Positions 1-64,000 of a stretch of DNA of 64,000 nt are shown here, one piece after another. A program made the translations under genes and the position numbers. Each line of letters opens with the position of its first letter. Within the stretch, counting starts at the first letter, position 1. The stretch is from a virus, in IMG/VR virus record IMGVR_UViG_3300047560_001569, positions 3,627-67,626 of that record, one strand, 5' to 3'. The notes under the pieces were generated by a model. It was given only the letters and a program-made list of their open reading frames with translations, did not search any database and was not told the origin of the DNA.

Positions 1-1296
1 AATACTAGGACTGGTATTACCCATGATGATGGAGCTGGAAGCATTAGGAGCAATAGCCATAAGATGACTAAAACGTAACCCAGTACCAGCAGCATCAGGT
101 GCCTCACCTCTTTCCGCACCGAGCTGTTTGTTTGCTTCATTTAGCTTCTCCCTGATATTCTTAAACATCTGGTTGTTAATTGATTTTGCCATAACCCCTT
201 CAAAAGGAATATTCTGCTGCTGTAGATAAGCGTGAAACCCCAAAGCACCAATACCAATACTACGTTCACGTACTGCAGAATATTTGGCTCTACTAATTAC
301 GTCAGGTGCATTATCAATAAAATACTGAAGAACATTATCAAGCATTTCTGCAACGTCACGAAGGAATAGATAATTATCTTTCCACTGATCATAGTATTCT
401 AAATTTAATGATGATAAGCAACATACGGCTGTACGTTCTTTATCTGTTGGAAGAATAATTTCTGAACATAGGTTAGACTGTTTGATACTCAATCCTAACT
501 TCTTTTGAAACACAGGCATCTGTCTATTACTTGTATCAATAAAATGCAAGTATGGCTCACCAGTATGCATCCTCATATCGATAACTCTTTGCCATAGATC
601 TTTGGCTGAGACAACTTCTCTCACTTCACCGTTATGGGGATCTTTTAATTCCCAGTCATCATTTGCTGTCGGATCTTTCATACACCGTTCAATAATTTCC
701 ATGAACGAATCAGGTATATTAATGCCATGATGAAGATTCATTGTCCTCATGTTAGGATCACCTGTCGGTTTACGCATCTCTAAAAAGATAAGAATATCGG
801 GATGAGAAATATCAAGATAAGCAGCATAAGACCCCCTCCTCGTCCGCCCCTGTCTGTATGCCAAACTACTAGCGTCATAAGTGCGAAGATGAGGCATAAC
901 GCCAACGCTCTTATCATCTGCTGATCTAATACCAATTCCAATTCCGACTCCTCCGCCCAGCATACTGAGCCAATTTACTTCCGAAAGTGTGTCAACCAAT
1001 CCAGCCGAACTATCATGGAGATAAGGTAAGAAACATGATATAGGAAGGCCACGAGCACTACGCCCAAAAGACAAAATAGGAGTACTATACGACAACCAAT
1101 GTTTGCTAGAATATTCATACAGCCTCTGAGCATGGTCCGTGGTTGTCCCAAATTGTTTCGATACAAATGCTAGCCTTTCTTGTGGAGATTTTTCATCATC
1201 CCTCATATACGATTCCTGCAATCGCTTGATCCCTAACGAATCGAATAACTGATCTCTACTATAATCAATGACCAATTCGCTTATATCTTTCTGCAT
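1..1296 (-). CDS. nrdA: Ribonucleotide reductase class I alpha subunit (C-terminus beyond window start)
   Basis: Manual translation from ATG at 1296 (MQKDISELVIDYSRD...). Motifs PISCF, GGGVG, QSNLCSEI, AVCCLSSLNL, RSIGIGALG, MAIAPNASSS. No N-terminal ATP cone is evident. The frame runs off the window, so it is absent from the ORF track. Confidence 0.95.
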   Translation of the reverse strand, partial: MQKDISELVIDYSRDQLFDSLGIKRLQESYMRDDEKSPQERLAFVSKQFGTTTDHAQRLYEYSSKHWLSYSTPILSFGRSARGLPISCFLPYLHDSSAGLVDTLSEVNWLSMLGGGVGIGIGIRSADDKSVGVMPHLRTYDASSLAYRQGRTRRGSYAAYLDISHPDILIFLEMRKPTGDPNMRTMNLHHGINIPDSFMEIIERCMKDPTANDDWELKDPHNGEVREVVSAKDLWQRVIDMRMHTGEPYLHFIDTSNRQMPVFQKKLGLSIKQSNLCSEIILPTDKERTAVCCLSSLNLEYYDQWKDNYLFLRDVAEMLDNVLQYFIDNAPDVISRAKYSAVRERSIGIGALGFHAYLQQQNIPFEGVMAKSINNQMFKNIREKLNEANKQLGAERGEAPDAAGTGLRFSHLMAIAPNASSSIIMGNTSPSI

Positions 1297-1310
1297 AAAA
1301 ACTCCAATTA

Positions 1311-2000
1311 TTATTTTTGTACTAGTTGACTGGTAAGAGGGAATACCTCCGCGATGACTTCAGCACATGCTTTGGCTATATCAACATGCTCTAACTGTGT
1401 TCCGTTCGCGCTACGGAGTTGTATATAGTGAATCCACGAGCGCAGCGTTCCGTTCATATACAACCGTGATTTTGTTAGTCCTTCTGGCAGTAATGCGCGT
1501 GCCTGTTCTTTAGCAATTCCACGTTCGATCGCCCAATTGTATTCTTGTTTTACCCATGTCAATACACGTTGCTGACATCGCTCCCACTCTACTGCAAGCA
1601 TCCTATGCTCTTGAATGTTTGTATCGATTTTAATGCTGTTTTGACGATTAGTGGTGTCTTGTAAACGACACTCCCTCAACTCAAACGCATCCTCCATCTC
1701 TTTTGTAGGATCAGCATATCTTTGGCTAAATTCTTGGAACGAAAATGACCTATGTCTGAGGATTTGTCTTGCTATGTCCCTTGTCGTCTCTATCTCGAGA
1801 CACACATTAACCATCTCAAGCGGACTCCAATGTTGATTATTAATTAGGTACTTGATTAGTTTAGTCGATGTCTCTAACGACATTTGGTTGGAAGGATTTG
1901 ATACACGAGCACAAAAAGCAACAAGTTCTTGCGCATCATAAAGGCCATTGGACACTAACTCCCTCGATGGCTTCGAGTGGCTGATTAATCTGATTTTCAT
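1311..2000 (-). CDS. thyX: Flavin-dependent thymidylate synthase
   Basis: RHRSFSFQEFSQRY ThyX signature; HWSPLE. Confidence 0.97.
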   Translation of the reverse strand: MKIRLISHSKPSRELVSNGLYDAQELVAFCARVSNPSNQMSLETSTKLIKYLINNQHWSPLEMVNVCLEIETTRDIARQILRHRSFSFQEFSQRYADPTKEMEDAFELRECRLQDTTNRQNSIKIDTNIQEHRMLAVEWERCQQRVLTWVKQEYNWAIERGIAKEQARALLPEGLTKSRLYMNGTLRSWIHYIQLRSANGTQLEHVDIAKACAEVIAEVFPLTSQLVQK

Positions 2001-2007
2001 AGTAAAT

Positions 2008-2190
2008 TTACGCTATGACCTTCATTACCCAGTTTTCTGCACAATCCTCTGCATATATTACGTTATGCTCACGTATTTCTCGAGTCTCTACAAGTTGGTC
2101 ATCCTTATAAAACTCTACATCAAATCCCTGTTCTACCGATAATACCCGAGCTTTACGCTCATTTTGAATATATTCGCTTATTAATTTCAT
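2008..2190 (-). CDS. Small conserved phage protein
   Basis: Short ORF overlapping the primase stop; ends AEDCAENWV. Confidence 0.6.
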   Translation of the reverse strand: MKLISEYIQNERKARVLSVEQGFDVEFYKDDQLVETREIREHNVIYAEDCAENWVMKVIA

Positions 2191-3206
2191 ATCTTCTTCC
2201 ATTGAGTCAGTGCAGCTAGTGCGGTTAATCCACTCTTCGTATTCTCTCTAATTATTGCCTCAGGATCAAGCCCTGCAACAACAATATCATTAATATCTTT
2301 ATACTGTAGGTCATCTGGCCAAATGCAAACGTTGTAACCTCGATTGATTGCTTTCTCAACACGATCCACGATTTGTTTATTACGTGGCTCGTTGTCCATG
2401 ATAATAACAAACTCGTTTGCAGGTTTATCGGGGAATGCTATATTTAGATCTATGTCAGCTCCGGCCATTGCAATACAATTTGGTAGGAATAACGAATCTA
2501 TTGGCCCTTCAACACACCATATATTACCCGCTGAATTAACGGTATCCCACCCGAACAACTTCGGCTTGTCATAATCAAGCATGATTGTAATGTACCGCCT
2601 CTGAGACTCCTTCTTGAAGCTCCTACCCTGGAATCCAAACAACTCTCCCTTGCTGTCAATGAACGGAATAACAAGCCTAGGTTCATCGTCTTTGACATTT
2701 AACTTCTCCGGAACAATCGAATTGACCCACGCATTAAATTTGGGGGCAAAGAATAGCTTGAAGTGTGCACTCGACGGAATTTTTCTCCTCAATACATACT
2801 TCTTTGCTGGATGGTCGTGGTCTAGTTGAGATATCTTCTTGATTGCTTTTAGAGGTTGATTTCCTTTTAGGTACTTCGGAATAACCACTCTTGCAATATC
2901 AGGTTGTGTTGGGTTTTCTTGGATAGTATTCTTCTCCAAGAACCTTTCCCGCTTATACTGATCACATAGCTCTCCATCTATATGAGATAGAAAGTTTGCA
3001 AGTGACATGGATGCATGACAATTATGACAAAAGTAGATAGTGCCAACTACTGGCTTCTCTATAATGTAACCTCTTGTCTTGAATTTATTTGTTTTTGAGT
3101 CACCGCATATAGGGCAACGCATATTAAATACATTGTTTTGCTGGCGCTTGAATTGCTCAACACGATTGCTGATAAGCCCAATGTACTTCTGATCGATCCA
3201 ATCCAT
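2187..3206 (-). CDS. gp61: DNA primase (T4 gp61-like)
   Basis: CPICGDS...CHNC zinc finger; TOPRIM motifs VEGPIDSLF, DNEPRN, KDIND. Confidence 0.95.
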   Translation of the reverse strand: MDWIDQKYIGLISNRVEQFKRQQNNVFNMRCPICGDSKTNKFKTRGYIIEKPVVGTIYFCHNCHASMSLANFLSHIDGELCDQYKRERFLEKNTIQENPTQPDIARVVIPKYLKGNQPLKAIKKISQLDHDHPAKKYVLRRKIPSSAHFKLFFAPKFNAWVNSIVPEKLNVKDDEPRLVIPFIDSKGELFGFQGRSFKKESQRRYITIMLDYDKPKLFGWDTVNSAGNIWCVEGPIDSLFLPNCIAMAGADIDLNIAFPDKPANEFVIIMDNEPRNKQIVDRVEKAINRGYNVCIWPDDLQYKDINDIVVAGLDPEAIIRENTKSGLTALAALTQWKKI

Positions 3207-3267
3207 AAAGAAAACCCAGTATAATAAACGACAAGTCGATTATACTGGGTTTATATTTTGAATCAAC
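3207..3267 (-). promoter_or_regulatory. 14-bp hairpin with U-tract (terminator-like) overlapping a sigma70-like promoter for primase
   Basis: Arms aaacccagtataat (3212-3225) and attatactgggttt (3239-3252); minus strand reads TTGATT-N16-TATAAT. Confidence 0.55.
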
Positions 3268-3282
3268 AGCTAGCGGCAGGAT

Positions 3283-3588
3283 TTAGTGGAAGAATTTCGC
3301 AACGACATCCATATGACCAGATACCCATCCTATTGCGGCAACTACGCCAGCAGCAGTCCATATCCATTTATCACGTTCGACTTTGAGAGCATTGATCTCT
3401 TTTGCTAAAGCAGAGTGTTGAGTACACGATGCATCATACATCGTCTTCAACTGATCCTTCAGCTCATCCCTTGTTCTATCTAAACAATCGTGAACATCCT
3501 TTACATCTGTCTTGAGATCGTCTATCTTTTCGTCCAAGTTATGAACTTTCGTCTCGACTATACCTAATCGCTCTACTGTTGTAGCCAT
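3283..3588 (-). CDS. Coiled-coil protein with C-terminal membrane anchor (lysis-associated?)
   Basis: Heptad-like repeats followed by hydrophobic WIWTAAGVVAAIGWV. Confidence 0.6.
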   Translation of the reverse strand: MATTVERLGIVETKVHNLDEKIDDLKTDVKDVHDCLDRTRDELKDQLKTMYDASCTQHSALAKEINALKVERDKWIWTAAGVVAAIGWVSGHMDVVAKFFH

Positions 3589-3816
3589 TTATTTTTTCAC
3601 AGGAACTTCTGTGCCTTCTAGTTTTTTATGAACCTTGATTGTTTTACAGGCCTGTTTTGGTTTGCCGTCTTTACCAACAACAGGTTTGCCATCTTTCCCA
3701 ATCACGCCCTTACAGACTTCCTTTGTCTCAGCAGCGTATACAGGAGTATTCCATTGAAGGAACGTCGCACTAGCTAACACACACAATATCCAGAATGTTC
3801 TTTTAATTTGTAGCAT
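3589..3816 (-). CDS. Small secreted protein
   Basis: Signal peptide ending VYA; two GKDGK repeats between two Cys. Confidence 0.6.
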   Translation of the reverse strand: MLQIKRTFWILCVLASATFLQWNTPVYAAETKEVCKGVIGKDGKPVVGKDGKPKQACKTIKVHKKLEGTEVPVKK

Positions 3817-3826
3817 ATTTATCCTT

Positions 3827-4279
3827 TTATAAAAGCGGCTGTGAGGCTGGAGGAGGAGCAAGTTTACCGCCGAACCCTACTGACGGTGCTGCAGGAGGAG
3901 TAACACTGACTGACTCTGCGATTGGCGCAGAAAAGACAGGTGCTGCTGGCAAGCTTGCTGGTGGTTCGTTCTTTGGGGGTGGAGAGACTGTTGTTGGTCT
4001 GTTTGCTGCATCTAATGCCTTTGCTTGTAAATCTTTATCATTCCCCGCCAACATAATACCCGAAAGTGTACCAGTTAAGAATGTTGCAATAGGAATAATC
4101 AATTCAAAAAACTTTTGATCGATAGGACTTATAGCATTCAAAGGCTGAGTTACAAAGATAATTGAATATAACACAACAAAAACAATTCCTGTCAATGTTA
4201 ATGCTAAACAAATACCAATGAAGAACTTTAAACGAGCCATTAACTGCTCTTCGGTATACATAAAATTATTATTTTCCAC
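3827..4279 (-). CDS. Two-TM membrane protein with Pro/Ala-rich tail (holin-like candidate)
   Basis: Two hydrophobic helices, located in the lysis cassette; start uncertain (GTG 4279 or ATG 4345). Confidence 0.6.
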   Translation of the reverse strand: MENNNFMYTEEQLMARLKFFIGICLALTLTGIVFVVLYSIIFVTQPLNAISPIDQKFFELIIPIATFLTGTLSGIMLAGNDKDLQAKALDAANRPTTVSPPPKNEPPASLPAAPVFSAPIAESVSVTPPAAPSVGFGGKLAPPPASQPLL

Positions 4280-4559
4280 AGGTCGCTCCTTGTGTTGGGC
4301 ATGATGATGCTGGAGCCAGCTGAATAGTTGTTTGATTTTGTCCATCTTTAGGGGGTCCTACTCTAGGGTCGCGTTGCCCTTTAAAGATATGTTCAGGGCA
4401 CGTTCTCGTCACATCACATATCGGTAATTTACAAAAATCCTTGTCCCAGTTGGCTGGGTCTTGGCACGGGTATCTAAATCTATCACCACTACATATTGCC
4501 AGAGCAACAGGCAATATGAGCAGCAATAACATATATTTAACTAATTTACGATCGTTCAT
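4269..4559 (-). CDS. Membrane-anchored Cys-rich periplasmic protein
   Basis: N-terminal hydrophobic segment followed by DRFRYPCQDPANW...C...C...C. Confidence 0.6.
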   Translation of the reverse strand: MNDRKLVKYMLLLLILPVALAICSGDRFRYPCQDPANWDKDFCKLPICDVTRTCPEHIFKGQRDPRVGPPKDGQNQTTIQLAPASSCPTQGATCGK

Positions 4560-4581
4560 ATTACTTCTTATACTGTATTTT

Positions 4582-4812
4582 TTACCAAGTGATTGCGCCA
4601 GCTGAGATCTTACGAAGAGCCATGTTAACAACACTAAGTGCTAACATCTGATACTCTAAAGGTAACACAAAACCATAACTAGTTTGTGCAACTACTGCTA
4701 CACCAGCAATAATGTTAGCCCAAAATGTTTTGCTGTAATACCATTTTTTACCTGTCATCTCACCTTCAATGACTTCTGCTACCGCTTCTGTAATTTTTTG
4801 GTTTGTTGCCAC
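4582..4812 (-). CDS. Putative holin
   Basis: 76 aa with two TM segments and KKWYYSKTFW; directly downstream of the endolysin. Confidence 0.55.
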   Translation of the reverse strand: MATNQKITEAVAEVIEGEMTGKKWYYSKTFWANIIAGVAVVAQTSYGFVLPLEYQMLALSVVNMALRKISAGAITW

Positions 4813-4813
4813 G

Positions 4814-5440
4814 TTATTCTCCCATTACGTGTAATGCATGCTCGTAGTGACTAATTCGATCTTCCAATCCAATATAGCCGCCGTTAATGGCTTTAGTAAG
4901 CCCCTTCATGTCACCTACATCTGCAAATCTATTTAAATTGTTAGATTCCCAGAACCAGCATGCCGACTGCGCAGCACCTTCAAAAGTTCCCAAATACTCA
5001 GACACCTCTTCAGGTGTAATCTCTAGACTATCAGCAAACGCTGTGTAGTTTTGTTTGCCAGTCAATTGAATTAATCCACGACCACAGTAGCGATATCCAT
5101 CACCACTAGATTCTGGACCATTTCCCATTCTATTGGCGTAAACTCTATTTGCAATAGCTTCTTGTTTATTTGGCTTAGAAGCATATTCTTTTGCTATTTG
5201 ATCATCAGGAAAATACTTCGGAAAAATCTTGCGAAGTGTTTCGAAACGATAGTTGAGGTTTTCTTTTAATGCAGTAAACCCCCCTGACTCATGTGAACAC
5301 TGAGCCATGAATGCTGCTATTCTTTTTGGTGTATTGATTTCATAATCGGGTAGTAACTTTGATAATGCATCATACCAATGATCAATATATGGGTTCTTTG
5401 GAAGCAACTGCTTCAACTGATCCTTTGTCAATTCTGTCAT
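4814..5440 (-). CDS. Endolysin, glycoside hydrolase family 19
   Basis: AAFMAQCSHESGGF, YCGRGLIQLTGKQNY, TKAINGG; AGGAGA RBS before MTEL. Confidence 0.92.
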   Translation of the reverse strand: MTELTKDQLKQLLPKNPYIDHWYDALSKLLPDYEINTPKRIAAFMAQCSHESGGFTALKENLNYRFETLRKIFPKYFPDDQIAKEYASKPNKQEAIANRVYANRMGNGPESSGDGYRYCGRGLIQLTGKQNYTAFADSLEITPEEVSEYLGTFEGAAQSACWFWESNNLNRFADVGDMKGLTKAINGGYIGLEDRISHYEHALHVMGE

Positions 5441-5491
5441 CTTATCTCCTTGGATGCTTGTGGCCACACACTGGGCAATCTTCTGCGTTAT

Positions 5492-5752
5492 TCATTTTAC
5501 ACTTTCGAATATATGTTTTTGAATCTTATACCACTCAACTAATCCATCATGTCTCACAGCACAATCATAATAAGTAGAGTAATTAACTGTTACTGTTTTA
5601 GCGACGTCGCTTAATTTTACTTCGTCTCCTAATTTTTCTAACTGAGGGCATGTTACTAACAACCTTTCTGGTACTTCCGGAAACGTACGCTTGACAGGAA
5701 CACTACCACATCCAACTAGTAATACAGTAATCAGTATATATTTAACATTCAT
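5492..5752 (-). CDS. Outer-membrane spanin (Rz1-like lipoprotein)
   Basis: Lipobox LVG-C, Pro-rich FPEVP, two further Cys; adjacent to the endolysin. Confidence 0.75.
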   Translation of the reverse strand: MNVKYILITVLLVGCGSVPVKRTFPEVPERLLVTCPQLEKLGDEVKLSDVAKTVTVNYSTYYDCAVRHDGLVEWYKIQKHIFESVK

Positions 5753-5922
5753 TTTTTATCTTGGGCATCAATAAAATTTTGTTTTGTAGGCGCACCTTTG
5801 GATCCTGGCTTACGCATCTTCTCACCAGAACCATGCTTGATACGTTCTTGTTTAGCATGAATATTGGCCCACAATCCACCCTCACCCAACGTTGACTTAA
5901 TGAATTGTTGTAGCTTTTTCAT
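5749..5922 (-). CDS. Small basic protein, putative internal head protein (57 aa, not in ORF track)
   Basis: MKKLQQFIKSTLGE-GGLWANIHAKQERIKHGSGEKMRKPGSKGAP; overlaps both neighbouring genes. Confidence 0.7.
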   Translation of the reverse strand: MKKLQQFIKSTLGEGGLWANIHAKQERIKHGSGEKMRKPGSKGAPTKQNFIDAQDKK

Positions 5923-6218
5923 CAGTCACGTCCTTTTGGATGCTTGGCATAATCAGCTGCAATAGCAGAACCATAATCACTATATGCTGGAGTCTTTGGT
6001 TTAGGTGCATCAGAACGCGTTCTGATCTTTTGCAACAGGTTAAAAGCTTTTCTAGATTTGATCATGTGATGAGTCTCTGCTTCACGATTCTTAGGGTACT
6101 CCTGTCGTGCTGCACTAGCCTGAACATCATGGTGGTATTTAATTTGGCCAACCTTGTTTTGCCAACGGTTGTTGTTATCTTCGGTTCCCTCTTTTACGTA
6201 CTGTAATAGTGATTTCAT
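5922..6218 (-). CDS. Putative internal head protein
   Basis: N-terminus MKSLLQYVKE resembles the T4 capsid-targeting sequence. Confidence 0.55.
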   Translation of the reverse strand: MKSLLQYVKEGTEDNNNRWQNKVGQIKYHHDVQASAARQEYPKNREAETHHMIKSRKAFNLLQKIRTRSDAPKPKTPAYSDYGSAIAADYAKHPKGRD

Positions 6219-6643
6219 TTTGGTTGCTCCGCTGCGTTATTATGAGCTTTGATAAACTCTTTAGGTATTACACACTGACTATCATATTTAACAACTTCCC
6301 TATCGACATATTTAATAATATCGTCTCCGCGTTGTTTTATAACTTCAGTCCTTTTAACAATCTTATCTAGTAACTTCGTATTCTCTTTTGCCGATTGCGC
6401 TTCTGCTGCTGCAACCTTAGCTTCTAATTCTTTTACTTTCGCCTGCCACGCTTCTTCATTTGAAATAGCGCCAGCCATGTATGTACCAAAAATAATAGCG
6501 ACAACAGAGGCCGCTTGTAATGGTGTTCGGTACATAGACACGAACGGAATAAACTTTAAAACAAAACTTGCTAGTAGACCTAGCAAGCCTATAAAAAATA
6601 TACTATAAAATATCCAGTTAGGTAGAAAATTAAGTACCCACAT
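6215..6643 (-). CDS. Inner-membrane spanin (Rz-like)
   Basis: N-terminal TM segments, coiled coil, C-terminal Cys (CVIPKEF). Confidence 0.7.
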   Translation of the reverse strand: MWVLNFLPNWIFYSIFFIGLLGLLASFVLKFIPFVSMYRTPLQAASVVAIIFGTYMAGAISNEEAWQAKVKELEAKVAAAEAQSAKENTKLLDKIVKRTEVIKQRGDDIIKYVDREVVKYDSQCVIPKEFIKAHNNAAEQPK

Positions 6644-7091
6644 TCCAACGTCTCCTCAGCATCAACCGTGCTTTCGTTAGCAGTGCTTGCCGTCCAGGAG
6701 GTTCACCTTGAGGACCAACTCCGAGCCCTGCTACACTTGCAACTCCCATATTTTCATTTAATGAAAGTAGGTATTGTTGGCAACCCTCAACAAGAGCATC
6801 AATGTCTTGGTGCTTCTTTTGCTCTCTCATTAAATATGCAGCAGCTGCAAAGTTTGCAATTCTCGTCTTACCGCCAGGCAGCTTAGCAATCATCTTCTTA
6901 ACATTTGCTACTAGGATATCAAAAAACCCCCAAGAATTTTGTTCTTGAGGGGTTAGATCTTTGCGATGTTTGATTACATTGCCATCTTTATCAATGATGC
7001 CTAACTTAAACGCTTCCCACTTAGGAAACGGAGTAATTAGACGACTGACAAGTTGATAGACAAGGTATGAATCAACTAACTTGCTGGCCAT
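6630..7091 (-). CDS. Conserved T4-like phage protein (probable virion or internal protein)
   Basis: PFPKWEAFKLGIIDKDGNVIK motif recalled from T4-like phages. Confidence 0.55.
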   Translation of the reverse strand: MASKLVDSYLVYQLVSRLITPFPKWEAFKLGIIDKDGNVIKHRKDLTPQEQNSWGFFDILVANVKKMIAKLPGGKTRIANFAAAAYLMREQKKHQDIDALVEGCQQYLLSLNENMGVASVAGLGVGPQGEPPGRQALLTKARLMLRRRWNVGT

Positions 7092-7485
7092 TTAAATTCC
7101 TTAATACACTTACTATAACAGGATCCATGGCAATGTCGCTAGTACATATATCTTTACCTTCTAATCCAATTGCCTTAACGACATCAGGACACGTGCCCAT
7201 CAAATCTAAAAAAGGCTTGATCAGCGGTAGTTGATCTTTTAACTTTAAGAATAAAAGTCTTGTTCCAGCAACAGCACCGAATACATTGTATATTACAGTT
7301 AAGTGGTTGATTATCAGTCGCTCTTTAATCTCACCACTTTCTTGATATTTGTTTAATAAACGTTTTATATATTTGAAACGATTCAAATCTTCATAAAACT
7401 CAACAGTATCATAACAATGTGGGTTGTCGTAATGCTTCGCAGCGTATAATAAAAAGTTGGTCTCATCGACCTTGTCAATATTCAT
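7072..7485 (-). CDS. Conserved T4-like phage hypothetical protein
   Basis: NFLLYAAKHYDNP...EFYEDLNRFKYIKRL...LIINH pattern, recalled as widespread in T4-like phages. Confidence 0.7.
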   Translation of the reverse strand: MNIDKVDETNFLLYAAKHYDNPHCYDTVEFYEDLNRFKYIKRLLNKYQESGEIKERLIINHLTVIYNVFGAVAGTRLLFLKLKDQLPLIKPFLDLMGTCPDVVKAIGLEGKDICTSDIAMDPVIVSVLRNLNGQQVS

Positions 7486-7486
7486 A

Positions 7487-7756
7487 TTAGAACGAGCTCA
7501 GAGAGATCCTTTTCCATACATCAGTAGTAACAGCAATATAAAGATACGTCGAATCGTACATAATTGTTCCTGCCGTAGCAGCCATACTACTACTCGTAGG
7601 AGTTCCACTAATAATCCTAGCACCAAACAAATCACCCACCGACACTTGCTTTGTAACGGCATTCGACGATGGGCTATCCACAATAACTAAAAGATCATCG
7701 ACTGTCGGTGTGGATAACACCGGCAACTCAGATATTTTCTTTGCTCTGTTCGTCAT
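7487..7756 (-). CDS. Small virion or fibre-associated protein
   Basis: KISELP...DDLLVIVD and GTIMYDSTYLYIAV...WKR motifs typical of fibre modules. Confidence 0.5.
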   Translation of the reverse strand: MTNRAKKISELPVLSTPTVDDLLVIVDSPSSNAVTKQVSVGDLFGARIISGTPTSSSMAATAGTIMYDSTYLYIAVTTDVWKRISLSSF

Positions 7757-7762
7757 TTAATT

Positions 7763-8293
7763 TTATGTATCTGCGGCTACGCTATCATCACTTGCATCAC
7801 CAGCGACTGCTTGAGTCATGCTCTTAACGAAAACAAGTTGCTCTACTTGTTTACGACCAGAACGGCCACCAGTACCAGCAACATAGTTGTACCAACCTGG
7901 CGACTTCAAACCACGACCACGGTTAGCCGACACACGTGCCTCCGTAACGTCTACACCAACGATATCGCGGTTATTGACGATTGAGCTGTTAGCATATGAC
8001 TGATTGTAGCTACGTGGTGCTTGCTGATACCACATAGTGGCGCCGGCAGCAGTAGTTGCTGTGTATGCAGAGGCCAATGTCAACGAAGTTGTGTTGGCGA
8101 TTGCTGCAACTTTATAACGTGTAGTAGTACCTGGTGCTGTGTTAGCTGTAGACAAGAATACCATATCTCCAACTTTAAGTTCAGTTGTGAACGCAGTACC
8201 GGAACCAGTTACAGTTGCGCTAGTTTGCGTGAATGTGACTGTGCCAGTAGCAGCTCCTGGTGAGCCTCCGTCTTTTTTACCCCATAATGCCAT
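7763..8293 (-). CDS. Virion structural protein (Thr/Ala/Gly-rich)
   Basis: MALWG start, beta-rich TVTGSGTAF segment, strong AGGAG RBS. Confidence 0.6.
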   Translation of the reverse strand: MALWGKKDGGSPGAATGTVTFTQTSATVTGSGTAFTTELKVGDMVFLSTANTAPGTTTRYKVAAIANTTSLTLASAYTATTAAGATMWYQQAPRSYNQSYANSSIVNNRDIVGVDVTEARVSANRGRGLKSPGWYNYVAGTGGRSGRKQVEQLVFVKSMTQAVAGDASDDSVAADT

Positions 8294-8334
8294 GTTTTTC
8301 TCCTTGAGATGTTATTATTATACTTATTTATCGT

Positions 8335-8802
8335 TTATTTAAGTCTGCCGTAGACAGCCATCATATTATCATGGGATTGATATAAAAATTCAGCAACCTT
8401 CAATCTGTCTTCAGGTTTAATTTTTTCCATAGACTCAACTAGCTTCTTAGCTACCGTGCCTTCAACAAACACCTTTTGACCATCACCGAAAGTGATGTCT
8501 GCACCGCCTTGTGTGCCGTGTTCGAGGATGTCAATTGGTTTTCTCAATTGAACCAGAATATTCATGTCTGCCTCTGGCTCAACTTCTTCCTTAATGTGCT
8601 TGATCTTAGCACCCATCTCTGACGCATCATCGAGATGTGTGTCTGTTAGATGCTCACCAACTTTAATGCCATGTGATAGGTTCTTACCAACTGCTTTCAC
8701 ATGATATTTCGTTTGGCCATTGACCTTGACTGGCGTTACATGCAACGCGTTGGGATGTAATTTAGGAGATGTTACTTCTAAAATTTGTATTAATGATTTC
8801 AT
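8335..8802 (-). CDS. Putative internal head protein
   Basis: MKSLIQILE start; His-rich module followed by an IKEE linker. Confidence 0.55.
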   Translation of the reverse strand: MKSLIQILEVTSPKLHPNALHVTPVKVNGQTKYHVKAVGKNLSHGIKVGEHLTDTHLDDASEMGAKIKHIKEEVEPEADMNILVQLRKPIDILEHGTQGGADITFGDGQKVFVEGTVAKKLVESMEKIKPEDRLKVAEFLYQSHDNMMAVYGRLK

Positions 8803-9225
8803 TTACTTAATATCCTTATTATCTAACGGACCGTTTGTTAACCATGCATCACAAGTTCTGCTACCAGCACACTTAAAATCCAATAATTCACAGTATCCTA
8901 GATCTGCTTTATTAATAACACCTTCTATAGCGGCCATATCATCTTTACTGTCCGATATACCATCTACTATACATTGTCGAATTTGATCTGATACATTAAA
9001 AGCAGCACAAGTACAGCAACGTGCCTTCTGTGCATACTCTATCGTTACCTTCCACATCTTGGCTTTTGCTTTCCAAAAGTCCAATGAGGGCTCCATTGGA
9101 TTCATTGGTCCATAACCATAATTATCAATTGCGTGCTGACGATTGATTAAATTCTGCGCAAGATTGTGAGTCACTGGAGGACATACGCTCTTTGCCTCAG
9201 CCACAAAAGATTGAAAATTCTTCAT
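8803..9225 (-). CDS. Cys-rich putative internal head protein
   Basis: MKNFQSFVAE start (close to T4 MKTYQEFIAE); CCTC, C...C...C...C cluster. Confidence 0.6.
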   Translation of the reverse strand: MKNFQSFVAEAKSVCPPVTHNLAQNLINRQHAIDNYGYGPMNPMEPSLDFWKAKAKMWKVTIEYAQKARCCTCAAFNVSDQIRQCIVDGISDSKDDMAAIEGVINKADLGYCELLDFKCAGSRTCDAWLTNGPLDNKDIK

Positions 9226-9809
9226 TTCTTTTCCTGTGGTTTTTGTATTGGTTGTCCCAATGCACGTCGTATGTTAGCTTCTTTTCTTGTATCTTCTAAA
9301 TCTTGTTGCTGCCTTGCTTTTTGCATGGCTAGATATAACCTCACTCTAGCTGACTGAGCTTCTTTAATAGGTGTAATCTGATCAGCTTCTTCATTGCGTA
9401 AAGACTTACCAGCAGCTGCTGCTTTTTGATATTTCTTCTTACCATACTTTTTACGACCAATCCAAGCAGCGAGTGCAGCACTACCAACGGCTCTCGCTGT
9501 CTTGTCGAATCCCATATACTTTTCTTCAATCTGATCAACTTCTTCTTTTACTTGACCGGATACATAAGAATGGACAAACCGCTTTGCTGTTTCAGGAGTA
9601 AGACTGTGTTTCTTAGCGATTGCCATATGAGCCCTAACAATTCTTTCACCAAATTGATTGTGTCCCAAATGGCCAGCTTTATAATCAGCAATGTGTTTAT
9701 CCATCACGTTGCTGATACTATGATGCAAGTCAGACATTCCACCTTCACTAATTGAAGTGTCTTCCTCAACAGTCTTCGTTTGAGCGATAATATCTGATAG
9801 CTGTTTCAT
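9222..9809 (-). CDS. Putative internal head protein, modular
   Basis: MKQLSDII start; basic modules separated by ISE, VKEE, IEE and IKE sites. Confidence 0.5.
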   Translation of the reverse strand: MKQLSDIIAQTKTVEEDTSISEGGMSDLHHSISNVMDKHIADYKAGHLGHNQFGERIVRAHMAIAKKHSLTPETAKRFVHSYVSGQVKEEVDQIEEKYMGFDKTARAVGSAALAAWIGRKKYGKKKYQKAAAAGKSLRNEEADQITPIKEAQSARVRLYLAMQKARQQQDLEDTRKEANIRRALGQPIQKPQEKK

Positions 9810-9810
9810 G

Positions 9811-10728
9811 CTAAGCCTTTTTCTTTTTCTTTAATGGATGATTGCCGTGACTCATAGACTCCAATACTTCGAGTTCGGTAATAGGAACGCGCTTCTCGAT
9901 ACCATGTTCGAACATCACATCATACCACTCAACTAAACCATTTTCATCAGGCTCAGCATGTTGTGTGGGAATTGTTCTACCGATACCGAATGATTCATTC
10001 TTCACATGAATAGCACATTGGTGTTCATAGCTGTTCCCAGGCGTATCTGTGTTCTCTTCGACCGATTCCGATTTAACATCTTCGTTAGGATTCTTTTCCT
10101 TAGTCCACTTACGTGAGTATACAGTACCAGTAGATATCTTTTTAGAATCAAATCCAGCCTTCTCGCCAGGTTTAGAAGGAATATTGCTCTTATATGATTT
10201 CCAGTTGAAAGGAGTATTGTCTGATTTCTTTTCATCATCCTTTTCGCTGATCACTTCACCATCTAACTGAACCGAATCAGCCACATCTTGACTAATTTTA
10301 GATTTACGGTCCCGAAGAACTTTAAAATCATATGCGTCGATCTTCTTAGGATCGCCAGCAACAGATGCAATTTTCTTTTGTTTCGGCGATAACTCTGCTT
10401 CGACAATAGGAGCAACACCGCCCTTCTTACCATATGATTTTTGAATCAGAGCAGCACGTTCTTGTTGAGCTGCTTCTTGTTCTTTAATGGTACTATTGTG
10501 TACTTGTGTGATAGTATCAGTTAAGCGCTTCTTAGCTGCAACAGCAGGACTGGCAGTATAATCAATGTTCTCTGCAGCTAATGGACGTAACGAAGCATGC
10601 ATCTTACTGTACATTGGGGCTTCAGCAGCTGCTTGATCGGCAACTTTCTTGTTTGATTCACCAACTACTTTAGAGGCTGCATCAATCAAGCTTTGCGATA
10701 GTTTTAAGTCTGTAAATTTGAATGACAT
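9811..10728 (-). CDS. Modular hypothetical protein (putative protease-processed head protein)
   Basis: Short modules bounded by IVE, ISE and VEE; C-terminal HQCAIHV...WYDVMFEHG domain. Confidence 0.55.
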   Translation of the reverse strand: MSFKFTDLKLSQSLIDAASKVVGESNKKVADQAAAEAPMYSKMHASLRPLAAENIDYTASPAVAAKKRLTDTITQVHNSTIKEQEAAQQERAALIQKSYGKKGGVAPIVEAELSPKQKKIASVAGDPKKIDAYDFKVLRDRKSKISQDVADSVQLDGEVISEKDDEKKSDNTPFNWKSYKSNIPSKPGEKAGFDSKKISTGTVYSRKWTKEKNPNEDVKSESVEENTDTPGNSYEHQCAIHVKNESFGIGRTIPTQHAEPDENGLVEWYDVMFEHGIEKRVPITELEVLESMSHGNHPLKKKKKA

Positions 10729-10753
10729 ATCGTTTCCTTGTTATTGTTATTAA

Positions 10754-11299
10754 TTATTTATTAGGGCTTTGATTTGTGTTGAGGAGATATATTTTAACAT
10801 CCTCTGAAGGTGGTGCAGCCATTTCTACTTGTTCTTTGACTGGGTTGTTGATCGTCATAACATTCATACTAGAGCGCAGCATCCATGCGTGTTTTTGATG
10901 ACGGTCGATCCTAGCTTCAATGAAATTACCAACCAAACCATATAGATTTTGATCGCTAGCTAACTTATGTGCCTCATTCAGTAGTCCAATAATGGTCTGA
11001 TTGTCAGCATACAACTCACGTACCATCGATTCGATATCTGTAAAACCAGATGCAGCATCTGAGATGCGGGAAAGTACAGTAAACTCTTTTAATCCACCAG
11101 GAGCAGCAACATTCAATGCTCTGATTTGTTCGGCTGTTGTATCAACAGCTTCAAATAACTCTTCATAGAAGTCGCCAAAGAAAGAATGGAACTGACTAAA
11201 GTCCTTACCACGTACATTCCAGTGAAAATTATGTCCCTTAAGATATAAGGCAAATGTCGTTGCTAGCAACTCATTCATTTTTGCGATTAATGCTTCCAT
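10754..11299 (-). CDS. dps: Dps-family mini-ferritin
   Basis: HNFHWNVRG..F...H..F...YE....D..AE.IR and KHAWML Dps motifs. Confidence 0.92.
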   Translation of the reverse strand: MEALIAKMNELLATTFALYLKGHNFHWNVRGKDFSQFHSFFGDFYEELFEAVDTTAEQIRALNVAAPGGLKEFTVLSRISDAASGFTDIESMVRELYADNQTIIGLLNEAHKLASDQNLYGLVGNFIEARIDRHQKHAWMLRSSMNVMTINNPVKEQVEMAAPPSEDVKIYLLNTNQSPNK

Positions 11300-13336
11300 T
11301 TAGGCTCCTACCTTTTTATTTGCTGACCAAGACCAATTACACGACCACCAATTAGCTTTCCACTTCGGTCCTGGATTATCACAACCGTGACGTGCACGAT
11401 ATGCTCTACGACGATCTGGATCGTCGCGTTTAATTTCTAAGTTAGGATCACCAAACCCTAGCTTGATTATATTACCTTTATCATTTTTTACATACACAGC
11501 AAACTTCTTTGGTCCACCAGTTGTACGGAATGGTTTATTCAACGTGCGTCCTTCGTTATCATTTTCAAGCAATATATTCCATTGTTCTTCAGTCCACTCT
11601 TCATATATGTAATCCTCTTCAATTACACATTCGCTATTCGCGAATAGTGAACGAGAGAGCGCTTCAATAGATTCTACTAGTGATGGACTAACTGTATCTC
11701 TAACGCCACGATCCTCTGTTACTTTTCTAACATACTCTGTAGTCTTACGACGAATAATATCAGCACGTTTTCTGTATTTTGTTACTTCACTATCATCCAT
11801 TGTATCTTTAATGTTATCGGCGTGATGGGCACGTGGTTGTGCAGCCATAATATCTTGTGGGTCAACTGTATCCATATTGCGAGGTGTGCGCAAACCAGTT
11901 GACATGATACTTCTTAATGTGGGTCTTGTTGATTGTTCACGCAAATCGATATCTTCCTTGAATGCTTTACCGCCAGCAACATAAGAATTCAAACGATCAA
12001 ATGCATACTGACTTGGTGTTTTACCTGGTGGCTTGTTGCTATTCCATGCATTTTTACCGCGATTGAATACTTGCAGTAGTGTTTGATAATTAATACCAGA
12101 CGATTCAGCCTTCTCAACAATTGCTCTATTCTCTTTTTCTGTAATTACATCACCAATTAACTGATATGCTGCAGATACAACCATACGTGATGTTTTGTAT
12201 TTGTTACCAGTCGTTACAGATTGTAATCGACGTAACTCATCACCCTTCACTCTTGGTGCTATTTTAGCTGCTATCCTTTTGATAGCACCCTTCTTACGCT
12301 CAACCATTTTATCGATAGCAATTTTCTGTGAAGCAGATAATTTGGTATAGTTTGTACCTTGGTCTCCGGCGAGACGAGTGCGCAAGATGTTCTTTGCTTT
12401 CTTCATCGTGCGACGACTGAGAGCTACATTTTTTGCTAGACGACGGCGAGCAATCTCTCTTGCACGAGTCAACTTAGCTTTATTCTTTTTCATATTAACA
12501 GAGCGATGCATACGAGTAGTCATACCAACCACATTTTCATCGATCTGCTCTAAATCAATTTCCTCTTTTATTGCTTTAATATGATTAGCAATTTCTGTAG
12601 CATGTGGATGTAGTGCTTTTGGCAATCCAGCCTTAAACTTTGACATCTCACCTGCACGTGCATGCGCACGTAACTTTGTACCAGACATGCCTTCTACACC
12701 AGGCGCATCAGGATCACGTTGGCCTGCTGATACTACCTTGATCGATTTGAAATTATATAATTTACCCTCTCCAGTACCATTATACTGGTGGAGTTTATTA
12801 TGATATGCATCGACGCGATCTGAACCCGCAACCATCACTAAATGTTGATGACCAGCAGCGTGGAGTTTTGCAGCAGCTTGTAAAAATGATGGTTCATCTT
12901 TAGTCGAACCGTGAACTTTAGTACCCTTAGATACAACTTTATTGAGGTATCCAAGTTTAGCTTTTTGCGGAAGGGGATTATCAGACTTGCCTTCTGAATG
13001 GCTAGCAAAAATATGTGCCGTACTTCCATGCTCTTTAGCAACAGACTCTACTTTGTGGATTAATTTCTCGTGGCCGACAGTGGGAGGATTAAAACGGCCG
13101 AATGCCATCGTGGCTGTCTTTTCGTTTGCCTCGTTTACTGGTTTTTCTTGGGGGTTGATAACAACGTTATCGGCTGGATCACCAAGCATCGTTACTCCAT
13201 CTTTTTGTTTGATGGGTTTTGGTTCAGCGGTTGTTTGTTCAGGGGATGGAGCAGGTGGCTGTGCACCGCTTTTACCTAGCGATTGTACATCTTCGACGGA
13301 CAACTCTCCGTCAAACGGATCTTCTCTTTTAATCAT
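11300..13336 (-). CDS. Multidomain protein with cytidylyltransferase-like (HxGH-class) nucleotidyltransferase domain
   Basis: FGRFNPPTVGH, VAGSDR, MSGTKLR; followed by a Lys/Arg-rich domain and further small domains. Confidence 0.75.
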   Translation of the reverse strand: MIKREDPFDGELSVEDVQSLGKSGAQPPAPSPEQTTAEPKPIKQKDGVTMLGDPADNVVINPQEKPVNEANEKTATMAFGRFNPPTVGHEKLIHKVESVAKEHGSTAHIFASHSEGKSDNPLPQKAKLGYLNKVVSKGTKVHGSTKDEPSFLQAAAKLHAAGHQHLVMVAGSDRVDAYHNKLHQYNGTGEGKLYNFKSIKVVSAGQRDPDAPGVEGMSGTKLRAHARAGEMSKFKAGLPKALHPHATEIANHIKAIKEEIDLEQIDENVVGMTTRMHRSVNMKKNKAKLTRAREIARRRLAKNVALSRRTMKKAKNILRTRLAGDQGTNYTKLSASQKIAIDKMVERKKGAIKRIAAKIAPRVKGDELRRLQSVTTGNKYKTSRMVVSAAYQLIGDVITEKENRAIVEKAESSGINYQTLLQVFNRGKNAWNSNKPPGKTPSQYAFDRLNSYVAGGKAFKEDIDLREQSTRPTLRSIMSTGLRTPRNMDTVDPQDIMAAQPRAHHADNIKDTMDDSEVTKYRKRADIIRRKTTEYVRKVTEDRGVRDTVSPSLVESIEALSRSLFANSECVIEEDYIYEEWTEEQWNILLENDNEGRTLNKPFRTTGGPKKFAVYVKNDKGNIIKLGFGDPNLEIKRDDPDRRRAYRARHGCDNPGPKWKANWWSCNWSWSANKKVGA

Positions 13337-13383
13337 TTTAATTCCTGTTCAGGTTTGCCTTAGCCTATACTGATGGCGTCATC

Positions 13384-13391
13384 TATTTATA
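13384..13391 (-). promoter_or_regulatory. T4-type late promoter TATAAATA
   Basis: Exact consensus about 50 nt upstream of the 13336 start. Confidence 0.7.
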
Positions 13392-13398
13392 TTAACTA

Positions 13399-14589
13399 TT
13401 ATCCGCGGGTCTTATTGAAGTTGTTCTTACTAAATTCCGCACGATCGACAATTTTTGTCGGTCTATTGTTAATTGCAATCACGTGACCTTCTGGCTTCAC
13501 CTTCTTATTGCCAACAGAGTGGCCATAATCGGTGTGAGAAGAGAACGAATGAGCTAATTGATCTTTAGCTGTCTGCAAACTGTGATGCATTCCCCATAGA
13601 TGATTAAATACTTCTCTATGTGTTTCAACGTGGTTAATCATCTTTTCACCGGCAGCCATCTTATCTGCTTTACTGGCAGGAGTCTTTACTTTATCTGCTA
13701 GCTTTTGGTGTATCTCGCCCAAGTGAGAGTTATATCCTTTGGTTGATGGAGTATCCCCGGTACGTACAGTTTTATTAATGTAAGTCTTCAAGTGCTCTGT
13801 GTGTGGTTCTAAATGATGATAACCACCAGCTTTTTCAATTGCATTGTGATGCTCTTCAGCCTTAGCCATGTGCTGTTTAAAGGTTGCTTGTTGTTCGGGC
13901 GTGTACTTACTCTTACCAATGTCATGCGTGACGTCCATCAGATGAACATCTTTATGACTTCCGAATCCTGCATGCCCCGTATTATACTGTGCTTTCATCT
14001 TTTCAAATGAAGGACCATGATATGCAGTATGGACGGCTACACCAATCTTCGAATCAGCTACCTTTTCAGCCTCACCTGGTTTCTTGGTAGAATATGTGAT
14101 AGTGTTTGGTGTGAAGTGGGCTTGTCCACCACGTATCTTAACATCACCATGTGGATTGGATTTACTTTGTACACCACTGTGCATTACGTCGCCTTGGTAT
14201 ACTCCTTCTTTCGGAGTCACTTTTGGTAGATGTTTCAAAGCTGCTGATAATTTTGATACTAAACCAGGTGCATGACCATGATTGGCTTCAATATCTTTTT
14301 CAGTATAATTTAATTTGGGATTCTTGTTGAATGCAGACTTGGAAGCGACAAAGAACTTACCTGTCTCAGGATGATGTCCAAACACAATAGAAGGTGAACC
14401 ATCGTACTTCGTCGTAACAGTTGCATTAGTTTGTTTACCAAGTAATGCATTGTGACCGGCCATCAATGTTTTCTTAGCATGTTGAAACCCAGCAGCACCA
14501 GCATTTATTGGATGGTCTTCTGCATGCTCTAAATGAGTCAGTTTATCCTCATTTGTAGATTCAATGATGTATGTCTGAAACTTTCTCAT
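13399..14589 (-). CDS. ATP-dependent ligase-like (KxDG) nucleotidyltransferase, His-rich
   Basis: TTKYDGS (motif I), YQGD, PEGHV, KIV; N-terminus MRKFQTYIIE. Confidence 0.6.
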   Translation of the reverse strand: MRKFQTYIIESTNEDKLTHLEHAEDHPINAGAAGFQHAKKTLMAGHNALLGKQTNATVTTKYDGSPSIVFGHHPETGKFFVASKSAFNKNPKLNYTEKDIEANHGHAPGLVSKLSAALKHLPKVTPKEGVYQGDVMHSGVQSKSNPHGDVKIRGGQAHFTPNTITYSTKKPGEAEKVADSKIGVAVHTAYHGPSFEKMKAQYNTGHAGFGSHKDVHLMDVTHDIGKSKYTPEQQATFKQHMAKAEEHHNAIEKAGGYHHLEPHTEHLKTYINKTVRTGDTPSTKGYNSHLGEIHQKLADKVKTPASKADKMAAGEKMINHVETHREVFNHLWGMHHSLQTAKDQLAHSFSSHTDYGHSVGNKKVKPEGHVIAINNRPTKIVDRAEFSKNNFNKTRG

Positions 14590-15569
14590 GCCTTAGCCTT
14601 TAGAGTACCAAACTTAAAGTTTGCTTGTGGACTTAGGAAAGATCCGTGTGTAGTTCTATGCTCAGTCGTCGCAATATGCTGTCCATGTTCATTATGGAAG
14701 TGTACCAAATTATTCTTTACAGTAGCATGCAGCGACTTAGCTGAGTTTATTGCTTTGACGTGTTCCATCTCATGGTGAGGCGTTGACGAACCGCCCTTCT
14801 CACCTTTGACATAGTGGTATGGTAAATCGGGGGTAGCTTTAAGAAAGTGTAGTAAGTGTTGCTGCTGTTGTGCATGGGAAGCTGTATTAAATGCGGCAGC
14901 GTGAGCTGTAGCAGATTTACGTTGCGTTGTCTGATTGTGAGCTATAATTTCTGGATTCTTTTTGACTGCTTTAATTTCTGCACTAGACTTACCAGTCAAC
15001 CCAGCATTCTTTTTGCCACGAGTCCAGGTTGCAGATGTTTTCGTATTCATTCCGTGGCTGGCACTAATACGTTCAAAAGAACCAGCAGCATTATTAGATG
15101 CAGTACCACTTGTTGCCTTCAACGAGGCACCATGTAAGAAGTTCTTTTTACCTTTAGCGCCCTTAACGATTAGATCATGGGGATTGCTTGGACGATCAAC
15201 CTGACGTCCAATATGTGTATCAATTCCTTGATTTGTGTGATGGACTTGCTGGATGTGTTCCGGCTTGATACCTTCATGCTTTTGCAAGCTATTCAAATAT
15301 GCTGAACCAGAAGCATGAGCTGCTTGAAGTGCTTTATGTGCTTTATCAGAGGGTAAAGAAGCGATTGCCGCATTGTGCTTCTTACGAAGAGCACCGATCG
15401 ATGCTTGATATTCTCTATCTTTATTATGTTTGGCGGCACTATTATCGTGGATATGTAAAACTGTACCTGTCTCATAAGCATCACCATATACTGTATTGTG
15501 CTTACTGTCCTCGATAATGAATTCTTCGTTGAGGAAGCTCTCGCTAATATAGCTCTTAAATTTTAACAT
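14586..15569 (-). CDS. His-rich protein, possible PD-(D/E)xK nuclease fold
   Basis: GDAYE...PHDLIV...GASLK pattern; N-terminus MLKFKSYISE. Confidence 0.45.
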   Translation of the reverse strand: MLKFKSYISESFLNEEFIIEDSKHNTVYGDAYETGTVLHIHDNSAAKHNKDREYQASIGALRKKHNAAIASLPSDKAHKALQAAHASGSAYLNSLQKHEGIKPEHIQQVHHTNQGIDTHIGRQVDRPSNPHDLIVKGAKGKKNFLHGASLKATSGTASNNAAGSFERISASHGMNTKTSATWTRGKKNAGLTGKSSAEIKAVKKNPEIIAHNQTTQRKSATAHAAAFNTASHAQQQQHLLHFLKATPDLPYHYVKGEKGGSSTPHHEMEHVKAINSAKSLHATVKNNLVHFHNEHGQHIATTEHRTTHGSFLSPQANFKFGTLKAKA

Positions 15570-15618
15570 CGTTACCCCTGTATGTTTTTAAATATCAGCA
15601 GGTATTTAGCTAAGTTGA

Positions 15619-15831
15619 TCACAGACGGAAAACCATAGCATTGTAGACCAATGGTTTATTTTCTCGGAAATGTTCTTCCAACATCTCAATGACATATGCT
15701 TCATCTTCCCTGCCTTTGACCTCTAGATCCTCTTTGGCAGCTTTGAGGAACTTGACTAGTGTCATTGCGTTAATCTTATCCCCACCATCCATCGGTGCAA
15801 TCTTACTACTGCTCACTCTCTGGTACATCAT
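15619..15831 (-). CDS. Hypothetical protein
   Basis: GGAG RBS, co-directional ORF. Confidence 0.55.
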   Translation of the reverse strand: MMYQRVSSSKIAPMDGGDKINAMTLVKFLKAAKEDLEVKGREDEAYVIEMLEEHFRENKPLVYNAMVFRL

Positions 15832-16069
15832 AATCTCCATAAACAACGTCTGTGAAAAACAGATGAGCATCTATCTCACTATCAAAGTATCTCACAATAC
15901 AACGAGTTGTAGCAACATTAAAAAGGATAAGATTAATTGTTTTGTTGTTTAGTACACTGAGCTGTACAACCCAGTCATGTATTTTGACCGGATCGAGAGA
16001 AACGAGGCGGAAGGTTTTAAGTGTCACGCTCTTTATCTGTTGTAGGAAAATGGTGTCCAAATGCTTCAC
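15806..16069 (-). CDS. Hypothetical protein
   Basis: Fills the gap between neighbours; true start probably GTG near 16027. Confidence 0.5.
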   Translation of the reverse strand: MKHLDTIFLQQIKSVTLKTFRLVSLDPVKIHDWVVQLSVLNNKTINLILFNVATTRCIVRYFDSEIDAHLFFTDVVYGDYDVPESEQ

Positions 16070-16511
16070 AAAAGCGAAGGTATAGACCTTTTTCTCTACC
16101 GTGGGCTTCTATTTCCCATGGTGAGTCCCAATAATCTAACGATTTAGGAACACGTATTCCCTTCCACGTGTTCATATGTTCGTCAATTTCACCTAGTGCA
16201 TATTGTTTCAAATGGACACATTCGTGCGCCAATGTCATTAATTTGTATCTTTGAGATGGGTTGTTTTGAACCTCAATCTCAAACTCACGAGCACGTTTTT
16301 GAGAGTTATATCCAGCAACACTACAATAACCATCAGCTCCTTCATCCAGCTTTTTACGGAATGTTAGATCGATTGCAATACTGTTAATAATTCTGCGAGG
16401 TAAAAGTTTATGAAGGTAGAAATCCACTGCATCTTCTATAAGAGCTATTTCACGCTTGGTTTTAATTCCAGATATACCTATTTCCATATACCTCATTTTA
16501 CAAGTTCTCAT
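16017..16511 (-). CDS. Putative zinc metallopeptidase-like protein
   Basis: TLAHECVHLKQ (HExxH) and PWEIEA. Confidence 0.7.
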   Translation of the reverse strand: MRTCKMRYMEIGISGIKTKREIALIEDAVDFYLHKLLPRRIINSIAIDLTFRKKLDEGADGYCSVAGYNSQKRAREFEIEVQNNPSQRYKLMTLAHECVHLKQYALGEIDEHMNTWKGIRVPKSLDYWDSPWEIEAHGREKGLYLRFCEAFGHHFPTTDKERDT

Positions 16512-16693
16512 ACTTACCTACGCGTTCAACTAATATAATATCTACCCACTTCTATGTATATCATCTAAGAGTTCTCGAAGATCTTCCCAAACCTCTAAAG
16601 GTAATTCTAACAACATAGTTATACAAACAAGAAGTGATATACACAGTCTAATTGGAAATACTACAACCCAAGCTCCGAGTATGGTGAAGAAGT

Positions 16694-18079
16694 TCAATTG
16701 AATCCTTTAAACTTGTCTTTATCAAACTTACGTTCATTGACAAGTCGTTTACCAGTATCGGTATTATCGAACGCTGGACCATCGTCTATAATATCATTTT
16801 GAGCATGTTGTTCTACATCATACAACTTCATTTTAGCCCGATCGACCCCAATAACAAACTTACGGTTACTGCTCGGATCTGCATAACGGTTTTTCAGTTG
16901 CTTAACTAACATTTGGTTTAGGTCTTGGAGTTCGTCTGTTGAGATGAGGGCGAGCATGAAGTCTGCTGTTGCTGGGAGTCCAAACGATTCGCTCGTATCT
17001 TCGAGTCCAATGTCTGAACTTGAAAATCCAGAACGAGTAGTTTGAGTCGCACTGACAATCGGTACATCGCACTCGACCGCCAGACCACGTAACTCCTCCG
17101 CAATCGCCTTAATGTATGTGTAAGAGTTGACATTCGCACCATGTTTAATCCTTGATGAAGCACATATATTCAAATAATCGATATAAATGATTTCAGGTTT
17201 AAAGTTGCGCTTTATCTTCAACTCATTTAATAAATGTCTAAAATTAGCTGAGCCAGCAGAAGACGTTGGGTATTCTTTAATAATCAACTTGCCTTTTGTA
17301 TTATCCCTGACTCGTTCCATCCTTTTCTGATATACGTCCTTCGGCAAAAACTCAATCTCATCCAGAGTAATATTCATTAGGTTGGCATCAATACGTTCAG
17401 CAATACGCTCTTCTGCCATCTCCATAGTGATGTAGAGTACATTCTGCCCTTTTGTTAAATTGGCAGCAGCACAATGGCACATAAACAACGACTTACCAAC
17501 ACCAGTACCAGCAAGTATAATGTTTAGCGTTTTAGTTGGCAATCCGCCCTTTGTTATTCGATTGAGATAATCGAGATCGAATGGTACTCGCTTTTCCTTT
17601 TTATGATAGAAGTCATACCGAGTATCAGAATCATCTAAGAAGTCGTGACCAATGTGTGTATCGAACGATACAGCTAATGCGTCAGATAGAATTTGCGGGA
17701 TTGCACCTTTGTCGTTTTTACTCTTGCCATCCATAATACTAATGCTTTGGTATATCGCATTGAAGATAGCCTTATCCTGACAAAACTTCTCCGTCTCGTC
17801 TAACAACCATTGTAAGTCAGTTTCAATATCCTCAATAGCATTAACTTGTTGCTGTAGTTTAACACATTCATCTTCATTAATAGAAGATACACTATCAATC
17901 TCAATCAATAGTGCTTGTTTTGAAGGCAGCTTATTATACTTGTTAACAAACTGTTCAATAATGCTATAAAGTACTTTGTCTAGGCGATTTTGAAAGTATT
18001 CGGACTTTATAAACGGTAGTGCCTTTCTAGCATATTGCTCATTGCCAATCAGATTGGCGAAAATCACTTGTTCAATCAT
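16694..18079 (-). CDS. gp41: Replicative helicase (T4 gp41)
   Basis: Walker A AGTGVGKS; ITMEMAEE; IDYLNI; ATQTTR; KQLKNRY. Confidence 0.97.
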   Translation of the reverse strand: MIEQVIFANLIGNEQYARKALPFIKSEYFQNRLDKVLYSIIEQFVNKYNKLPSKQALLIEIDSVSSINEDECVKLQQQVNAIEDIETDLQWLLDETEKFCQDKAIFNAIYQSISIMDGKSKNDKGAIPQILSDALAVSFDTHIGHDFLDDSDTRYDFYHKKEKRVPFDLDYLNRITKGGLPTKTLNIILAGTGVGKSLFMCHCAAANLTKGQNVLYITMEMAEERIAERIDANLMNITLDEIEFLPKDVYQKRMERVRDNTKGKLIIKEYPTSSAGSANFRHLLNELKIKRNFKPEIIYIDYLNICASSRIKHGANVNSYTYIKAIAEELRGLAVECDVPIVSATQTTRSGFSSSDIGLEDTSESFGLPATADFMLALISTDELQDLNQMLVKQLKNRYADPSSNRKFVIGVDRAKMKLYDVEQHAQNDIIDDGPAFDNTDTGKRLVNERKFDKDKFKGFN

Positions 18080-19092
18080 ACAGACCCGTAACTATATTCC
18101 TTTTGTGCAGCTTCTTCTAACTTAGCCATTATTTCTGGTGTGTATACATCTTCTGGATGCTCGTTGATGTACTTACCAAATACTTTACGTCCATCAGGCA
18201 ACTCATATCGAGTAGATACTTTTTTAAAGATTTCATACTTCTCAGCTAAGTCTACTAGTCCGTAGTAGCGGTCGAGACCTTTGTCGTAAGTAAGTAACAC
18301 TTCAACTCGTCCGTTCTCTTTTGAGAGACGAGACTTTGCCATGTTGATTTTAATGATGTTTCCGATAACTTCGGTGCCGTCTTTTTCTTTCCTTTTCGAG
18401 AGGAACGCAATAGTGCTGGCAGCGTACTTGAGTCCTGTACCTCCGCCCATTTCTTTTGTTGGGACATATGAACCGATTACCTCATAAACGTGGTTGGTAA
18501 CTAACAAAGGCACTTTGACCCTTGCCAACTTAAGAGTGAGGACTCGGAACGCCGCTTTAATGACTTGAGATTTAGTCATATCACGAGTTTCCTTGCCCTC
18601 ACCGATATCCTCAACCTCTTTCGTTGTAGAAAGAAGGCCGAGAGAATCCAAGACCATCATCATTGGTGGTCGTTTATCTTCTGCTGTCTTTTCATATGAT
18701 TCTAACACCTTCATAGCATGAGTGCGGAACTTTTGTATTGTATCTGGCTCTGATATGATAACCCGCTTAGTATCAATACCGCGAGCTTCCATCATTCCTT
18801 TTGTGACTGCGGCTTCCGTGTCATAGTATACGCATCCGGCGTCTGGGTGGGCGTCGAGGAATGATTTGACGACCCCAAGTACGAAGTAAGTTTTACCAGT
18901 AGCGGACTCTCCTGCAAATGCAGTAACCTTATTATTAGGTACGCCACCATAGAGGCTACCTGAGAGAGCAGCATTGAGGATGTAGCTACCAGTATCAATA
19001 CAACCGCTAAACTCAGCACTGCCATTGCCGTCAGCGGCCAAAGTAGTATCTTCATCTTTCATCTCCTCAACCAAATCTTTAAAAAAACTCAT
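18076..19092 (-). CDS. uvsX: RecA-like recombinase
   Basis: AGESATGKT, YDTE, LDSLG, TNHVY, GGTG. Confidence 0.95.
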   Translation of the reverse strand: MSFFKDLVEEMKDEDTTLAADGNGSAEFSGCIDTGSYILNAALSGSLYGGVPNNKVTAFAGESATGKTYFVLGVVKSFLDAHPDAGCVYYDTEAAVTKGMMEARGIDTKRVIISEPDTIQKFRTHAMKVLESYEKTAEDKRPPMMMVLDSLGLLSTTKEVEDIGEGKETRDMTKSQVIKAAFRVLTLKLARVKVPLLVTNHVYEVIGSYVPTKEMGGGTGLKYAASTIAFLSKRKEKDGTEVIGNIIKINMAKSRLSKENGRVEVLLTYDKGLDRYYGLVDLAEKYEIFKKVSTRYELPDGRKVFGKYINEHPEDVYTPEIMAKLEEAAQKEYSYGSV

Positions 19093-19271
19093 ATTTCCTC
19101 CGATTGCATTTGTCTAATATATTGGCCATACAGTCTGTTATATGCTTGTATGATTTTAACAGGTAATTCACAATTATGCGATTGAAGCTCTTCTTCAATA
19201 GCAGATGCTAATGCGCGCGAGGCTTTAATTTCATCGAATGTGCCGCGTGGATGTACTTCGAAGTCTTCCAT
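19089..19271 (-). CDS. Hypothetical protein
   Basis: GGAG RBS; overlaps the uvsX start. Confidence 0.6.
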   Translation of the reverse strand: MEDFEVHPRGTFDEIKASRALASAIEEELQSHNCELPVKIIQAYNRLYGQYIRQMQSEEI

Positions 19272-19304
19272 AATTCACTCCAATCATATTACTATACTCG
19301 TTCA

Positions 19305-20219
19305 TTAGAAAGTAATCAACGAGTCCTTATCTATTTCAATTTTATTATTACTCTTTCTCTGTCTACGTTTCTTTTCGTGTAACTTCTTCATTCTCTTCAC
19401 ACGAGTCTCTCTTAACAACCATTCAGGCATTTTTTGCTTGACTGATTTGGTTTTTGTTAATGTTGGTTGTACTGTACCACCACGTAGCGAATGGTTAGCA
19501 GCAACTAATAAGATAATTGCAAGTGGATCAAATACTACAACTAAAAGAATAATCACCCACCGTACAGCTTTATCTAATATTGTACTATCAGCATTCTCAT
19601 AAAACAATTCAGCAATATACTTAATTGGTCCTACTTCTGCAACAACCTTCCGGACCTCTGCTGCAATGGGTGCACGTTGCTCTTGTAGCGCAGTAATGTT
19701 GGCTTGTGATTTCGCGATCTCAGTAGCCATTTGAGTACGCTCTTTCTGCTGCGATCGACGTAGATATGCTGCCTTATTGGCACCCTTTTCATCTTCTGTG
19801 CGTAATAAAGTCTGATCGACAGCATCATCCATTTGTTTGATTGCTTTGCGATAAGCATCAATATTGTCCTTTTCAGTTTTTATCTTCTCATCAAATAGAG
19901 CTAGCTGATCTTGTACTTGGCTTGCTGGCACTCCTTGATCTACGTGTGCTTTCGATAAGAAGCCAAAAATGCCCATACTTGTAACAAGCATCAATACTGC
20001 GATTGCTAATGTCAGATAATATTTAATGAATCGAGGTGCTGTATCCCAATTACGATACACCCACGATGTAGCTACAACCTTAGCAAATTCTAACGTTGAT
20101 GCCATCACCATTACAGGAATAGCAGCCGCGGCGAATAATACAACAAGACCGGCAATAGAATAATACGCAGCGACAGCAGATAATGCTAACGCTACAAACA
20201 ATACCAAATAATTCAACAT
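19305..20219 (-). CDS. Membrane protein with periplasmic coiled coil
   Basis: Three N-terminal TM helices, coiled coil, C-terminal TM (VFDPLA). Confidence 0.7.
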   Translation of the reverse strand: MLNYLVLFVALALSAVAAYYSIAGLVVLFAAAAIPVMVMASTLEFAKVVATSWVYRNWDTAPRFIKYYLTLAIAVLMLVTSMGIFGFLSKAHVDQGVPASQVQDQLALFDEKIKTEKDNIDAYRKAIKQMDDAVDQTLLRTEDEKGANKAAYLRRSQQKERTQMATEIAKSQANITALQEQRAPIAAEVRKVVAEVGPIKYIAELFYENADSTILDKAVRWVIILLVVVFDPLAIILLVAANHSLRGGTVQPTLTKTKSVKQKMPEWLLRETRVKRMKKLHEKKRRQRKSNNKIEIDKDSLITF

Positions 20220-20220
20220 A

Positions 20221-20517
20221 TCATGTATCCATTAATGTATCCACTTTGATAATAAAATCAGTCATCTTTTTATGACGATCAGGCCAATAGATATAGGCCT
20301 TATCAGTATCCTTAGCCAAGTTCTTTAGTAATGGCATAATCATACCATACAAAGTGTTTAGTTTCTCTTCGTACGTTTGGGATACTTGTTGTAACTCTTG
20401 ACTCTGTTGTTGAACAGTAGCTTGAAGTTGTTGTTCCTTAGCCTTCAACTCTTGTTCGGATACAGCAGTGAATCCGAAATCAAAGTCTGCTAATTGTACT
20501 GGCTGTGTTGTCGCCAT
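20221..20517 (-). CDS. Hypothetical protein
   Basis: DFDFGFTAV...YIYWPDR pattern seen downstream of gp43 in T4-like phages. Confidence 0.65.
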   Translation of the reverse strand: MATTQPVQLADFDFGFTAVSEQELKAKEQQLQATVQQQSQELQQVSQTYEEKLNTLYGMIMPLLKNLAKDTDKAYIYWPDRHKKMTDFIIKVDTLMDT

Positions 20518-20526
20518 ATTTATTCC

Positions 20527-23046
20527 TTAGAAAAAGTCTGAGAGTGTCCTGCGTTTGCTTTCAATGCTCCAACCAATAGCATCCGTGATTGTCTTGATTG
20601 GTTCAACAAACGATTTATTAAATTGCATCTCACGATCGATATACTGCTCGATGTTCAACTCGGCTGGGATTGATCCTGGTGCAGCAATGACAGTTGCAGT
20701 TGTGGGGTTAGGTGTCTTTAAATGACAAAACTTGATCTTCTCACCTTCACCTATTAAAGGATATTTATTAGCAAGTCCTCTCACCTTAAGAATATGATTG
20801 TATATCAACGCACCCTTAACGTGAATTGGAGTACTCTTACGATATATTGTTGATGGATCTATGTACTTGTGTAGTCCGCGGACACTTCTAGGAAAAGCAA
20901 TATCTTCAAATGATAGTGTTGTATAATGCTCCTTAAAATTCTCAACGAACGACCGCAACTGTCCCTCATCACCAGCCATGATTACTTTCAATGCTTCTTT
21001 AATGTTATCTCGACAAGCACTCGGTGTAGAAGATCGTACTGCCTCAATACCAGATAACTTTAACTTCGGCTCACTATACTGCACACCTTCGTTATTGTAT
21101 ACATTGAGAATGTATCTCTTCTTTGCAGTCCATATTCCTTTATCTGCAATTGCCTCTCGCTTCATCTTCATCTTCTGATCATATGCATTAACATAATCAG
21201 CAAGTTTTTGATATGTCTTATCAATAAATGGTTCAAATATCTTTTCACAAACATTATCGAGGTACTTAACAATCTGCTCTGTGTTCTTCCCTTTGCAAGT
21301 TTGCTCAACCAAGGTGCCCAACTTTAAATACATAGAGTCAGTGTCGCATGCGATAACATAATCAACCTTCTCGGTATTGAGTGTCTTACTGAGGAATTGG
21401 TTGATATGTATTTCCATCCAACGAATAGATAGCTGGCCAGACTTCGTAATCGATTCTGCGAGATTAGTATCGAACCACCTAAAGTATACATTTGATAAGG
21501 CACCATAAGCACTGTTCAATTGAATCTTTTTGGCAAGCTGCATATTGTGGCAACGTGCAATCTCTTTTTCTAATTCGTATGTGGGTGTTATCTCATATTG
21601 TTGCTTGGCTGCCAACATCTGCTTCTTATATCGAACCCGATCATTATACATCTTCAACATTAACGCTGGAAGAAATCCTTGTCTATCTCGATCGAACATA
21701 CATCCAGAAGCAGCAACAGCAACATTCTGACTAACCATCTTCTCACGTATATCAGAATCATTCAATGCTCCGTCTAAAATAGAATCGATAGAGAGACTCG
21801 GCAATTGACCAACCAACGTTTCGGGTGAAATGTTATACTGCATAATCAAATGAGGATATAGACTGTTCAAGTCAAAAGAACATACCCATTCATGCATTCC
21901 GACTTGAGGATCCTTTACATATGCACCAACAATCTGACCATCCTTTTCTTGCTTACTTGCAAACGGAATTGCAACGCCCTGTTTGATTAGGTAGTTATGA
22001 ATAATGATGTCCCACATACGAACAGACGTGAATGCATCGACGTAGTTTACTTTACCATCATATGCGATAGCAAAGATCTGCTCAATGAACTTTAACTTAT
22101 CTTCTAGTTTATCTACAAGTATAACGTCATGGATGTTATAATCAATATATTTTTCATAGTCCTTCTCATAGAACTCATGCATCGACTCATACTCAGAATA
22201 ATCCAGCTTACGTTCGCCAAGTTCAATGAATGCAATATGGTCGAGCTTGAATGATTCCTGTTGTTGGAATGAGAACTTCTTATATGCTTGAAGGTAGTCG
22301 ATGATGCTGATTCCCAATGGAACATATACAGTATATTGTCTACCCATAATTTCAAGTTGACGCTCTTCGAGTATGCCCCATGGCGACAATCTCTTTGCAG
22401 ATTTCTCACCAAGCTGTCGACGTATGCGGTTGACAAGGTATGGAATATCAAAGAACTCAACATTCCAACCAGTCAACACATCAGGTGCATATTGTTTAGA
22501 TTGCCATACAGTTAGGAACTTTTCAAGCATATCCTCTTCGCTCTTACATTTAAAGTAGCGAACAGAATCGTTTTTCGATGTGTAATCTCTCAACCCTAAT
22601 ACGACCGACTGACCGTCTTTACGAAGTGTGATAGCAGTTACTTTTTTATCAGCCTCGTCGATATCAGGAAAACCACCATCCGTTGATACCTCAATATCAA
22701 GAGTAACAACGGCTATCTTTTTAGGGTCGTAGTCGATATCGCCTGGATAATTATCATTGATAAATGCATACTGGAAACTAGTAAGACCATACAGTCGTTT
22801 ATTCGTTATCTCAGCAACATCCTTTATGTAATTGCGAGCATCACGTATTGTGTCAAATTCTTGCTTATATAAAGGCTCACCCTTCAATGTCTTGTAGGGT
22901 GTCTCAATTCCACGTTCTTTGTATGCTTTGTTCGGTTCAAACAAGTATGGTTGATATGGAATTGAGCGCTGGATACGCTCTCCATTTTCGTACCCTCTTA
23001 GTAAGATCTCGTCCCTATAGATTTGTACGTTGGTGTAGAAATTCAA
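20527..23046 (-). CDS. gp43: DNA polymerase family B (T4 gp43)
   Basis: Exonuclease DIE; SFDLNSLYPH; KIQLNSAYG; CDTDS. Confidence 0.98.
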   Translation of the reverse strand: MNFYTNVQIYRDEILLRGYENGERIQRSIPYQPYLFEPNKAYKERGIETPYKTLKGEPLYKQEFDTIRDARNYIKDVAEITNKRLYGLTSFQYAFINDNYPGDIDYDPKKIAVVTLDIEVSTDGGFPDIDEADKKVTAITLRKDGQSVVLGLRDYTSKNDSVRYFKCKSEEDMLEKFLTVWQSKQYAPDVLTGWNVEFFDIPYLVNRIRRQLGEKSAKRLSPWGILEERQLEIMGRQYTVYVPLGISIIDYLQAYKKFSFQQQESFKLDHIAFIELGERKLDYSEYESMHEFYEKDYEKYIDYNIHDVILVDKLEDKLKFIEQIFAIAYDGKVNYVDAFTSVRMWDIIIHNYLIKQGVAIPFASKQEKDGQIVGAYVKDPQVGMHEWVCSFDLNSLYPHLIMQYNISPETLVGQLPSLSIDSILDGALNDSDIREKMVSQNVAVAASGCMFDRDRQGFLPALMLKMYNDRVRYKKQMLAAKQQYEITPTYELEKEIARCHNMQLAKKIQLNSAYGALSNVYFRWFDTNLAESITKSGQLSIRWMEIHINQFLSKTLNTEKVDYVIACDTDSMYLKLGTLVEQTCKGKNTEQIVKYLDNVCEKIFEPFIDKTYQKLADYVNAYDQKMKMKREAIADKGIWTAKKRYILNVYNNEGVQYSEPKLKLSGIEAVRSSTPSACRDNIKEALKVIMAGDEGQLRSFVENFKEHYTTLSFEDIAFPRSVRGLHKYIDPSTIYRKSTPIHVKGALIYNHILKVRGLANKYPLIGEGEKIKFCHLKTPNPTTATVIAAPGSIPAELNIEQYIDREMQFNKSFVEPIKTITDAIGWSIESKRRTLSDFF

Positions 23047-23356
23047 TTTCGCTCTTTAGTAAAAAATACTTGTTTCTTGTGTTCGTCGCTCCAGCTACGA
23101 GCGTACGTATTATCCTCATCACACAACTGTAATGCTTCTTGTTCAGTAACAACACGATGTGATACTATAACTTCCCCCAAGTGGTGCTGTGAGAACTCCT
23201 CACAGTCTCCCATAGTAACATCATCCAAAGCATATTCGGGGTGGCGGTGATGTACTTCTACCATATAGCGTATGCGGAATTGTGAGACTGCTTCGACAAG
23301 GACCCACACCTTATCATCAGTTGACTCAACTCGCTCATTGACTATCTTCTTGCCCA
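23043..23356 (-). CDS. Hypothetical protein
   Basis: WVLVEAVSQFRIRY...EFSQHHLGE. Confidence 0.6.
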
Positions 23357-23420
23357 TATATATCTCCATTAGAAAAACCTTAATCTCTAGTATCAATGAT
23401 ACAAAAGATTAAGGCAACAA

Positions 23421-24365
23421 TCACACATCCAAATATACTAACTCAAATGTATCGGCTATTGCTTCATATCCATCATACCCACGTGGGTTGCAAACAACAC
23501 GCGTCGAACCGACCATATAATCAAACCTATCATGTGTATGCCCATGGGTCCACAATTTGATTTGTGGATGTTCAAGAATATATTCATCCAATGAAGAACT
23601 ATATGCACCATTCATCAAAGTATCATGCTTATAACGAGGGTGAGTAGATAAACGGCTTGGTGCATGATGACCAACAACAACAAACTTTTCATCAAACTTA
23701 CCTTCAATCACGGACTGAATGTATTGCAACATTTTTTTGTGGTCATCAAATGCATCTTGTGGTGAAAAACTAGAAGGTTCTTGTTTTTTCTTTTCGCCAA
23801 TTTTGATATGAAAACCCGCTTCATTCTGAAGATACTTACCACCGTTCTTACCATCAGGTGTATAATTGGGATTCAATTCGTATAATGGAACTGTACGAGT
23901 AACCATACGAGTAGAATTCTGAACACATTGAAAATCATTCATTCTACGAGTAACATGAAACTTGGTCATTTCATTATCATTGTTCATATCTGTCCACAAT
24001 GTACCACCGACAAATGTAACATCATCAATCTTTTTAGATTCTTTTTCAAGCAAATAAACATTACTCAACATATTAGATTCTAGCAATGATTTAATTTTGT
24101 TTCCACTTGTCGCAAAGTCACCATGATAATGTTCATGGTTACCCATAACATAAACTACATGCGGAAATTGAGCTGAGCAGTTCTTGAAGAAATCAACAAT
24201 ACGTTTACTTTTTGCACCAGCCATAAAACTATCCAAGCTGCCTTCAATGATATCGGCAACGGTACAGATATCTCCGCCGAGTATCAATACATCGGCGTTG
24301 TTTGTGTTTTGTAATTCAATAGGGCCAAACTCTAAATGTAAGTCTGAGCAAAGTGCGATTTTCAT
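23421..24365 (-). CDS. Calcineurin-like metallophosphoesterase
   Basis: SDLHLE, GGD, GNHEHY, HHAP, HGHTH. Confidence 0.9.
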   Translation of the reverse strand: MKIALCSDLHLEFGPIELQNTNNADVLILGGDICTVADIIEGSLDSFMAGAKSKRIVDFFKNCSAQFPHVVYVMGNHEHYHGDFATSGNKIKSLLESNMLSNVYLLEKESKKIDDVTFVGGTLWTDMNNDNEMTKFHVTRRMNDFQCVQNSTRMVTRTVPLYELNPNYTPDGKNGGKYLQNEAGFHIKIGEKKKQEPSSFSPQDAFDDHKKMLQYIQSVIEGKFDEKFVVVGHHAPSRLSTHPRYKHDTLMNGAYSSSLDEYILEHPQIKLWTHGHTHDRFDYMVGSTRVVCNPRGYDGYEAIADTFELVYLDV

Positions 24366-24505
24366 ACCATCTCCCAATTTAAATGTACATTCTACTACAT
24401 TCCAACCAGCCAGACAACATTAATATCGTGCTGTTAGATGGGGATTATTTTGAATATGTTTCTTACGCTGCTCAGCTAAAAGAACAATAAAATTCCAAAT
24501 CTTTT

Positions 24506-24691
24506 TCATAGCATTCCCCTCTTTTGTAAGAGTTTCATTCTATTCTCAAGCTCAGCAGTGTCTGCTGACTGTTCAAGATAGTATTGCACTTCGTCTTGAT
24601 ATGAAACAGTAAATGTACGTCTCGCCCAATTCCAAAAATTTTTATATGTTGGTGTTTCTACTCCACCCAGAGCTTCTAATCCGTTATGCAT
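24506..24691 (-). CDS. Small hypothetical protein (DUF3563-like)
   Basis: YLEQSAD.AELENRMK pattern; the longer track ORF starts inside the hsp20 terminator. Confidence 0.55.
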   Translation of the reverse strand: MHNGLEALGGVETPTYKNFWNWARRTFTVSYQDEVQYYLEQSADTAELENRMKLLQKRGML

Positions 24692-24720
24692 GTTTATACC
24701 CATATGTCTTTTGAACAAAA

Positions 24721-24751
24721 TAAAAGCCAGCACCTTTTGAGTGCTGGCTTT
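24721..24751 (-). terminator. Rho-independent terminator after hsp20
   Basis: aaagccagcac/gtgctggcttt stem followed by a U-rich tail on the minus strand. Confidence 0.75.
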
Positions 24752-24761
24752 ACGATACTGC

Positions 24762-25265
24762 TTAAGCAGCGTCTTCTACGAGAAGTTGTTTAGTGTCCTT
24801 TTTCTTGGACGATGTTTGTTCAACATCTTTTACTTCAATTTTCTTTGGCTTCTTGTGCTCAGGAATAATACGCTCAAGGAAAACCTTTAGCATACCGTTG
24901 AGCATTTGAGCATCTTTAACTTCAATTTGGTCTTCTAGTGCAAAGACGCGTGTAAAGTTACGAGCAGCAATACCTTTGAAAAGGAAGTTGTTGTCATCTT
25001 CTTCAGCACTCTGCACATTGCCTTTCACAACCATCTTACCGTCAGCCAACTCAATCTCAATATCTTGTTTAGCAAAACCGGCCACGGCGAGTTCGACAAC
25101 ATATGTGTTGTCGCCAGTTTTCTTAATATTATATGGAGGATAGTTAGGGATATTCTTTGTTAGATCATCATGTAATTTTGCAATACGGTTATACTGCTCA
25201 TCGAATCCAACAAAGAAGCGGTCAAAGTCCTTGAACCCAGGTCCAAATACTGATAAATGTGTCAT
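24762..25265 (-). CDS. hsp20: Small heat shock protein (IbpA-like)
   Basis: NYPPYNI, LAVAGF, KGIAARNFTRVF, NGML; AGGAGG RBS before MTHL. Confidence 0.95.
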   Translation of the reverse strand: MTHLSVFGPGFKDFDRFFVGFDEQYNRIAKLHDDLTKNIPNYPPYNIKKTGDNTYVVELAVAGFAKQDIEIELADGKMVVKGNVQSAEEDDNNFLFKGIAARNFTRVFALEDQIEVKDAQMLNGMLKVFLERIIPEHKKPKKIEVKDVEQTSSKKKDTKQLLVEDAA

Positions 25266-25278
25266 AACAAACCTCCTA

Positions 25279-25503
25279 TCACTTAGCTTTAGCTGTAGCA
25301 GGGAAAGCCAATTTATGAGCAGCATCATACGAAGCTGTCAATACATCGGCATACGTCTTTGCAATTTGTTTTGCAAATGAGCGCTGCGACTCTACAAATG
25401 ATTGAAGTGGTTTCTGCAACGATTCGTCTTTAACGAATGTTTTAATGAAAGTTGTTTTAGCGTCTTGAACTGCGTCAATAGCTGTATCAGCGAAAAAAGT
25501 CAT
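25279..25503 (-). CDS. Small helical hypothetical protein
   Basis: Strong AAGGAG RBS; amphipathic, Ala-rich. Confidence 0.65.
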   Translation of the reverse strand: MTFFADTAIDAVQDAKTTFIKTFVKDESLQKPLQSFVESQRSFAKQIAKTYADVLTASYDAAHKLAFPATAKAK

Positions 25504-25616
25504 AAAGATCTCCTTAAATAAGCGAGTTAAAAAATACCAACCCTAAAAGGCGTTGGCCCGAGGAATCTTTATACAGCCGACCCTCGGACTGCTGTTTCCC
25601 ATCCCTGAGATGTAAT

Positions 25617-25624
25617 TATTTATA
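25617..25624 (-). promoter_or_regulatory. T4-type late promoter TATAAATA
   Basis: Exact consensus preceding a roughly 110-nt structured leader. Confidence 0.6.
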
Positions 25625-25628
25625 TAAG

Positions 25629-25763
25629 TTACTCCATCAGGATATAGTCTTCTTTACCTACACCACATTCCGGACATAAAAAATCAATAGGAAGCTCTTC
25701 CCATTTACCTTCTACTACTTCGTCATGGACATGGCCACAAACTACACATACACGATCCATCAT
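25629..25763 (-). CDS. Rubredoxin (44 aa, not in ORF track)
   Basis: MMDRVCVVCGHVHD...WEELPIDFLCPECGVGKEDY with two CxxCG motifs. Confidence 0.9.
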   Translation of the reverse strand: MMDRVCVVCGHVHDEVVEGKWEELPIDFLCPECGVGKEDYILME

Positions 25764-26212
25764 TGTACCTCCTGTAACATTCTTTGATAAGCAGTTGCAT
25801 GACGCTCTTCTACTTTCTTCAATGCAGCAAAACGTCTTTCTGCTTTAGCAAGAATATCAGAGAATTGGGCAGCATGATCTTTTGATTCTGCAATTTGTTC
25901 TTGCATTTCTTTCTGCACTTCCAATTTACCTTCCGCAACAGCAATGGATTCGAACTGTGGATACATTTCTGTAAACTCATACGTTTCACCATCGATTGCT
26001 TTTTGCAAGCATTCTTTAGTAGATGGCTTGCCAATCAATAATCCCAAATGACCCCATGCATGCTTGATCTCTTGATCAGCTGTATGTTCAAAATGCTTCG
26101 CTACGTCCTCGAATCCCTCTTCACGAGCGATCTTTGCGAAGTAACGATACTTAACATGAGCCATCGACTCACCAGCCAATGCGCTTTCTAAATTTGCCAA
26201 TGTTGCTGACAT
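25760..26212 (-). CDS. Rubrerythrin / erythrin
   Basis: NL..A.AGES.A, E..HA, GETYE..EMYP diiron motifs. Confidence 0.9.
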   Translation of the reverse strand: MSATLANLESALAGESMAHVKYRYFAKIAREEGFEDVAKHFEHTADQEIKHAWGHLGLLIGKPSTKECLQKAIDGETYEFTEMYPQFESIAVAEGKLEVQKEMQEQIAESKDHAAQFSDILAKAERRFAALKKVEERHATAYQRMLQEVQ

Positions 26213-26293
26213 TATATCCCTTTCAAATAGATATATAATTATATATTATATCGGAAACAATTTTCCAATTGATATTATTAATCGTCATTATAG

Positions 26294-26830
26294 TTATGGA
26301 TTCTTAGGTGAATGTGGGACATCGAATACAAATGTTATCCTATCAACTGTTCCATTATTTAATGCTGAGTGGTGCTTTTTATTATCAAACCAAAAAAACG
26401 TACCAGGTTCTATTTGGTGATACTCACCATCAACCTCATAAAGATATGTGCCTTGCAGTGATAAGTGGTATCTATCTCTAGTCAAATAATACTTACCCTC
26501 ATCAATATGTCGCCCTACACTGCCTCCTGGCTTCAATCTAAAGAACGCAGCTCTGCTCGTATTAAATACGTTTCGATTACGAAGCCACTTTCTTATTTCA
26601 GAATACTTTTTATACAGTGGTGTGTTCTGTTGGAGTTCAGTATCTTTCGGGCTGTCGTTTATATCTCTAACAACTGCCATTACTAATGGCAAAAACCCAT
26701 ATGGCTTTAGATCGCCTGCTATGTTCTTGTAGGATGATACTGCTTGCCAGTCTTCAGGATTATCATTAATTTGTTTGATAATCTTACTGACGTCAACATT
26801 ACGTTCAATAAATCTAAAATTACTCATCAA
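26294..26830 (-). CDS. 2OG-Fe(II) oxygenase, Asp/Asn beta-hydroxylase-like
   Basis: HID, RYHLSL, WFDNKKHH, DRITFVFD. Confidence 0.8.
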   Translation of the reverse strand: MMSNFRFIERNVDVSKIIKQINDNPEDWQAVSSYKNIAGDLKPYGFLPLVMAVVRDINDSPKDTELQQNTPLYKKYSEIRKWLRNRNVFNTSRAAFFRLKPGGSVGRHIDEGKYYLTRDRYHLSLQGTYLYEVDGEYHQIEPGTFFWFDNKKHHSALNNGTVDRITFVFDVPHSPKNP

Positions 26831-27003
26831 TCCTCACGTTCATCTGACAAAGCTTCCTCGGTAGTCAACACATCATAATATTCGTCTTTAGTCGTATTGG
26901 TATTGTCTTCTTTACTTTTTTTACCGAAAACTCTCTCCCAATTATTATCATATGTGTTTTTATCTACACTATATGGTCTAGGAGCACTTCCTTTTCCTGA
27001 CAT
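26827..27003 (-). CDS. Small hypothetical protein (58 aa, not in ORF track)
   Basis: MSGKGSAPRPYSVDKNTYDNNWERVFGKK. Confidence 0.6.
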   Translation of the reverse strand: MSGKGSAPRPYSVDKNTYDNNWERVFGKKSKEDNTNTTKDEYYDVLTTEEALSDERED

Positions 27004-27016
27004 ATATCATCCCTAT

Positions 27017-27340
27017 TCAAACTGGTCTAAAACTCTCACCACATCCACATCTATCACGCTCGTTAGGATTCTTGAACTCAAACCCCTCATTCAATCCGTT
27101 TCTAGCATAGTCGATTGTCATTCCTTTCAAGTATAATAAACTTTTAGGATCAACAATAACCGATACTTCATTAGTATTAAATACATTATCCTCAACATTT
27201 ACCTGATCAACATATTCTAATACATATGCCATTCCAGAACAACCAGTAGTACGAACGCCAACTCGTACACCTATTCCTTTGCCACGCTTTACTAGATGGT
27301 TGGATATTCTTTTTGCTGCTTGTGGTGTTATCTCAATCAT
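27017..27340 (-). CDS. iscA: Fe-S cluster A-type carrier IscA
   Basis: [28 protein letters not shown]. Confidence 0.93.
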
Positions 27341-27654
27341 ACACTAAAAGATGATCCACATCCACAGGTCGTCTGTGCATTTGGATTGATAATTTTAAAT
27401 TGACTACCAGTCAAATCATCAGTGTAATCGATTGTTGCTCCAGTTAAGTATTGCATACTCAATGCATCTGCTACAACTGGTGCACCATTAATTTCAAAAT
27501 CATCTTCATTCTGTACATCTTCCAACATGAATCCATATTGAAATCCTGAACAGCCGCCACCTTCAACATACACACGAACCTTCAATCCGGGTTCATTTTC
27601 TTCTGCAATAATTTCTTGAATTTTTGCTACTGCCGATTCGGTAATTGTTAGCAT
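27337..27654 (-). CDS. erpA: Fe-S cluster insertion protein ErpA
   Basis: [34 protein letters not shown]. Confidence 0.9.
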
Positions 27655-28034
27655 GTTAGAGCAGCCTTTCTTTTATAATCCGCTACTGCGGCTTTGATGG
27701 CGTCTTCGGCGAGGATTGAACAATGGATTTTGACTGGGGGGAGAGCAAGTTCTTCAGCAATCTCGCTATTACGTATGGATCCTGCTTCCTCAAGTGTTCG
27801 ACCTTTGACCCATTCTGTAACGAGGCTACTGCTGGCAATGGCTGACCCACAACCGTATGTTTTGAATCTTGCATCTGTAATGATCCCGTCTTGTACTTTT
27901 ATTTGTAATTTCATTACATCACCACAAGCGGGCGCTCCTACCATGCCTGTGCCTATACCTTCTTCATCTTTAGAAAATGAACCCACATTACGTGGGTTCT
28001 CGTAGTGATCAACAACTTTATCTGAATATGCCAT
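27648..28034 (-). CDS. iscU: Fe-S scaffold IscU
   Basis: [42 protein letters not shown]. Confidence 0.97.
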
Positions 28035-28053
28035 GATATCCTCCTACAAATAT

Positions 28054-28638
28054 TTAGTCTGGACCATATACGGCTTCGCGGTCTTTCATACCAACTTCAC
28101 CACCTTCTTCTTTGATTCGTTTGATAACATCTTCAAATAGAATTGGCCTGTAATCTGTATGTTCAACACAAACACAATGATAACGAGGATCAATTTCCCA
28201 TTTGCCCCATATTTCAGCCATCACACGATTTGCATGAAGATGTCCGTGGATATTTGTACCGAAGCGACCAAGACTTTCCGGATGTATAGGGATGTGACTC
28301 AATATCATTCCGTTCAATACATGGTATGCACGAAGTTCACGGAAGTGTTCCCGATACTCATCATCTCTAAAGATGTCGTGATTACCACGAATCAATACTT
28401 TATCGCCATTGAGCCTACGCATAATACCCAAAGCTTTGCGGTTGATCACAACATCACCAAGGTGATATACTTTGTCTTTTGGTCGGACTGTTTCATTCCA
28501 ACGCTTTACCATTTCCTCATCCATCTCATCAGCATTATCCCATGGACGGAGTTTAGTAACACCATCATTACGGGTGAACCTACACACACCAGTATGACCA
28601 AAGTGTGTATCGCTTACAAGGAATATAGCTGGCATCAA
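28054..28638 (-). CDS. Metallophosphoesterase
   Basis: SDTHFGH, HLGD, GNHD, HGHLH. Confidence 0.9.
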   Translation of the reverse strand: MMPAIFLVSDTHFGHTGVCRFTRNDGVTKLRPWDNADEMDEEMVKRWNETVRPKDKVYHLGDVVINRKALGIMRRLNGDKVLIRGNHDIFRDDEYREHFRELRAYHVLNGMILSHIPIHPESLGRFGTNIHGHLHANRVMAEIWGKWEIDPRYHCVCVEHTDYRPILFEDVIKRIKEEGGEVGMKDREAVYGPD

Positions 28639-28665
28639 TGTTTCCGAGAAAATCTAATAATTACA

Positions 28666-29103
28666 TTACGCATATTGATAATTTACCGTGTTCGTATTTG
28701 TCCTGAACACACTAGCTCCATTTTTAAGATGGAATCGTCTTGCCATTTCAGTTGTAGGACTCAATGTAATGTACCTATTAATATGTGAGTAGTTGTCACC
28801 GAGATATTGGCGAGACTTGATGAGTAAATCCCGACCAGCACCAGGTGTATAACTCCATATAGTATAGAACACTGCAATGTTAGGGTCAACTCCTACATCT
28901 TGGTATAGCGTCTCTACACTATCTGGCACATCCCTACAATAGGCAACACATACAATTGCTGTTGGTTGATTGTTCTCACCAAGAAGAACAAACACTTCTC
29001 TGCTAGAGGATATTCTCCAATCGGCAGGAATCTCCGGACGTACAGGGTCGTCTTTAATATATTCAATTAGCGGGTCAGTTAATGATTTTATAATATGTAG
29101 CAT
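28666..29103 (-). CDS. Conserved phage protein, possibly GNAT-like
   Basis: DDPVRP, FYTIWSY..GAGR, TLSP.TEMA..FHLKNGA. Confidence 0.55.
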   Translation of the reverse strand: MLHIIKSLTDPLIEYIKDDPVRPEIPADWRISSSREVFVLLGENNQPTAIVCVAYCRDVPDSVETLYQDVGVDPNIAVFYTIWSYTPGAGRDLLIKSRQYLGDNYSHINRYITLSPTTEMARRFHLKNGASVFRTNTNTVNYQYA

Positions 29104-29188
29104 GATGTTCTTAGGAGTTAAATTTGGCTAAAATATTTAGCACAATGAACACCATTCGAATAAATATTATTACAAACTTATATAAAAA

Positions 29189-29377
29189 ATGTCAGCATTC
29201 GATCACGATACAGAGAATTTAAAACTTCTCTATCAATTCAGCAAACAAACATACGAGCCCAAATCATCTTGGACGACTGGGACATGGGCTCTCGATCCCT
29301 TACATCAAAAACCAAAAGTAGAATTCAAACTCGACCCACTTCCACCACAGATCCAATTAAATTTAAGATTTAAGTGA
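29189..29377 (+). CDS. Small hypothetical protein on the opposite strand
   Basis: Fills an otherwise empty gap, divergent from 29103. Confidence 0.4.
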   Translation: MSAFDHDTENLKLLYQFSKQTYEPKSSWTTGTWALDPLHQKPKVEFKLDPLPPQIQLNLRFK

Positions 29378-29605
29378 TCTACTCTTTTTCAGAGTTGGTT
29401 CATTAATCTTTTCAACCTCATGCGGTTCTGCAAACCGCTGAGGTATATGAAATACATCAAACGCGCCACCCCATGTTATTGGTTTCCAATACTTACTAAG
29501 AATATTATTAATAACAACAATACCTATGCAAATAACAATGAAACCGAGCATAGTAAGAATCGACGCTGCAAGGAATGTTGCTGATTGATCCATGTCCATA
29601 AACAT
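29363..29605 (-). CDS. Small membrane protein
   Basis: Single TM helix; AGGAG RBS. Confidence 0.6.
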   Translation of the reverse strand: MFMDMDQSATFLAASILTMLGFIVICIGIVVINNILSKYWKPITWGGAFDVFHIPQRFAEPHEVEKINEPTLKKSRSLKS

Positions 29606-29622
29606 ATCTCCTAATTAAAATT

Positions 29623-29698
29623 TGGTACTCCGTGGGGGAATCGAACCCCTCCTTACCCGCGTGAAAGGCGAGTGTCCTAACCGATAGACGAACGGAGC
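29623..29698 (-). tRNA. tRNA-Glu(TTC)
   Basis: Cloverleaf; anticodon arm ctcgc-CTTTCAC-gcggg; encoded CCA. Confidence 0.9.
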
Positions 29699-29711
29699 AC
29701 ATATCTGGTTT

Positions 29712-29789
29712 TGGAGCAACGGGCTGGATTCGAACCAGCGGCTTTTGGGATTTGCAATCCCATGCATTGGGCCTCTCTGCCACCGTTGC
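29712..29789 (-). tRNA. tRNA-Cys(GCA)
   Basis: tggga-TTGCAAA-tccca; TTCGAAT; CCA. Confidence 0.9.
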
Positions 29790-29834
29790 AGTATCTAATT
29801 CATGTATTATACGCAATTTATATATCAATGTCAA

Positions 29835-29908
29835 TTGTACCTTGTGACGGAATCGAACTGCCGTCTGCGCCGTGTAAACACACGGCCCTACCATTAGACG
29901 AACGAGGC
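29835..29908 (-). pseudogene. Degenerate tRNA-Val(TAC)
   Basis: tRNA spacing with TTTACAC loop, but mismatches in acceptor, anticodon and T stems; 3' end CAA rather than CCA. Confidence 0.6.
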
Positions 29909-29911
29909 ATA

Positions 29912-29999
29912 TGGTGGAGGCTCTCCGATTCGAACAGAGAAGAGACAAAGCTAACAGATTTACAGTCTGCCCCCGACACCGTTACGGGACTAAACCTCC
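29912..29999 (-). tRNA. tRNA-Tyr(GTA)
   Basis: gcaga-CTGTAAA-tctgt; long variable arm; CCA. Confidence 0.85.
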
Positions 30000-30009
30000 A
30001 CACTTTTTT

Positions 30010-30085
30010 TGGCTGGCCAACCTGGGCTCGAACCAGGGACACCTTGATTAACAGTCAAGTGCTCTACCAACTGAGCTATAGGCCA
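30010..30085 (-). tRNA. tRNA-Asn(GTT)
   Basis: cttga-CTGTTAA-tcaag; CCA. Confidence 0.92.
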
Positions 30086-30090
30086 ATAAT

Positions 30091-30167
30091 TGGTTCCTCG
30101 ACTTGGATTTGAACCAAGGACCAATGGATTATGAGTCCACTGCTCTAACCAACTGAGCTATCGAGGA
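30091..30167 (-). tRNA. tRNA with CAT anticodon (Met or Ile2)
   Basis: gtgga-CTCATAA-tccat; CCA. Confidence 0.88.
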
Positions 30168-30409
30168 GTAATCTTTTTCTTTCTTAATTTCATTCCTATA
30201 AACGTACCACAAAAAGCTCCGATACCGGCTGGTATCAGCAACCAGTGATCTGTAGTATAGTTGATTACGGCTGTACTTGCGACAACAAACACGATTACTG
30301 CCCATGAGCTGGCCAGCAATGGTTTATCATGTTCTACAGATTTCAAATAATGTGTATAAAACAAATCTGTAAAAAATAATGCAAGAAACGTAACAACCCA
30401 ATCAACCAT
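30158..30409 (-). CDS. Small membrane protein inside the tRNA array
   Basis: Three hydrophobic segments; GGAG upstream. Confidence 0.6.
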   Translation of the reverse strand: MVDWVVTFLALFFTDLFYTHYLKSVEHDKPLLASSWAVIVFVVASTAVINYTTDHWLLIPAGIGAFCGTFIGMKLRKKKITPR

Positions 30410-30448
30410 AGATTTTAAATCTCCTTTTACTTTCCTTACCACAAAACT

Positions 30449-30523
30449 TGGTGCCGACTATCGGATTCGAACTGATGACCTATCGCTTACAAGGCGATTG
30501 CACTACCACTGTGCTAAGTCGGC
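30449..30523 (-). tRNA. tRNA-Thr(TGT)
   Basis: atcgc-CTTGTAA-gcgat; CCA. Confidence 0.92.
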
Positions 30524-30527
30524 TAAT

Positions 30528-30605
30528 TGGTCGGAGTACAAGGATTCGAACCTTGGACCCTCTGGTCCCAAACCAGATGCGCTAGCCAGACTGCGCTATA
30601 CTCCG
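30528..30605 (-). tRNA. tRNA-Pro(TGG)
   Basis: tctgg-TTTGGGA-ccaga; CCA. Confidence 0.92.
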
Positions 30606-30998
30606 AATTTTGGTGGTGATGGATGGAATCGAGCCATCGACCGACTGCGTATGAATTGGTAAGATAATTTCACCAAGAGTATGATCCATACTCCAAGTAT
30701 CCCAGTAATCAATCTTTACATACTTTCTTGGCAGTTTCTCTTTTTGTTTATCAATCCAAAGCAGAAACTTATACAACCACGTTTCATGGCGATCTCTATC
30801 CCATTTAGTGATATCGCCAACCTGTGGTTCTGGTTCTACACTACCATGCGCTAACCATTCACCAAAATTATGAACACGATCAGCAGGATGCTCAAATCCA
30901 AATTCATCTTTTTCTTTTGGAACCCAGAACATCAGCTTTTCAGCTAACTGATATGGTCCAAACCAGTTGCGAGGTTTTCCAATCCAAACTTTCATCAC
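30582..30998 (-). CDS. Conserved phage protein, probably C-terminally truncated
   Basis: WFGPYQLAE...IDYWDTWSMDHTL..IILP, then the frame reads through the half tRNA. Confidence 0.55.
   Translation of the reverse strand: MMKVWIGKPRNWFGPYQLAEKLMFWVPKEKDEFGFEHPADRVHNFGEWLAHGSVEPEPQVGDITKWDRDRHETWLYKFLLWIDKQKEKLPRKYVKIDYWDTWSMDHTLGEIILPIHTQSVDGSIPSITTKIRSIAQSG
30611..30655 (-). pseudogene. 3' half of a tRNA (CAT anticodon); 5' half absent
   Basis: TTCATAC-gcagt-cggtc-gatgg CTCGATT ccatc-catcacc-A-CCA, joined directly to coding sequence. Confidence 0.7.
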
Positions 30999-31195
30999 TC
31001 ACTCCCAATTTTGTTGATCAGAGTTTTATTCATTTCCATAGATCTTTCAAGCATTGTATCCAAGTGATCAATTCGATCTTCATAAAATTTAATCAAATCT
31101 TGAATGCGTTTTTCATGCTCAGCTTCACGCTCTTTCTTTTCAGCGGATAGTGCTTCAGCAACTGCTTTCCAATCTTCTTCATTGTCCCAAGGCAT
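30995..31195 (-). CDS. Small coiled-coil hypothetical protein
   Basis: AAGGAG RBS before MPWDNEED; the longer track ORF overlaps a tRNA. Confidence 0.6.
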   Translation of the reverse strand: MPWDNEEDWKAVAEALSAEKKEREAEHEKRIQDLIKFYEDRIDHLDTMLERSMEMNKTLINKIGSE

Positions 31196-31212
31196 ATACT
31201 TCTCCTTAAAGG

Positions 31213-31287
31213 TGGCTCCACAGGCAGGGATCGAACCTACGACCAATTGATTAACAGTCAACTGCACTACCGCTGTGCTACTGTGGA
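31213..31287 (-). tRNA. tRNA-Asn(GTT), second copy
   Basis: gttga-CTGTTAA-tcaat; CCA. Confidence 0.92.
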
Positions 31288-31375
31288 ATATAAACTTGAA
31301 AGTTCCGATACTACCCATCGTCACTTACAACCGTTGGGAAAGAGGTACAGCTTTCGCAAACATTTCCATTTGTTC

Positions 31376-31450
31376 TGGCGGTCTCAAGGGGTAACGATCC
31401 CCTTCTTCATGCGTGACAGGCATGCGTGCGTCCATGAACACTTTGAAACC
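31376..31450 (-). tRNA. tRNA-Asp(GTC) with atypical T-loop
   Basis: catgc-CTGTCAC-gcatg; T-loop ATCGTTA; CCA. Confidence 0.82.
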
Positions 31451-31454
31451 AAAT

Positions 31455-31526
31455 TGGTGCAGGGCTTCCACCTGCTGCTAATCAAACCTTTCGGTGATTA
31501 ATCTGCCTTGATCTATCCTCAAGGAC
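31455..31526 (-). ncRNA. Putative CCA-terminated three-hairpin non-tRNA RNA
   Basis: ccttga/tcaagg; taatca..ccGAAAgg..tgatta; gcagg/cctgc followed by ACCA. Confidence 0.45.
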
Positions 31527-31532
31527 TTTTAT

Positions 31533-31625
31533 TGGTGGAGGCAGTTGGAGTCGAACCAACAATGTTTACCACGAGGGAACGGATTTACAGTCCGCTGCAG
31601 AACACGCCATATCTACAATGCCTCC
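31533..31625 (-). tRNA. tRNA-Tyr(GTA), second copy
   Basis: gcgga-CTGTAAA-tccgt; long variable arm; CCA. Confidence 0.85.
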
Positions 31626-31633
31626 AAAAATTT

Positions 31634-31757
31634 CCATTAGTTTTGCTGACTGCACTATTTGCTATGCTCAACGGAATTGCTAGCTAGACGTACCGTTTAT
31701 GTACATAGTTACTCAGGCGTGATCAAGCCCATGGCTTACAATCAGCAAAACTAATGG
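31634..31757 (-). ncRNA. Putative structured RNA closed by a 16-21 bp terminal stem
   Basis: Perfect inverted repeat ccattagttttgctga (31634-49) / tcagcaaaactaatgg (31742-57). Confidence 0.55.
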
Positions 31758-31830
31758 TAGTCGGTGCGGGAATCGAACCCAGCCTTACTGCCGTGAAAGG
31801 GCAGTGTCCTAACCGATAGACGAACCGACC
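31755..31830 (-). tRNA. tRNA-Glu(TTC), second copy
   Basis: ctgcc-CTTTCAC-ggcag; CCA. Confidence 0.9.
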
Positions 31831-31982
31831 AAAGTGCAGAGGAAGCCCCCACCCAACGCATCTCTACAGTATCATTCTCCCAACGATACCCCTTACGTGG
31901 GGATTCCAGACGTAACTGGTAACTCCCCAATACCCCATGCTTGCGAATCGACACAAGACTCATAGAGGATTTCAGAACTACT

Positions 31983-32011
31983 ATTATACTACATATAAAA
32001 TTGCAAGACAA
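31983..32011 (-). promoter_or_regulatory. Sigma70-type promoter inside the tRNA array
   Basis: TTGTCT-N17-TATAAT. Confidence 0.7.
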
Positions 32012-32019
32012 TACTTTTT

Positions 32020-32094
32020 TGGCGTCCCGTGAGAGATTCGAACTCCTATCAACGGCGTGACAAGCCGCTATACTAACCATTATACTATGAGACC
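32020..32094 (-). tRNA. tRNA-Asp(GTC), second copy
   Basis: gcggc-TTGTCAC-gccgt; TTCGAAT; CCA; imperfect acceptor stem. Confidence 0.78.
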
Positions 32095-32098
32095 AAAT

Positions 32099-32183
32099 TG
32101 GTGGAGAATCAGGGATTCGAACCCCGTATACCTGAGGTGGAAGATTTACAGTCTCCTGAAGTCGCCAATGCTTCTCATTCTCC
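32099..32183 (-). tRNA. tRNA-Tyr(GTA), third copy
   Basis: ggaga-CTGTAAA-tcttc; long variable arm; CCA. Confidence 0.85.
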
Positions 32184-32277
32184 ATATAGAAACACACTAA
32201 TGGTTTTTCCCCGTATACAGGTAAATTTCCTCCACCAAAAGGACATCCAGCGCTAGATGTTAGTGTGTTTCTATATG
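32183..32277 (-). ncRNA. Putative four-way-junction RNA closed by an 18-bp stem
   Basis: Perfect inverted repeat catatagaaacacactaa (32183-200) / ttagtgtgtttctatatg (32260-77) enclosing three short hairpins. Confidence 0.55.
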
Positions 32278-32278
32278 A

Positions 32279-32431
32279 ACCATTTATTTAGTGCTATCGC
32301 GCCTATTTGTCAACAAATTAGCTAAATCTGACAAGCGAATAGCGGTTATATCAGGACCTGTTCCTCGCACAGTTAGGCCCGCATAGTATACACGTCTGCA
32401 CACGATACCCTGATAGCACTAAACAAATGGT
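32279..32431 (-). ncRNA. Putative structured RNA closed by a 20-bp stem
   Basis: Inverted repeat 32279-98 / 32412-31; its single mismatch is a G-U pair only on the minus strand. Confidence 0.55.
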
Positions 32432-32625
32432 GTAGGCTACGTCTTTCCATCTTCGCCCCTACATGAGTTGTTACCCTGTCCATCCCATTTATCCGGTACC
32501 TGTGTGCAGTTGGGATTCTGCCTATCAGAGTCTGAGTGGGTTACACTCGCTAACGGTTTTCTGCCACCGGATCTCTATCGTTAATCAAACGCTACTTTAA
32601 CGGAAGTAGTAACGGGATTCTTTTG
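32428..32625 (-). ncRNA. Putative multibranched RNA of about 200 nt ending in CCA, first element of the tRNA operon
   Basis: Nested pairings atcccgtt/aatgggat, atccggt/accggat, ctactt/aagtag; terminal gtagg/cctac-ACCA. Confidence 0.5.
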
Positions 32626-32635
32626 AACTGCGCCC

Positions 32636-32664
32636 AGTATACCTCTGTTTACATATTCCAGCAA
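32636..32664 (-). promoter_or_regulatory. Sigma70-type promoter heading the tRNA/ncRNA array
   Basis: TTGCTG-N17-TATACT just downstream of the yhhQ terminator. Confidence 0.7.
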
Positions 32665-32684
32665 CTAGCTATTACTAACCCATA

Positions 32685-32719
32685 AACAAAAAACCCTGGA
32701 GTCTTTCGAGTCCAGGGTT
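32685..32719 (-). terminator. Rho-independent terminator after the transporter gene
   Basis: aaccctgga...GAAA...tccagggtt followed by a U-tract on the minus strand. Confidence 0.8.
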
Positions 32720-32742
32720 CATTGAGTGACTATTTTTAGTCT

Positions 32743-33378
32743 CTATGTCCCCTGCTTTGCCTCGTCTAATTTATTTTGCAAATAATTCAACAAGACACCA
32801 TATGCCGGCAATATTACTAATAAACTAACAACAATCTTAGTAATACTTTGGTTTGTTGCAACGATGTGCCAATTATTTGACATGAATTCGTCTTTACCTC
32901 CAGCAAATGCTGTGAAGAAGAAAACATACGTATCAAAGAATGTAGACACAACTGAACTTAATGTAGGTGCGATCCACCACTGAGGGTACTTCTCACGGAA
33001 GTATTGGAATACATACACATCAAGTAAATTGCTAACAAAGTATGCTGTACCAGAACCTAATCCAATACGGAATGCTACCGATTCAGGAGCACCACCCGCT
33101 AGCACCACAAGAATGCTAACAACAATTGCTGGAATAAACGCTAAGCCAATCACTGCACGACCCAACTGTTTACCTAAAAGGCGAACAGTCAAGTCAGTAG
33201 CAACAACAACCAACGGAAATGTGAACGCCGCTGCTGCCAAAGGATAACCGAGTATTTCAAATTTGAATTGAACTAGCCAGTTGCTAAGAGCAATAACAAA
33301 TACATGAAACGCCATTATCTTATAGGCTAATGAACGATCAACACCAGATAATACTTTATCCAAAAGATTGTTAAACAT
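32743..33378 (-). CDS. yhhQ: Queuosine-precursor transporter (YhhQ/Vut_1 family)
   Basis: IALSNWLVQ, FTFPLVVVATDLTVRLLG, RIGLGS..AY, LDVYVF, WWIAP..S, DT..FF..AF. Confidence 0.85.
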   Translation of the reverse strand: MFNNLLDKVLSGVDRSLAYKIMAFHVFVIALSNWLVQFKFEILGYPLAAAAFTFPLVVVATDLTVRLLGKQLGRAVIGLAFIPAIVVSILVVLAGGAPESVAFRIGLGSGTAYFVSNLLDVYVFQYFREKYPQWWIAPTLSSVVSTFFDTYVFFFTAFAGGKDEFMSNNWHIVATNQSITKIVVSLLVILPAYGVLLNYLQNKLDEAKQGT

Positions 33379-33388
33379 AGTTTATATC

Positions 33389-33931
33389 TTAGAAACTAAA
33401 ACCAACGCCTAAACCATAAGCGTTCTCTTTAATGTCTTGGTATGACTTGCTCAAGTTAAAATTAACAGCAACGCCCTTTGCGACTGGAACAGAGTATGTA
33501 CCAAATGCAACAGTTTGATGTGTCATGTTAGCTTCTGTGCTACTAACACGTGTCTTGGCGCCCACCAAGGCATAACCTGGACCAACTGGTAAACCAGTTG
33601 TTGCACCAATCAAACTATAACGGTAGTCGCTATTCTTAGCGCCATTAGCACCATTGTCGAATCCTACACCAACGAAAGGTGTAAACCCACCGATAGACTT
33701 ACCAGCAGTAGTTTCCAAGCTGTTATACATTCCACCATTCGATGAAACGCTTGTGCGGCTCTGCAAACCCAATTGGATACCACCGACTTCCTTGCCTGCA
33801 CGAACATACTGAGCTGTGCTGTCTGCATAGCCTTGTTTGCTCTTCACGTGGTCGATATCGACGGTAACATAATCAGCAGCATATGCTGCAGCAGATAATG
33901 CAACTAATGTTGCGATTGCGGTTTTCTTCAT
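33389..33931 (-). CDS. Small outer-membrane beta-barrel (porin-like) protein
   Basis: Signal peptide ending AYA, alternating beta-strand pattern, C-terminal YGLGVGFSF (BAM-type signal). Confidence 0.75.
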   Translation of the reverse strand: MKKTAIATLVALSAAAYAADYVTVDIDHVKSKQGYADSTAQYVRAGKEVGGIQLGLQSRTSVSSNGGMYNSLETTAGKSIGGFTPFVGVGFDNGANGAKNSDYRYSLIGATTGLPVGPGYALVGAKTRVSSTEANMTHQTVAFGTYSVPVAKGVAVNFNLSKSYQDIKENAYGLGVGFSF

Positions 33932-33978
33932 TTAAACTCCTTAATTGAAAGAATAAGTTTGGTTGAGGTCAAACTTTG

Positions 33979-34431
33979 CTAAACACCTTCTTGATCTGTA
34001 TAAATATCAACGAACAAAACATTCATTTCGGCTTCTTTAAACATCTGTAAAGTAACAGCATAATGATTGTGTGTTCTCGTTTCATCAGGTTTTGGTGTAA
34101 CTACAGTTTTAATTCCTTTTTGAATTATTCCTTTAGCACACTCATTGCAAGGAAATAACGTGGTATACATTATCGCCCCATCGACATTGCAAAAAGCATT
34201 ATCTAGAGCATTTCTTTCAGCATGAACAACATACAAGTACTTGGTTTCCTTGTTTGCGTATCGAGACTGAAAATCAAATATCCCCCTTGGAAGCCCATTG
34301 AATCCTATACTAATAACTTGTCTGTCTGCATTAACAATGCATGCTCCAACTTTAGTATTTGGATCCTTTGACCACTGCGCTACGTGCAGTGCTAATTCAT
34401 AAAAACGCTTATGCCATTTGCCTGTAACCAT
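33979..34431 (-). CDS. dCMP deaminase
   Basis: SKDP.TKVGA, HAERNA, PCNECA. Confidence 0.92.
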   Translation of the reverse strand: MVTGKWHKRFYELALHVAQWSKDPNTKVGACIVNADRQVISIGFNGLPRGIFDFQSRYANKETKYLYVVHAERNALDNAFCNVDGAIMYTTLFPCNECAKGIIQKGIKTVVTPKPDETRTHNHYAVTLQMFKEAEMNVLFVDIYTDQEGV

Positions 34432-34466
34432 TATATTATTATCTCTCCTTCAGGCAACTCAGTCAA

Positions 34467-34865
34467 CTATTTTTTATGACCGATGTTGTATTTTGCAATC
34501 AATTCCCATTCATTCTTTTCTTTGAACGGAAGTACCTTTATCTGGGATAATGGTGAGGTCGATTCCATTGTCTTATTGGTATCCACCAACTCCACTAAAC
34601 CCCACTCAGCAATCAAATTGGCAATAGTATTTCGTCTAGAAATATCATCTTCAGTTATATTTGTCGGTTTACCATCAAGTGCAAACAACTCTTTAAAATG
34701 AACAATATAGTACCGACCTTGTTTATGTAGGATGTGACAAGATTGAAATAAAATCTGGTCCTTTTTTGATGCTACACCTATTCTTGTTAACGTCTCGCGT
34801 ACTTTTAAAAAATCATCTTCATTTGCAAGCTTCACCTCGACTAACGAGTCAAGTATATTTGTCAT
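34467..34865 (-). CDS. regA: Translational repressor RegA
   Basis: DFLKVRETLTRIG, QSCHILHKQG.YYIVHFKELF. Confidence 0.96.
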   Translation of the reverse strand: MTNILDSLVEVKLANEDDFLKVRETLTRIGVASKKDQILFQSCHILHKQGRYYIVHFKELFALDGKPTNITEDDISRRNTIANLIAEWGLVELVDTNKTMESTSPLSQIKVLPFKEKNEWELIAKYNIGHKK

Positions 34866-35250
34866 GTTCAACTCCACTTGTTATTATAGTTTTTATAATG
34901 GACAGTTGTTCGTTAGATAATAGTGGTAGTGCTTGTTTCGCTTTATCGACACCATACCCATAGTATTGCATCACTGCCAACAAATCAGCACTATCTTCTT
35001 TTTTTACCCATTTAGAAAAACGTTTTCCTGATCGAATACTATTTAGCAGGAAGTGGAATTGTAGCTTTTTATCGAGATCTGGGTATTGGTTGATCTCGTT
35101 TACATACATTAACGTATCAGGAAAGTAAGAGAGAGACCGATTAACCACAAATGGAACATAATCTTTTTCAGCTTGTTGATCATCTTCTCCTCCCGTCATC
35201 AAGTCTTTCTTGGTTTTATTTATTGCATTCACATAATCAAATGGGTTCAT
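34849..35250 (-). CDS. gp62: Clamp loader small subunit (gp62)
   Basis: YVPFVVNRSLS, RFSKW; position upstream of regA. Confidence 0.9.
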   Translation of the reverse strand: MNPFDYVNAINKTKKDLMTGGEDDQQAEKDYVPFVVNRSLSYFPDTLMYVNEINQYPDLDKKLQFHFLLNSIRSGKRFSKWVKKEDSADLLAVMQYYGYGVDKAKQALPLLSNEQLSIIKTIITSGVEHDKYT

Positions 35251-35534
35251 GTAATCATCCTAATTAACCCCACCATATCGATTGTCACTAACAGTAGATA
35301 GTTAGCCAACATCCCAAAGCTTTTGCGAGTGTAAGCAGCCCATGCATACATAGCACAGCCACTAATCCAGATAGGATATAATATAACAAGAGGAGGATTA
35401 GGGACGGTTGTTGCCATGGTGATCGAGCAACCAATACTAATAGTCCAAGCAAGCAGCTCAACACAAAAACGTATTGAATGAGTCCGATAATCATGTCTTA
35501 TCCATTCAAAAGTAGGTTTAAATATATCCAACAT
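35247..35534 (-). CDS. Small membrane protein
   Basis: Three hydrophobic segments. Confidence 0.6.
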   Translation of the reverse strand: MLDIFKPTFEWIRHDYRTHSIRFCVELLAWTISIGCSITMATTVPNPPLVILYPIWISGCAMYAWAAYTRKSFGMLANYLLLVTIDMVGLIRMIT

Positions 35535-35686
35535 TACCAGTGCCTTATAACGCCAGCCACAATGAAGCAGTTGGTAATAACATAACATAATACTATACCC
35601 GTTCGTATAATTGCAATACGATCAGCCTCTTTATTATTTGAGCCGGCCTTCTCACCTAACGCCTTAGCCCACAATCTCCACCCCAC
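35534..35686 (-). CDS. Small conserved phage membrane protein (50 aa, not in ORF track)
   Basis: WRLWAKALGEKAG...EADRIAIIRT...FIVAGVIRHW; GTG start. Confidence 0.6.
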   Translation of the reverse strand: MGWRLWAKALGEKAGSNNKEADRIAIIRTGIVLCYVITNCFIVAGVIRHW

Positions 35687-35689
35687 AAC

Positions 35690-36547
35690 CTATTCCTCGA
35701 GGCCCATACTCCGTCTCATAGCCGTCGCAGAGATATTGGTAATCGATTCGTCGAAGAACTCTTGCTCGAAAGCATAACCGACATCCCGACCATAAGTAAT
35801 ATTAGTAATATTAGGAACAACTTGTATTTCATACTTGCCTTGATATATAGGATCGAGGTCCCGTTTGATGAAATTCTTTACTTGCTCAATCGCAAATGGA
35901 TTAGTACCTTGCCACCCCTGACAATCTCGTATCTGTATAACAACTTGGCCAGTCTTTTGAATTGCACGCTCAAATAATGCTCTGTGGCCAGCATGCCATG
36001 GTTGCCATCGACCGAGCATTTGTACAGTTTCTTTCTTCCAATCGAATACAGGTCGTCTGATATTACCTAGGATGTGGTGAGCAATAAAATCTCCCCATGT
36101 CTCTGCATTCTGCTCTGTTATTCTAAAGTCATACACTTCAGGTGGTATGAATGCTTTGTTAGTGTCTTCAAATCGTCCCTTTTCGATCGTATCGACCCAG
36201 ATAGTCCAATCTGCTTTAAAATTGTTACGCATCTCAACTAGAGGTGCAACAAAATCACAAATTACATAATCCATATCTGTCATGGAATCTGCTAACTCGC
36301 GCATACGGATACTTTGACGAATGCGTCCCTCGTGACTGAAATCCCAATCATTATACTGTTTACGAATATCATCTGCATTCAACCATCCAACCTTGACTAC
36401 AGCATCATGCAAAGGTCGTAAAGATGTATCTGATATATTTCTATAAGCAGACTGTAAATGCCCCAATACATACTGCGCTAAGTACGTCTTACCTGACCCA
36501 GGTAACCCCATAATTAAAATTCGTTGTGGTCTATTTAATTTTGACAT
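35690..36547 (-). CDS. Fusion of an APS-kinase-like P-loop kinase and an HxGH nucleotidyltransferase-like domain
   Basis: GLPGSGKT, LNADDIR, GR..DTNK.F..P; then QMLGRWQPWHAGH and ISAT. Confidence 0.75.
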   Translation of the reverse strand: MSKLNRPQRILIMGLPGSGKTYLAQYVLGHLQSAYRNISDTSLRPLHDAVVKVGWLNADDIRKQYNDWDFSHEGRIRQSIRMRELADSMTDMDYVICDFVAPLVEMRNNFKADWTIWVDTIEKGRFEDTNKAFIPPEVYDFRITEQNAETWGDFIAHHILGNIRRPVFDWKKETVQMLGRWQPWHAGHRALFERAIQKTGQVVIQIRDCQGWQGTNPFAIEQVKNFIKRDLDPIYQGKYEIQVVPNITNITYGRDVGYAFEQEFFDESITNISATAMRRSMGLEE

Positions 36548-36788
36548 CTTTATACTCCTGTGGATTGTCCAGCAATATTTCACTCTCAGTCTCAATCCAA
36601 ACCCTAGCACCACAACTGAGAGGCTTATCTGGTGAATACACAACCTTACTTGGTCCAGTGATCGTTACACCATCTGCATATACATTGGACTTACCTGTCT
36701 TTACTGTAAAGACTGGTACACGGTCTGCAGACTCTACCTTACGATTGTGTCTAATATAGGCTTGGTTAACATGAATCTTCGTTTTCAT
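36531..36788 (-). CDS. Conserved phage hypothetical protein
   Basis: IHVNQ..IR.N...PLSCGARVWIET. Confidence 0.65.
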   Translation of the reverse strand: MKTKIHVNQAYIRHNRKVESADRVPVFTVKTGKSNVYADGVTITGPSKVVYSPDKPLSCGARVWIETESEILLDNPQEYKDVKIK

Positions 36789-37723
36789 TTAAACTCACAC
36801 TCTACCATAATCTCAGTCAAACAAGCAACAATATTGATCTCGCTATCGACAACAAACGCTTGCTTATATTGATACTGAGCTAATATCAATACTAGTTGCG
36901 GAACACTTGATGTAGTAAAATAATCATAGGACGTATCATAAAACTGCCTATACAATACATTCGGTTCCATATCGATATTATCAACGACCCACTTACGCAC
37001 ACTAGTGAAGTCCTTTACCTTCATATGCTCTATCAATTGTTTGATTGATTGTTCTTGTACGTTAGCGAGTATACCAACATCGATTGAGCCTGTAGCGCTA
37101 TACCTTTGTAATTCGTTTAGAGTGCGTCTAAAATCAGGGAAATGCTTCTCAACAATGCCAGCAACAGCCTTAGGCTCAAACGCTACTTGTTCGCTCAGTA
37201 GTATGTCGGATACACGCTTGAAGAACTTCGCTGCTAGCTTAGGCTTTTCAGTATTTGCTATCTTGAAGTTTATTACACTACAACGACTATGTAACTCTTT
37301 AATGATTCGATTCGGATAGTTGCAAGTAAGAATGAAGCCACAATTCTTCGAGAACTCTTCCATAAAGTTACGGAGAGCTGGTTGTGTTGAATTTGCATTC
37401 AGATAATCTGCTTCATCTAAAATAACATACTTACGTCCGCCAGCCAACGACATGCTCGAAGCAAACTGTTGAATATCGTTACGAAGTGTATCAATATTAC
37501 CATTTAGACTACCGTTAATGATAATATAATCACATCCCAATTCCTCTAACATTGCTCGAGCAACAGTAGTCTTACCTGTACCAGCTCGACCAGTTAATAA
37601 TAGATTGGGAATCGCTTTATCGTTTACGAACTGTTGGAATGTAGATTTTAACTCCGACGGAAGAACCGTATCCGCAACTACTCTAGGTCTGTACTTCTCA
37701 CACCACAGAAAGTCTTCTCTCAT
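36785..37723 (-). CDS. gp44: Clamp loader large subunit (gp44)
   Basis: WCEKYRP, GTGKTT, LDEAD, SRC. Confidence 0.96.
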   Translation of the reverse strand: MREDFLWCEKYRPRVVADTVLPSELKSTFQQFVNDKAIPNLLLTGRAGTGKTTVARAMLEELGCDYIIINGSLNGNIDTLRNDIQQFASSMSLAGGRKYVILDEADYLNANSTQPALRNFMEEFSKNCGFILTCNYPNRIIKELHSRCSVINFKIANTEKPKLAAKFFKRVSDILLSEQVAFEPKAVAGIVEKHFPDFRRTLNELQRYSATGSIDVGILANVQEQSIKQLIEHMKVKDFTSVRKWVVDNIDMEPNVLYRQFYDTSYDYFTTSSVPQLVLILAQYQYKQAFVVDSEINIVACLTEIMVECEFK

Positions 37724-37729
37724 AATATA

Positions 37730-37876
37730 TTATTTCACTTTATCTTTTAGGCTTTGTATTTGTCTGCGTAACTGATCTACTACTTCATCATTACCTGGTC
37801 GGCTTTGGAGAAGTATGACGGCTTCTTCTAATTCAGCAATTAGATCTTCAACGTCAATAGGCAGCTGCTCACCCAT
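37730..37876 (-). CDS. Small hypothetical protein (48 aa, not in ORF track)
   Basis: MGEQLPIDVEDLIAELRE...; fills the gap exactly. Confidence 0.5.
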   Translation of the reverse strand: MGEQLPIDVEDLIAELEEAVILLQSRPGNDEVVDQLRRQIQSLKDKVK

Positions 37877-37877
37877 A

Positions 37878-38060
37878 TTAATCTTCTTTATAGTCTTTAA
37901 AGTTCTTATCCATCTTCGAGCGACTAGCTTGCTCAGATGCTAACTGTGCTTGGATTGAGGATCGTTTAAACTCACCACGATCATGTTGATTGGCAAACTT
38001 CAACAAAGCCATATACCGCTTTGTTTGTTTCGATATTCTAAACGAGCTGGTCGGTTTCAT
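37878..38060 (-). CDS. Small basic hypothetical protein
   Basis: Overlaps the gp45 stop. Confidence 0.6.
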   Translation of the reverse strand: MKPTSSFRISKQTKRYMALLKFANQHDRGEFKRSSIQAQLASEQASRSKMDKNFKDYKED

Positions 38061-38716
38061 TTATTTCCTTGTGTAGAGTTGGCTTCAGTAGCAATCCAGT
38101 ATTCAATATCGTCGCACTTGAAATGTGCTACACCCTTGAATGCTATTGTAACATCATAATCAGCTTGAATCAACTTCATGTTCTCGGCTCTAAAGATCAT
38201 CCTAAATGTGTGTGGTGTAGTCCCCACATTAAGAGCAAAGCTGTCTCCAGTAGTGTTACGCGAATCAATAGCTTGTACAGTGATGTTAGTACCATTCCCA
38301 GCAACAGCTAGTTCAGGCATACTCAACACTCCCATTGCTTTCAATACTTTATTCAAAGAATCGCTTGTTAATTTAAATTGTATGTCAGGCGATACTGTTG
38401 GATTCTTATCCATCGGTAACGCAATCATTTGTGGATCAGCAAATGTATAATTCACCTTTTGATGGCCATCGCTAATCTCAGCATATTTCTCAAGGCAATT
38501 TATCGATGGAGAATCGAATAGACTCATTACCCCAAGAAAGCGGCTCAAATCATATATTGCAAAACTACTTGGTATTGTCTCAGATATAGTCGCTTGAGCT
38601 AGGACCGTACTCTGAGGACTCATTGTCCTCAAAGAAGTTCCAGGCTTAAACATAATCGAGGGATTAATACTAGCAAAATTCTTCAATATCGTAATTGTAC
38701 GATTTTCAAATTTCAT
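38057..38716 (-). CDS. gp45: Sliding clamp (gp45)
   Basis: ILKNFASIN, FAIYDL..FL, ENMK....DY. Confidence 0.93.
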   Translation of the reverse strand: MKFENRTITILKNFASINPSIMFKPGTSLRTMSPQSTVLAQATISETIPSSFAIYDLSRFLGVMSLFDSPSINCLEKYAEISDGHQKVNYTFADPQMIALPMDKNPTVSPDIQFKLTSDSLNKVLKAMGVLSMPELAVAGNGTNITVQAIDSRNTTGDSFALNVGTTPHTFRMIFRAENMKLIQADYDVTIAFKGVAHFKCDDIEYWIATEANSTQGNK

Positions 38717-38724
38717 ATACTATC

Positions 38725-39681
38725 TCACTTTTTCTTTTTACCGCCAATTTTACTTGCATCTGCTGTAGCTGATGCACCGATTGAAGCAAGGTCAGCTAAG
38801 CTACCAGCAAACACATAACTTCCAACGTGCTGTAATTGCATCCAAGGACAGAACCACACACGACCGCCCATTCGTTGAACATTATAACAGAACATATAAT
38901 CTTCTGACAAATAACGCTTAGATGCAGTCTTTTCCCCACTAATCATTTTCTTAGCAATCTCTTGCAGCTCTGCGCCCTTACCAGCAGCAACATCAGCTAA
39001 CAATTGATGGAGGTTCTCATACCCATAACCACGATCGATTACACAATCGAAGTATGCCATAATTTCCCGTGTACCATCAAAATGCTCAGTACGAATGTGA
39101 TCGGGCTTATAGTGAAGATGTGGAAATGCTTTCTCATAATCTTCGAATGTTTTACGACGGACCATCATAAACCCAGTACCAATCTCCATCACCTCAACTG
39201 GCTCACCGAGAGGGATCTGGCTGACATTTCCTTTAGGATTAAACACATAGTCACCAACAAATCGGTCCAATACATTTGGATCTTCATCAGCTACGCCTTT
39301 GTCGACTGCCATTTTAATCTTCTCCCAAGAAATGCACTTCTTAGGATACGGACCACCCATCACATCATATGGACTATCGTCAGTCATAAGCGACAACAAG
39401 GCCAATACATCATTGGGATTGAAGCCAATGTCCGAGTCAATGAACATTAGATGGGTTGCACCACTTCGCATGAACTCATCGACACAATAATTACGAGCTC
39501 GAGTAATCAATGACTCGTTGAACAAGAAGTACAACTGTAATGGAATATTATATCTTGCACACAAAGCCGACAGATCGGATACGGATCGTGTAAACATTCC
39601 TGCACACTGCCCACCATACATTGGTGCAGCTAAGAATAGTTTCTTCTTTTGTAGGTCGGCAATCTCCGCTTTAATTTCCAT
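38725..39681 (-). CDS. GT-A glycosyltransferase-like protein
   Basis: PMYGG, NESLITRARN, FIDSDI (DxD), GTGFM, YLSEDY.FC. Confidence 0.75.
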   Translation of the reverse strand: MEIKAEIADLQKKKLFLAAPMYGGQCAGMFTRSVSDLSALCARYNIPLQLYFLFNESLITRARNYCVDEFMRSGATHLMFIDSDIGFNPNDVLALLSLMTDDSPYDVMGGPYPKKCISWEKIKMAVDKGVADEDPNVLDRFVGDYVFNPKGNVSQIPLGEPVEVMEIGTGFMMVRRKTFEDYEKAFPHLHYKPDHIRTEHFDGTREIMAYFDCVIDRGYGYENLHQLLADVAAGKGAELQEIAKKMISGEKTASKRYLSEDYMFCYNVQRMGGRVWFCPWMQLQHVGSYVFAGSLADLASIGASATADASKIGGKKKK

Positions 39682-40184
39682 TATTTGACTCCATATTTTT
39701 TATCATGCTCTTTATTCACACCATAATCACCATCATATTTTTTCAACGACTCTGCATTGAAGCTCAGATACTGACCGATGCGCGTTCCTTTTTTAATTCT
39801 TGCAGGTCCTATAGTAACATGCAACACTCCAGCCATAACACCATGATACCCAGTGTCATACAAACCGCTCGTAAGGAATAAACCATTACGGTTTAGCGTA
39901 GATCGAGTGATTACCCATCCAGCCTCACCTTCGCCAACATTAATAATGTTTTCCATTATTACTTCATAGTGGCCTGGCATCAAAACAAAATAGTCTTGCC
40001 AGTCTGGCTCAAGTTCAAGTGCAGTTCCTCTATGCTTTTTCGATTCCTCTGATATCTCGAACGTGTTAGTGTGGTCAATCGCAAAGACTTTATCGAGTCT
40101 TAGATCAACTGCGTTTGGTTGGATATCGTCTGGTTGTACATTCGTAAGTGTAGACTTAGAATGTGGACCCATAATATGTTTCAT
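39681..40184 (-). CDS. Trimeric dUTPase / dCTP-deaminase-fold protein
   Basis: QPNAVDLRL, TRSTLNRNG, GLYDTGYHG, RIGQ, YDGDYG; lacks the E of the deaminase PTLE motif. Confidence 0.8.
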   Translation of the reverse strand: MKHIMGPHSKSTLTNVQPDDIQPNAVDLRLDKVFAIDHTNTFEISEESKKHRGTALELEPDWQDYFVLMPGHYEVIMENIINVGEGEAGWVITRSTLNRNGLFLTSGLYDTGYHGVMAGVLHVTIGPARIKKGTRIGQYLSFNAESLKKYDGDYGVNKEHDKKYGVK

Positions 40185-40765
40185 TCCCACTCCTTCATAA
40201 TGTTCTTCATAACAACTTCAATACGAATTCGCAAATATTCTAAAGAGTTGTCATTCATTATTATACGATCAACTTGCGAATCATTAAACTCACGTTCCGT
40301 GATGTGCCCATCATATGTATATGCCGGCCGCTTGATTTTCACAAACTTAGCACCAATATCCTTTAACATTGTGTACTCATTATCAAACCGCAGATCCGTT
40401 ACAACCCATATCTTATTGGGTTGTTCTTGTATTTTTTGTTTAACATAGGCTGCGAACTGCTTCTCATCATATCGTCGCATCAGCATACCAATCTCGCGAA
40501 CTACATGACGCCCCGATATGTTCTTCCATGTCGTTGGAACGTCAGTATCTCTAAATGTAGAGTGTGCGGTGAGATTGGATCTCTTGAACCGATCATAATC
40601 TTCATTACTTCCTAGATCTAATTGGAAGATATGTTGTATCTCTTTTTTAATCGGATCAGCGAATGCTATTGTTTCAACATCAGTGTAATTCTCTTTGATT
40701 ATTTGGCCGATGGTATCTTTACCACTACCCTTCGGCCCAGTAATAGCAATTACTTTAAGTGACAT
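40181..40765 (-). CDS. Deoxynucleoside monophosphate kinase (T4 gp1-like)
   Basis: GPKGSGKDT, AFADPIK, TDLRFDNE, HITE. Confidence 0.88.
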   Translation of the reverse strand: MSLKVIAITGPKGSGKDTIGQIIKENYTDVETIAFADPIKKEIQHIFQLDLGSNEDYDRFKRSNLTAHSTFRDTDVPTTWKNISGRHVVREIGMLMRRYDEKQFAAYVKQKIQEQPNKIWVVTDLRFDNEYTMLKDIGAKFVKIKRPAYTYDGHITEREFNDSQVDRIIMNDNSLEYLRIRIEVVMKNIMKEWE

Positions 40766-41676
40766 AATCTATTAATGTATTCTATGTTCGAACGGACTAA
40801 CTTAAATGCTGAATCTTTATCATCCAATTGTAATGCACTTGAATGGTTAAAGTCAACCTCTAATTCAAATTTCCCATCATGTAATCCAGATGGAGAATTA
40901 TCAAACTCAATCCCGTTCAATCCTGCCCATACAGCTGCTGATGAGTCCCACGAATAGATATAATCAGCAAATCCAGCATCCTTCAACAATCGAATCTCAT
41001 TTGGACCATCGGTCATCCCTAAGCAATGAAATCTCTTCCACGCATACGGACCCAGTACACCTTGTTCTTTCAGATGAGAGAACATTCTCCAACGAGACAA
41101 GAATCGCTGCAACTTGTATGCATCGCTACGACGGGATTGATTACTACCACTATTCTCATGCTTTGTCTCGTTCACACTAAACGCAATTGGGCATGTAAGG
41201 ATAGATACACCAATGAGGTCAATTAAATCGTGCGAGAGAAGAGCCCACTTAAAAGAATCAGTAACACCCTCTATATCTCCAATTTCCGATTGTGGTACAT
41301 AAAAGGTACCAAAGCCAGCACTCTTAATATCATCCGCCATGCGCAACGCGGCGTCTCGAGTCTTACGCCAATCCTCTTTCGGATAATCTGACATAACAAT
41401 TACATCAGCATTACATTTCTTAGCCATACTGATCAACTTGCTCGACTCGTACATTGGTCGACCTTGCTTAAACATCTCAAATGCTGAGTTGTCCATAATC
41501 TTCAACTTACCGTCAGCCAATCCAGCATAAAACTCTGCATACTTCTCATCTTCTTCAACTAAATGAGCTAAAAGTAGATGAGCCCCATTATCAGATGTAA
41601 ACTCTTGTAGGTATGGCGTAGGGGAGATGTGACAAAAATTAATTGGATTCAAACTCGTTCTATCAATATATTTCAT
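40750..41676 (-). CDS. TGT-fold (DpdA-like) deazaguanine transglycosylase
   Basis: IMDNSAFE, MSDY, VPQ, FHCLGM and SWDSS align with TGT/DpdA motifs; lies in the folE/queD/queE cluster. Confidence 0.7.
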   Translation of the reverse strand: MKYIDRTSLNPINFCHISPTPYLQEFTSDNGAHLLLAHLVEEDEKYAEFYAGLADGKLKIMDNSAFEMFKQGRPMYESSKLISMAKKCNADVIVMSDYPKEDWRKTRDAALRMADDIKSAGFGTFYVPQSEIGDIEGVTDSFKWALLSHDLIDLIGVSILTCPIAFSVNETKHENSGSNQSRRSDAYKLQRFLSRWRMFSHLKEQGVLGPYAWKRFHCLGMTDGPNEIRLLKDAGFADYIYSWDSSAAVWAGLNGIEFDNSPSGLHDGKFELEVDFNHSSALQLDDKDSAFKLVRSNIEYINRLCHLK

Positions 41677-41677
41677 A

Positions 41678-42052
41678 TCATACTCCTGTAAAATATAACC
41701 TGCATCCATTTTCGCCATCTTCTGACACTTCAATTACATAATCTCTATCTGGCCACATACTGATGCATTTGTTATGCAAATCCTTTGCCATCATTTCACA
41801 AGATTTGTAATCTAGCTGCAATGTTCCGTCTGCATACCAACGTTCCATAATGCGCTTTGCTTGAATAAATTCAACATCCCTATCATCATGGAACACTTCC
41901 ATCTCCACCCTAAAATGAAAAATGTGACGATGAGGCGTACCTAAGAAACTAACATCGAGCCAATCCCCGGTTGCTAATTTAGGGTCTGTGGCAGCTGCTG
42001 GATATTTGTGTATACCTTCTTTCTGAAAGGTAACCCATATATAAGATTTCAT
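41678..42052 (-). CDS. QueD-like T-fold protein, DpdL candidate (CDG decarboxylase)
   Basis: EGIH, LGTPHRHIF (LxxxHRHxF), SCE, VSEDGENG; lacks the QueD catalytic C of CxxxHGH. Confidence 0.7.
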   Translation of the reverse strand: MKSYIWVTFQKEGIHKYPAAATDPKLATGDWLDVSFLGTPHRHIFHFRVEMEVFHDDRDVEFIQAKRIMERWYADGTLQLDYKSCEMMAKDLHNKCISMWPDRDYVIEVSEDGENGCRLYFTGV

Positions 42053-42101
42053 ATGAATAATCCTACCAGAGCCTGTGCCTTTTACAATACTTGAATCCAT
42101 T

Positions 42102-42632
42102 TTATATCCATTTCGATAAATCGTAACTACATTTTGCTTGATCGAAGAACACATCCCCAATCCAATCATGCTTTACAAATTCAGACTTGTTTGGAATAAA
42201 GAATCCCTTCTCTCCATAATCAAAATCTTCAAGTTGAAATGGATTATTGATAGAGTTTACTAAGTCTGAAACATTCCACATTCTCACCTTACCAGTTAAC
42301 ATTTGATACTTGTTCGACCAGCCTGGTGATACTGTAATATATTTTTCTGCTTGAGTCAACAATAAAGCAGAGGGTAGTCCGCTCTTATAGTGCGTCTCAA
42401 AGAAGTTGGACAACCTCTTATCTCCTTTAAACGTCTTAGCTGAAAACTTAATCTCGACATGATGTTTACCCAACATCCCATCCCAATTGGTGTTCTTTCC
42501 TTCAGTTAAATCTACACTGTATGTTGTTTTTCTTTTGCGCGCAATCAAACTTAATAGAGCTTCTTCTGCTAGTTTGGACTTTTCAAATCCCCCATTAGCA
42601 ATATCACCAAGTTCGTAAGTAGTTACAATCAT
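42102..42632 (-). CDS. Putative PD-(D/E)xK endonuclease
   Basis: AEE...WDG...VEIK pattern followed by FFET. Confidence 0.5.
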   Translation of the reverse strand: MIVTTYELGDIANGGFEKSKLAEEALLSLIARKRKTTYSVDLTEGKNTNWDGMLGKHHVEIKFSAKTFKGDKRLSNFFETHYKSGLPSALLLTQAEKYITVSPGWSNKYQMLTGKVRMWNVSDLVNSINNPFQLEDFDYGEKGFFIPNKSEFVKHDWIGDVFFDQAKCSYDLSKWI

Positions 42633-42650
42633 AATATAATTTAATTTAAA

Positions 42651-42679
42651 CAAAGAAAAGGGGAGCATAGAGCTCCCCC
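42651..42679 (-). terminator. Rho-independent terminator
   Basis: ggggagc/gctcccc stem plus U-tract. Confidence 0.75.
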
Positions 42680-42709
42680 AACTTTAAATTTTCACAAAGG
42701 CATTAATGC

Positions 42710-42964
42710 TTAAGCGAAAACGTCAGCACCAGCTACAGCGGCTGCCAAAGCAACCATACGGCGGCTAGGAGTACCCAAACGGTACTTGTGAGTTACGCGG
42801 CCTTTTGTATCAGTACGCTTGTTCAAGTAGATGGCATAACCATCACGACGCAATTCGGAGATCACCTTGGTTGGTGAGCCAACTTGGAACATAGCACTGA
42901 TTTGCTTTGCTGTAAACTCGTTACCTGATTGCAAAGAAGAGAGGATACGTTTTTTCTGTGTCAT
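42710..42964 (-). CDS. Small winged-helix DNA-binding protein
   Basis: FTAKQI...ISELRRDGYAIY...YRLG; has its own promoter and terminator. Confidence 0.7.
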   Translation of the reverse strand: MTQKKRILSSLQSGNEFTAKQISAMFQVGSPTKVISELRRDGYAIYLNKRTDTKGRVTHKYRLGTPSRRMVALAAAVAGADVFA

Positions 42965-43015
42965 AATAAAATCACTTTCTATAAAAAATTAAACACTGGC
43001 TAGACCAGAACACTC

Positions 43016-43044
43016 ACTATACATTATATAATGTAATAAGTCAA
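43016..43044 (-). promoter_or_regulatory. Sigma70-type promoter
   Basis: TTGACT-N17-TATAGT. Confidence 0.7.
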
Positions 43045-43778
43045 CGACATGATACAAACTGTAGTTTAACATGAGACATAAACTCAGATTTGACTGAATC
43101 GTTGTGGAACAGACCATGTACAACTGTGGTCTGAGTTAGGCTCGAATGAGCCATTACCCCGCGGTTCTCCATGCAACCATGAGTAGCTTGGATGTATACA
43201 GCACAATTCTCTGTATCTGTTGCAGTCATAATTTCCTTAGCAATTTGGTTAGCCAGGTCTTCTTGCAACGTACCGCGACGAGCACACCACTGAGCAATAC
43301 GAGCGTACTTAGACAACCCAATTACTTCTCCTGTTGGAATAATACCAATAATGGCAGTACCCTTAACAGGTTGGTGGTGGTGTGAACACATAGAGATCAA
43401 TTCGGCGCGTACGACTAGCATACCCTCGAATCGCTCTTTACCTTCATTAGGGAAGGCTGTGACTTTTGGTGGCTTCTCATATCGGCCAGCCATTAATTCA
43501 TACACATACATCTTAGCCAAGCGGCGAGCTGTATCATGTGAATTAGGATCATTCTCTGTATCAATAATCAAAGATTCCAATACACCTTGAAACTTCTCTG
43601 TGACTTCATCAACCAACACGGGAATCTCATCCTCCTTCAGAAACTCTGAAATGTTGTCATTAGCATTGAAGCGCTTATTAGCCTCCTTCAAGCGGTCACG
43701 TACTACTGTAGAAAGATAACGACCTTCGTCAGTTTTCTTATCACTCTTTTTGTTCTCATCAAATGCTTCTGCAATCAT
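43041..43778 (-). CDS. folE: GTP cyclohydrolase I
   Basis: SMCSHHHQP, GLSK..R, LQE, HGCMENRGV. Confidence 0.95.
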   Translation of the reverse strand: MIAEAFDENKKSDKKTDEGRYLSTVVRDRLKEANKRFNANDNISEFLKEDEIPVLVDEVTEKFQGVLESLIIDTENDPNSHDTARRLAKMYVYELMAGRYEKPPKVTAFPNEGKERFEGMLVVRAELISMCSHHHQPVKGTAIIGIIPTGEVIGLSKYARIAQWCARRGTLQEDLANQIAKEIMTATDTENCAVYIQATHGCMENRGVMAHSSLTQTTVVHGLFHNDSVKSEFMSHVKLQFVSCR

Positions 43779-43993
43779 TTCTGCTCCGTCTTCTTAGGTG
43801 GTTTCAATGGGAAGTCTGGGAACGTACCCCATGGCTGCCTCAATTCCTCGGGTAATGTTGGAGGTCCTCCTTGATCAACCCACATCTTCGATATCACTGT
43901 TTTAGCATTACCTTCAACAATAACATAGCGAACCTGATACTCTTCATAATCATAGGTACCATCAGGTACCCAACCAAACTGTTTAAATGTCAT
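43775..43993 (-). CDS. Hypothetical protein
   Basis: Tightly packed between the desaturase and folE. Confidence 0.55.
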   Translation of the reverse strand: MTFKQFGWVPDGTYDYEEYQVRYVIVEGNAKTVISKMWVDQGGPPTLPEELRQPWGTFPDFPLKPPKKTEQK

Positions 43994-43994
43994 A

Positions 43995-44708
43995 TTAATG
44001 TACGTTGCGGACTGTTGCTAGCCCTATCCTTTCCAGTATATTAATGTATATCCAACCAACATCAACCTCATATGGTTTACGGCTGAATTTTGGATTTGCC
44101 GCATCCCCATGATGGTTGTTATGGAGCTCTTCACCGCCAATCCATATCCCCCACGGAGTCAGATTGCGACTTGTATCTTTTGTGTCATAATTACGATAAC
44201 CCCACCAATGAGCTAAGCCGTTGATAACGCCCGCAGCCCAAAATGGAATCCATATCATTTGTACGCCCCAGATCAAAATACCCCACCACCCAAATATTAA
44301 GGTGTTGAGCAAAAGGAGAATGCTAATGCCAAGGGCAGGTCTAGCACTGTATATGTGAAGCTCCATCCAATCAGTAGGAGTACCATGACTAAGTGAATCA
44401 ACCATATCTTTATCTTGCTTTGCTTGAACATACAGAAATGCTCCTCCAAACAATACACGCCAAATGCCAAACAACTGTGGACTGTGTGGATCTCCTGGTG
44501 TATCACTTTTTTGATGATGTTTACGATGAATTGCAACCCACTCCTTCGTGACCATACCAGTAGTCAACCACAACCAGAAGCGCATAAAATGCGCAACGAT
44601 TGGATGAAACGTAACCGCTCTATGTGATTGCGATCTATGCAAGTATAACGTGACGCATGTTATTGTAATGTGCGTCATCAATAATACAGCTAAGAATACA
44701 CCAATCAT
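43995..44708 (-). CDS. Membrane fatty-acid (delta-9-type) desaturase
   Basis: His boxes HRSQSH, HRKHH, HNNHH; DPHSP. Confidence 0.92.
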   Translation of the reverse strand: MIGVFLAVLLMTHITITCVTLYLHRSQSHRAVTFHPIVAHFMRFWLWLTTGMVTKEWVAIHRKHHQKSDTPGDPHSPQLFGIWRVLFGGAFLYVQAKQDKDMVDSLSHGTPTDWMELHIYSARPALGISILLLLNTLIFGWWGILIWGVQMIWIPFWAAGVINGLAHWWGYRNYDTKDTSRNLTPWGIWIGGEELHNNHHGDAANPKFSRKPYEVDVGWIYINILERIGLATVRNVH

Positions 44709-45211
44709 TCGAATAGATCCTCATTCCATTCACGATGACCTTCGCGAAAAGCCATATTGGCTTGCGTCTCCCGAACTTCTACACGATAGCACCAAAGACG
44801 ATCAGCTTCTGATGGACCCCAATAGTCAGGTATATAAACGCCATTAACATACTTGTACAATTGATCGGCAAGACCTTCACAACCCAATTTAGGTAACACT
44901 ACTATCTTAGCCATATTTTTTTCTTGTAGTAGTTTGAACGTCTCGATTTCCGGATCATCTTGCGCAACAATCAATGTATGGTCGAACTGATCTTCTAATA
45001 TCTTCTTTAGTTCTTTAAGACCACCATAGTCTGCGGCCCAATTACGCACATCTAAATGATCAGTACCGAAGTAGAACTTCATACTAAAACTATAACCATG
45101 AATCAAGTTACAATGACTGTCAGCTCGCCATTGTCTATACGCACAAGGGAATGCGTCGTGGTATTCTTTGGTACTGGTGTATTTGTAAACTACGGGATTT
45201 AATGTTGTCAT
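44705..45211 (-). CDS. queD: 6-carboxytetrahydropterin synthase
   Basis: HCNLIHGYS, FDH, GCE, EVRET. Confidence 0.9.
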   Translation of the reverse strand: MTTLNPVVYKYTSTKEYHDAFPCAYRQWRADSHCNLIHGYSFSMKFYFGTDHLDVRNWAADYGGLKELKKILEDQFDHTLIVAQDDPEIETFKLLQEKNMAKIVVLPKLGCEGLADQLYKYVNGVYIPDYWGPSEADRLWCYRVEVRETQANMAFREGHREWNEDLFE

Positions 45212-45305
45212 GCTGTTTCTCCTATGTTAAATTATAGCATAGGCTGGCAGAGTTTGTAAAGCGGGATGAAGCCAAAGGCCGCTGAAAGAAATATTTATGA
45301 ATGCG

Positions 45306-46139
45306 TTAAGTACCCCATTCATTTTTGAACAACGGCACTTGCAGACGATCTGAATAGCGCCAACCATTATTCATAGCCAACTCTGCAACCTTACGATTGT
45401 TTAGGCTATACACTGATTCTACACCGCCCACGGGCATTAAATATACAGGACCATAAAATCCCGCATCATAATATTCTTTAACAGCTTTATGTGCTTCTTC
45501 AACATCATCCTCAGAAGCAACAACGAACTTTAGATACGTATAACCGATCTTAGAATAGTTAGCTACAACCTGAGGACAGATTGCTTCTTCCCATTTCTCG
45601 CCACTAACACTTAGTTTAGGGCTAACAGAGAATGTTAACTGATCATACTCAAACGAGTGCTTCAAGAAAGTAGCAAACTCTTTATCTAACTCTTGTGTAC
45701 CATTGGTCTCAAATGTCAACTCTTTAAGACCTAACATATCGGTGTTCTTCAATAACTCAGGATATGCTCGTTGCCATCCCAATAATGGCTCACCACCAGT
45801 AATTACCAAATGTTCGTCGACCCATTTCTTGTGAGGAAGGATGTCCATAATCGAACTGGCAATACTATTAGTGTCCAAAACAGGAGACAGATGCTTAAAA
45901 CGAGGATCCCAAGAAGCATATGAGTCACACCCAGTAGTAACCAAAGGGAGATCCCTATAGTTTTTAATGGATTCTCCGTCGATCGCAAAACGTTCATTGC
46001 TCATCTCTCCTTTGGGCAATCCGAAGCCCTCACATTTAAAATTACAACCAAACACACGCAAGAATACAGATGGCACACCCATATATCTCCCCTCACCTTG
46101 GATGCTATAAAATAGCTCCGCGACTTTTAATTTTGCCAT
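45306..46139 (-). CDS. queE: 7-carboxy-7-deazaguanine synthase (radical SAM)
   Basis: ELFYSIQGEG...G.PSVFLR..GCNFKC...GCDS, TGGEP, ETNG, VSPK. Confidence 0.93.
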   Translation of the reverse strand: MAKLKVAELFYSIQGEGRYMGVPSVFLRVFGCNFKCEGFGLPKGEMSNERFAIDGESIKNYRDLPLVTTGCDSYASWDPRFKHLSPVLDTNSIASSIMDILPHKKWVDEHLVITGGEPLLGWQRAYPELLKNTDMLGLKELTFETNGTQELDKEFATFLKHSFEYDQLTFSVSPKLSVSGEKWEEAICPQVVANYSKIGYTYLKFVVASEDDVEEAHKAVKEYYDAGFYGPVYLMPVGGVESVYSLNNRKVAELAMNNGWRYSDRLQVPLFKNEWGT

Positions 46140-46185
46140 AATAACTCCTTAATTATCGTTGCAGTATTATATTAGATATGAAGTA

Positions 46186-46845
46186 TTAAGACAACGAGAT
46201 AGTCTTAGCAGTTGGTGTTAAATCTATTGTTGGAGCTGTTAGTGCTTCACTCTCCTCAGGATTCAACAATGCAGTTTTCGATAACTTCTCCACTAATCTA
46301 TCTGAAAGACCAATTGGAAGTTCCGATTCCTTATACCTTACTTCTCCACGTTTGAACTGACGTTCCAATTGCTTTTGCTGATTCAACGCTCTTGATAGAT
46401 GTGGTCCCATGGCACGGCGTGTAAACACAACTCCATCCAAATGATCCAACTCATGCAAGAAACAACGAGCAGTCATTCCGACAAATGTTTCGTTCTGTAT
46501 TTCTCCAGTAACATCAGCAAAGCGAACCTTTATCACCTTTGGTCGACGTATCTTAATATGAAGATGTGGGTATGACAAACACCCCTCCTCCATCAGCACG
46601 CCTTCTGATGTTTGGTCAACAATACGTGGATTGAAACATACTAATGGTTTCTCAGACCATAACACAAATACTCGATATGGCAATCCACATTGGTTAGCTG
46701 ATAGACCAAGACCCTTATTATGATGCATCGTCTCGATCAAATTATTTGCAAGTTCAATTGGATTGATTGGTGGATTCTTGAAATCAAAAGTTGCCATCTT
46801 CTCGTATAGCAACTTTTCACTTAACGGCTTAATATCTAAAATCAT
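46186..46845 (-). CDS. def: Peptide deformylase
   Basis: GLGLSANQ, EGCLS, HELDHLDG. Confidence 0.95.
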   Translation of the reverse strand: MILDIKPLSEKLLYEKMATFDFKNPPINPIELANNLIETMHHNKGLGLSANQCGLPYRVFVLWSEKPLVCFNPRIVDQTSEGVLMEEGCLSYPHLHIKIRRPKVIKVRFADVTGEIQNETFVGMTARCFLHELDHLDGVVFTRRAMGPHLSRALNQQKQLERQFKRGEVRYKESELPIGLSDRLVEKLSKTALLNPEESEALTAPTIDLTPTAKTISLS

Positions 46846-46935
46846 GGTCTTTCCTTTGGAATATAACTACGTTAAGAGGGTCACCATACTCAGCAACTTT
46901 TTGTAACGTATACCTTTTATGAAACGAGTTAACTC

Positions 46936-48651
46936 TTATGCTGATATCCTACTAAAGTTTTTATGCTTCTCAAACTTAATCATATTTTCAAACTTATCCA
47001 TTAGCTGATCAGTCTTATGGCTAATAACAAATACATTCGAATCACCAACAATACTTTGGATAATCTTAATCAACTCATCACCACCTTGTACATCTAATGA
47101 ACTATCGAATACCTCATCCATTATCAATAGGTTGGTGCTTGCACTATTACGTAACTTAGCAACAGCGCGCCAAGCGAACAACAAAGCCAAATCAATACGG
47201 CTTTTCTCGCCTTCACTAAAGGAGTCGTATGTGAATTCATCTCTAAATCTCGATTTAATTGTTTCTTCAAAACCTTCATTCAACTCAAAATTAACAAAGA
47301 AATCCATTGCAGCCAAGTACTTGTTAATTAGTTTATTAATTACAGGAACATACTGTTTAATGATTTTTGTTTTGATTCCTGTATCTTTTAATAAGACAGC
47401 AGCAATATCATATACTTGCTTATCTTTAGCTAACTCTTCTTTCTGAGCAATCGCACTTCTCAATGCTTTTTTAAGAGAATCTATCTCTTCATTATTAGCA
47501 TCAATCTGAGTTGTGTTTTGTGTCAGGTCCGTGATCTCTTTCTCGATAGTCTTAATGAACCCATTCCAAGTTCTGCACTGTACGAGAAGGTCGGATACCT
47601 CCCTGTTCTTGTTGGAAATCGTAGATGCGACATTATTAATTTCGGCCAATCGACTGTTAATATTATCCAGTTCGACCACGATCTTTTCTCTGCCCGCTTC
47701 GATTTCGTCAATCTGGCTATTGCTTTTTGCAAGGATCTCACTCTTGTGCTCGTGTGCAATCCCCTGACGGCAAGTGGGACAGTCATTATGCAAAGTGAAG
47801 AATTGCGCTTCTTTACGGATCTTGTCCAATTTAAGATCCACTTGTCTTGCAATGTCCCTAATTTTCTCCAACCGAGACCGTACTTTGTCTTGGTCGTTAA
47901 TACTGTTATTGTGCGAGATGACTTCATCTTGTAATGTTTGGACTTGCTGATTAGCTCCATCAATCTGCTCCTTTAAACTCTCCACTTGTTGTTTCTTTTG
48001 ATTGACCAATTCGTCAGTGTTACGCTGCAACGATTCGATGTGCTTTTTATAAAGCTCAATCTTCTCACCATTAGATCGAATAGCATGATCTACATCGCCA
48101 GTCTTAATCCTATTGAGAGCAACCTTATCTTTCAAAAGACCGTTCATCGTAGAGAAGATACCAATATCTAACAAGTCTTCAATAATCTCTCTACGATGAG
48201 CGGTAGGTAGTTGCATGAAGGGGATAAAAGATGCACTACCTAAAATAACTATCTGTGCAAAAGACTTTTGATTTAGTTTTAAAATCTGAGTCTCAAGCAT
48301 TGTTTGATATTCTTTTGAATCGGCATTCTGATCAATCATTACACCATCACAGAAAATATCAAATACGTTTGGTTTGATCCCACGTATTATTTTATATTGT
48401 TTCTTACCAATACTAAACTCCAATTCTACAATCGCAGCTTTTGCATTTATTGAATTGATTAATTGGTTCTTATTGATCTTCCGAAACGGCTTACCATACA
48501 TTGCGAACGATAATGCGTCCAACATTGTAGATTTACCCGCTCCATTCTCACCGACGATAAGAGTAGTCTTGTGCTTATCGAACTGGATTTCTGTAAACGC
48601 ATTTCCCGTACTAAGAAAGTTGCGCCATCTTATACACTTAAAATAAATCAT
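46936..48651 (-). CDS. gp46: Recombination endonuclease ATPase subunit (gp46, Rad50/SbcC-like)
   Basis: GENGAGKS, CPTC hook, FSEGE, MDEVFD, ISH. Confidence 0.96.
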   Translation of the reverse strand: MIYFKCIRWRNFLSTGNAFTEIQFDKHKTTLIVGENGAGKSTMLDALSFAMYGKPFRKINKNQLINSINAKAAIVELEFSIGKKQYKIIRGIKPNVFDIFCDGVMIDQNADSKEYQTMLETQILKLNQKSFAQIVILGSASFIPFMQLPTAHRREIIEDLLDIGIFSTMNGLLKDKVALNRIKTGDVDHAIRSNGEKIELYKKHIESLQRNTDELVNQKKQQVESLKEQIDGANQQVQTLQDEVISHNNSINDQDKVRSRLEKIRDIARQVDLKLDKIRKEAQFFTLHNDCPTCRQGIAHEHKSEILAKSNSQIDEIEAGREKIVVELDNINSRLAEINNVASTISNKNREVSDLLVQCRTWNGFIKTIEKEITDLTQNTTQIDANNEEIDSLKKALRSAIAQKEELAKDKQVYDIAAVLLKDTGIKTKIIKQYVPVINKLINKYLAAMDFFVNFELNEGFEETIKSRFRDEFTYDSFSEGEKSRIDLALLFAWRAVAKLRNSASTNLLIMDEVFDSSLDVQGGDELIKIIQSIVGDSNVFVISHKTDQLMDKFENMIKFEKHKNFSRISA

Positions 48652-49706
48652 TCAGTACTCAAGGCTTCGTGGTAAAGGTCTCGCATCAAAGTATCCAACC
48701 GTTGACGGTCACCTTGGAATTGCGTTTGGTCAATATACTTATTAAGTATTGTCAGGGTATCCTCAGCTTCATTAACGATATCCTCATCAGCTTCCAAATC
48801 CAAATGAAAATGGTCCTCCACAACTTGGATGTCAACGACATTAAATTTTTCCAACTTATCAATTACCATATCAAACCAAGCTGGGTTGTTCTTGCTACGC
48901 ACAATCAGCTTAACAATACAATCTCTATACATCTCATAATCAATATCGACTGTTTGTTCCATGGTCTTTGATGTATCATCATACAGTATTTTATGGAACA
49001 TCGTGAAAGGATTACGTATAAACTCCATCGTATTAGTATCGGTATCGTATATGTGGAACCCTTTTATATCATTAAAATCGGACCACGTAATTTCATATGG
49101 CGTACCAAGATAGTGTATATTATTATTATACGATTTGTGGTGGAAATGTCCGGATAATACTAGCGGTAAACGACGGAACACACTAACATCTAATCCCTCA
49201 TCACACACAGCACCGCGGTACATCTCAAACCCAGTAATTTCGAAATGACCGACAACAACATCAGCATCGGTAGTTGCTATTGCATCCAAACATTGTTTTT
49301 CATTTTCCGGACAAATCCAAGGAACAAGTAAGAACTTTTTATCTTCGAAATCAATCTCTAAAGGTGAATTGACAACATTGATATTAGTATACCCATCCAA
49401 CAATAAGTCTAACGAATTGACATCGTTGGTGTTCTTGTAGTATGTGTCATGGTTACCAACCAATGCCCACGTTGTATATTCTTGATTGAGAGGCTCTAAC
49501 AAATACTCGCGCCCATGCTTAAGCGATTGGAAGTTGATATATTTCCGACGATCAAACATATCACCTAATTGAATAACATGAAGTATGTTATGTTCTCTTA
49601 GATAGGGAAAAAATACTTCATCATAAAATCGCTTAAAAAATGCATGGAAATGTAAGTTATCATTCCGTGCTCCAATATGCGTATCTCCAAGTAAACAAAC
49701 CTTCAT
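48648..49706 (-). CDS. gp47: Recombination endonuclease nuclease subunit (gp47, Mre11/SbcD-like)
   Basis: GDTHIG, GDMFD, GNHD, SGHFH. Confidence 0.95.
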   Translation of the reverse strand: MKVCLLGDTHIGARNDNLHFHAFFKRFYDEVFFPYLREHNILHVIQLGDMFDRRKYINFQSLKHGREYLLEPLNQEYTTWALVGNHDTYYKNTNDVNSLDLLLDGYTNINVVNSPLEIDFEDKKFLLVPWICPENEKQCLDAIATTDADVVVGHFEITGFEMYRGAVCDEGLDVSVFRRLPLVLSGHFHHKSYNNNIHYLGTPYEITWSDFNDIKGFHIYDTDTNTMEFIRNPFTMFHKILYDDTSKTMEQTVDIDYEMYRDCIVKLIVRSKNNPAWFDMVIDKLEKFNVVDIQVVEDHFHLDLEADEDIVNEAEDTLTILNKYIDQTQFQGDRQRLDTLMRDLYHEALSTE

Positions 49707-49714
49707 GTTACCCT

Positions 49715-50324
49715 TTACTTTTCTTCGTCAATATCAATACCTTCCACTTCAATATCTACATGACCATCAACCTCATCTTCCGATAAAATGTCTTCTTCGA
49801 TAAACTTCTCTACGCCTTTTTTAGCTCTCTTCTTTTTCTTAGATAGCAGATTATCTTCAAAACTCTTAATGAAGTCAAACATATTATCATTATCGAGGTC
49901 TATATGTGTAGGAGTAAACTCTTGCTCACTAAACTCACCTTGCTCATACAACTCATTAAGAAGCATTGAGTTTTCAAGTGTCTTATGTTTAATATAAGTT
50001 TGCTTTTTCTCTTTCAAGATTCTACGCAAGAAAGCGTAATATATGATTTGGGTAAAGTAAGCAAAGGGGTTGTTTGATTTAGAAGGATCGAAATTATCAA
50101 TATAACATATACAGTTTTCAATACCATCAGAAACCATATCATCTCTATATGAATAGTTAATGAAATTTGGTTTCGTTGATAGTCTGTTCGCTATCATTAG
50201 TATACACTCTCCAACATAATTAGGAATGCGAGGACGCTCTGTGTTGTGGAGCTTCTATTACTGATTCCCTATATGCGACTATACATTTGTATAGTTCTTT
50301 ATTATCTACATAATGCGTTGCCAT
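49715..50324 (-). CDS. gp55: Late transcription sigma factor gp55, split by a frameshift near 50250
   Basis: First frame MATHYVDNKELY...SVIEA stops at 50220-22; second frame continues RPRIPNYVGECILMIANRLS.KPNF...NPFAYFTQI. Confidence 0.9.
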
Positions 50325-50357
50325 TAAAATCCCTTATTTACTACCTACTAGCGTAAC

Positions 50358-50386
50358 ACTATACCCACATAATATAAAAGGGTCAA
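50358..50386 (-). promoter_or_regulatory. Sigma70-type promoter for gp55
   Basis: TTGACC-N17-TATAGT. Confidence 0.65.
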
Positions 50387-50388
50387 CA

Positions 50389-50802
50389 CTAATTAAGAGG
50401 TCCGTTAACTTCTATTCGCTCAAGAATATCAGAGTATGCATCATCATCTAATGGCTGCTTAGATTTCCTGCTACTAATACTATGCAACTCATCGTCAATA
50501 TGTTGATCGATAGTCGTCCTATAATTATCTAATGCATAGAGATAGTATTCAACCACAGACGCACGTGGTTCAACAATGTGAGTGATATCTCCGATGTCAA
50601 AAGTAAATGTGGTTTGACTAGCAAACGGCATGTATCTACTGATACTCATCGTCGGCATTGGTTGAAAGGAAACAAACTTGTAGTTAATCTGCAACGGATC
50701 GACTATACGAACGAGTCCTTTACGTTTTAATTCTTCTGTCTGTGCATCCACATCTCCCAACAACTCAGTACCATTGCTAAGTTTTACTAACGATAACGCC
50801 AT
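50389..50802 (-). CDS. Conserved T4-like protein between uvsW and gp55 (Sm-like fold possible)
   Basis: VKLSNGTELLG start; conserved gene position. Confidence 0.6.
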   Translation of the reverse strand: MALSLVKLSNGTELLGDVDAQTEELKRKGLVRIVDPLQINYKFVSFQPMPTMSISRYMPFASQTTFTFDIGDITHIVEPRASVVEYYLYALDNYRTTIDQHIDDELHSISSRKSKQPLDDDAYSDILERIEVNGPLN

Positions 50803-50803
50803 A

Positions 50804-52261
50804 TCATCCTTTCAGGTTTACAGTGTGTATTTTATACTCAAACTTTTCTTCACCGTAAATTTTAACACGCTCAGCCATATGCTGTATCGTATAATTCCTC
50901 CACGATTTCCACGTTAGATCATCTGCAATATCATACAATGTTGCTCTTATTTTAGTCTCACTCTTTCTCAATCCACGTCCTATGGACTGTAGATTACGAA
51001 TACGCGATTTACTGGGTGAAGCAAATATAATATTATGTAGGTTCTTAATGTTGACGCCAGTGGAAAATGTTCCATAAGATGCAACAATAATAATATTATC
51101 GTTAATTTCAGCTAGACGTCTAACCTCTTCTCGTTCTGTGCTCTCAACCTTACCACTAACAAAAGATATACTCTTACCTGTATCCTTTAGTAGATCATAT
51201 AAAACATCTCCATGTTTTTCTACAAATTGAAATAATACAAGAGTATTACCTTCGAGACTAGCAGCTAGTTTCGTAATGAATTTATTTCTACCTGGATGTC
51301 TAACAATCCAATCAATCTCATCTTTATAAGGAGACTTCTTCATTAGCTCCCTTTCTTGATCACTATACTTAAGGACAATACAGTTGATAAGGAAGTTAGC
51401 GAGATGTTTTTGTTCGATCAACTCTGCTGTGGTTGTGACCTTCTTCACAGGACCGAATACACCCTCCAATACCAATCTATGTGCATGAGTACCATCCAAT
51501 GTCCCAGTGAACCCATATCGGTAATCGCAATTTACCATCTTCGACATAATAGACGTTAGACTCTTTGCTTTAAATAAGTGAGCCTCATCTCCAACAACAA
51601 CATCAAATTGCTCAAACCATTTACGAGGCAGACGATATATGGATTGCCATGTAGACACAACTATACGTTTATTAACATGATTTGAGTGGCCTTCCATAAT
51701 CTTCTGGCATAATGCATGATTGACACTAATGTTTGTATATGATTGGAAGTCAGATATCATCTGATGGACAAGGGATGTAGTTGGCACTACAATCAATGCT
51801 CTTCCCTTTGTCTGAGCTAATGTATACATTAGCAACAAGAATATAATGAATGATTTACCAGAAGCTGTCGGGGAAAGTAGTAATGTTCTTTTATTTTGTA
51901 CCGCATGTACGAACGCTTCTAGTTGGTAATCTCGAGGCTCCAATGTCAGATCTAGTTTATCACAAAATGCTTTTGCTTGTTCTAATGTGAATTGATTGCT
52001 AGAAAAATCTGTAAGATAATCTACAGTATAGTTGCGCTCTTCGGCAAACTGCTCAATGTAATGATTGAGTCCGCCATAGGTCAATTGTGTTCCCAGATGG
52101 AATAAGTGCATCTTACCATCCCACTTACGTTGTTTGACTAGTGGGCTGAACCGTGCACCTGGTACCTGAAAAGTAAAATATTCATATAACTCGCGAGCAA
52201 TTGCTGGCTCACAATGTATTTTATTCGATACTGAATTAAACTTCTCAATCGATATATTCAT
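50804..52261 (-). CDS. uvsW: SF2 helicase UvsW
   Basis: PTASGKS, DEAH, TGT, QSIGRGLR. Confidence 0.96.
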   Translation of the reverse strand: MNISIEKFNSVSNKIHCEPAIARELYEYFTFQVPGARFSPLVKQRKWDGKMHLFHLGTQLTYGGLNHYIEQFAEERNYTVDYLTDFSSNQFTLEQAKAFCDKLDLTLEPRDYQLEAFVHAVQNKRTLLLSPTASGKSFIIFLLLMYTLAQTKGRALIVVPTTSLVHQMISDFQSYTNISVNHALCQKIMEGHSNHVNKRIVVSTWQSIYRLPRKWFEQFDVVVGDEAHLFKAKSLTSIMSKMVNCDYRYGFTGTLDGTHAHRLVLEGVFGPVKKVTTTAELIEQKHLANFLINCIVLKYSDQERELMKKSPYKDEIDWIVRHPGRNKFITKLAASLEGNTLVLFQFVEKHGDVLYDLLKDTGKSISFVSGKVESTEREEVRRLAEINDNIIIVASYGTFSTGVNIKNLHNIIFASPSKSRIRNLQSIGRGLRKSETKIRATLYDIADDLTWKSWRNYTIQHMAERVKIYGEEKFEYKIHTVNLKG

Positions 52262-52692
52262 ATGCCGTTCTGAAATTTGCTCCACTCAATTGCAGATTTA
52301 ATATTGAATCCCAATGTCCCTATGCTCTTAATAATAGATTCTAAGAACATTACCTTTTCATTCTGCATTTCATTACGAAGATTGGCAGCTCTCATTTCTG
52401 AATCAGCCTCCAAATACATTGCAATGTCTGTCCTGAGAATCTTTAGAGGATTTGGCTCCCATCCTCGCTCCTTCAACAACTCTTCGGATATTGATCCATT
52501 GTACCATTCATATTTGTCGCGGTACAACTCCTTAAAATCAGACTCCATCTTCTTCAGAAGAAGTCGCTCTTGCGAAAACAGCTTGAAGTATTTGGCATGC
52601 ATGCGAGCAATACGCAGCGATTCGTCCCCCAACTCGGAACGATCAATATGTGCATCCTTTTCCCACAACGCTTGTATTTCTTCTAGCTTCAT
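52258..52692 (-). CDS. uvsY: Recombination mediator UvsY
   Basis: W..D..ID, YL.AD, IK.AIEW.KF; upstream of uvsW. Confidence 0.88.
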   Translation of the reverse strand: MKLEEIQALWEKDAHIDRSELGDESLRIARMHAKYFKLFSQERLLLKKMESDFKELYRDKYEWYNGSISEELLKERGWEPNPLKILRTDIAMYLEADSEMRAANLRNEMQNEKVMFLESIIKSIGTLGFNIKSAIEWSKFQNGI

Positions 52693-52741
52693 AAAACAAC
52701 CATAATAAAGACATTCTAACTATACCACCAAAAGGGTACGA

Positions 52742-53236
52742 TTACAACGTATTGATGGTAAAATTACGATATCTAAATGTAGCAATAGATTCAATATAAT
52801 CAACATCACCGGCCGTAGACATCATTGTAAATCCACCAAGATCAATTGGGAACATATCTTTAAATACAACTTCGTGCTTTGGATTCATAGCGCTAGAAAG
52901 GACGGAAAGTGTTGCATCTGAATACACTTGTTCAGGATCATATTGATCAAAGTTATCTGGTCGACCAATAGCAATCATCCAATTGTATATTTCCAAATAG
53001 TTTGCTAATGCTTCATCTACCTTAAATGTGATTGTCAAATCCCCGTAAGTCAAATGATCACCTGCAATAGGAACGCGAAGTAGTGGAGTTGGCATTGCAG
53101 TCGAGCCAAGAGTTACGCTTGGTAGATTGACCGACTGAACAAAGTAATTAATGTGTGGTGTTTTCTTTACCGAAAACTTAAATCCCAATGGGGATAAAAA
53201 GTTCTTATTCGATACTTCAGTTGTATTGAAACTCAT
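52742..53236 (-). CDS. gp3: Tail tube terminator / completion protein (gp3)
   Basis: NFLSP.GF, Q.VNLP, F.VDE...NY.EI..W, FP..L; follows gp23. Confidence 0.85.
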   Translation of the reverse strand: MSFNTTEVSNKNFLSPLGFKFSVKKTPHINYFVQSVNLPSVTLGSTAMPTPLLRVPIAGDHLTYGDLTITFKVDEALANYLEIYNWMIAIGRPDNFDQYDPEQVYSDATLSVLSSAMNPKHEVVFKDMFPIDLGGFTMMSTAGDVDYIESIATFRYRNFTINTL

Positions 53237-53259
53237 AATGCCTCCTGATGTATTTAGGC

Positions 53260-53291
53260 AAAAAAAAGAAGGCCGCATAGCGGCCCTCTTC
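53260..53291 (-). terminator. Rho-independent terminator after the major capsid gene
   Basis: ggccgc-tat-gcggcc stem plus poly-U on the minus strand. Confidence 0.8.
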
Positions 53292-53321
53292 AAGTATCCC
53301 TCTTCGGGGATTTAATTCTAA

Positions 53322-54647
53322 TTAAAGAATGTTGTCAACCATAACGCGACGATAGTACACATTAGAGTCTTTAGTGAGTGCACCGAGACCTGCGGTAGTA
53401 CCTTCAGCGAACGGGTTAGCAACCATACCATAGCGGGTTTTGAAGCCAATCTTAGGTTGGAAAGTGCCTGTATCGACTGCACGAACCATTTGCAACGGAA
53501 CGTATGGGCAATAGAACACACCAGCATCGAATGCAGAAGCACCCTTATAACCGACGGTCATATAGTTACCAGTGGTATATGGATCGATATAAACCTTGAT
53601 ACGTCCATTCAACACACCAGCAAAAGTATTACCAGTATCATCAACTTGCAAGTTGTTGCTGTTCAACGCGGGAGCGTAGTCCAACACACCAGCCATCTGA
53701 AGAGCAGAAGCTACGTCAGAAGAACAGATGATGATGTTACCTTTGCCACGACGTGTATTCTTGGCAATTTGGTTAGCTTCACGCTCAACTTGGAACATCA
53801 AACCTTTGAACTTCTCAACAGACCAGCGACCGTTAGCATCAACGTCCAAGTCGAAACGACCAGCAGTTGTAGTACCAGCAGAAGCACCTTGTTGAGCAGT
53901 AACGTTGATCGTACGAACAACTTCACGGTTGATTTCAGCAAGAATTTCAGATGTCAAAATATTTGACAATTCTGTTTCAGCATCTAAACCATGGATTGCT
54001 TTCAAGTCTTGAGCAAGTTCCATTGTGTATTCTGCTTTCAAAGCACGTGACTTAGCAGTTACGGAAACTTTCTCAATTGTAAACGCCATTTCTGGGAAAG
54101 CAACAGAAGAGTTACCGATGCCTTCAGCGTTATTTGTGTTAGCACCACCAGCAAAGTTGTAAATGCCAGTTTCAGCCAAGTTGGCAGTACCAGTTGTAGT
54201 GTTACCAGGAACAGTACCGGTTTGACGGTTACCGATCGTAGCAGCATCAGTAACAGATGTACCAAACTGTGTATTAACTTCGTTGTAGAATGTCTCACTA
54301 ACTTTATTGTTAGAAGAGTTAGCATATTGAGCACGCATTGCAAAGATCAAGCCTGTTGGGCCAGTCATTGGTTGTACGCCGCAAATATCATATGCAACTA
54401 GGTTAGGCATTGCACGACGAACCAAGCTGATCAAGACTGGGTCAAAGTAGTTAGCAGAAGCTTGGTTAGCACCAGATTCTGTCAAAAACTGACCGCCAGC
54501 TTGTTGGCTAGCTTCGCGCAAAGCACGCTCTGTGTTCTCTAAGAGAACGGCTGTGACGCCACGCTTATGAGAATCGCCGATCTTTGGGAGATCTTCGTGC
54601 TCAATAACTGGCTGCCATTTTTTCTGAATGTCTTCGGATAAGTACAT
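53322..54647 (-). CDS. gp23: Major capsid protein
   Basis: GVQPMTGPTGLIFAMR, SRALKAEYT.ELAQDLKAIHGLDAE, FQPKIGFKTRYG. Confidence 0.98.
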   Translation of the reverse strand: MYLSEDIQKKWQPVIEHEDLPKIGDSHKRGVTAVLLENTERALREASQQAGGQFLTESGANQASANYFDPVLISLVRRAMPNLVAYDICGVQPMTGPTGLIFAMRAQYANSSNNKVSETFYNEVNTQFGTSVTDAATIGNRQTGTVPGNTTTGTANLAETGIYNFAGGANTNNAEGIGNSSVAFPEMAFTIEKVSVTAKSRALKAEYTMELAQDLKAIHGLDAETELSNILTSEILAEINREVVRTINVTAQQGASAGTTTAGRFDLDVDANGRWSVEKFKGLMFQVEREANQIAKNTRRGKGNIIICSSDVASALQMAGVLDYAPALNSNNLQVDDTGNTFAGVLNGRIKVYIDPYTTGNYMTVGYKGASAFDAGVFYCPYVPLQMVRAVDTGTFQPKIGFKTRYGMVANPFAEGTTAGLGALTKDSNVYYRRVMVDNIL

Positions 54648-54688
54648 TTTTGGTTTCCCCTTCCTTATTAAAAAATTTGGGCTCGAAC

Positions 54689-54696
54689 TATTTATA
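54689..54696 (-). promoter_or_regulatory. T4-type late promoter
   Basis: TATAAATA upstream of gp23. Confidence 0.8.
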
Positions 54697-54700
54697 AAAA

Positions 54701-55690
54701 TTATTTCTTGATTGATCGTGCGATGGCGCTAACATAAGATGATACTGGACCTTCCAACTTAGGTTGGTGCGTAACTTCTTCGTCAAGCTCGACAATTTCT
54801 TGCTCTTCGATTGATTTAGCAACAACGGTCTTCTTCTCACCGAAGTACTGCTCTTTTACGAGCTCGAGCTTCTTGCGATAGTTTTCATCTGTATCAAAAT
54901 CAATACCTTCAGACAATGTGCGAAGCTTCTCGACTTGCGTCATAGCAAGGCCTTCTGCAACATCATCAAAAATCTGTGATTGCTTGCTGGACTCTACAAT
55001 CTTGCTCAACTCAATGTTTTCTGCAACTGTATCGTTCAACTTAGATTCTAGTTCTTCAACTTTAGCAGCCATTTCAGCTACCAAGTCGACTTTTTCTTTT
55101 GGAACTTGAATGTATGAATCTTCAAACAGACCTTTGAGTTTCTCGATGAACTCTTCAGCAATCATTGTGTTCAATGAGCTGTCGATAGCAACTTGATTTG
55201 TATCCATCCATTGCTCAACAACATAGTCGAGGTAGTCGCTAACTTGATTAGACAACTCTTCAACCAAATCAGTACGGGCTTTGGCAAAAGAAGCATTTAA
55301 CTCTTCCTCTAAAGCTGCACGCTCTTCAGCAATACGACTAGCAATAGCCGCTTCGAAGATTACTGATGCTTTTTCTTTGAATTCTTCAGACAAATCCTCG
55401 CCGAATAGACCATCGATCTCTTCTTTCATTGAGCCAGCTGCGCTTGGCTTAGTTTTAATAGAAGCAGTGGTATCAGCATTACCCTTAGTGTTATTAGTAT
55501 TGTTAGTAGCATCAGTACCTTGTACTTCACCAGCTAACTTAGCAGAGGCAGTATCACCTTCTTTTTTGTCTGTGTTGTTACGATTAGCATAAGCATCGCC
55601 AGTTGCATGTGGATCGGCAGACTTTGTCACACCGGTTGCTCCACCGCCTACTGGGTCAGATGCCTTCTCAATTAATTCTGTTTTGGCCAT
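54701..55690 (-). CDS. gp22: Prohead core scaffold protein
   Basis: LSEEFK.KA..IFEAA, YLDYVVEQW; acidic coiled coil between gp21 and gp23. Confidence 0.92.
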   Translation of the reverse strand: MAKTELIEKASDPVGGGATGVTKSADPHATGDAYANRNNTDKKEGDTASAKLAGEVQGTDATNNTNNTKGNADTTASIKTKPSAAGSMKEEIDGLFGEDLSEEFKEKASVIFEAAIASRIAEERAALEEELNASFAKARTDLVEELSNQVSDYLDYVVEQWMDTNQVAIDSSLNTMIAEEFIEKLKGLFEDSYIQVPKEKVDLVAEMAAKVEELESKLNDTVAENIELSKIVESSKQSQIFDDVAEGLAMTQVEKLRTLSEGIDFDTDENYRKKLELVKEQYFGEKKTVVAKSIEEQEIVELDEEVTHQPKLEGPVSSYVSAIARSIKK

Positions 55691-55714
55691 TTGAATCTCC
55701 TGTTATGGTAGTTT

Positions 55715-55722
55715 TATTTATA
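55715..55722 (-). promoter_or_regulatory. T4-type late promoter
   Basis: TATAAATA upstream of gp22. Confidence 0.8.
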
Positions 55723-55729
55723 AGACTAA

Positions 55730-56383
55730 TTATTTAGTAGACAAGTAATTTACGTACTGCTGAAAGGCGCGTACTTTTGCTTCTTGCAAATTCTTAGCGC
55801 TTGCTTTTGTGATAGTCTCTTTTACTCGTTCGACTTGACGTGCCTTTAAAACACCATTATCCCAAAGCCAATCTACACCTTCCATAATACCTTGTACGAA
55901 TGCGTCTGGTGCTGAAGGATCAGCAACAATATCTGCTGCTGTTGCTAGATAGAAGTCATCTTGTACTTCCATAACCCCACCGACGTCTTTTAAAGAACCC
56001 ATGCCACGAGTAGATACTCCTAAACTGACACCGCTCTCTAATAAATTTCTTGCAATGAGACCCATAGGGGTCTCAAGAATCTTTGCTTTACCGATAAAAT
56101 TATTACCGTCTTGCTTCAATTCAACAATCTTATGTGACACACGATCGAGGTTGATTGAAGGACCGCTTGGATGACCAAGTTCACCTAAAGCTCTGTTTGT
56201 GGTAACATATTCTTTAGTGTAGCGTGCAACTTCACGCTCAAGCAAATCTTTACGATAAATGCGACCATTACGGTTTTGCTGTTCGGCCTGCATAAAAGGA
56301 CCAACAATGAATAGATCCTTCTTACCGTTGCGTTCTTCTACTACGTATTGAACGTCTTCTACTAATTCTGTGAATAATTTCAT
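55730..56383 (-). CDS. gp21: Prohead protease
   Basis: NRNGRIY, ALGELGHP, GVSTRGMGS, DIVADPSAPDA. Confidence 0.97.
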   Translation of the reverse strand: MKLFTELVEDVQYVVEERNGKKDLFIVGPFMQAEQQNRNGRIYRKDLLEREVARYTKEYVTTNRALGELGHPSGPSINLDRVSHKIVELKQDGNNFIGKAKILETPMGLIARNLLESGVSLGVSTRGMGSLKDVGGVMEVQDDFYLATAADIVADPSAPDAFVQGIMEGVDWLWDNGVLKARQVERVKETITKASAKNLQEAKVRAFQQYVNYLSTK

Positions 56384-56389
56384 TTTTGT

Positions 56390-56656
56390 TTACCTAAATG
56401 CAATTGAAACTGCTTTAACATCCGTTCCAGTATCAACTTGTATTGTGTCTGACGGACTTTTGTAAATGATCATGTCTTGGCCGAATTGAATTGTTATTGT
56501 ACCAAGAGTAGTACCACCAGTATCTTTCTTTGTGATAACTCTAGCAGTCGTTGCATTTGTGTTCAACAACCTGACTAAAGAAGCACCATTAACTGTGTTG
56601 GCCGTTGTAGGTAATGTTATCTCTGCTGCTTTGGGACTGATTACAAAATCACTCAT
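56390..56656 (-). CDS. Small head-region protein
   Basis: Between the core-protein genes and gp21. Confidence 0.6.
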   Translation of the reverse strand: MSDFVISPKAAEITLPTTANTVNGASLVRLLNTNATTARVITKKDTGGTTLGTITIQFGQDMIIYKSPSDTIQVDTGTDVKAVSIAFR

Positions 56657-57311
56657 CTTGTGTCTCCTCAGCAAGTATGTTCTGCACGGTGTCTAACAAC
56701 TGCTCAAACTTCTCGTCTGATTCGAGCATGTCGATAAATTGTTCGCGAGACTGATCATCTTCTAAACTCTCATACATTGCTTCGAGCATTGTAGTGATTG
56801 CCTCGACCTCTTGATTGTCTTGCTCTGCTATTACTGCCTCTAATATATCATCAAATTGCTCTACTTGTTCAGCTACTTTTTTAGCTTGTGCAGTAGCAAT
56901 TGCCATTTTCTTTTGCATGCTATATTCTGGATGATCCCGCTCAATCGCTTGTGCAATCTCTTCGCGCTTTTTCTTTTCTGCAAATGTCAATACTTTTTCA
57001 TTAACATCTTCTGATTCTTTCGCACTATATCCGTGCCTAGCTGCTTTACGATCGTGATATTTAATATTTGATGCTTTGAATAGCTTATCATCATTACCAT
57101 TCCGATCAGCAATCTTTTGTACTTCGTGATCGTCGATAAATTCTTGATCGCCCAATGTAGCAGCAGAAGGACCACCCTTTTCAGAAGTTACGGTATTATC
57201 TTTATAAAATTTTTTCGGACCGACTTCCCCAGGTTTACGTGTACCCTGGTCGTGCTTGGGGCCTCGGAAGCCCCTCTCCATTTCGTTAAGCAGACTGTTC
57301 AGCGTTTTCAT
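56649..57311 (-). CDS. Prohead core / internal protein (gp68 position)
   Basis: MKTLNSLLNE start; basic module then acidic tail. Confidence 0.55.
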   Translation of the reverse strand: MKTLNSLLNEMERGFRGPKHDQGTRKPGEVGPKKFYKDNTVTSEKGGPSAATLGDQEFIDDHEVQKIADRNGNDDKLFKASNIKYHDRKAARHGYSAKESEDVNEKVLTFAEKKKREEIAQAIERDHPEYSMQKKMAIATAQAKKVAEQVEQFDDILEAVIAEQDNQEVEAITTMLEAMYESLEDDQSREQFIDMLESDEKFEQLLDTVQNILAEETQDE

Positions 57312-57576
57312 GTGATTCCTCAGACTCTGTATTTGTTTCGTCTCCTACTGCCACTGTTTCAACATTGGTTCCGTCTTCGACGTTTTCATCATCTTCAACT
57401 TCAATATCTATCTCTTCTTGACCGAACATTGATCTAGCAACTTCGATCTTACGAGCTTGGATAGCATCATATACTCGTTGACCGACTAACTGATCAAATG
57501 CAGATGAAATATTCACTGCATCCTTGTTCATCGCAAAGTTAACAATATCTGTAGGTGTGTAAGTAGGTGTTGTCAT
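57286..57576 (-). CDS. Prohead core protein (gp67 position)
   Basis: Small, acidic C-terminus, immediately after the portal gene. Confidence 0.6.
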   Translation of the reverse strand: MTTPTYTPTDIVNFAMNKDAVNISSAFDQLVGQRVYDAIQARKIEVARSMFGQEEIDIEVEDDENVEDGTNVETVAVGDETNTESEESHENAEQSA

Positions 57577-57587
57577 ATTCTCTCCAT

Positions 57588-57595
57588 TATTTATA
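57588..57595 (-). promoter_or_regulatory. T4-type late promoter
   Basis: TATAAATA. Confidence 0.75.
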
Positions 57596-57599
57596 CAAA

Positions 57600-59180
57600 T
57601 TAATTTTGTTGGGCCTGCGGTAATTGCTGTCCTGGCATCATTTGTGTGCCATCAGGTGCAATCTGTGGATTTAACACAGGATCTTTCAATTCAGCACGAA
57701 TCTCTTCGTCCATACGCTTCATAACCTCATCATCTTGACCAAATATATTCGCTCTAGCCCATTTATGCGAATAGTATTTACCAACAACACCGGTGTTTAG
57801 CATATTTTGATAAGCTGTTAACTTATCATTTAATATCTCATTGTCTTTTAACTCTGAAAAGTAATTGTCTTTTGCATAACTAAATTTAATCAAAGGAGCA
57901 AGCTTTTGCCAGTCATCCTGTGTTAGAATTTGCTTGAGTACAAGTTGTTTCTCTAAAGACTTAATAAACAAATGATTAAATCTAGCACGGAGACGATTAA
58001 TAAATTTATTAAACTTAACTTCATCTCTTGATATCTCTGTTGCTCTACCCATACCAAACGTATTGTCGGATTGCAGACGAGCAGTAGGAACATTTAACGA
58101 CCGATACAATACCTTTTGGAAGTACTCCACATCAGTCATCTCTCCTAAATTTTGACCCGCTGGTAAAGTAGAAATTTCTGTACCGCGATTACCTTCACGA
58201 CGCGGTAGCCAGAAATCTTCCAGCATCGTCATAAACTTGCGGTCGTCTCTTACCTCACCTGTACCAGCATCATATACAACTTTATTCTTATAGCGAGTCA
58301 TCATATCCCGTAGATATTGCTCCGCTTTCATTTTAGGAAGATTACCAACATCAATATAGAATACACGACGCTCGGGTGCACGTGATATTCTGTATATCAC
58401 AGTAGCATCCTCAAGAGCTCTTAATTGATTTAATGGTTTGATCGCTTTATGTAGATGCGATATAATCAAAGAGTTCGTTTTATCTAGTAATCCTGATGTG
58501 CAATAGATAATACTATCTTTAGCAATCTTCATGCCAGTAGTCATCGGTGTGTTACCACCTACAATAGGCCTACCTGCAAAACCTTTATCATTGTATACAA
58601 AGTACTCTTGGCCATTTGTAGGCACAGATGGATCGCCATATGTCGGCGCATTAGTTACTTTCTTACGTTTTGTTTCTTTTATCTTTCGAATCTTACGTGA
58701 ATCGATATAACGTAATTCCTGTATACCAGTTTTTGGATTCTCTTTGTCAATCACTGCTTGATAATACAAACGGCCATCAACATACCAGCGCTTGAATACA
58801 TCATATCCTTGATGGTTAAAATCCAACAATACGAGAATATTCTCAAACTCTTGTGCTATGGCTTGTTTGACTGCGTCAGGTAATTCTATTCCATCGAGGT
58901 TGATAGATACAGTAGGTTCCTTATCTTCAACCACAATTGCTTCGTTTACGATATCATCAACCGCAGCATCTACTTCTGGATGTTGCAACATTTCTCGATA
59001 TTTGGTTACAACCTCGGCTTCATTTTTTGCTGAACCCTCAAGGTCCACAACTGTCCCATAGGTACCACCAGCAGCAACAATCGTTGCGCCATCATCATTT
59101 TCTTTTGGAATAAACGTGTCCAGGTCCTGCTTTACAGCGGGAGCCTTGCGACGGAATTCAAATCCTAGGAACTCGGCCAT
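57600..59180 (-). CDS. gp20: Portal protein
   Basis: WYVDGR, IYRISRAPERRVFYIDVGNLPK.KAEQY, EDFWLPRREG. Confidence 0.98.
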   Translation of the reverse strand: MAEFLGFEFRRKAPAVKQDLDTFIPKENDDGATIVAAGGTYGTVVDLEGSAKNEAEVVTKYREMLQHPEVDAAVDDIVNEAIVVEDKEPTVSINLDGIELPDAVKQAIAQEFENILVLLDFNHQGYDVFKRWYVDGRLYYQAVIDKENPKTGIQELRYIDSRKIRKIKETKRKKVTNAPTYGDPSVPTNGQEYFVYNDKGFAGRPIVGGNTPMTTGMKIAKDSIIYCTSGLLDKTNSLIISHLHKAIKPLNQLRALEDATVIYRISRAPERRVFYIDVGNLPKMKAEQYLRDMMTRYKNKVVYDAGTGEVRDDRKFMTMLEDFWLPRREGNRGTEISTLPAGQNLGEMTDVEYFQKVLYRSLNVPTARLQSDNTFGMGRATEISRDEVKFNKFINRLRARFNHLFIKSLEKQLVLKQILTQDDWQKLAPLIKFSYAKDNYFSELKDNEILNDKLTAYQNMLNTGVVGKYYSHKWARANIFGQDDEVMKRMDEEIRAELKDPVLNPQIAPDGTQMMPGQQLPQAQQN

Positions 59181-59197
59181 ATTATCTCCAATTAATG

Positions 59198-59218
59198 AAG
59201 CCGGCTTCGGCCGGCTTC
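59198..59218 (-). terminator. GC-rich hairpin after the tail tube gene
   Basis: gaagccgg/ccggcttc stem; weak U-tract. Confidence 0.55.
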
Positions 59219-59231
59219 CATACTAATAAAA

Positions 59232-59783
59232 TTAAGCGCCACCAGCGTCGCCAGTAGATCCTCCAGACACTTCCCACCAATCGTAGGCAAACGTCACTTG
59301 GAACTCCTGGATCGAGTCGGTATTATTCCAATCCAACTCGATAGGCGACACTTCGACTGGGAAAATACCATTGAATTGATATTCCCGAATTGAGACACCA
59401 GTTTTCGAATACTGCGTTACATTTGCAGTAGACTTATATAATAGCGGAGAAGCTGCCCCAAATCCACGGAGGTTACCCTGAAACGTATTAATTTGGTTAG
59501 ACCACTCTTCCATCGCATTGCGGATTAAAAAGTCTTCGTCGTTCATTACAACAACAGACCATTGGCCGAATGTGCGATCGCCGGCAAGACGTACCTTACG
59601 ACCAAAATACGGAACTTCAATCACGCCCAGCGTTGCGGCCGGGATAGAAGAAGCACGTACCATGAACGGTACCTTAATGTCACCTACTGCGTTGGCGGGG
59701 TTGCTCATGGTTACTTGGAATAACGAGCTACGTGCGCCACCGAGTGTTAGTTGACTTCTGATTTCATTTACATTAAATGCCAT
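59232..59783 (-). CDS. gp19: Tail tube protein
   Basis: GGAR..LF, AGDRTF..W, NDEDF..R...E.W, F.VTF.YD.W. Confidence 0.95.
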   Translation of the reverse strand: MAFNVNEIRSQLTLGGARSSLFQVTMSNPANAVGDIKVPFMVRASSIPAATLGVIEVPYFGRKVRLAGDRTFGQWSVVVMNDEDFLIRNAMEEWSNQINTFQGNLRGFGAASPLLYKSTANVTQYSKTGVSIREYQFNGIFPVEVSPIELDWNNTDSIQEFQVTFAYDWWEVSGGSTGDAGGA

Positions 59784-59814
59784 GTTTATTCTCCTTATTG
59801 TTATTTATTATAGA

Positions 59815-61893
59815 TCACTTAGATCCAATAATTTCAGAGAACTCAACACCTGAACGTACAGCCACAAAGTTCAACTGGATAAAGTTGATAGACTTAGCAG
59901 GCTTAATGTAGATGTCACCGACGAATTGATTACTATCAATTACTTGAGATGTGTTGTTAGAATCATCACACACAACCTTAAATGCTGTGATACCGCGACG
60001 TCCTTGAACATCTCTCAAGAATGGCTCCACAATATTTCTGAATTGTGCACGAGTAAGGTCATCGTTGAATTCAAACAGCAACGACTTAGCTGCTTTTGAT
60101 ATTGCTTTCTCCAACACAATGAACAAACGACGTACGTTAATTCTATCAAAAGCTGATGCATTAGCCAATAACGTCTTATCTCCAAATAATACTGTACCTT
60201 GACCAGAGAAGGTCACAACAGGGTTGATACCTGCTTTGTATAACTGATCACGATCAGCTTTGCCTGGATTGTATGCAAGTTTGACAATATTCTTGATCTG
60301 GCCACGATTGAATCCAGCTGGTGAGAACCAAGGATCACGTGTATCATCAGTACGAACGCACAAGCCAGCAGTATCCCCGTTCATGGGTATGTAACGGTAT
60401 ACATCGTTGTATTTGTCATATTGATACTTGTATCCGGAATCTAACACTGCATACGAAGAAGAATGTAGTGAGTTGCGGAACTGAATTATATTAGTTGCTT
60501 CATTACCAGAAGCACGAACAACATCCGCAGAATCTGGAGAGACGAAAACGACACAATCTTTGCGGCCTTCAGCAATGTTGTCGATGATATAATTAGCCAT
60601 TTGCTCGCCATTCGTACCACCGCGCGCTTTACCTGCTAATACCAACGAGATATCAACAGATTCGGCAGACTTAAATTGATCGTATCCTCGAGACAAATCG
60701 CCAACAGTTACTGCAGCCTCGTCTGAGCCGTTTGTGCCACCAGCTAGTGACAGCCTCAATGGCAAGCCATTTGTAGAATCAACCACACTAACTGCTGTAT
60801 TGGATATTGCACCGGTGCGGTCATTACCAAACCACAGATATTGCGATCCATCATTTATTACACGTTTATAGTAATTAACAGCACCGTCTGGTGTCTTAGC
60901 ATCAGTAGAACGTGAAACACCACTGAATACTTCTAGTACTGTACCAGGTGTGCCACTGAATGTTCCATCCTCATCCGCAACAACAACATGCAGCTCATCT
61001 TTAGCGACAGTATTACCGTACAGTGATTGGTATGTTGTAACACCAGGCGCTTTATTAACTACGTTGAAATACTCCCAATACCGTGTGAACGATTGAGTGC
61101 TGACGTTAGCAGATAAGTTGAATGTGCTATCAAACGATAATGTGAAATATGCTTGAGTAGTATTAGAGGTTACTGCGCTGATTGCAGTAACTTTTAGGTA
61201 TTGTGTACCAATAGTAGAGTTACCAACAGCAATATAATCCCCGAGAGAAATCGACGATGTGGTCAATGCTGTGGCAAATGTAGCACAAGTAGCAACCGTA
61301 TTACCAACGGCATTAGCGATAGCAACTGTACCAACGCTATCACCAACATTAACTGCGAAGTATGTACCAACACCAGTACTAACTGCTGTATTGGAAATTA
61401 AGTTAGCTGAGCTGTTATATGCATTAGGACTATCACAAACAGAAACTTTTAACGAATTACCTGCAGCACCTGGCCATTTAGCAGCGTACAACACTTGTGT
61501 TGCTGTTGCCATGTTTTTGCTGTCATAATCATCTTGGCTTCTGATGTTATATACAACACGATCGGCAGGAGTAGACACTGCTGATGTATTAGCAATAGCA
61601 CTCCATGCAGCTGTGTTGCTGTCTGTTCCTGTTGTATTTGCTGCGCGCACTACATATAACTTATTGCCATAAGCTAAAAAGTTTGCTGCTGTGAAAAATG
61701 TTTCGGCATTATTTGTGCCGGGTTTACCGAAGCGCTTGATTAAAGTAGGCTCGCTGTCGATAAGTACTCTAGTATCTAGAGGACCCCAATTAAATACTCC
61801 AGCAAACGCACCTTCAGTAGAAGATACCGCTGGCGTAACGGTCGTAAGATCGATCTCAGAAATATTTACGCCTGGACTAACTTGAAATGGCAT
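59815..61893 (-). CDS. gp18: Tail sheath protein
   Basis: SPGV...EIDLT, WFSPAG.NRG, FDRINVRRLF, IKPA.SINFI.LNFVA. Confidence 0.97.
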   Translation of the reverse strand: MPFQVSPGVNISEIDLTTVTPAVSSTEGAFAGVFNWGPLDTRVLIDSEPTLIKRFGKPGTNNAETFFTAANFLAYGNKLYVVRAANTTGTDSNTAAWSAIANTSAVSTPADRVVYNIRSQDDYDSKNMATATQVLYAAKWPGAAGNSLKVSVCDSPNAYNSSANLISNTAVSTGVGTYFAVNVGDSVGTVAIANAVGNTVATCATFATALTTSSISLGDYIAVGNSTIGTQYLKVTAISAVTSNTTQAYFTLSFDSTFNLSANVSTQSFTRYWEYFNVVNKAPGVTTYQSLYGNTVAKDELHVVVADEDGTFSGTPGTVLEVFSGVSRSTDAKTPDGAVNYYKRVINDGSQYLWFGNDRTGAISNTAVSVVDSTNGLPLRLSLAGGTNGSDEAAVTVGDLSRGYDQFKSAESVDISLVLAGKARGGTNGEQMANYIIDNIAEGRKDCVVFVSPDSADVVRASGNEATNIIQFRNSLHSSSYAVLDSGYKYQYDKYNDVYRYIPMNGDTAGLCVRTDDTRDPWFSPAGFNRGQIKNIVKLAYNPGKADRDQLYKAGINPVVTFSGQGTVLFGDKTLLANASAFDRINVRRLFIVLEKAISKAAKSLLFEFNDDLTRAQFRNIVEPFLRDVQGRRGITAFKVVCDDSNNTSQVIDSNQFVGDIYIKPAKSINFIQLNFVAVRSGVEFSEIIGSK

Positions 61894-61932
61894 GTGACTC
61901 TCCCCAAATAGGTTATAATTTAGACTTCTCGG

Positions 61933-61940
61933 TATTTATA
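61933..61940 (-). promoter_or_regulatory. T4-type late promoter
   Basis: TATAAATA upstream of gp18. Confidence 0.8.
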
Positions 61941-61946
61941 TTTTCG

Positions 61947-63560
61947 CTAACTCCATAGCCAGTTATTGTCGTTTTCAGCGACCGCAACTACAGGCTTCTC
62001 AGCATGCACATCCTGTCCATCATCAATAATACCAAAAGGTAGAAGAGATTCTTCTATTGCACTTTCATTTTCAGCATGCATATTTGATCTAATATCTGTG
62101 CTTGTTAGTTCTTTTACATATGGTTGTTGTATCAACCACGAGAACAATACACTACACATTACAAGATCATCATGCCCCTCCTCAGCTTCATATGAATCAC
62201 CTTTAGCAGAGAACCGATACATCTCTTGCAAAAGGTCATAATCGTTAACTTCAAATTTATCATTTTCGACAATTGTCTTGAAGTTACTACAACCAATTCT
62301 TTTTACTGCTCGGGACGTCTTAACTCCCAACACAGCATTTCCTTTAAAACCAGCTGATATATGTTGTCCGGTTTTTGGATCATTAGCAGTATAGAACATA
62401 TACTCATATTCCAAATCGTAATATAGTATATCTGCAACTTGCTTACCTACATCATTTGATTCAACTAATACATATGCGTTATTATATAGTTTAGCGAATT
62501 GGTATATGAAATTCGGATACAATAGCGTTGATATCTTATTGTTTCTATACTTTGCTACAACTCTATATGGGAATTCGGTTACATCAAATACAACAAAAGC
62601 ACAATAATCTTCACCAATACCCCTTGACGTATCGGCAACAATAATGTAAGATCGGCTTTGTGCCGGTTCAGCATATAGAGATACGTGTTCTGTTGTCTTT
62701 AAGGGAATTGAATAGGTTAGATTCCTTAACTTAATCCCGTCTATTAGGGTGCTAGAAGAACCCAAGAACTCACAATCATATTCTTGTCTGAATTGTTCTT
62801 CTGATGTATTGCGTATTGTTTCTGCCTTCCAAGCCTCATCCCTATTAGGGACGTCCGACCAGTGAACATCAATTCTTTGGTAATCATTGCGGCCCTCTTC
62901 ACTGTCTTTCCACAACTTGTAAAACATATTCATCCCGTTTGGCGTGGATGTTATAACAACTTTTGTCGTTTTACCAGATGAAATTGTAGGATAAACAGAT
63001 TGAAAGAACTGTTCTTGCATATGATTTGGCACGAATGCAAACTCATCCAAATAGATTAAGTTCTGGGATGTACCACGAATTGCAGAGGATGATGTAGCTG
63101 ATGCTAGTATCTTTGATCCGTTAGCTATTTCAATGTATCCCTTATTCCACTCAATTACTCCTTGTTGTAACCATTTTGGTAAATGTTCAAAGGCTAATTG
63201 AATTCGACCTAAGATCTCCCGGGCCTGGGATAACTTGTTAGCTAAAATAGCTATTGAGTAATTTTCGTTAAACAAAACATAATGAAGAAGTAATGCTGCA
63301 ACAGTTGTTGTTTTACCGACTTGGCGGGGCATCTTACATATTGTATATCTGCTAGCAGAACTAACTAATTGAACGATATCCCGCTGAAAATCCCACATTT
63401 CAAACGGAACTAAACCACGATCGACGTTAACGATCTGTACGTATGTTTCTATGAAGTAAATAGGATCCCGAGCACATTTTGCATATTCGACAACTTGTTC
63501 TCTGGTAAATTCAAATTGATCTCTTACAGAACTGAGGTTCTGATTTCCATTATATGACAT
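61947..63560 (-). CDS. gp17: Terminase large subunit
   Basis: RQVGKTT, LDEFAF, TSTPNG, HDDLVM. Confidence 0.97.
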   Translation of the reverse strand: MSYNGNQNLSSVRDQFEFTREQVVEYAKCARDPIYFIETYVQIVNVDRGLVPFEMWDFQRDIVQLVSSASRYTICKMPRQVGKTTTVAALLLHYVLFNENYSIAILANKLSQAREILGRIQLAFEHLPKWLQQGVIEWNKGYIEIANGSKILASATSSSAIRGTSQNLIYLDEFAFVPNHMQEQFFQSVYPTISSGKTTKVVITSTPNGMNMFYKLWKDSEEGRNDYQRIDVHWSDVPNRDEAWKAETIRNTSEEQFRQEYDCEFLGSSSTLIDGIKLRNLTYSIPLKTTEHVSLYAEPAQSRSYIIVADTSRGIGEDYCAFVVFDVTEFPYRVVAKYRNNKISTLLYPNFIYQFAKLYNNAYVLVESNDVGKQVADILYYDLEYEYMFYTANDPKTGQHISAGFKGNAVLGVKTSRAVKRIGCSNFKTIVENDKFEVNDYDLLQEMYRFSAKGDSYEAEEGHDDLVMCSVLFSWLIQQPYVKELTSTDIRSNMHAENESAIEESLLPFGIIDDGQDVHAEKPVVAVAENDNNWLWS

Positions 63561-63976
63561 TATTGATTTTGCTTAATTGCTTTTAAAAGCTCTGCAGTTG
63601 ATCCAACAAACATATTATTAGTCACTCTTTGTGCTTGTTGAGCCTCTGTAGGTTTATCCAAATCTTTCTTCCGTTTAGCCAACTCCATTAAATCTTTACT
63701 AGCATCCGACATTGTTTTTACAAGATTTGCTGCTACTTCATATGCACGTGGATGTTGGCTCATTCCCGCCACATCCAAAATACCATTCAATGCTTCGTTA
63801 CCTTTTTCGATAACAGCAATTAAATTTCCACGAGCATACTCATAATCATCCTCAATTTGGTTATTTGAATTTACGTTCGGAGAAACAACAACATCTCTTC
63901 CTCCAATATCACTTGGAGTTAGGGGTGTGAGATTCAATGCTGAACCTATTTTATCCTGAGGTAACGATGTAGCCAT
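63560..63976 (-). CDS. gp16: Terminase small subunit
   Basis: DYEYAR.NL, HPRAYEV, NNMFVGSTAEL. Confidence 0.92.
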   Translation of the reverse strand: MATSLPQDKIGSALNLTPLTPSDIGGRDVVVSPNVNSNNQIEDDYEYARGNLIAVIEKGNEALNGILDVAGMSQHPRAYEVAANLVKTMSDASKDLMELAKRKKDLDKPTEAQQAQRVTNNMFVGSTAELLKAIKQNQ

Positions 63977-64000
63977 AATTAGAATTTGCCGCAATTAAAT

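What the first reader, a model, noticed from the sequence alone, without database searches (positions are those of the whole stretch)
31290..32665. tRNA operon interleaved with a series of unexplained structured non-coding RNAs
Seen: between the promoter at 32636-32664 and tRNA-Asn at 31287, about 800 nt are neither tRNA nor credible coding sequence. They form discrete structured units. Three are closed by long terminal stems (16, 18 and 20 bp), two end in a hairpin plus ACCA, and one follows its own promoter. Unit boundaries coincide with tRNA 5' ends or CCA ends. Known: T4 tRNA clusters yield stable non-tRNA species (band C and D RNAs), and large ncRNAs such as GOLLD and ROOL sit in phage tRNA regions. 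Inference: the phage uses tRNA processing (RNase P and 3' trimming) as punctuation to release several different small RNAs, such as decoys for defence proteins or tRNA mimics.
Basis: partly seen in the sequence, partly recalled or inferred. Interest (0 to 1): 0.85.

Follow-up and report, generated by a model that had tools for sequence, protein, structure and literature searches.

The report
Folded RNA genes between phage tRNAs
The gaps between the tRNA genes of this uncultured lake phage hold several real, conserved, intricately folded small RNA genes from uncatalogued families shared by well over a hundred related phages, and what these RNAs do is still unknown.

Summary
About 940 nt between 32635 and 31288 (minus strand) are neither tRNA nor credible ORF. 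They split into seven units.

Well supported:
- U1 (32628-32428) is a ~190-nt doubly pseudoknotted RNA with 115 full-length homologues. Of 43 pairs, 21 show compensatory change.
- U2 (32432-32277) and U5 (31758-31627) are RNAs closed by 21-22-bp stalks that start on the CCA/ACCA of the RNA before them. They have 26 and 33 homologues and strong covariation.
- All 26 aligned U5 members carry a palindromic loop, in 11 different versions. This points to a kissing dimer.

Less supported:
- U3 shares a stalk type that carries interchangeable tips.
- U6 has one homologue, with compensatory changes in all three hairpins.
- U4 is a conserved internal promoter plus leader.
- U7 holds only a conserved 45-nt block.

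Other results:
- No unit matches Rfam 15, GenBank phages or the phage T4 rnaC/rnaD region.
- The "hairpin plus ACCA" ends are not conserved (1 of 92 for U1), so tRNA mimicry is unsupported.
- Release by tRNA processing is inferred, not shown.
- The scan found these families before on other DNA (for example e1-5731621, e1-5946219, e1-5377344).

Verdict: a real feature, made of new RNA families of a known kind (stable RNAs of phage tRNA clusters), with function open.

The parts
32636..32664 (-). Putative array promoter (TTGCTG, 17 nt, TATACT), just after the terminator-like hairpin of the Vut_1 gene (about 32717-32687)
   Evidence: Read from the sequence. It is below the threshold of the promoter scan, so it is weak. 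Other promoter-proximal U1 copies also have AT-rich -10-like flanks (by eye).
32428..32628 (-). U1: ~190-nt RNA with 11 helices and two pseudoknots. The pseudoknots are 32614-32613 with 32602-32601, and the loop at 32516-32512 with 32486-32482.
   Evidence: nhmmer gave 115 full-length homologues, E 1e-38 to 1e-56. In alignment A4 (92 sequences), 43 pairs are 96.6% paired, 21 show changes on both sides, and 0 of 500 shuffles reach this. Coordinates. No Rfam match.
32277..32432 (-). U2: 153-nt RNA closed by a 21-bp stalk (32432-32412 with 32298-32278). The 5' arm begins with the ACCA that follows U1.
   Evidence: 26 nhmmer homologues. In A5 (18 sequences), 54 pairs are 94.7% paired, 34 show changes on both sides, and 0 of 500 shuffles reach this.
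32184..32279 (-). U3: 95-nt hairpin cassette with a 17-bp or longer stalk and three small hairpins. It ends 1 nt before tRNA-Tyr.
   Evidence: z -5.44. L176 is a near-identical copy with one G-C to A-U compensatory change. L135 has the same stalk with a different interior. Stalk family with many tips.
32099..32183 (-). tRNA-Tyr (GTA), long variable arm
   Evidence: ARAGORN. Only 24.2 bits, as tRNA-Sec-like, in Rfam.
32020..32093 (-). tRNA-Asp (GTC)
31983..32011 (-). Internal sigma-70-like promoter (TTGTCT, 17 nt, TATAAT)
   Evidence: Promoter scan, 10 of 12. Conserved as TTGACT, 17 nt, TATAAT in L104 and L110.
31831..31982 (-). U4: leader of the second transcript. Its first ~55 nt are conserved; the rest is unique to the window.
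   Evidence: 3 nhmmer hits, covering query positions 9-98 only. Alignment A8. z -1.16.
31755..31830 (-). tRNA-Glu (TTC). Its CCA is the first three pairs of the U5 stalk.
31627..31758 (-). U5: ~125-nt RNA closed by a 22-pair stalk (31758-31734 with 31655-31633), with a palindromic loop CUAGCUAG at 31687-31680
   Evidence: 33 homologues. In A6 (26 sequences), 39 pairs are 96.7% paired, 23 show changes on both sides, and 0 of 500 shuffles reach this. A palindrome is present in 26 of 26, in 11 versions.
31533..31625 (-). tRNA-Tyr (GTA), 93 nt, unusual D region
   Evidence: 30.7 bits. Most of it, including the D region, is identical in L110; the T-arm and acceptor ends differ.
31451..31532 (-). 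U6: three-hairpin RNA whose last hairpin has a 7-nt UGGAAGC loop. It is absent from near-identical relatives.
   Evidence: L210 is a homologue in which all three stems changed compensatorily. One RNA-library contig joins 31451 to 31533 with 0 differences, and one DNA-run contig joins 31453 to 31531. z -2.15.
31376..31450 (-). tRNA-Asp (GTC) with T-loop AUCGUUA
   Evidence: ARAGORN. No Rfam tRNA hit at E up to 10. Its 22-mer is present in 22 viral contigs.
31288..31375 (-). U7: spacer with a conserved ~45-nt block in its 3' half and no significant fold
   Evidence: z +0.12. The block is conserved in L107 and L188. Contigs joining 31290 to 31376 exist in X1 and X20.
31213..31287 (-). tRNA-Asn (GTT)

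Best explanation
The non-tRNA sequence is a mosaic of independent small-RNA genes that behave as cassettes of phage tRNA arrays.

SHOWN:
- At least four units (U1, U2, U5, U6) keep their base pairing through compensatory changes in other phages.
- They always lie on the tRNA strand.
- They occur in different orders in different arrays.
- U1 is single-copy and sits inside the array in five large phage genomes.
- The stalks of U2 and U5 start on the CCA of the preceding RNA. They usually end within a few nucleotides of the next tRNA.
- U5 keeps a self-complementary loop.

INFERRED:
- The array is transcribed from two host-type promoters as polycistronic precursors.
- RNase P cutting at each tRNA 5' end, plus cutting and trimming at each CCA, frees the tRNAs and thereby the RNAs between them.
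- The ~20-bp stalk hides both ends of the excised RNA, so it resists exonucleases and can accumulate. The stalk may also be a host RNase III site.
- The freed RNAs then act in trans: U1 as a compact pseudoknotted RNA that binds a protein or ligand, and U5 as a kissing-loop homodimer.
- Their targets are unknown.
For: Homologues:
- nhmmer found 115 full-length copies.
- There are 26 U2 and 33 U5 homologues among 234 loci.

Covariation:
- U1: 21 of 43 pairs.
- U2: 34 of 54 pairs.
- U5: 23 of 39 pairs.
- In each case 0 of 500 shuffles reached the observed values, and slid controls paired only 31-45% of cells.
- Conserved G-U pairs, for example GU in 26 of 26 and UG in 25 of 26 in the U5 stalk, would be A-C on the other strand.

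Position:
- The nearest tRNA is on the same strand for 124 of 124, 24 of 24 and 33 of 33 hits.
- Of 102 distinct U1 copies, 70 have a tRNA or tmRNA starting within 30 nt downstream. Tabulated gaps are mostly 3-6 nt. tRNA-Asp accounts for 52 of the 70.
- 56 of the 102 abut an upstream tRNA.
- 60 of 92 aligned U1 copies follow a CCA end.

Stalks:
- Gapless stems of at least 12 bp anchored on the CCA occur at 81 of 1650 distinct tRNA 3' ends, against 5 of 1650 in shuffles. 68 of them are at least 17 bp.
- 56 of 81 stalks end within 15 nt of the next tRNA or U1.
- The outermost stalk pairs covary: ACC/GGU changes to GUU/AAC.

Other:
- The palindromic loop is present in 26 of 26 U5 members, in 11 versions.
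- Each of five 150-190-kb genomes, four of them complete, has exactly one U1 block, inside arrays of 23-28 tRNAs.
- Contigs about 90% identical to U1, U2 and U5 stand in a metatranscriptomic library (X19).
Against: - No read-level RNA data exist. The runs were contigs only, which cannot show ends, strand or abundance, and an RNA library can hold DNA.
- No partner protein was found. Neighbouring genes reflect synteny only. No phage-encoded RNase III, Ro or RtcB was found in four complete genomes.
- U4 and U7 fold no better than shuffles.
- U3 and U6 rest on one or two relatives.
- The first promoter is weak.
- U6, U7 and U4 are missing from contigs of close relatives, so they are dispensable.
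- Cassette shuffling is equally what a selfish element would show.
Confidence: 0.6

Rival explanations
1. The units act only in cis. They are processing and folding spacers (insulators, RNase III or RNase E sites, 3'-end clamps) that make tRNA maturation efficient. Once cut out they are waste.
For: Stalks are anchored exactly on CCA ends and end next to the following tRNA. The stalk type of U3 carries 26 different tip families among 36 members, as if the tip did not matter. U4 is simply a promoter plus leader. Another agent of this scan reached an RNase III reading (e1-5946219).
Against: U1, U2 and U5 conserve many unpaired nucleotides and internal helices far from the tRNA junctions. U1 is kept intact in the window although it touches no tRNA there. 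The U5 loop stays palindromic in 26 of 26 members, which a spacer does not need. Most tRNA junctions in the same arrays have no such unit: 1569 of 1650 lack a stem of at least 12 bp.
Confidence: 0.2
2. The units are selfish mobile cassettes, either MITE-like inverted-repeat DNA or elements spread by homing endonucleases. They colonise tRNA junctions and persist without benefit to the phage.
For: Presence/absence differences occur exactly at tRNA junctions between near-identical sequences (U6: 0 differences in the flanks). The order of units is shuffled between arrays. Terminal inverted repeats are present. HNH endonuclease genes lie near the arrays in 16 of 117 loci.
Against: Orientation is always that of the tRNAs. 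Conserved G-U pairs and compensatory changes in internal helices show selection on the RNA, not on a DNA repeat. U1 has no terminal repeat and is single-copy in five genomes. No transposase was seen. No target duplication was looked for systematically.
Confidence: 0.1
3. This is the first reader's specific idea: the RNAs are tRNA mimics or decoys that soak up tRNA-targeting defence nucleases.
For: Location among tRNAs. The array is rich in Tyr, Asp and Asn tRNAs. From recall, these belong to the group cut by some anticodon nucleases. The last U6 hairpin has a 5-bp stem and 7-nt loop like a T arm.
Against: No unit scores as tRNA or as a tRNA-like family. ACCA tails are kept in 1 of 92 U1 copies and not in the U6 homologue. 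The near-invariant GGACAG of U1, complementary to the Asp anticodon loop, does not covary with the identity of the neighbouring tRNA.
Confidence: 0.07
4. The cassettes are templates for a reverse transcriptase, like the variable ncRNA arrays of phage UG27 systems.
For: A 2026 preprint describes phage ncRNA arrays of ~150-nt units, with a basal hairpin and a pseudoknot, that gain and lose units (section 9 of 10.64898/2026.09.22.753630).
Against: No RVT_1 match in the window's record. None in 5 of 5 U1-bearing genomes, four of them complete.
Confidence: 0.02

Closest known systems
Phage T4 stable RNAs rnaC (species 1, 139 nt) and rnaD (species 2, 119 nt)
   Same: They are small non-tRNA RNAs encoded on the tRNA strand inside a T4-type phage tRNA cluster, next to tRNA ends, with function unknown (annotation; passages of PMC3014915 and PMC9697503). 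rnaD is followed by CCA in the DNA, and rnaC has a tRNA-like T arm.
   Different: No sequence similarity. nhmmer profiles of U1, U2, U5 and the sister class find nothing in the T4 region, and blastn of U1 and U5 finds nothing in 50,697 phage records. The T4 RNAs have no CCA-anchored 20-bp stalk. No pseudoknot or palindromic loop was looked for in them.
ROOL and GOLLD RNAs
   Same: They are phage and prophage structured RNAs of unknown function, 'often near tRNA islands', and they form RNA-only homo-oligomers (passages of PMC12286853). The self-complementary U5 loop suggests self-association as well.
   Different: ROOL and GOLLD are far larger; the paper says many GOLLD members exceed 800 nt. 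No Rfam match to either was found here. Oligomerisation of U5 is inferred from sequence only.
RNase III processing stalks of rRNA operons and phage T7 RNase III sites (recalled knowledge)
   Same: A helix of about two turns, formed by the sequences flanking a mature RNA, in a polycistronic stable-RNA transcript.
   Different: Here the helix starts on a tRNA CCA end and encloses RNAs of 40-180 nt. Cleavage by RNase III is untested. The phages encode no RNase III of their own (0 of 5 records).
UG27 reverse-transcriptase ncRNA arrays of phages (bioRxiv 10.64898/2026.09.22.753630)
   Same: Arrays of structurally related ~150-nt units with a basal hairpin, in phages, with gain and loss of single units.
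   Different: No reverse transcriptase is present. The units here are interleaved with tRNAs and belong to several unrelated folds.

Membership tests
T4-type stable RNAs of phage tRNA clusters (rnaC/rnaD) | Encoded within a phage tRNA gene cluster on the tRNA strand | tested here: met
T4-type stable RNAs of phage tRNA clusters (rnaC/rnaD) | Accumulates as a discrete stable RNA cut from the tRNA precursor | not testable with these tools
   Only contigs of RNA libraries could be laid.
T4-type stable RNAs of phage tRNA clusters (rnaC/rnaD) | Sequence or profile similarity to T4 rnaC or rnaD | tested here: not met
   No nhmmer hit in the T4 region at E up to 10. No blastn match in GenBank phages.
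Any Rfam 15 family (including GOLLD, ROOL, manA, YrlA, tmRNA, RNase P, known ribozymes) | Covariance-model score at or above the gathering threshold | tested here: not met
   Only tRNA reaches threshold in the window. At E up to 10, nothing meaningful lies on the units: mir-19 at 22.9 of 50 bits on the U5 hairpin. The result was the same in 8 further loci.
RNase III processing stalk | Uninterrupted double helix of about 20 bp formed by the flanks of a mature RNA | tested here: met
   U2 has 21 pairs and U5 has 22 pairs. 68 of 81 CCA-anchored stems are at least 17 bp.
RNase III processing stalk | Cleaved by RNase III | not testable with these tools
   No phage-encoded RNase III was found (0 of 5 records). 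The host enzyme would be needed.
MITE-like inverted-repeat DNA element | Selection on the DNA repeat irrespective of strand and orientation | tested here: not met
   The units are always on the tRNA strand. Conserved G-U pairs and internal covarying helices are present.
Retron or UG27-type RT template RNA | A reverse transcriptase gene in the same genome | tested here: not met
   0 of 1 own record and 0 of 5 relatives.
Bacterial Y RNA (YrlA) with Ro | YrlA model match and a TROVE/Ro gene | tested here: not met
   YrlA hits lie only across tRNAs, at 23-26 of 69 bits. TROVE was found in 0 of 5 records.
tRNA mimic or tRNA-like structure | Conserved acceptor-like end with NCCA and a tRNA-like fold | tested here: not met
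   ACCA is kept in 1 of 92 U1 copies. The U6 homologue ends in ACCU. There are no tRNA-clan hits on the units.
Kissing-loop homodimeric RNA | A loop that stays self-complementary while its sequence changes | tested here: met
   U5: a 6-10-nt perfect palindrome at the same loop position in 26 of 26 members, in 11 distinct versions.
Kissing-loop homodimeric RNA | Physical dimer | not testable with these tools
   Needs native gels or size-exclusion chromatography.

The most novel reading that the evidence does not exclude
Phage tRNA arrays double as expression platforms for a large, exchangeable repertoire of small RNAs. A constant CCA-anchored stalk would act as a universal excision-and-stabilisation scaffold that displays interchangeable folded tips: at least 43 tip families in the loci held here. 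Alongside these sit dedicated machines such as the doubly pseudoknotted U1, possibly a ribozyme or ligand-binding RNA tied to the Tyr-Asp tRNA pair, and the self-dimerising U5. Together they would form an RNA-based toolkit for host takeover or counter-defence with no protein partner encoded by the phage.
Probability: 0.2. Interest if true: 0.9.

Novelty: new variant of a known kind. Interest (0 to 1): 0.72.

Why it matters
The roles of the two stable non-tRNA RNAs of the phage T4 tRNA cluster are still unknown (passages of PMC3014915, 2010, and PMC9697503, 2022).

This window shows that such RNAs are not a T4 oddity. Uncultured T4-sized and larger phages carry several distinct, strongly conserved RNA folds in their tRNA arrays, and none of the folds is in Rfam. 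The features found are concrete enough to test at the bench:
- pseudoknots in U1;
- a helix that covaries with the tRNA CCA end;
- a loop that always stays self-complementary.

If the RNAs prove to be trans-acting, they would add a new layer of phage biology carried by RNA alone. They would also give structural biology several compact natural RNA folds.

Tried and rejected
Searches for relatives that led nowhere:
- Relatives found through the upstream Vut_1 transporter gene: 15 loci, none with a tRNA nearby.
- The 67-aa ORF downstream: no relatives in viral contigs, and only one remote protein.
- Relatives found through the 138-aa ORF: 80 loci kept of 123. These share only tRNAs with the region.
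- An exact 24-mer of U1: no viral contig.
- The genome-contig scan with the U1 block: one archaeal MAG contig, not confirmed by nhmmer, so taken as chance.

Ideas tested and dropped:
- Known Rfam family.
- Homology to T4 rnaC/rnaD.
- Reverse-transcriptase template.
- A phage-encoded RNase III, Ro or RtcB partner: 0 of 5 records each.
- A conserved RNA-related neighbour gene. The ten commonest ORF clusters within 5 kb of U1 include dCMP deaminase, an RNaseH_like (PF04308) protein, HNH, Cpn10, Hsp20, a DnaB-like helicase and unknowns.
- U1's GGACAG as a codon-like specifier for the downstream tRNA. The GGUCAG variants are followed by Asp, Tyr or tmRNA, so there is no covariation.
- U4 as a sister class of U1. 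It lacks the shared 3' domain.
- The TTGACA inside U2 as a promoter. It is a paired, covarying helix strand.
- RNase P-like, HDV-like and hammerhead-like readings of U1. These were considered by eye only and have no support from Rfam.

Limits of the read laying:
- Parts of the stretch without cover in X2, X19 and X20 are no finding.
- Supplements of the papers were not opened.
Full report
WHAT IS THERE

The window belongs to a 67.6-kb viral record estimated 36% complete. The two runs that hold most of the stretch carry freshwater labels: X1 holds 0.83 of the sampled words and X2 holds 0.33.

On the minus strand, ARAGORN finds six tRNAs between 32183 and 31213: Tyr, Asp, Glu, Tyr, Asp and Asn. 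The remaining ~940 nt between the putative promoter at 32664-32636 and tRNA-Asn have no credible ORF. The only ORF above 59 aa reads through three tRNA genes. I split the stretch into seven units:
- U1: 32628-32428
- U2: 32432-32277
- U3: 32279-32184
- U4: 31982-31831, behind a promoter at 32011-31983
- U5: 31758-31627
- U6: 31532-31451
- U7: 31375-31288

Single-sequence folding supports U3 (z -5.44), U5 (-3.09) and, weakly, U6 (-2.15). It does not support U4 (-1.16) or U7 (+0.12).

NOT A KNOWN FAMILY

Rfam 15 at gathering thresholds finds only tRNAs in the window. With E up to 10, the units attract only noise. The same holds for eight other loci that carry the units. blastn of U1 and of U5 against 50,697 GenBank phage records gives no match. 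Profiles of U1, U2, U5 and a sister class of U1 find nothing in the phage T4 tRNA region, which holds rnaC and rnaD.

RELATIVES

Protein-anchored searches failed to bring homologous spacers.

Laying contigs of four public runs showed ~90% identical relatives of U1, U2 and U5. It also showed deletion variants at tRNA junctions.

A 22-mer of the unusual tRNA-Asp fetched 22 viral contigs, and a 20-mer of U1 fetched two metagenome contigs. In these the units reappear, but in other orders.

It hit one prokaryote contig that nhmmer did not confirm.

Among the 234 loci held, nhmmer finds 115 full-length U1 copies. It also finds 26 U2, 33 U5, 1 U3, 3 U4, 1 U6 and 2 U7 homologues.

U1

In 92 distinct sequences (A4) I counted a structure of 43 pairs in 11 helices. 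It combines the RNAalifold consensus with one helix and two pseudoknots that I found by scanning all column pairs. The result:
- 96.6% of cells are paired.
- 21 pairs show changes on both sides.
- 0 of 500 shuffles reach any measure.
- Slid controls pair 31-39% of cells.

The loop AUCCC (32516-32512) pairs with GGGAU (32486-32482), and all five of those pairs show compensatory change.

Many unpaired positions are invariant.

U1 starts 1-3 nt after a CCA end in 60 of 92 copies.

Of 102 distinct copies, 70 have a tRNA or tmRNA starting within 30 nt downstream. Tabulated gaps are mostly 3-6 nt. tRNA-Asp accounts for 52 of the 70. tRNA-Tyr directly precedes 26 copies and tRNA-Glu precedes 16.

Each of five 150-190-kb genomes, four of them complete, has exactly one U1 block inside an array of 23-28 tRNAs.

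A sister class shares the 5' start and the 3' domain but has another middle. The window has none.

The ACCA after U1 in the window is unique: 1 of 92 copies has it. It is really the first four bases of the U2 stalk.

STALK-CLOSED UNITS

U2 (18 sequences) has 54 pairs, 94.7% paired, with 34 showing changes on both sides. U5 (26 sequences) has 39 pairs, 96.7% paired, with 23 showing changes on both sides. In both, 0 of 500 shuffles reach the observed values.

Both stalks begin on the CCA of the RNA before them. In U5 the outer pairs switch together from ACC/GGU to GUU/AAC. Conserved G-U pairs fix the strand as that of the tRNAs.

Across the loci, gapless stems of at least 12 bp anchored on a tRNA CCA occur at 81 of 1650 distinct tRNA 3' ends, against 5 of 1650 in shuffles. 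Of these, 68 are at least 17 bp. They follow 40 of 98 tRNA-Glu genes. 56 of 81 end within 15 nt of the next tRNA or U1.

Stalk families differ. The CCAUAUAGAA type, to which I assign U3's stalk by eye (U3 itself was not in the clustering), has 36 members with 26 different tips of 38-176 nt. The U5 and U2 stalks each carry essentially one tip. L135 has U3's stalk with another interior.

The -35-like TTGACA inside U2 is one strand of a helix in which 4 of 6 pairs change compensatorily. It therefore need not be a promoter.

U5 LOOP

All 26 members carry a perfect 6-10-nt palindrome at the same place in an ~18-nt loop. There are 11 different versions, and the central four bases also stay palindromic. 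A hairpin does not need that. A loop-loop dimer does.

OTHER UNITS

- U6 has one homologue (L210). All three of its stems differ compensatorily, the 7-nt loop UGGAAGC is kept, and the tail reads ACCU.
- A contig of an RNA library joins 31451 to 31533 with no differences in 153 flanking bases. A DNA-run contig joins 31453 to 31531. So close relatives lack U6.
- U4's conserved part is the promoter and ~55 nt of leader.
- U7 shares a 45-nt block with two loci.

MECHANISM

Shown: conserved RNA structure, strand, placement at tRNA ends, cassette behaviour and the self-complementary loop.

Inferred: co-transcription, release by RNase P and 3' processing, protection of the excised RNA by the stalk, possible RNase III cutting, and action in trans.

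No partner was found. There is no reverse transcriptase, RNase III, Ro or RtcB in the genomes tested. Neighbouring genes show synteny only. The near-invariant GGACAG of U1 does not track the neighbouring tRNA.

COMPARISON

The closest known things are:
- ROOL and GOLLD, phage RNAs 'often near tRNA islands' that form RNA-only oligomers (passages of PMC12286853);
- RNase III stalks of rRNA operons (recalled);
- UG27 ncRNA arrays (section 9 of the preprint).

Four full-text searches listed no paper describing these families. Subscription journals and supplements were not covered.

PRIOR NOTES OF THIS SCAN

The same families were reported before on other DNA:
- a ~190-nt pseudoknotted RNA with sister classes (e1-5731621, e1-6106348);
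- stem-clamped cassettes (e1-6142509, e1-5946219);
- the self-pairing loop (e1-5377334, e1-5377344).

My tests here agree with them.

VERDICT

These are new RNA families of a known kind. Interest 0.72.

Noticed in passing
window 31376-31450 (minus): This tRNA-Asp(GTC) has a regular cloverleaf but its T-loop reads AUCGUUA, with A where T54 and U where A58 normally stand. Rfam's tRNA model gives no hit at E up to 10. Even so, its 22-mer is exact in 22 viral contigs, and tRNA-Asp is the usual downstream neighbour of U1.
   Followed up: partly
window 29623-32183 and 32743-33378: The tRNA set is rich in GUN anticodons (Tyr x2, Asp x2, Asn x2). It lies directly downstream of a Vut_1/YhhQ-type transporter gene (Pfam E 3e-24). 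From recall, this transporter family imports queuosine precursors.
   Followed up: no
window 30610-30655 (minus): The last ~20 codons of ORF 30582-30998 look like the T arm, acceptor strand and CCA of a tRNA. Most relatives of the protein match only residues 2-118. L104 and L107 align over 30655-30524 (L104) or 30636-30527 (L107) at ~80%. This looks like a truncated tRNA remnant fused to the ORF.
   Followed up: partly
window 29838-29908 and 29916-29999 (minus): Rfam sees a weak tRNA (32.7 bits) and a tRNA-Sec-like match (27.4 bits) that ARAGORN did not call.
   Followed up: no
window 31561 to 32134: One contig of DNA run X1 joins the two tRNA-Tyr genes and skips 572 nt. Other joints skip U4 (31841 to 32016) or part of U2 (32302 to 32402). 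The array is recombinationally plastic in nature. Joints at 80% likeness may come from other phages.
   Followed up: no
window about 32622-32609 and 31979-31968 (minus): Both transcripts seem to begin with a similar short motif: GTTCAAAAGAATCC after the first promoter and GTTCTGAAATCC after the second. The second is conserved in L104 and L110. Another note of this scan (e1-5731144) reports a boxA-like start of phage tRNA arrays. I did not test this.
   Followed up: no
L051, L052, L053, L066, L073 and others: ARAGORN called 21 tmRNA genes in the related phage loci. None is in the window.
   Followed up: no
window 32460-32433 and 31476-31455 (minus): The terminal hairpins of U1 and U6 both present a loop containing UGGAA. 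From recall, this resembles a T-loop-type motif. It is conserved in U1 homologues and in the U6 homologue.
   Followed up: no
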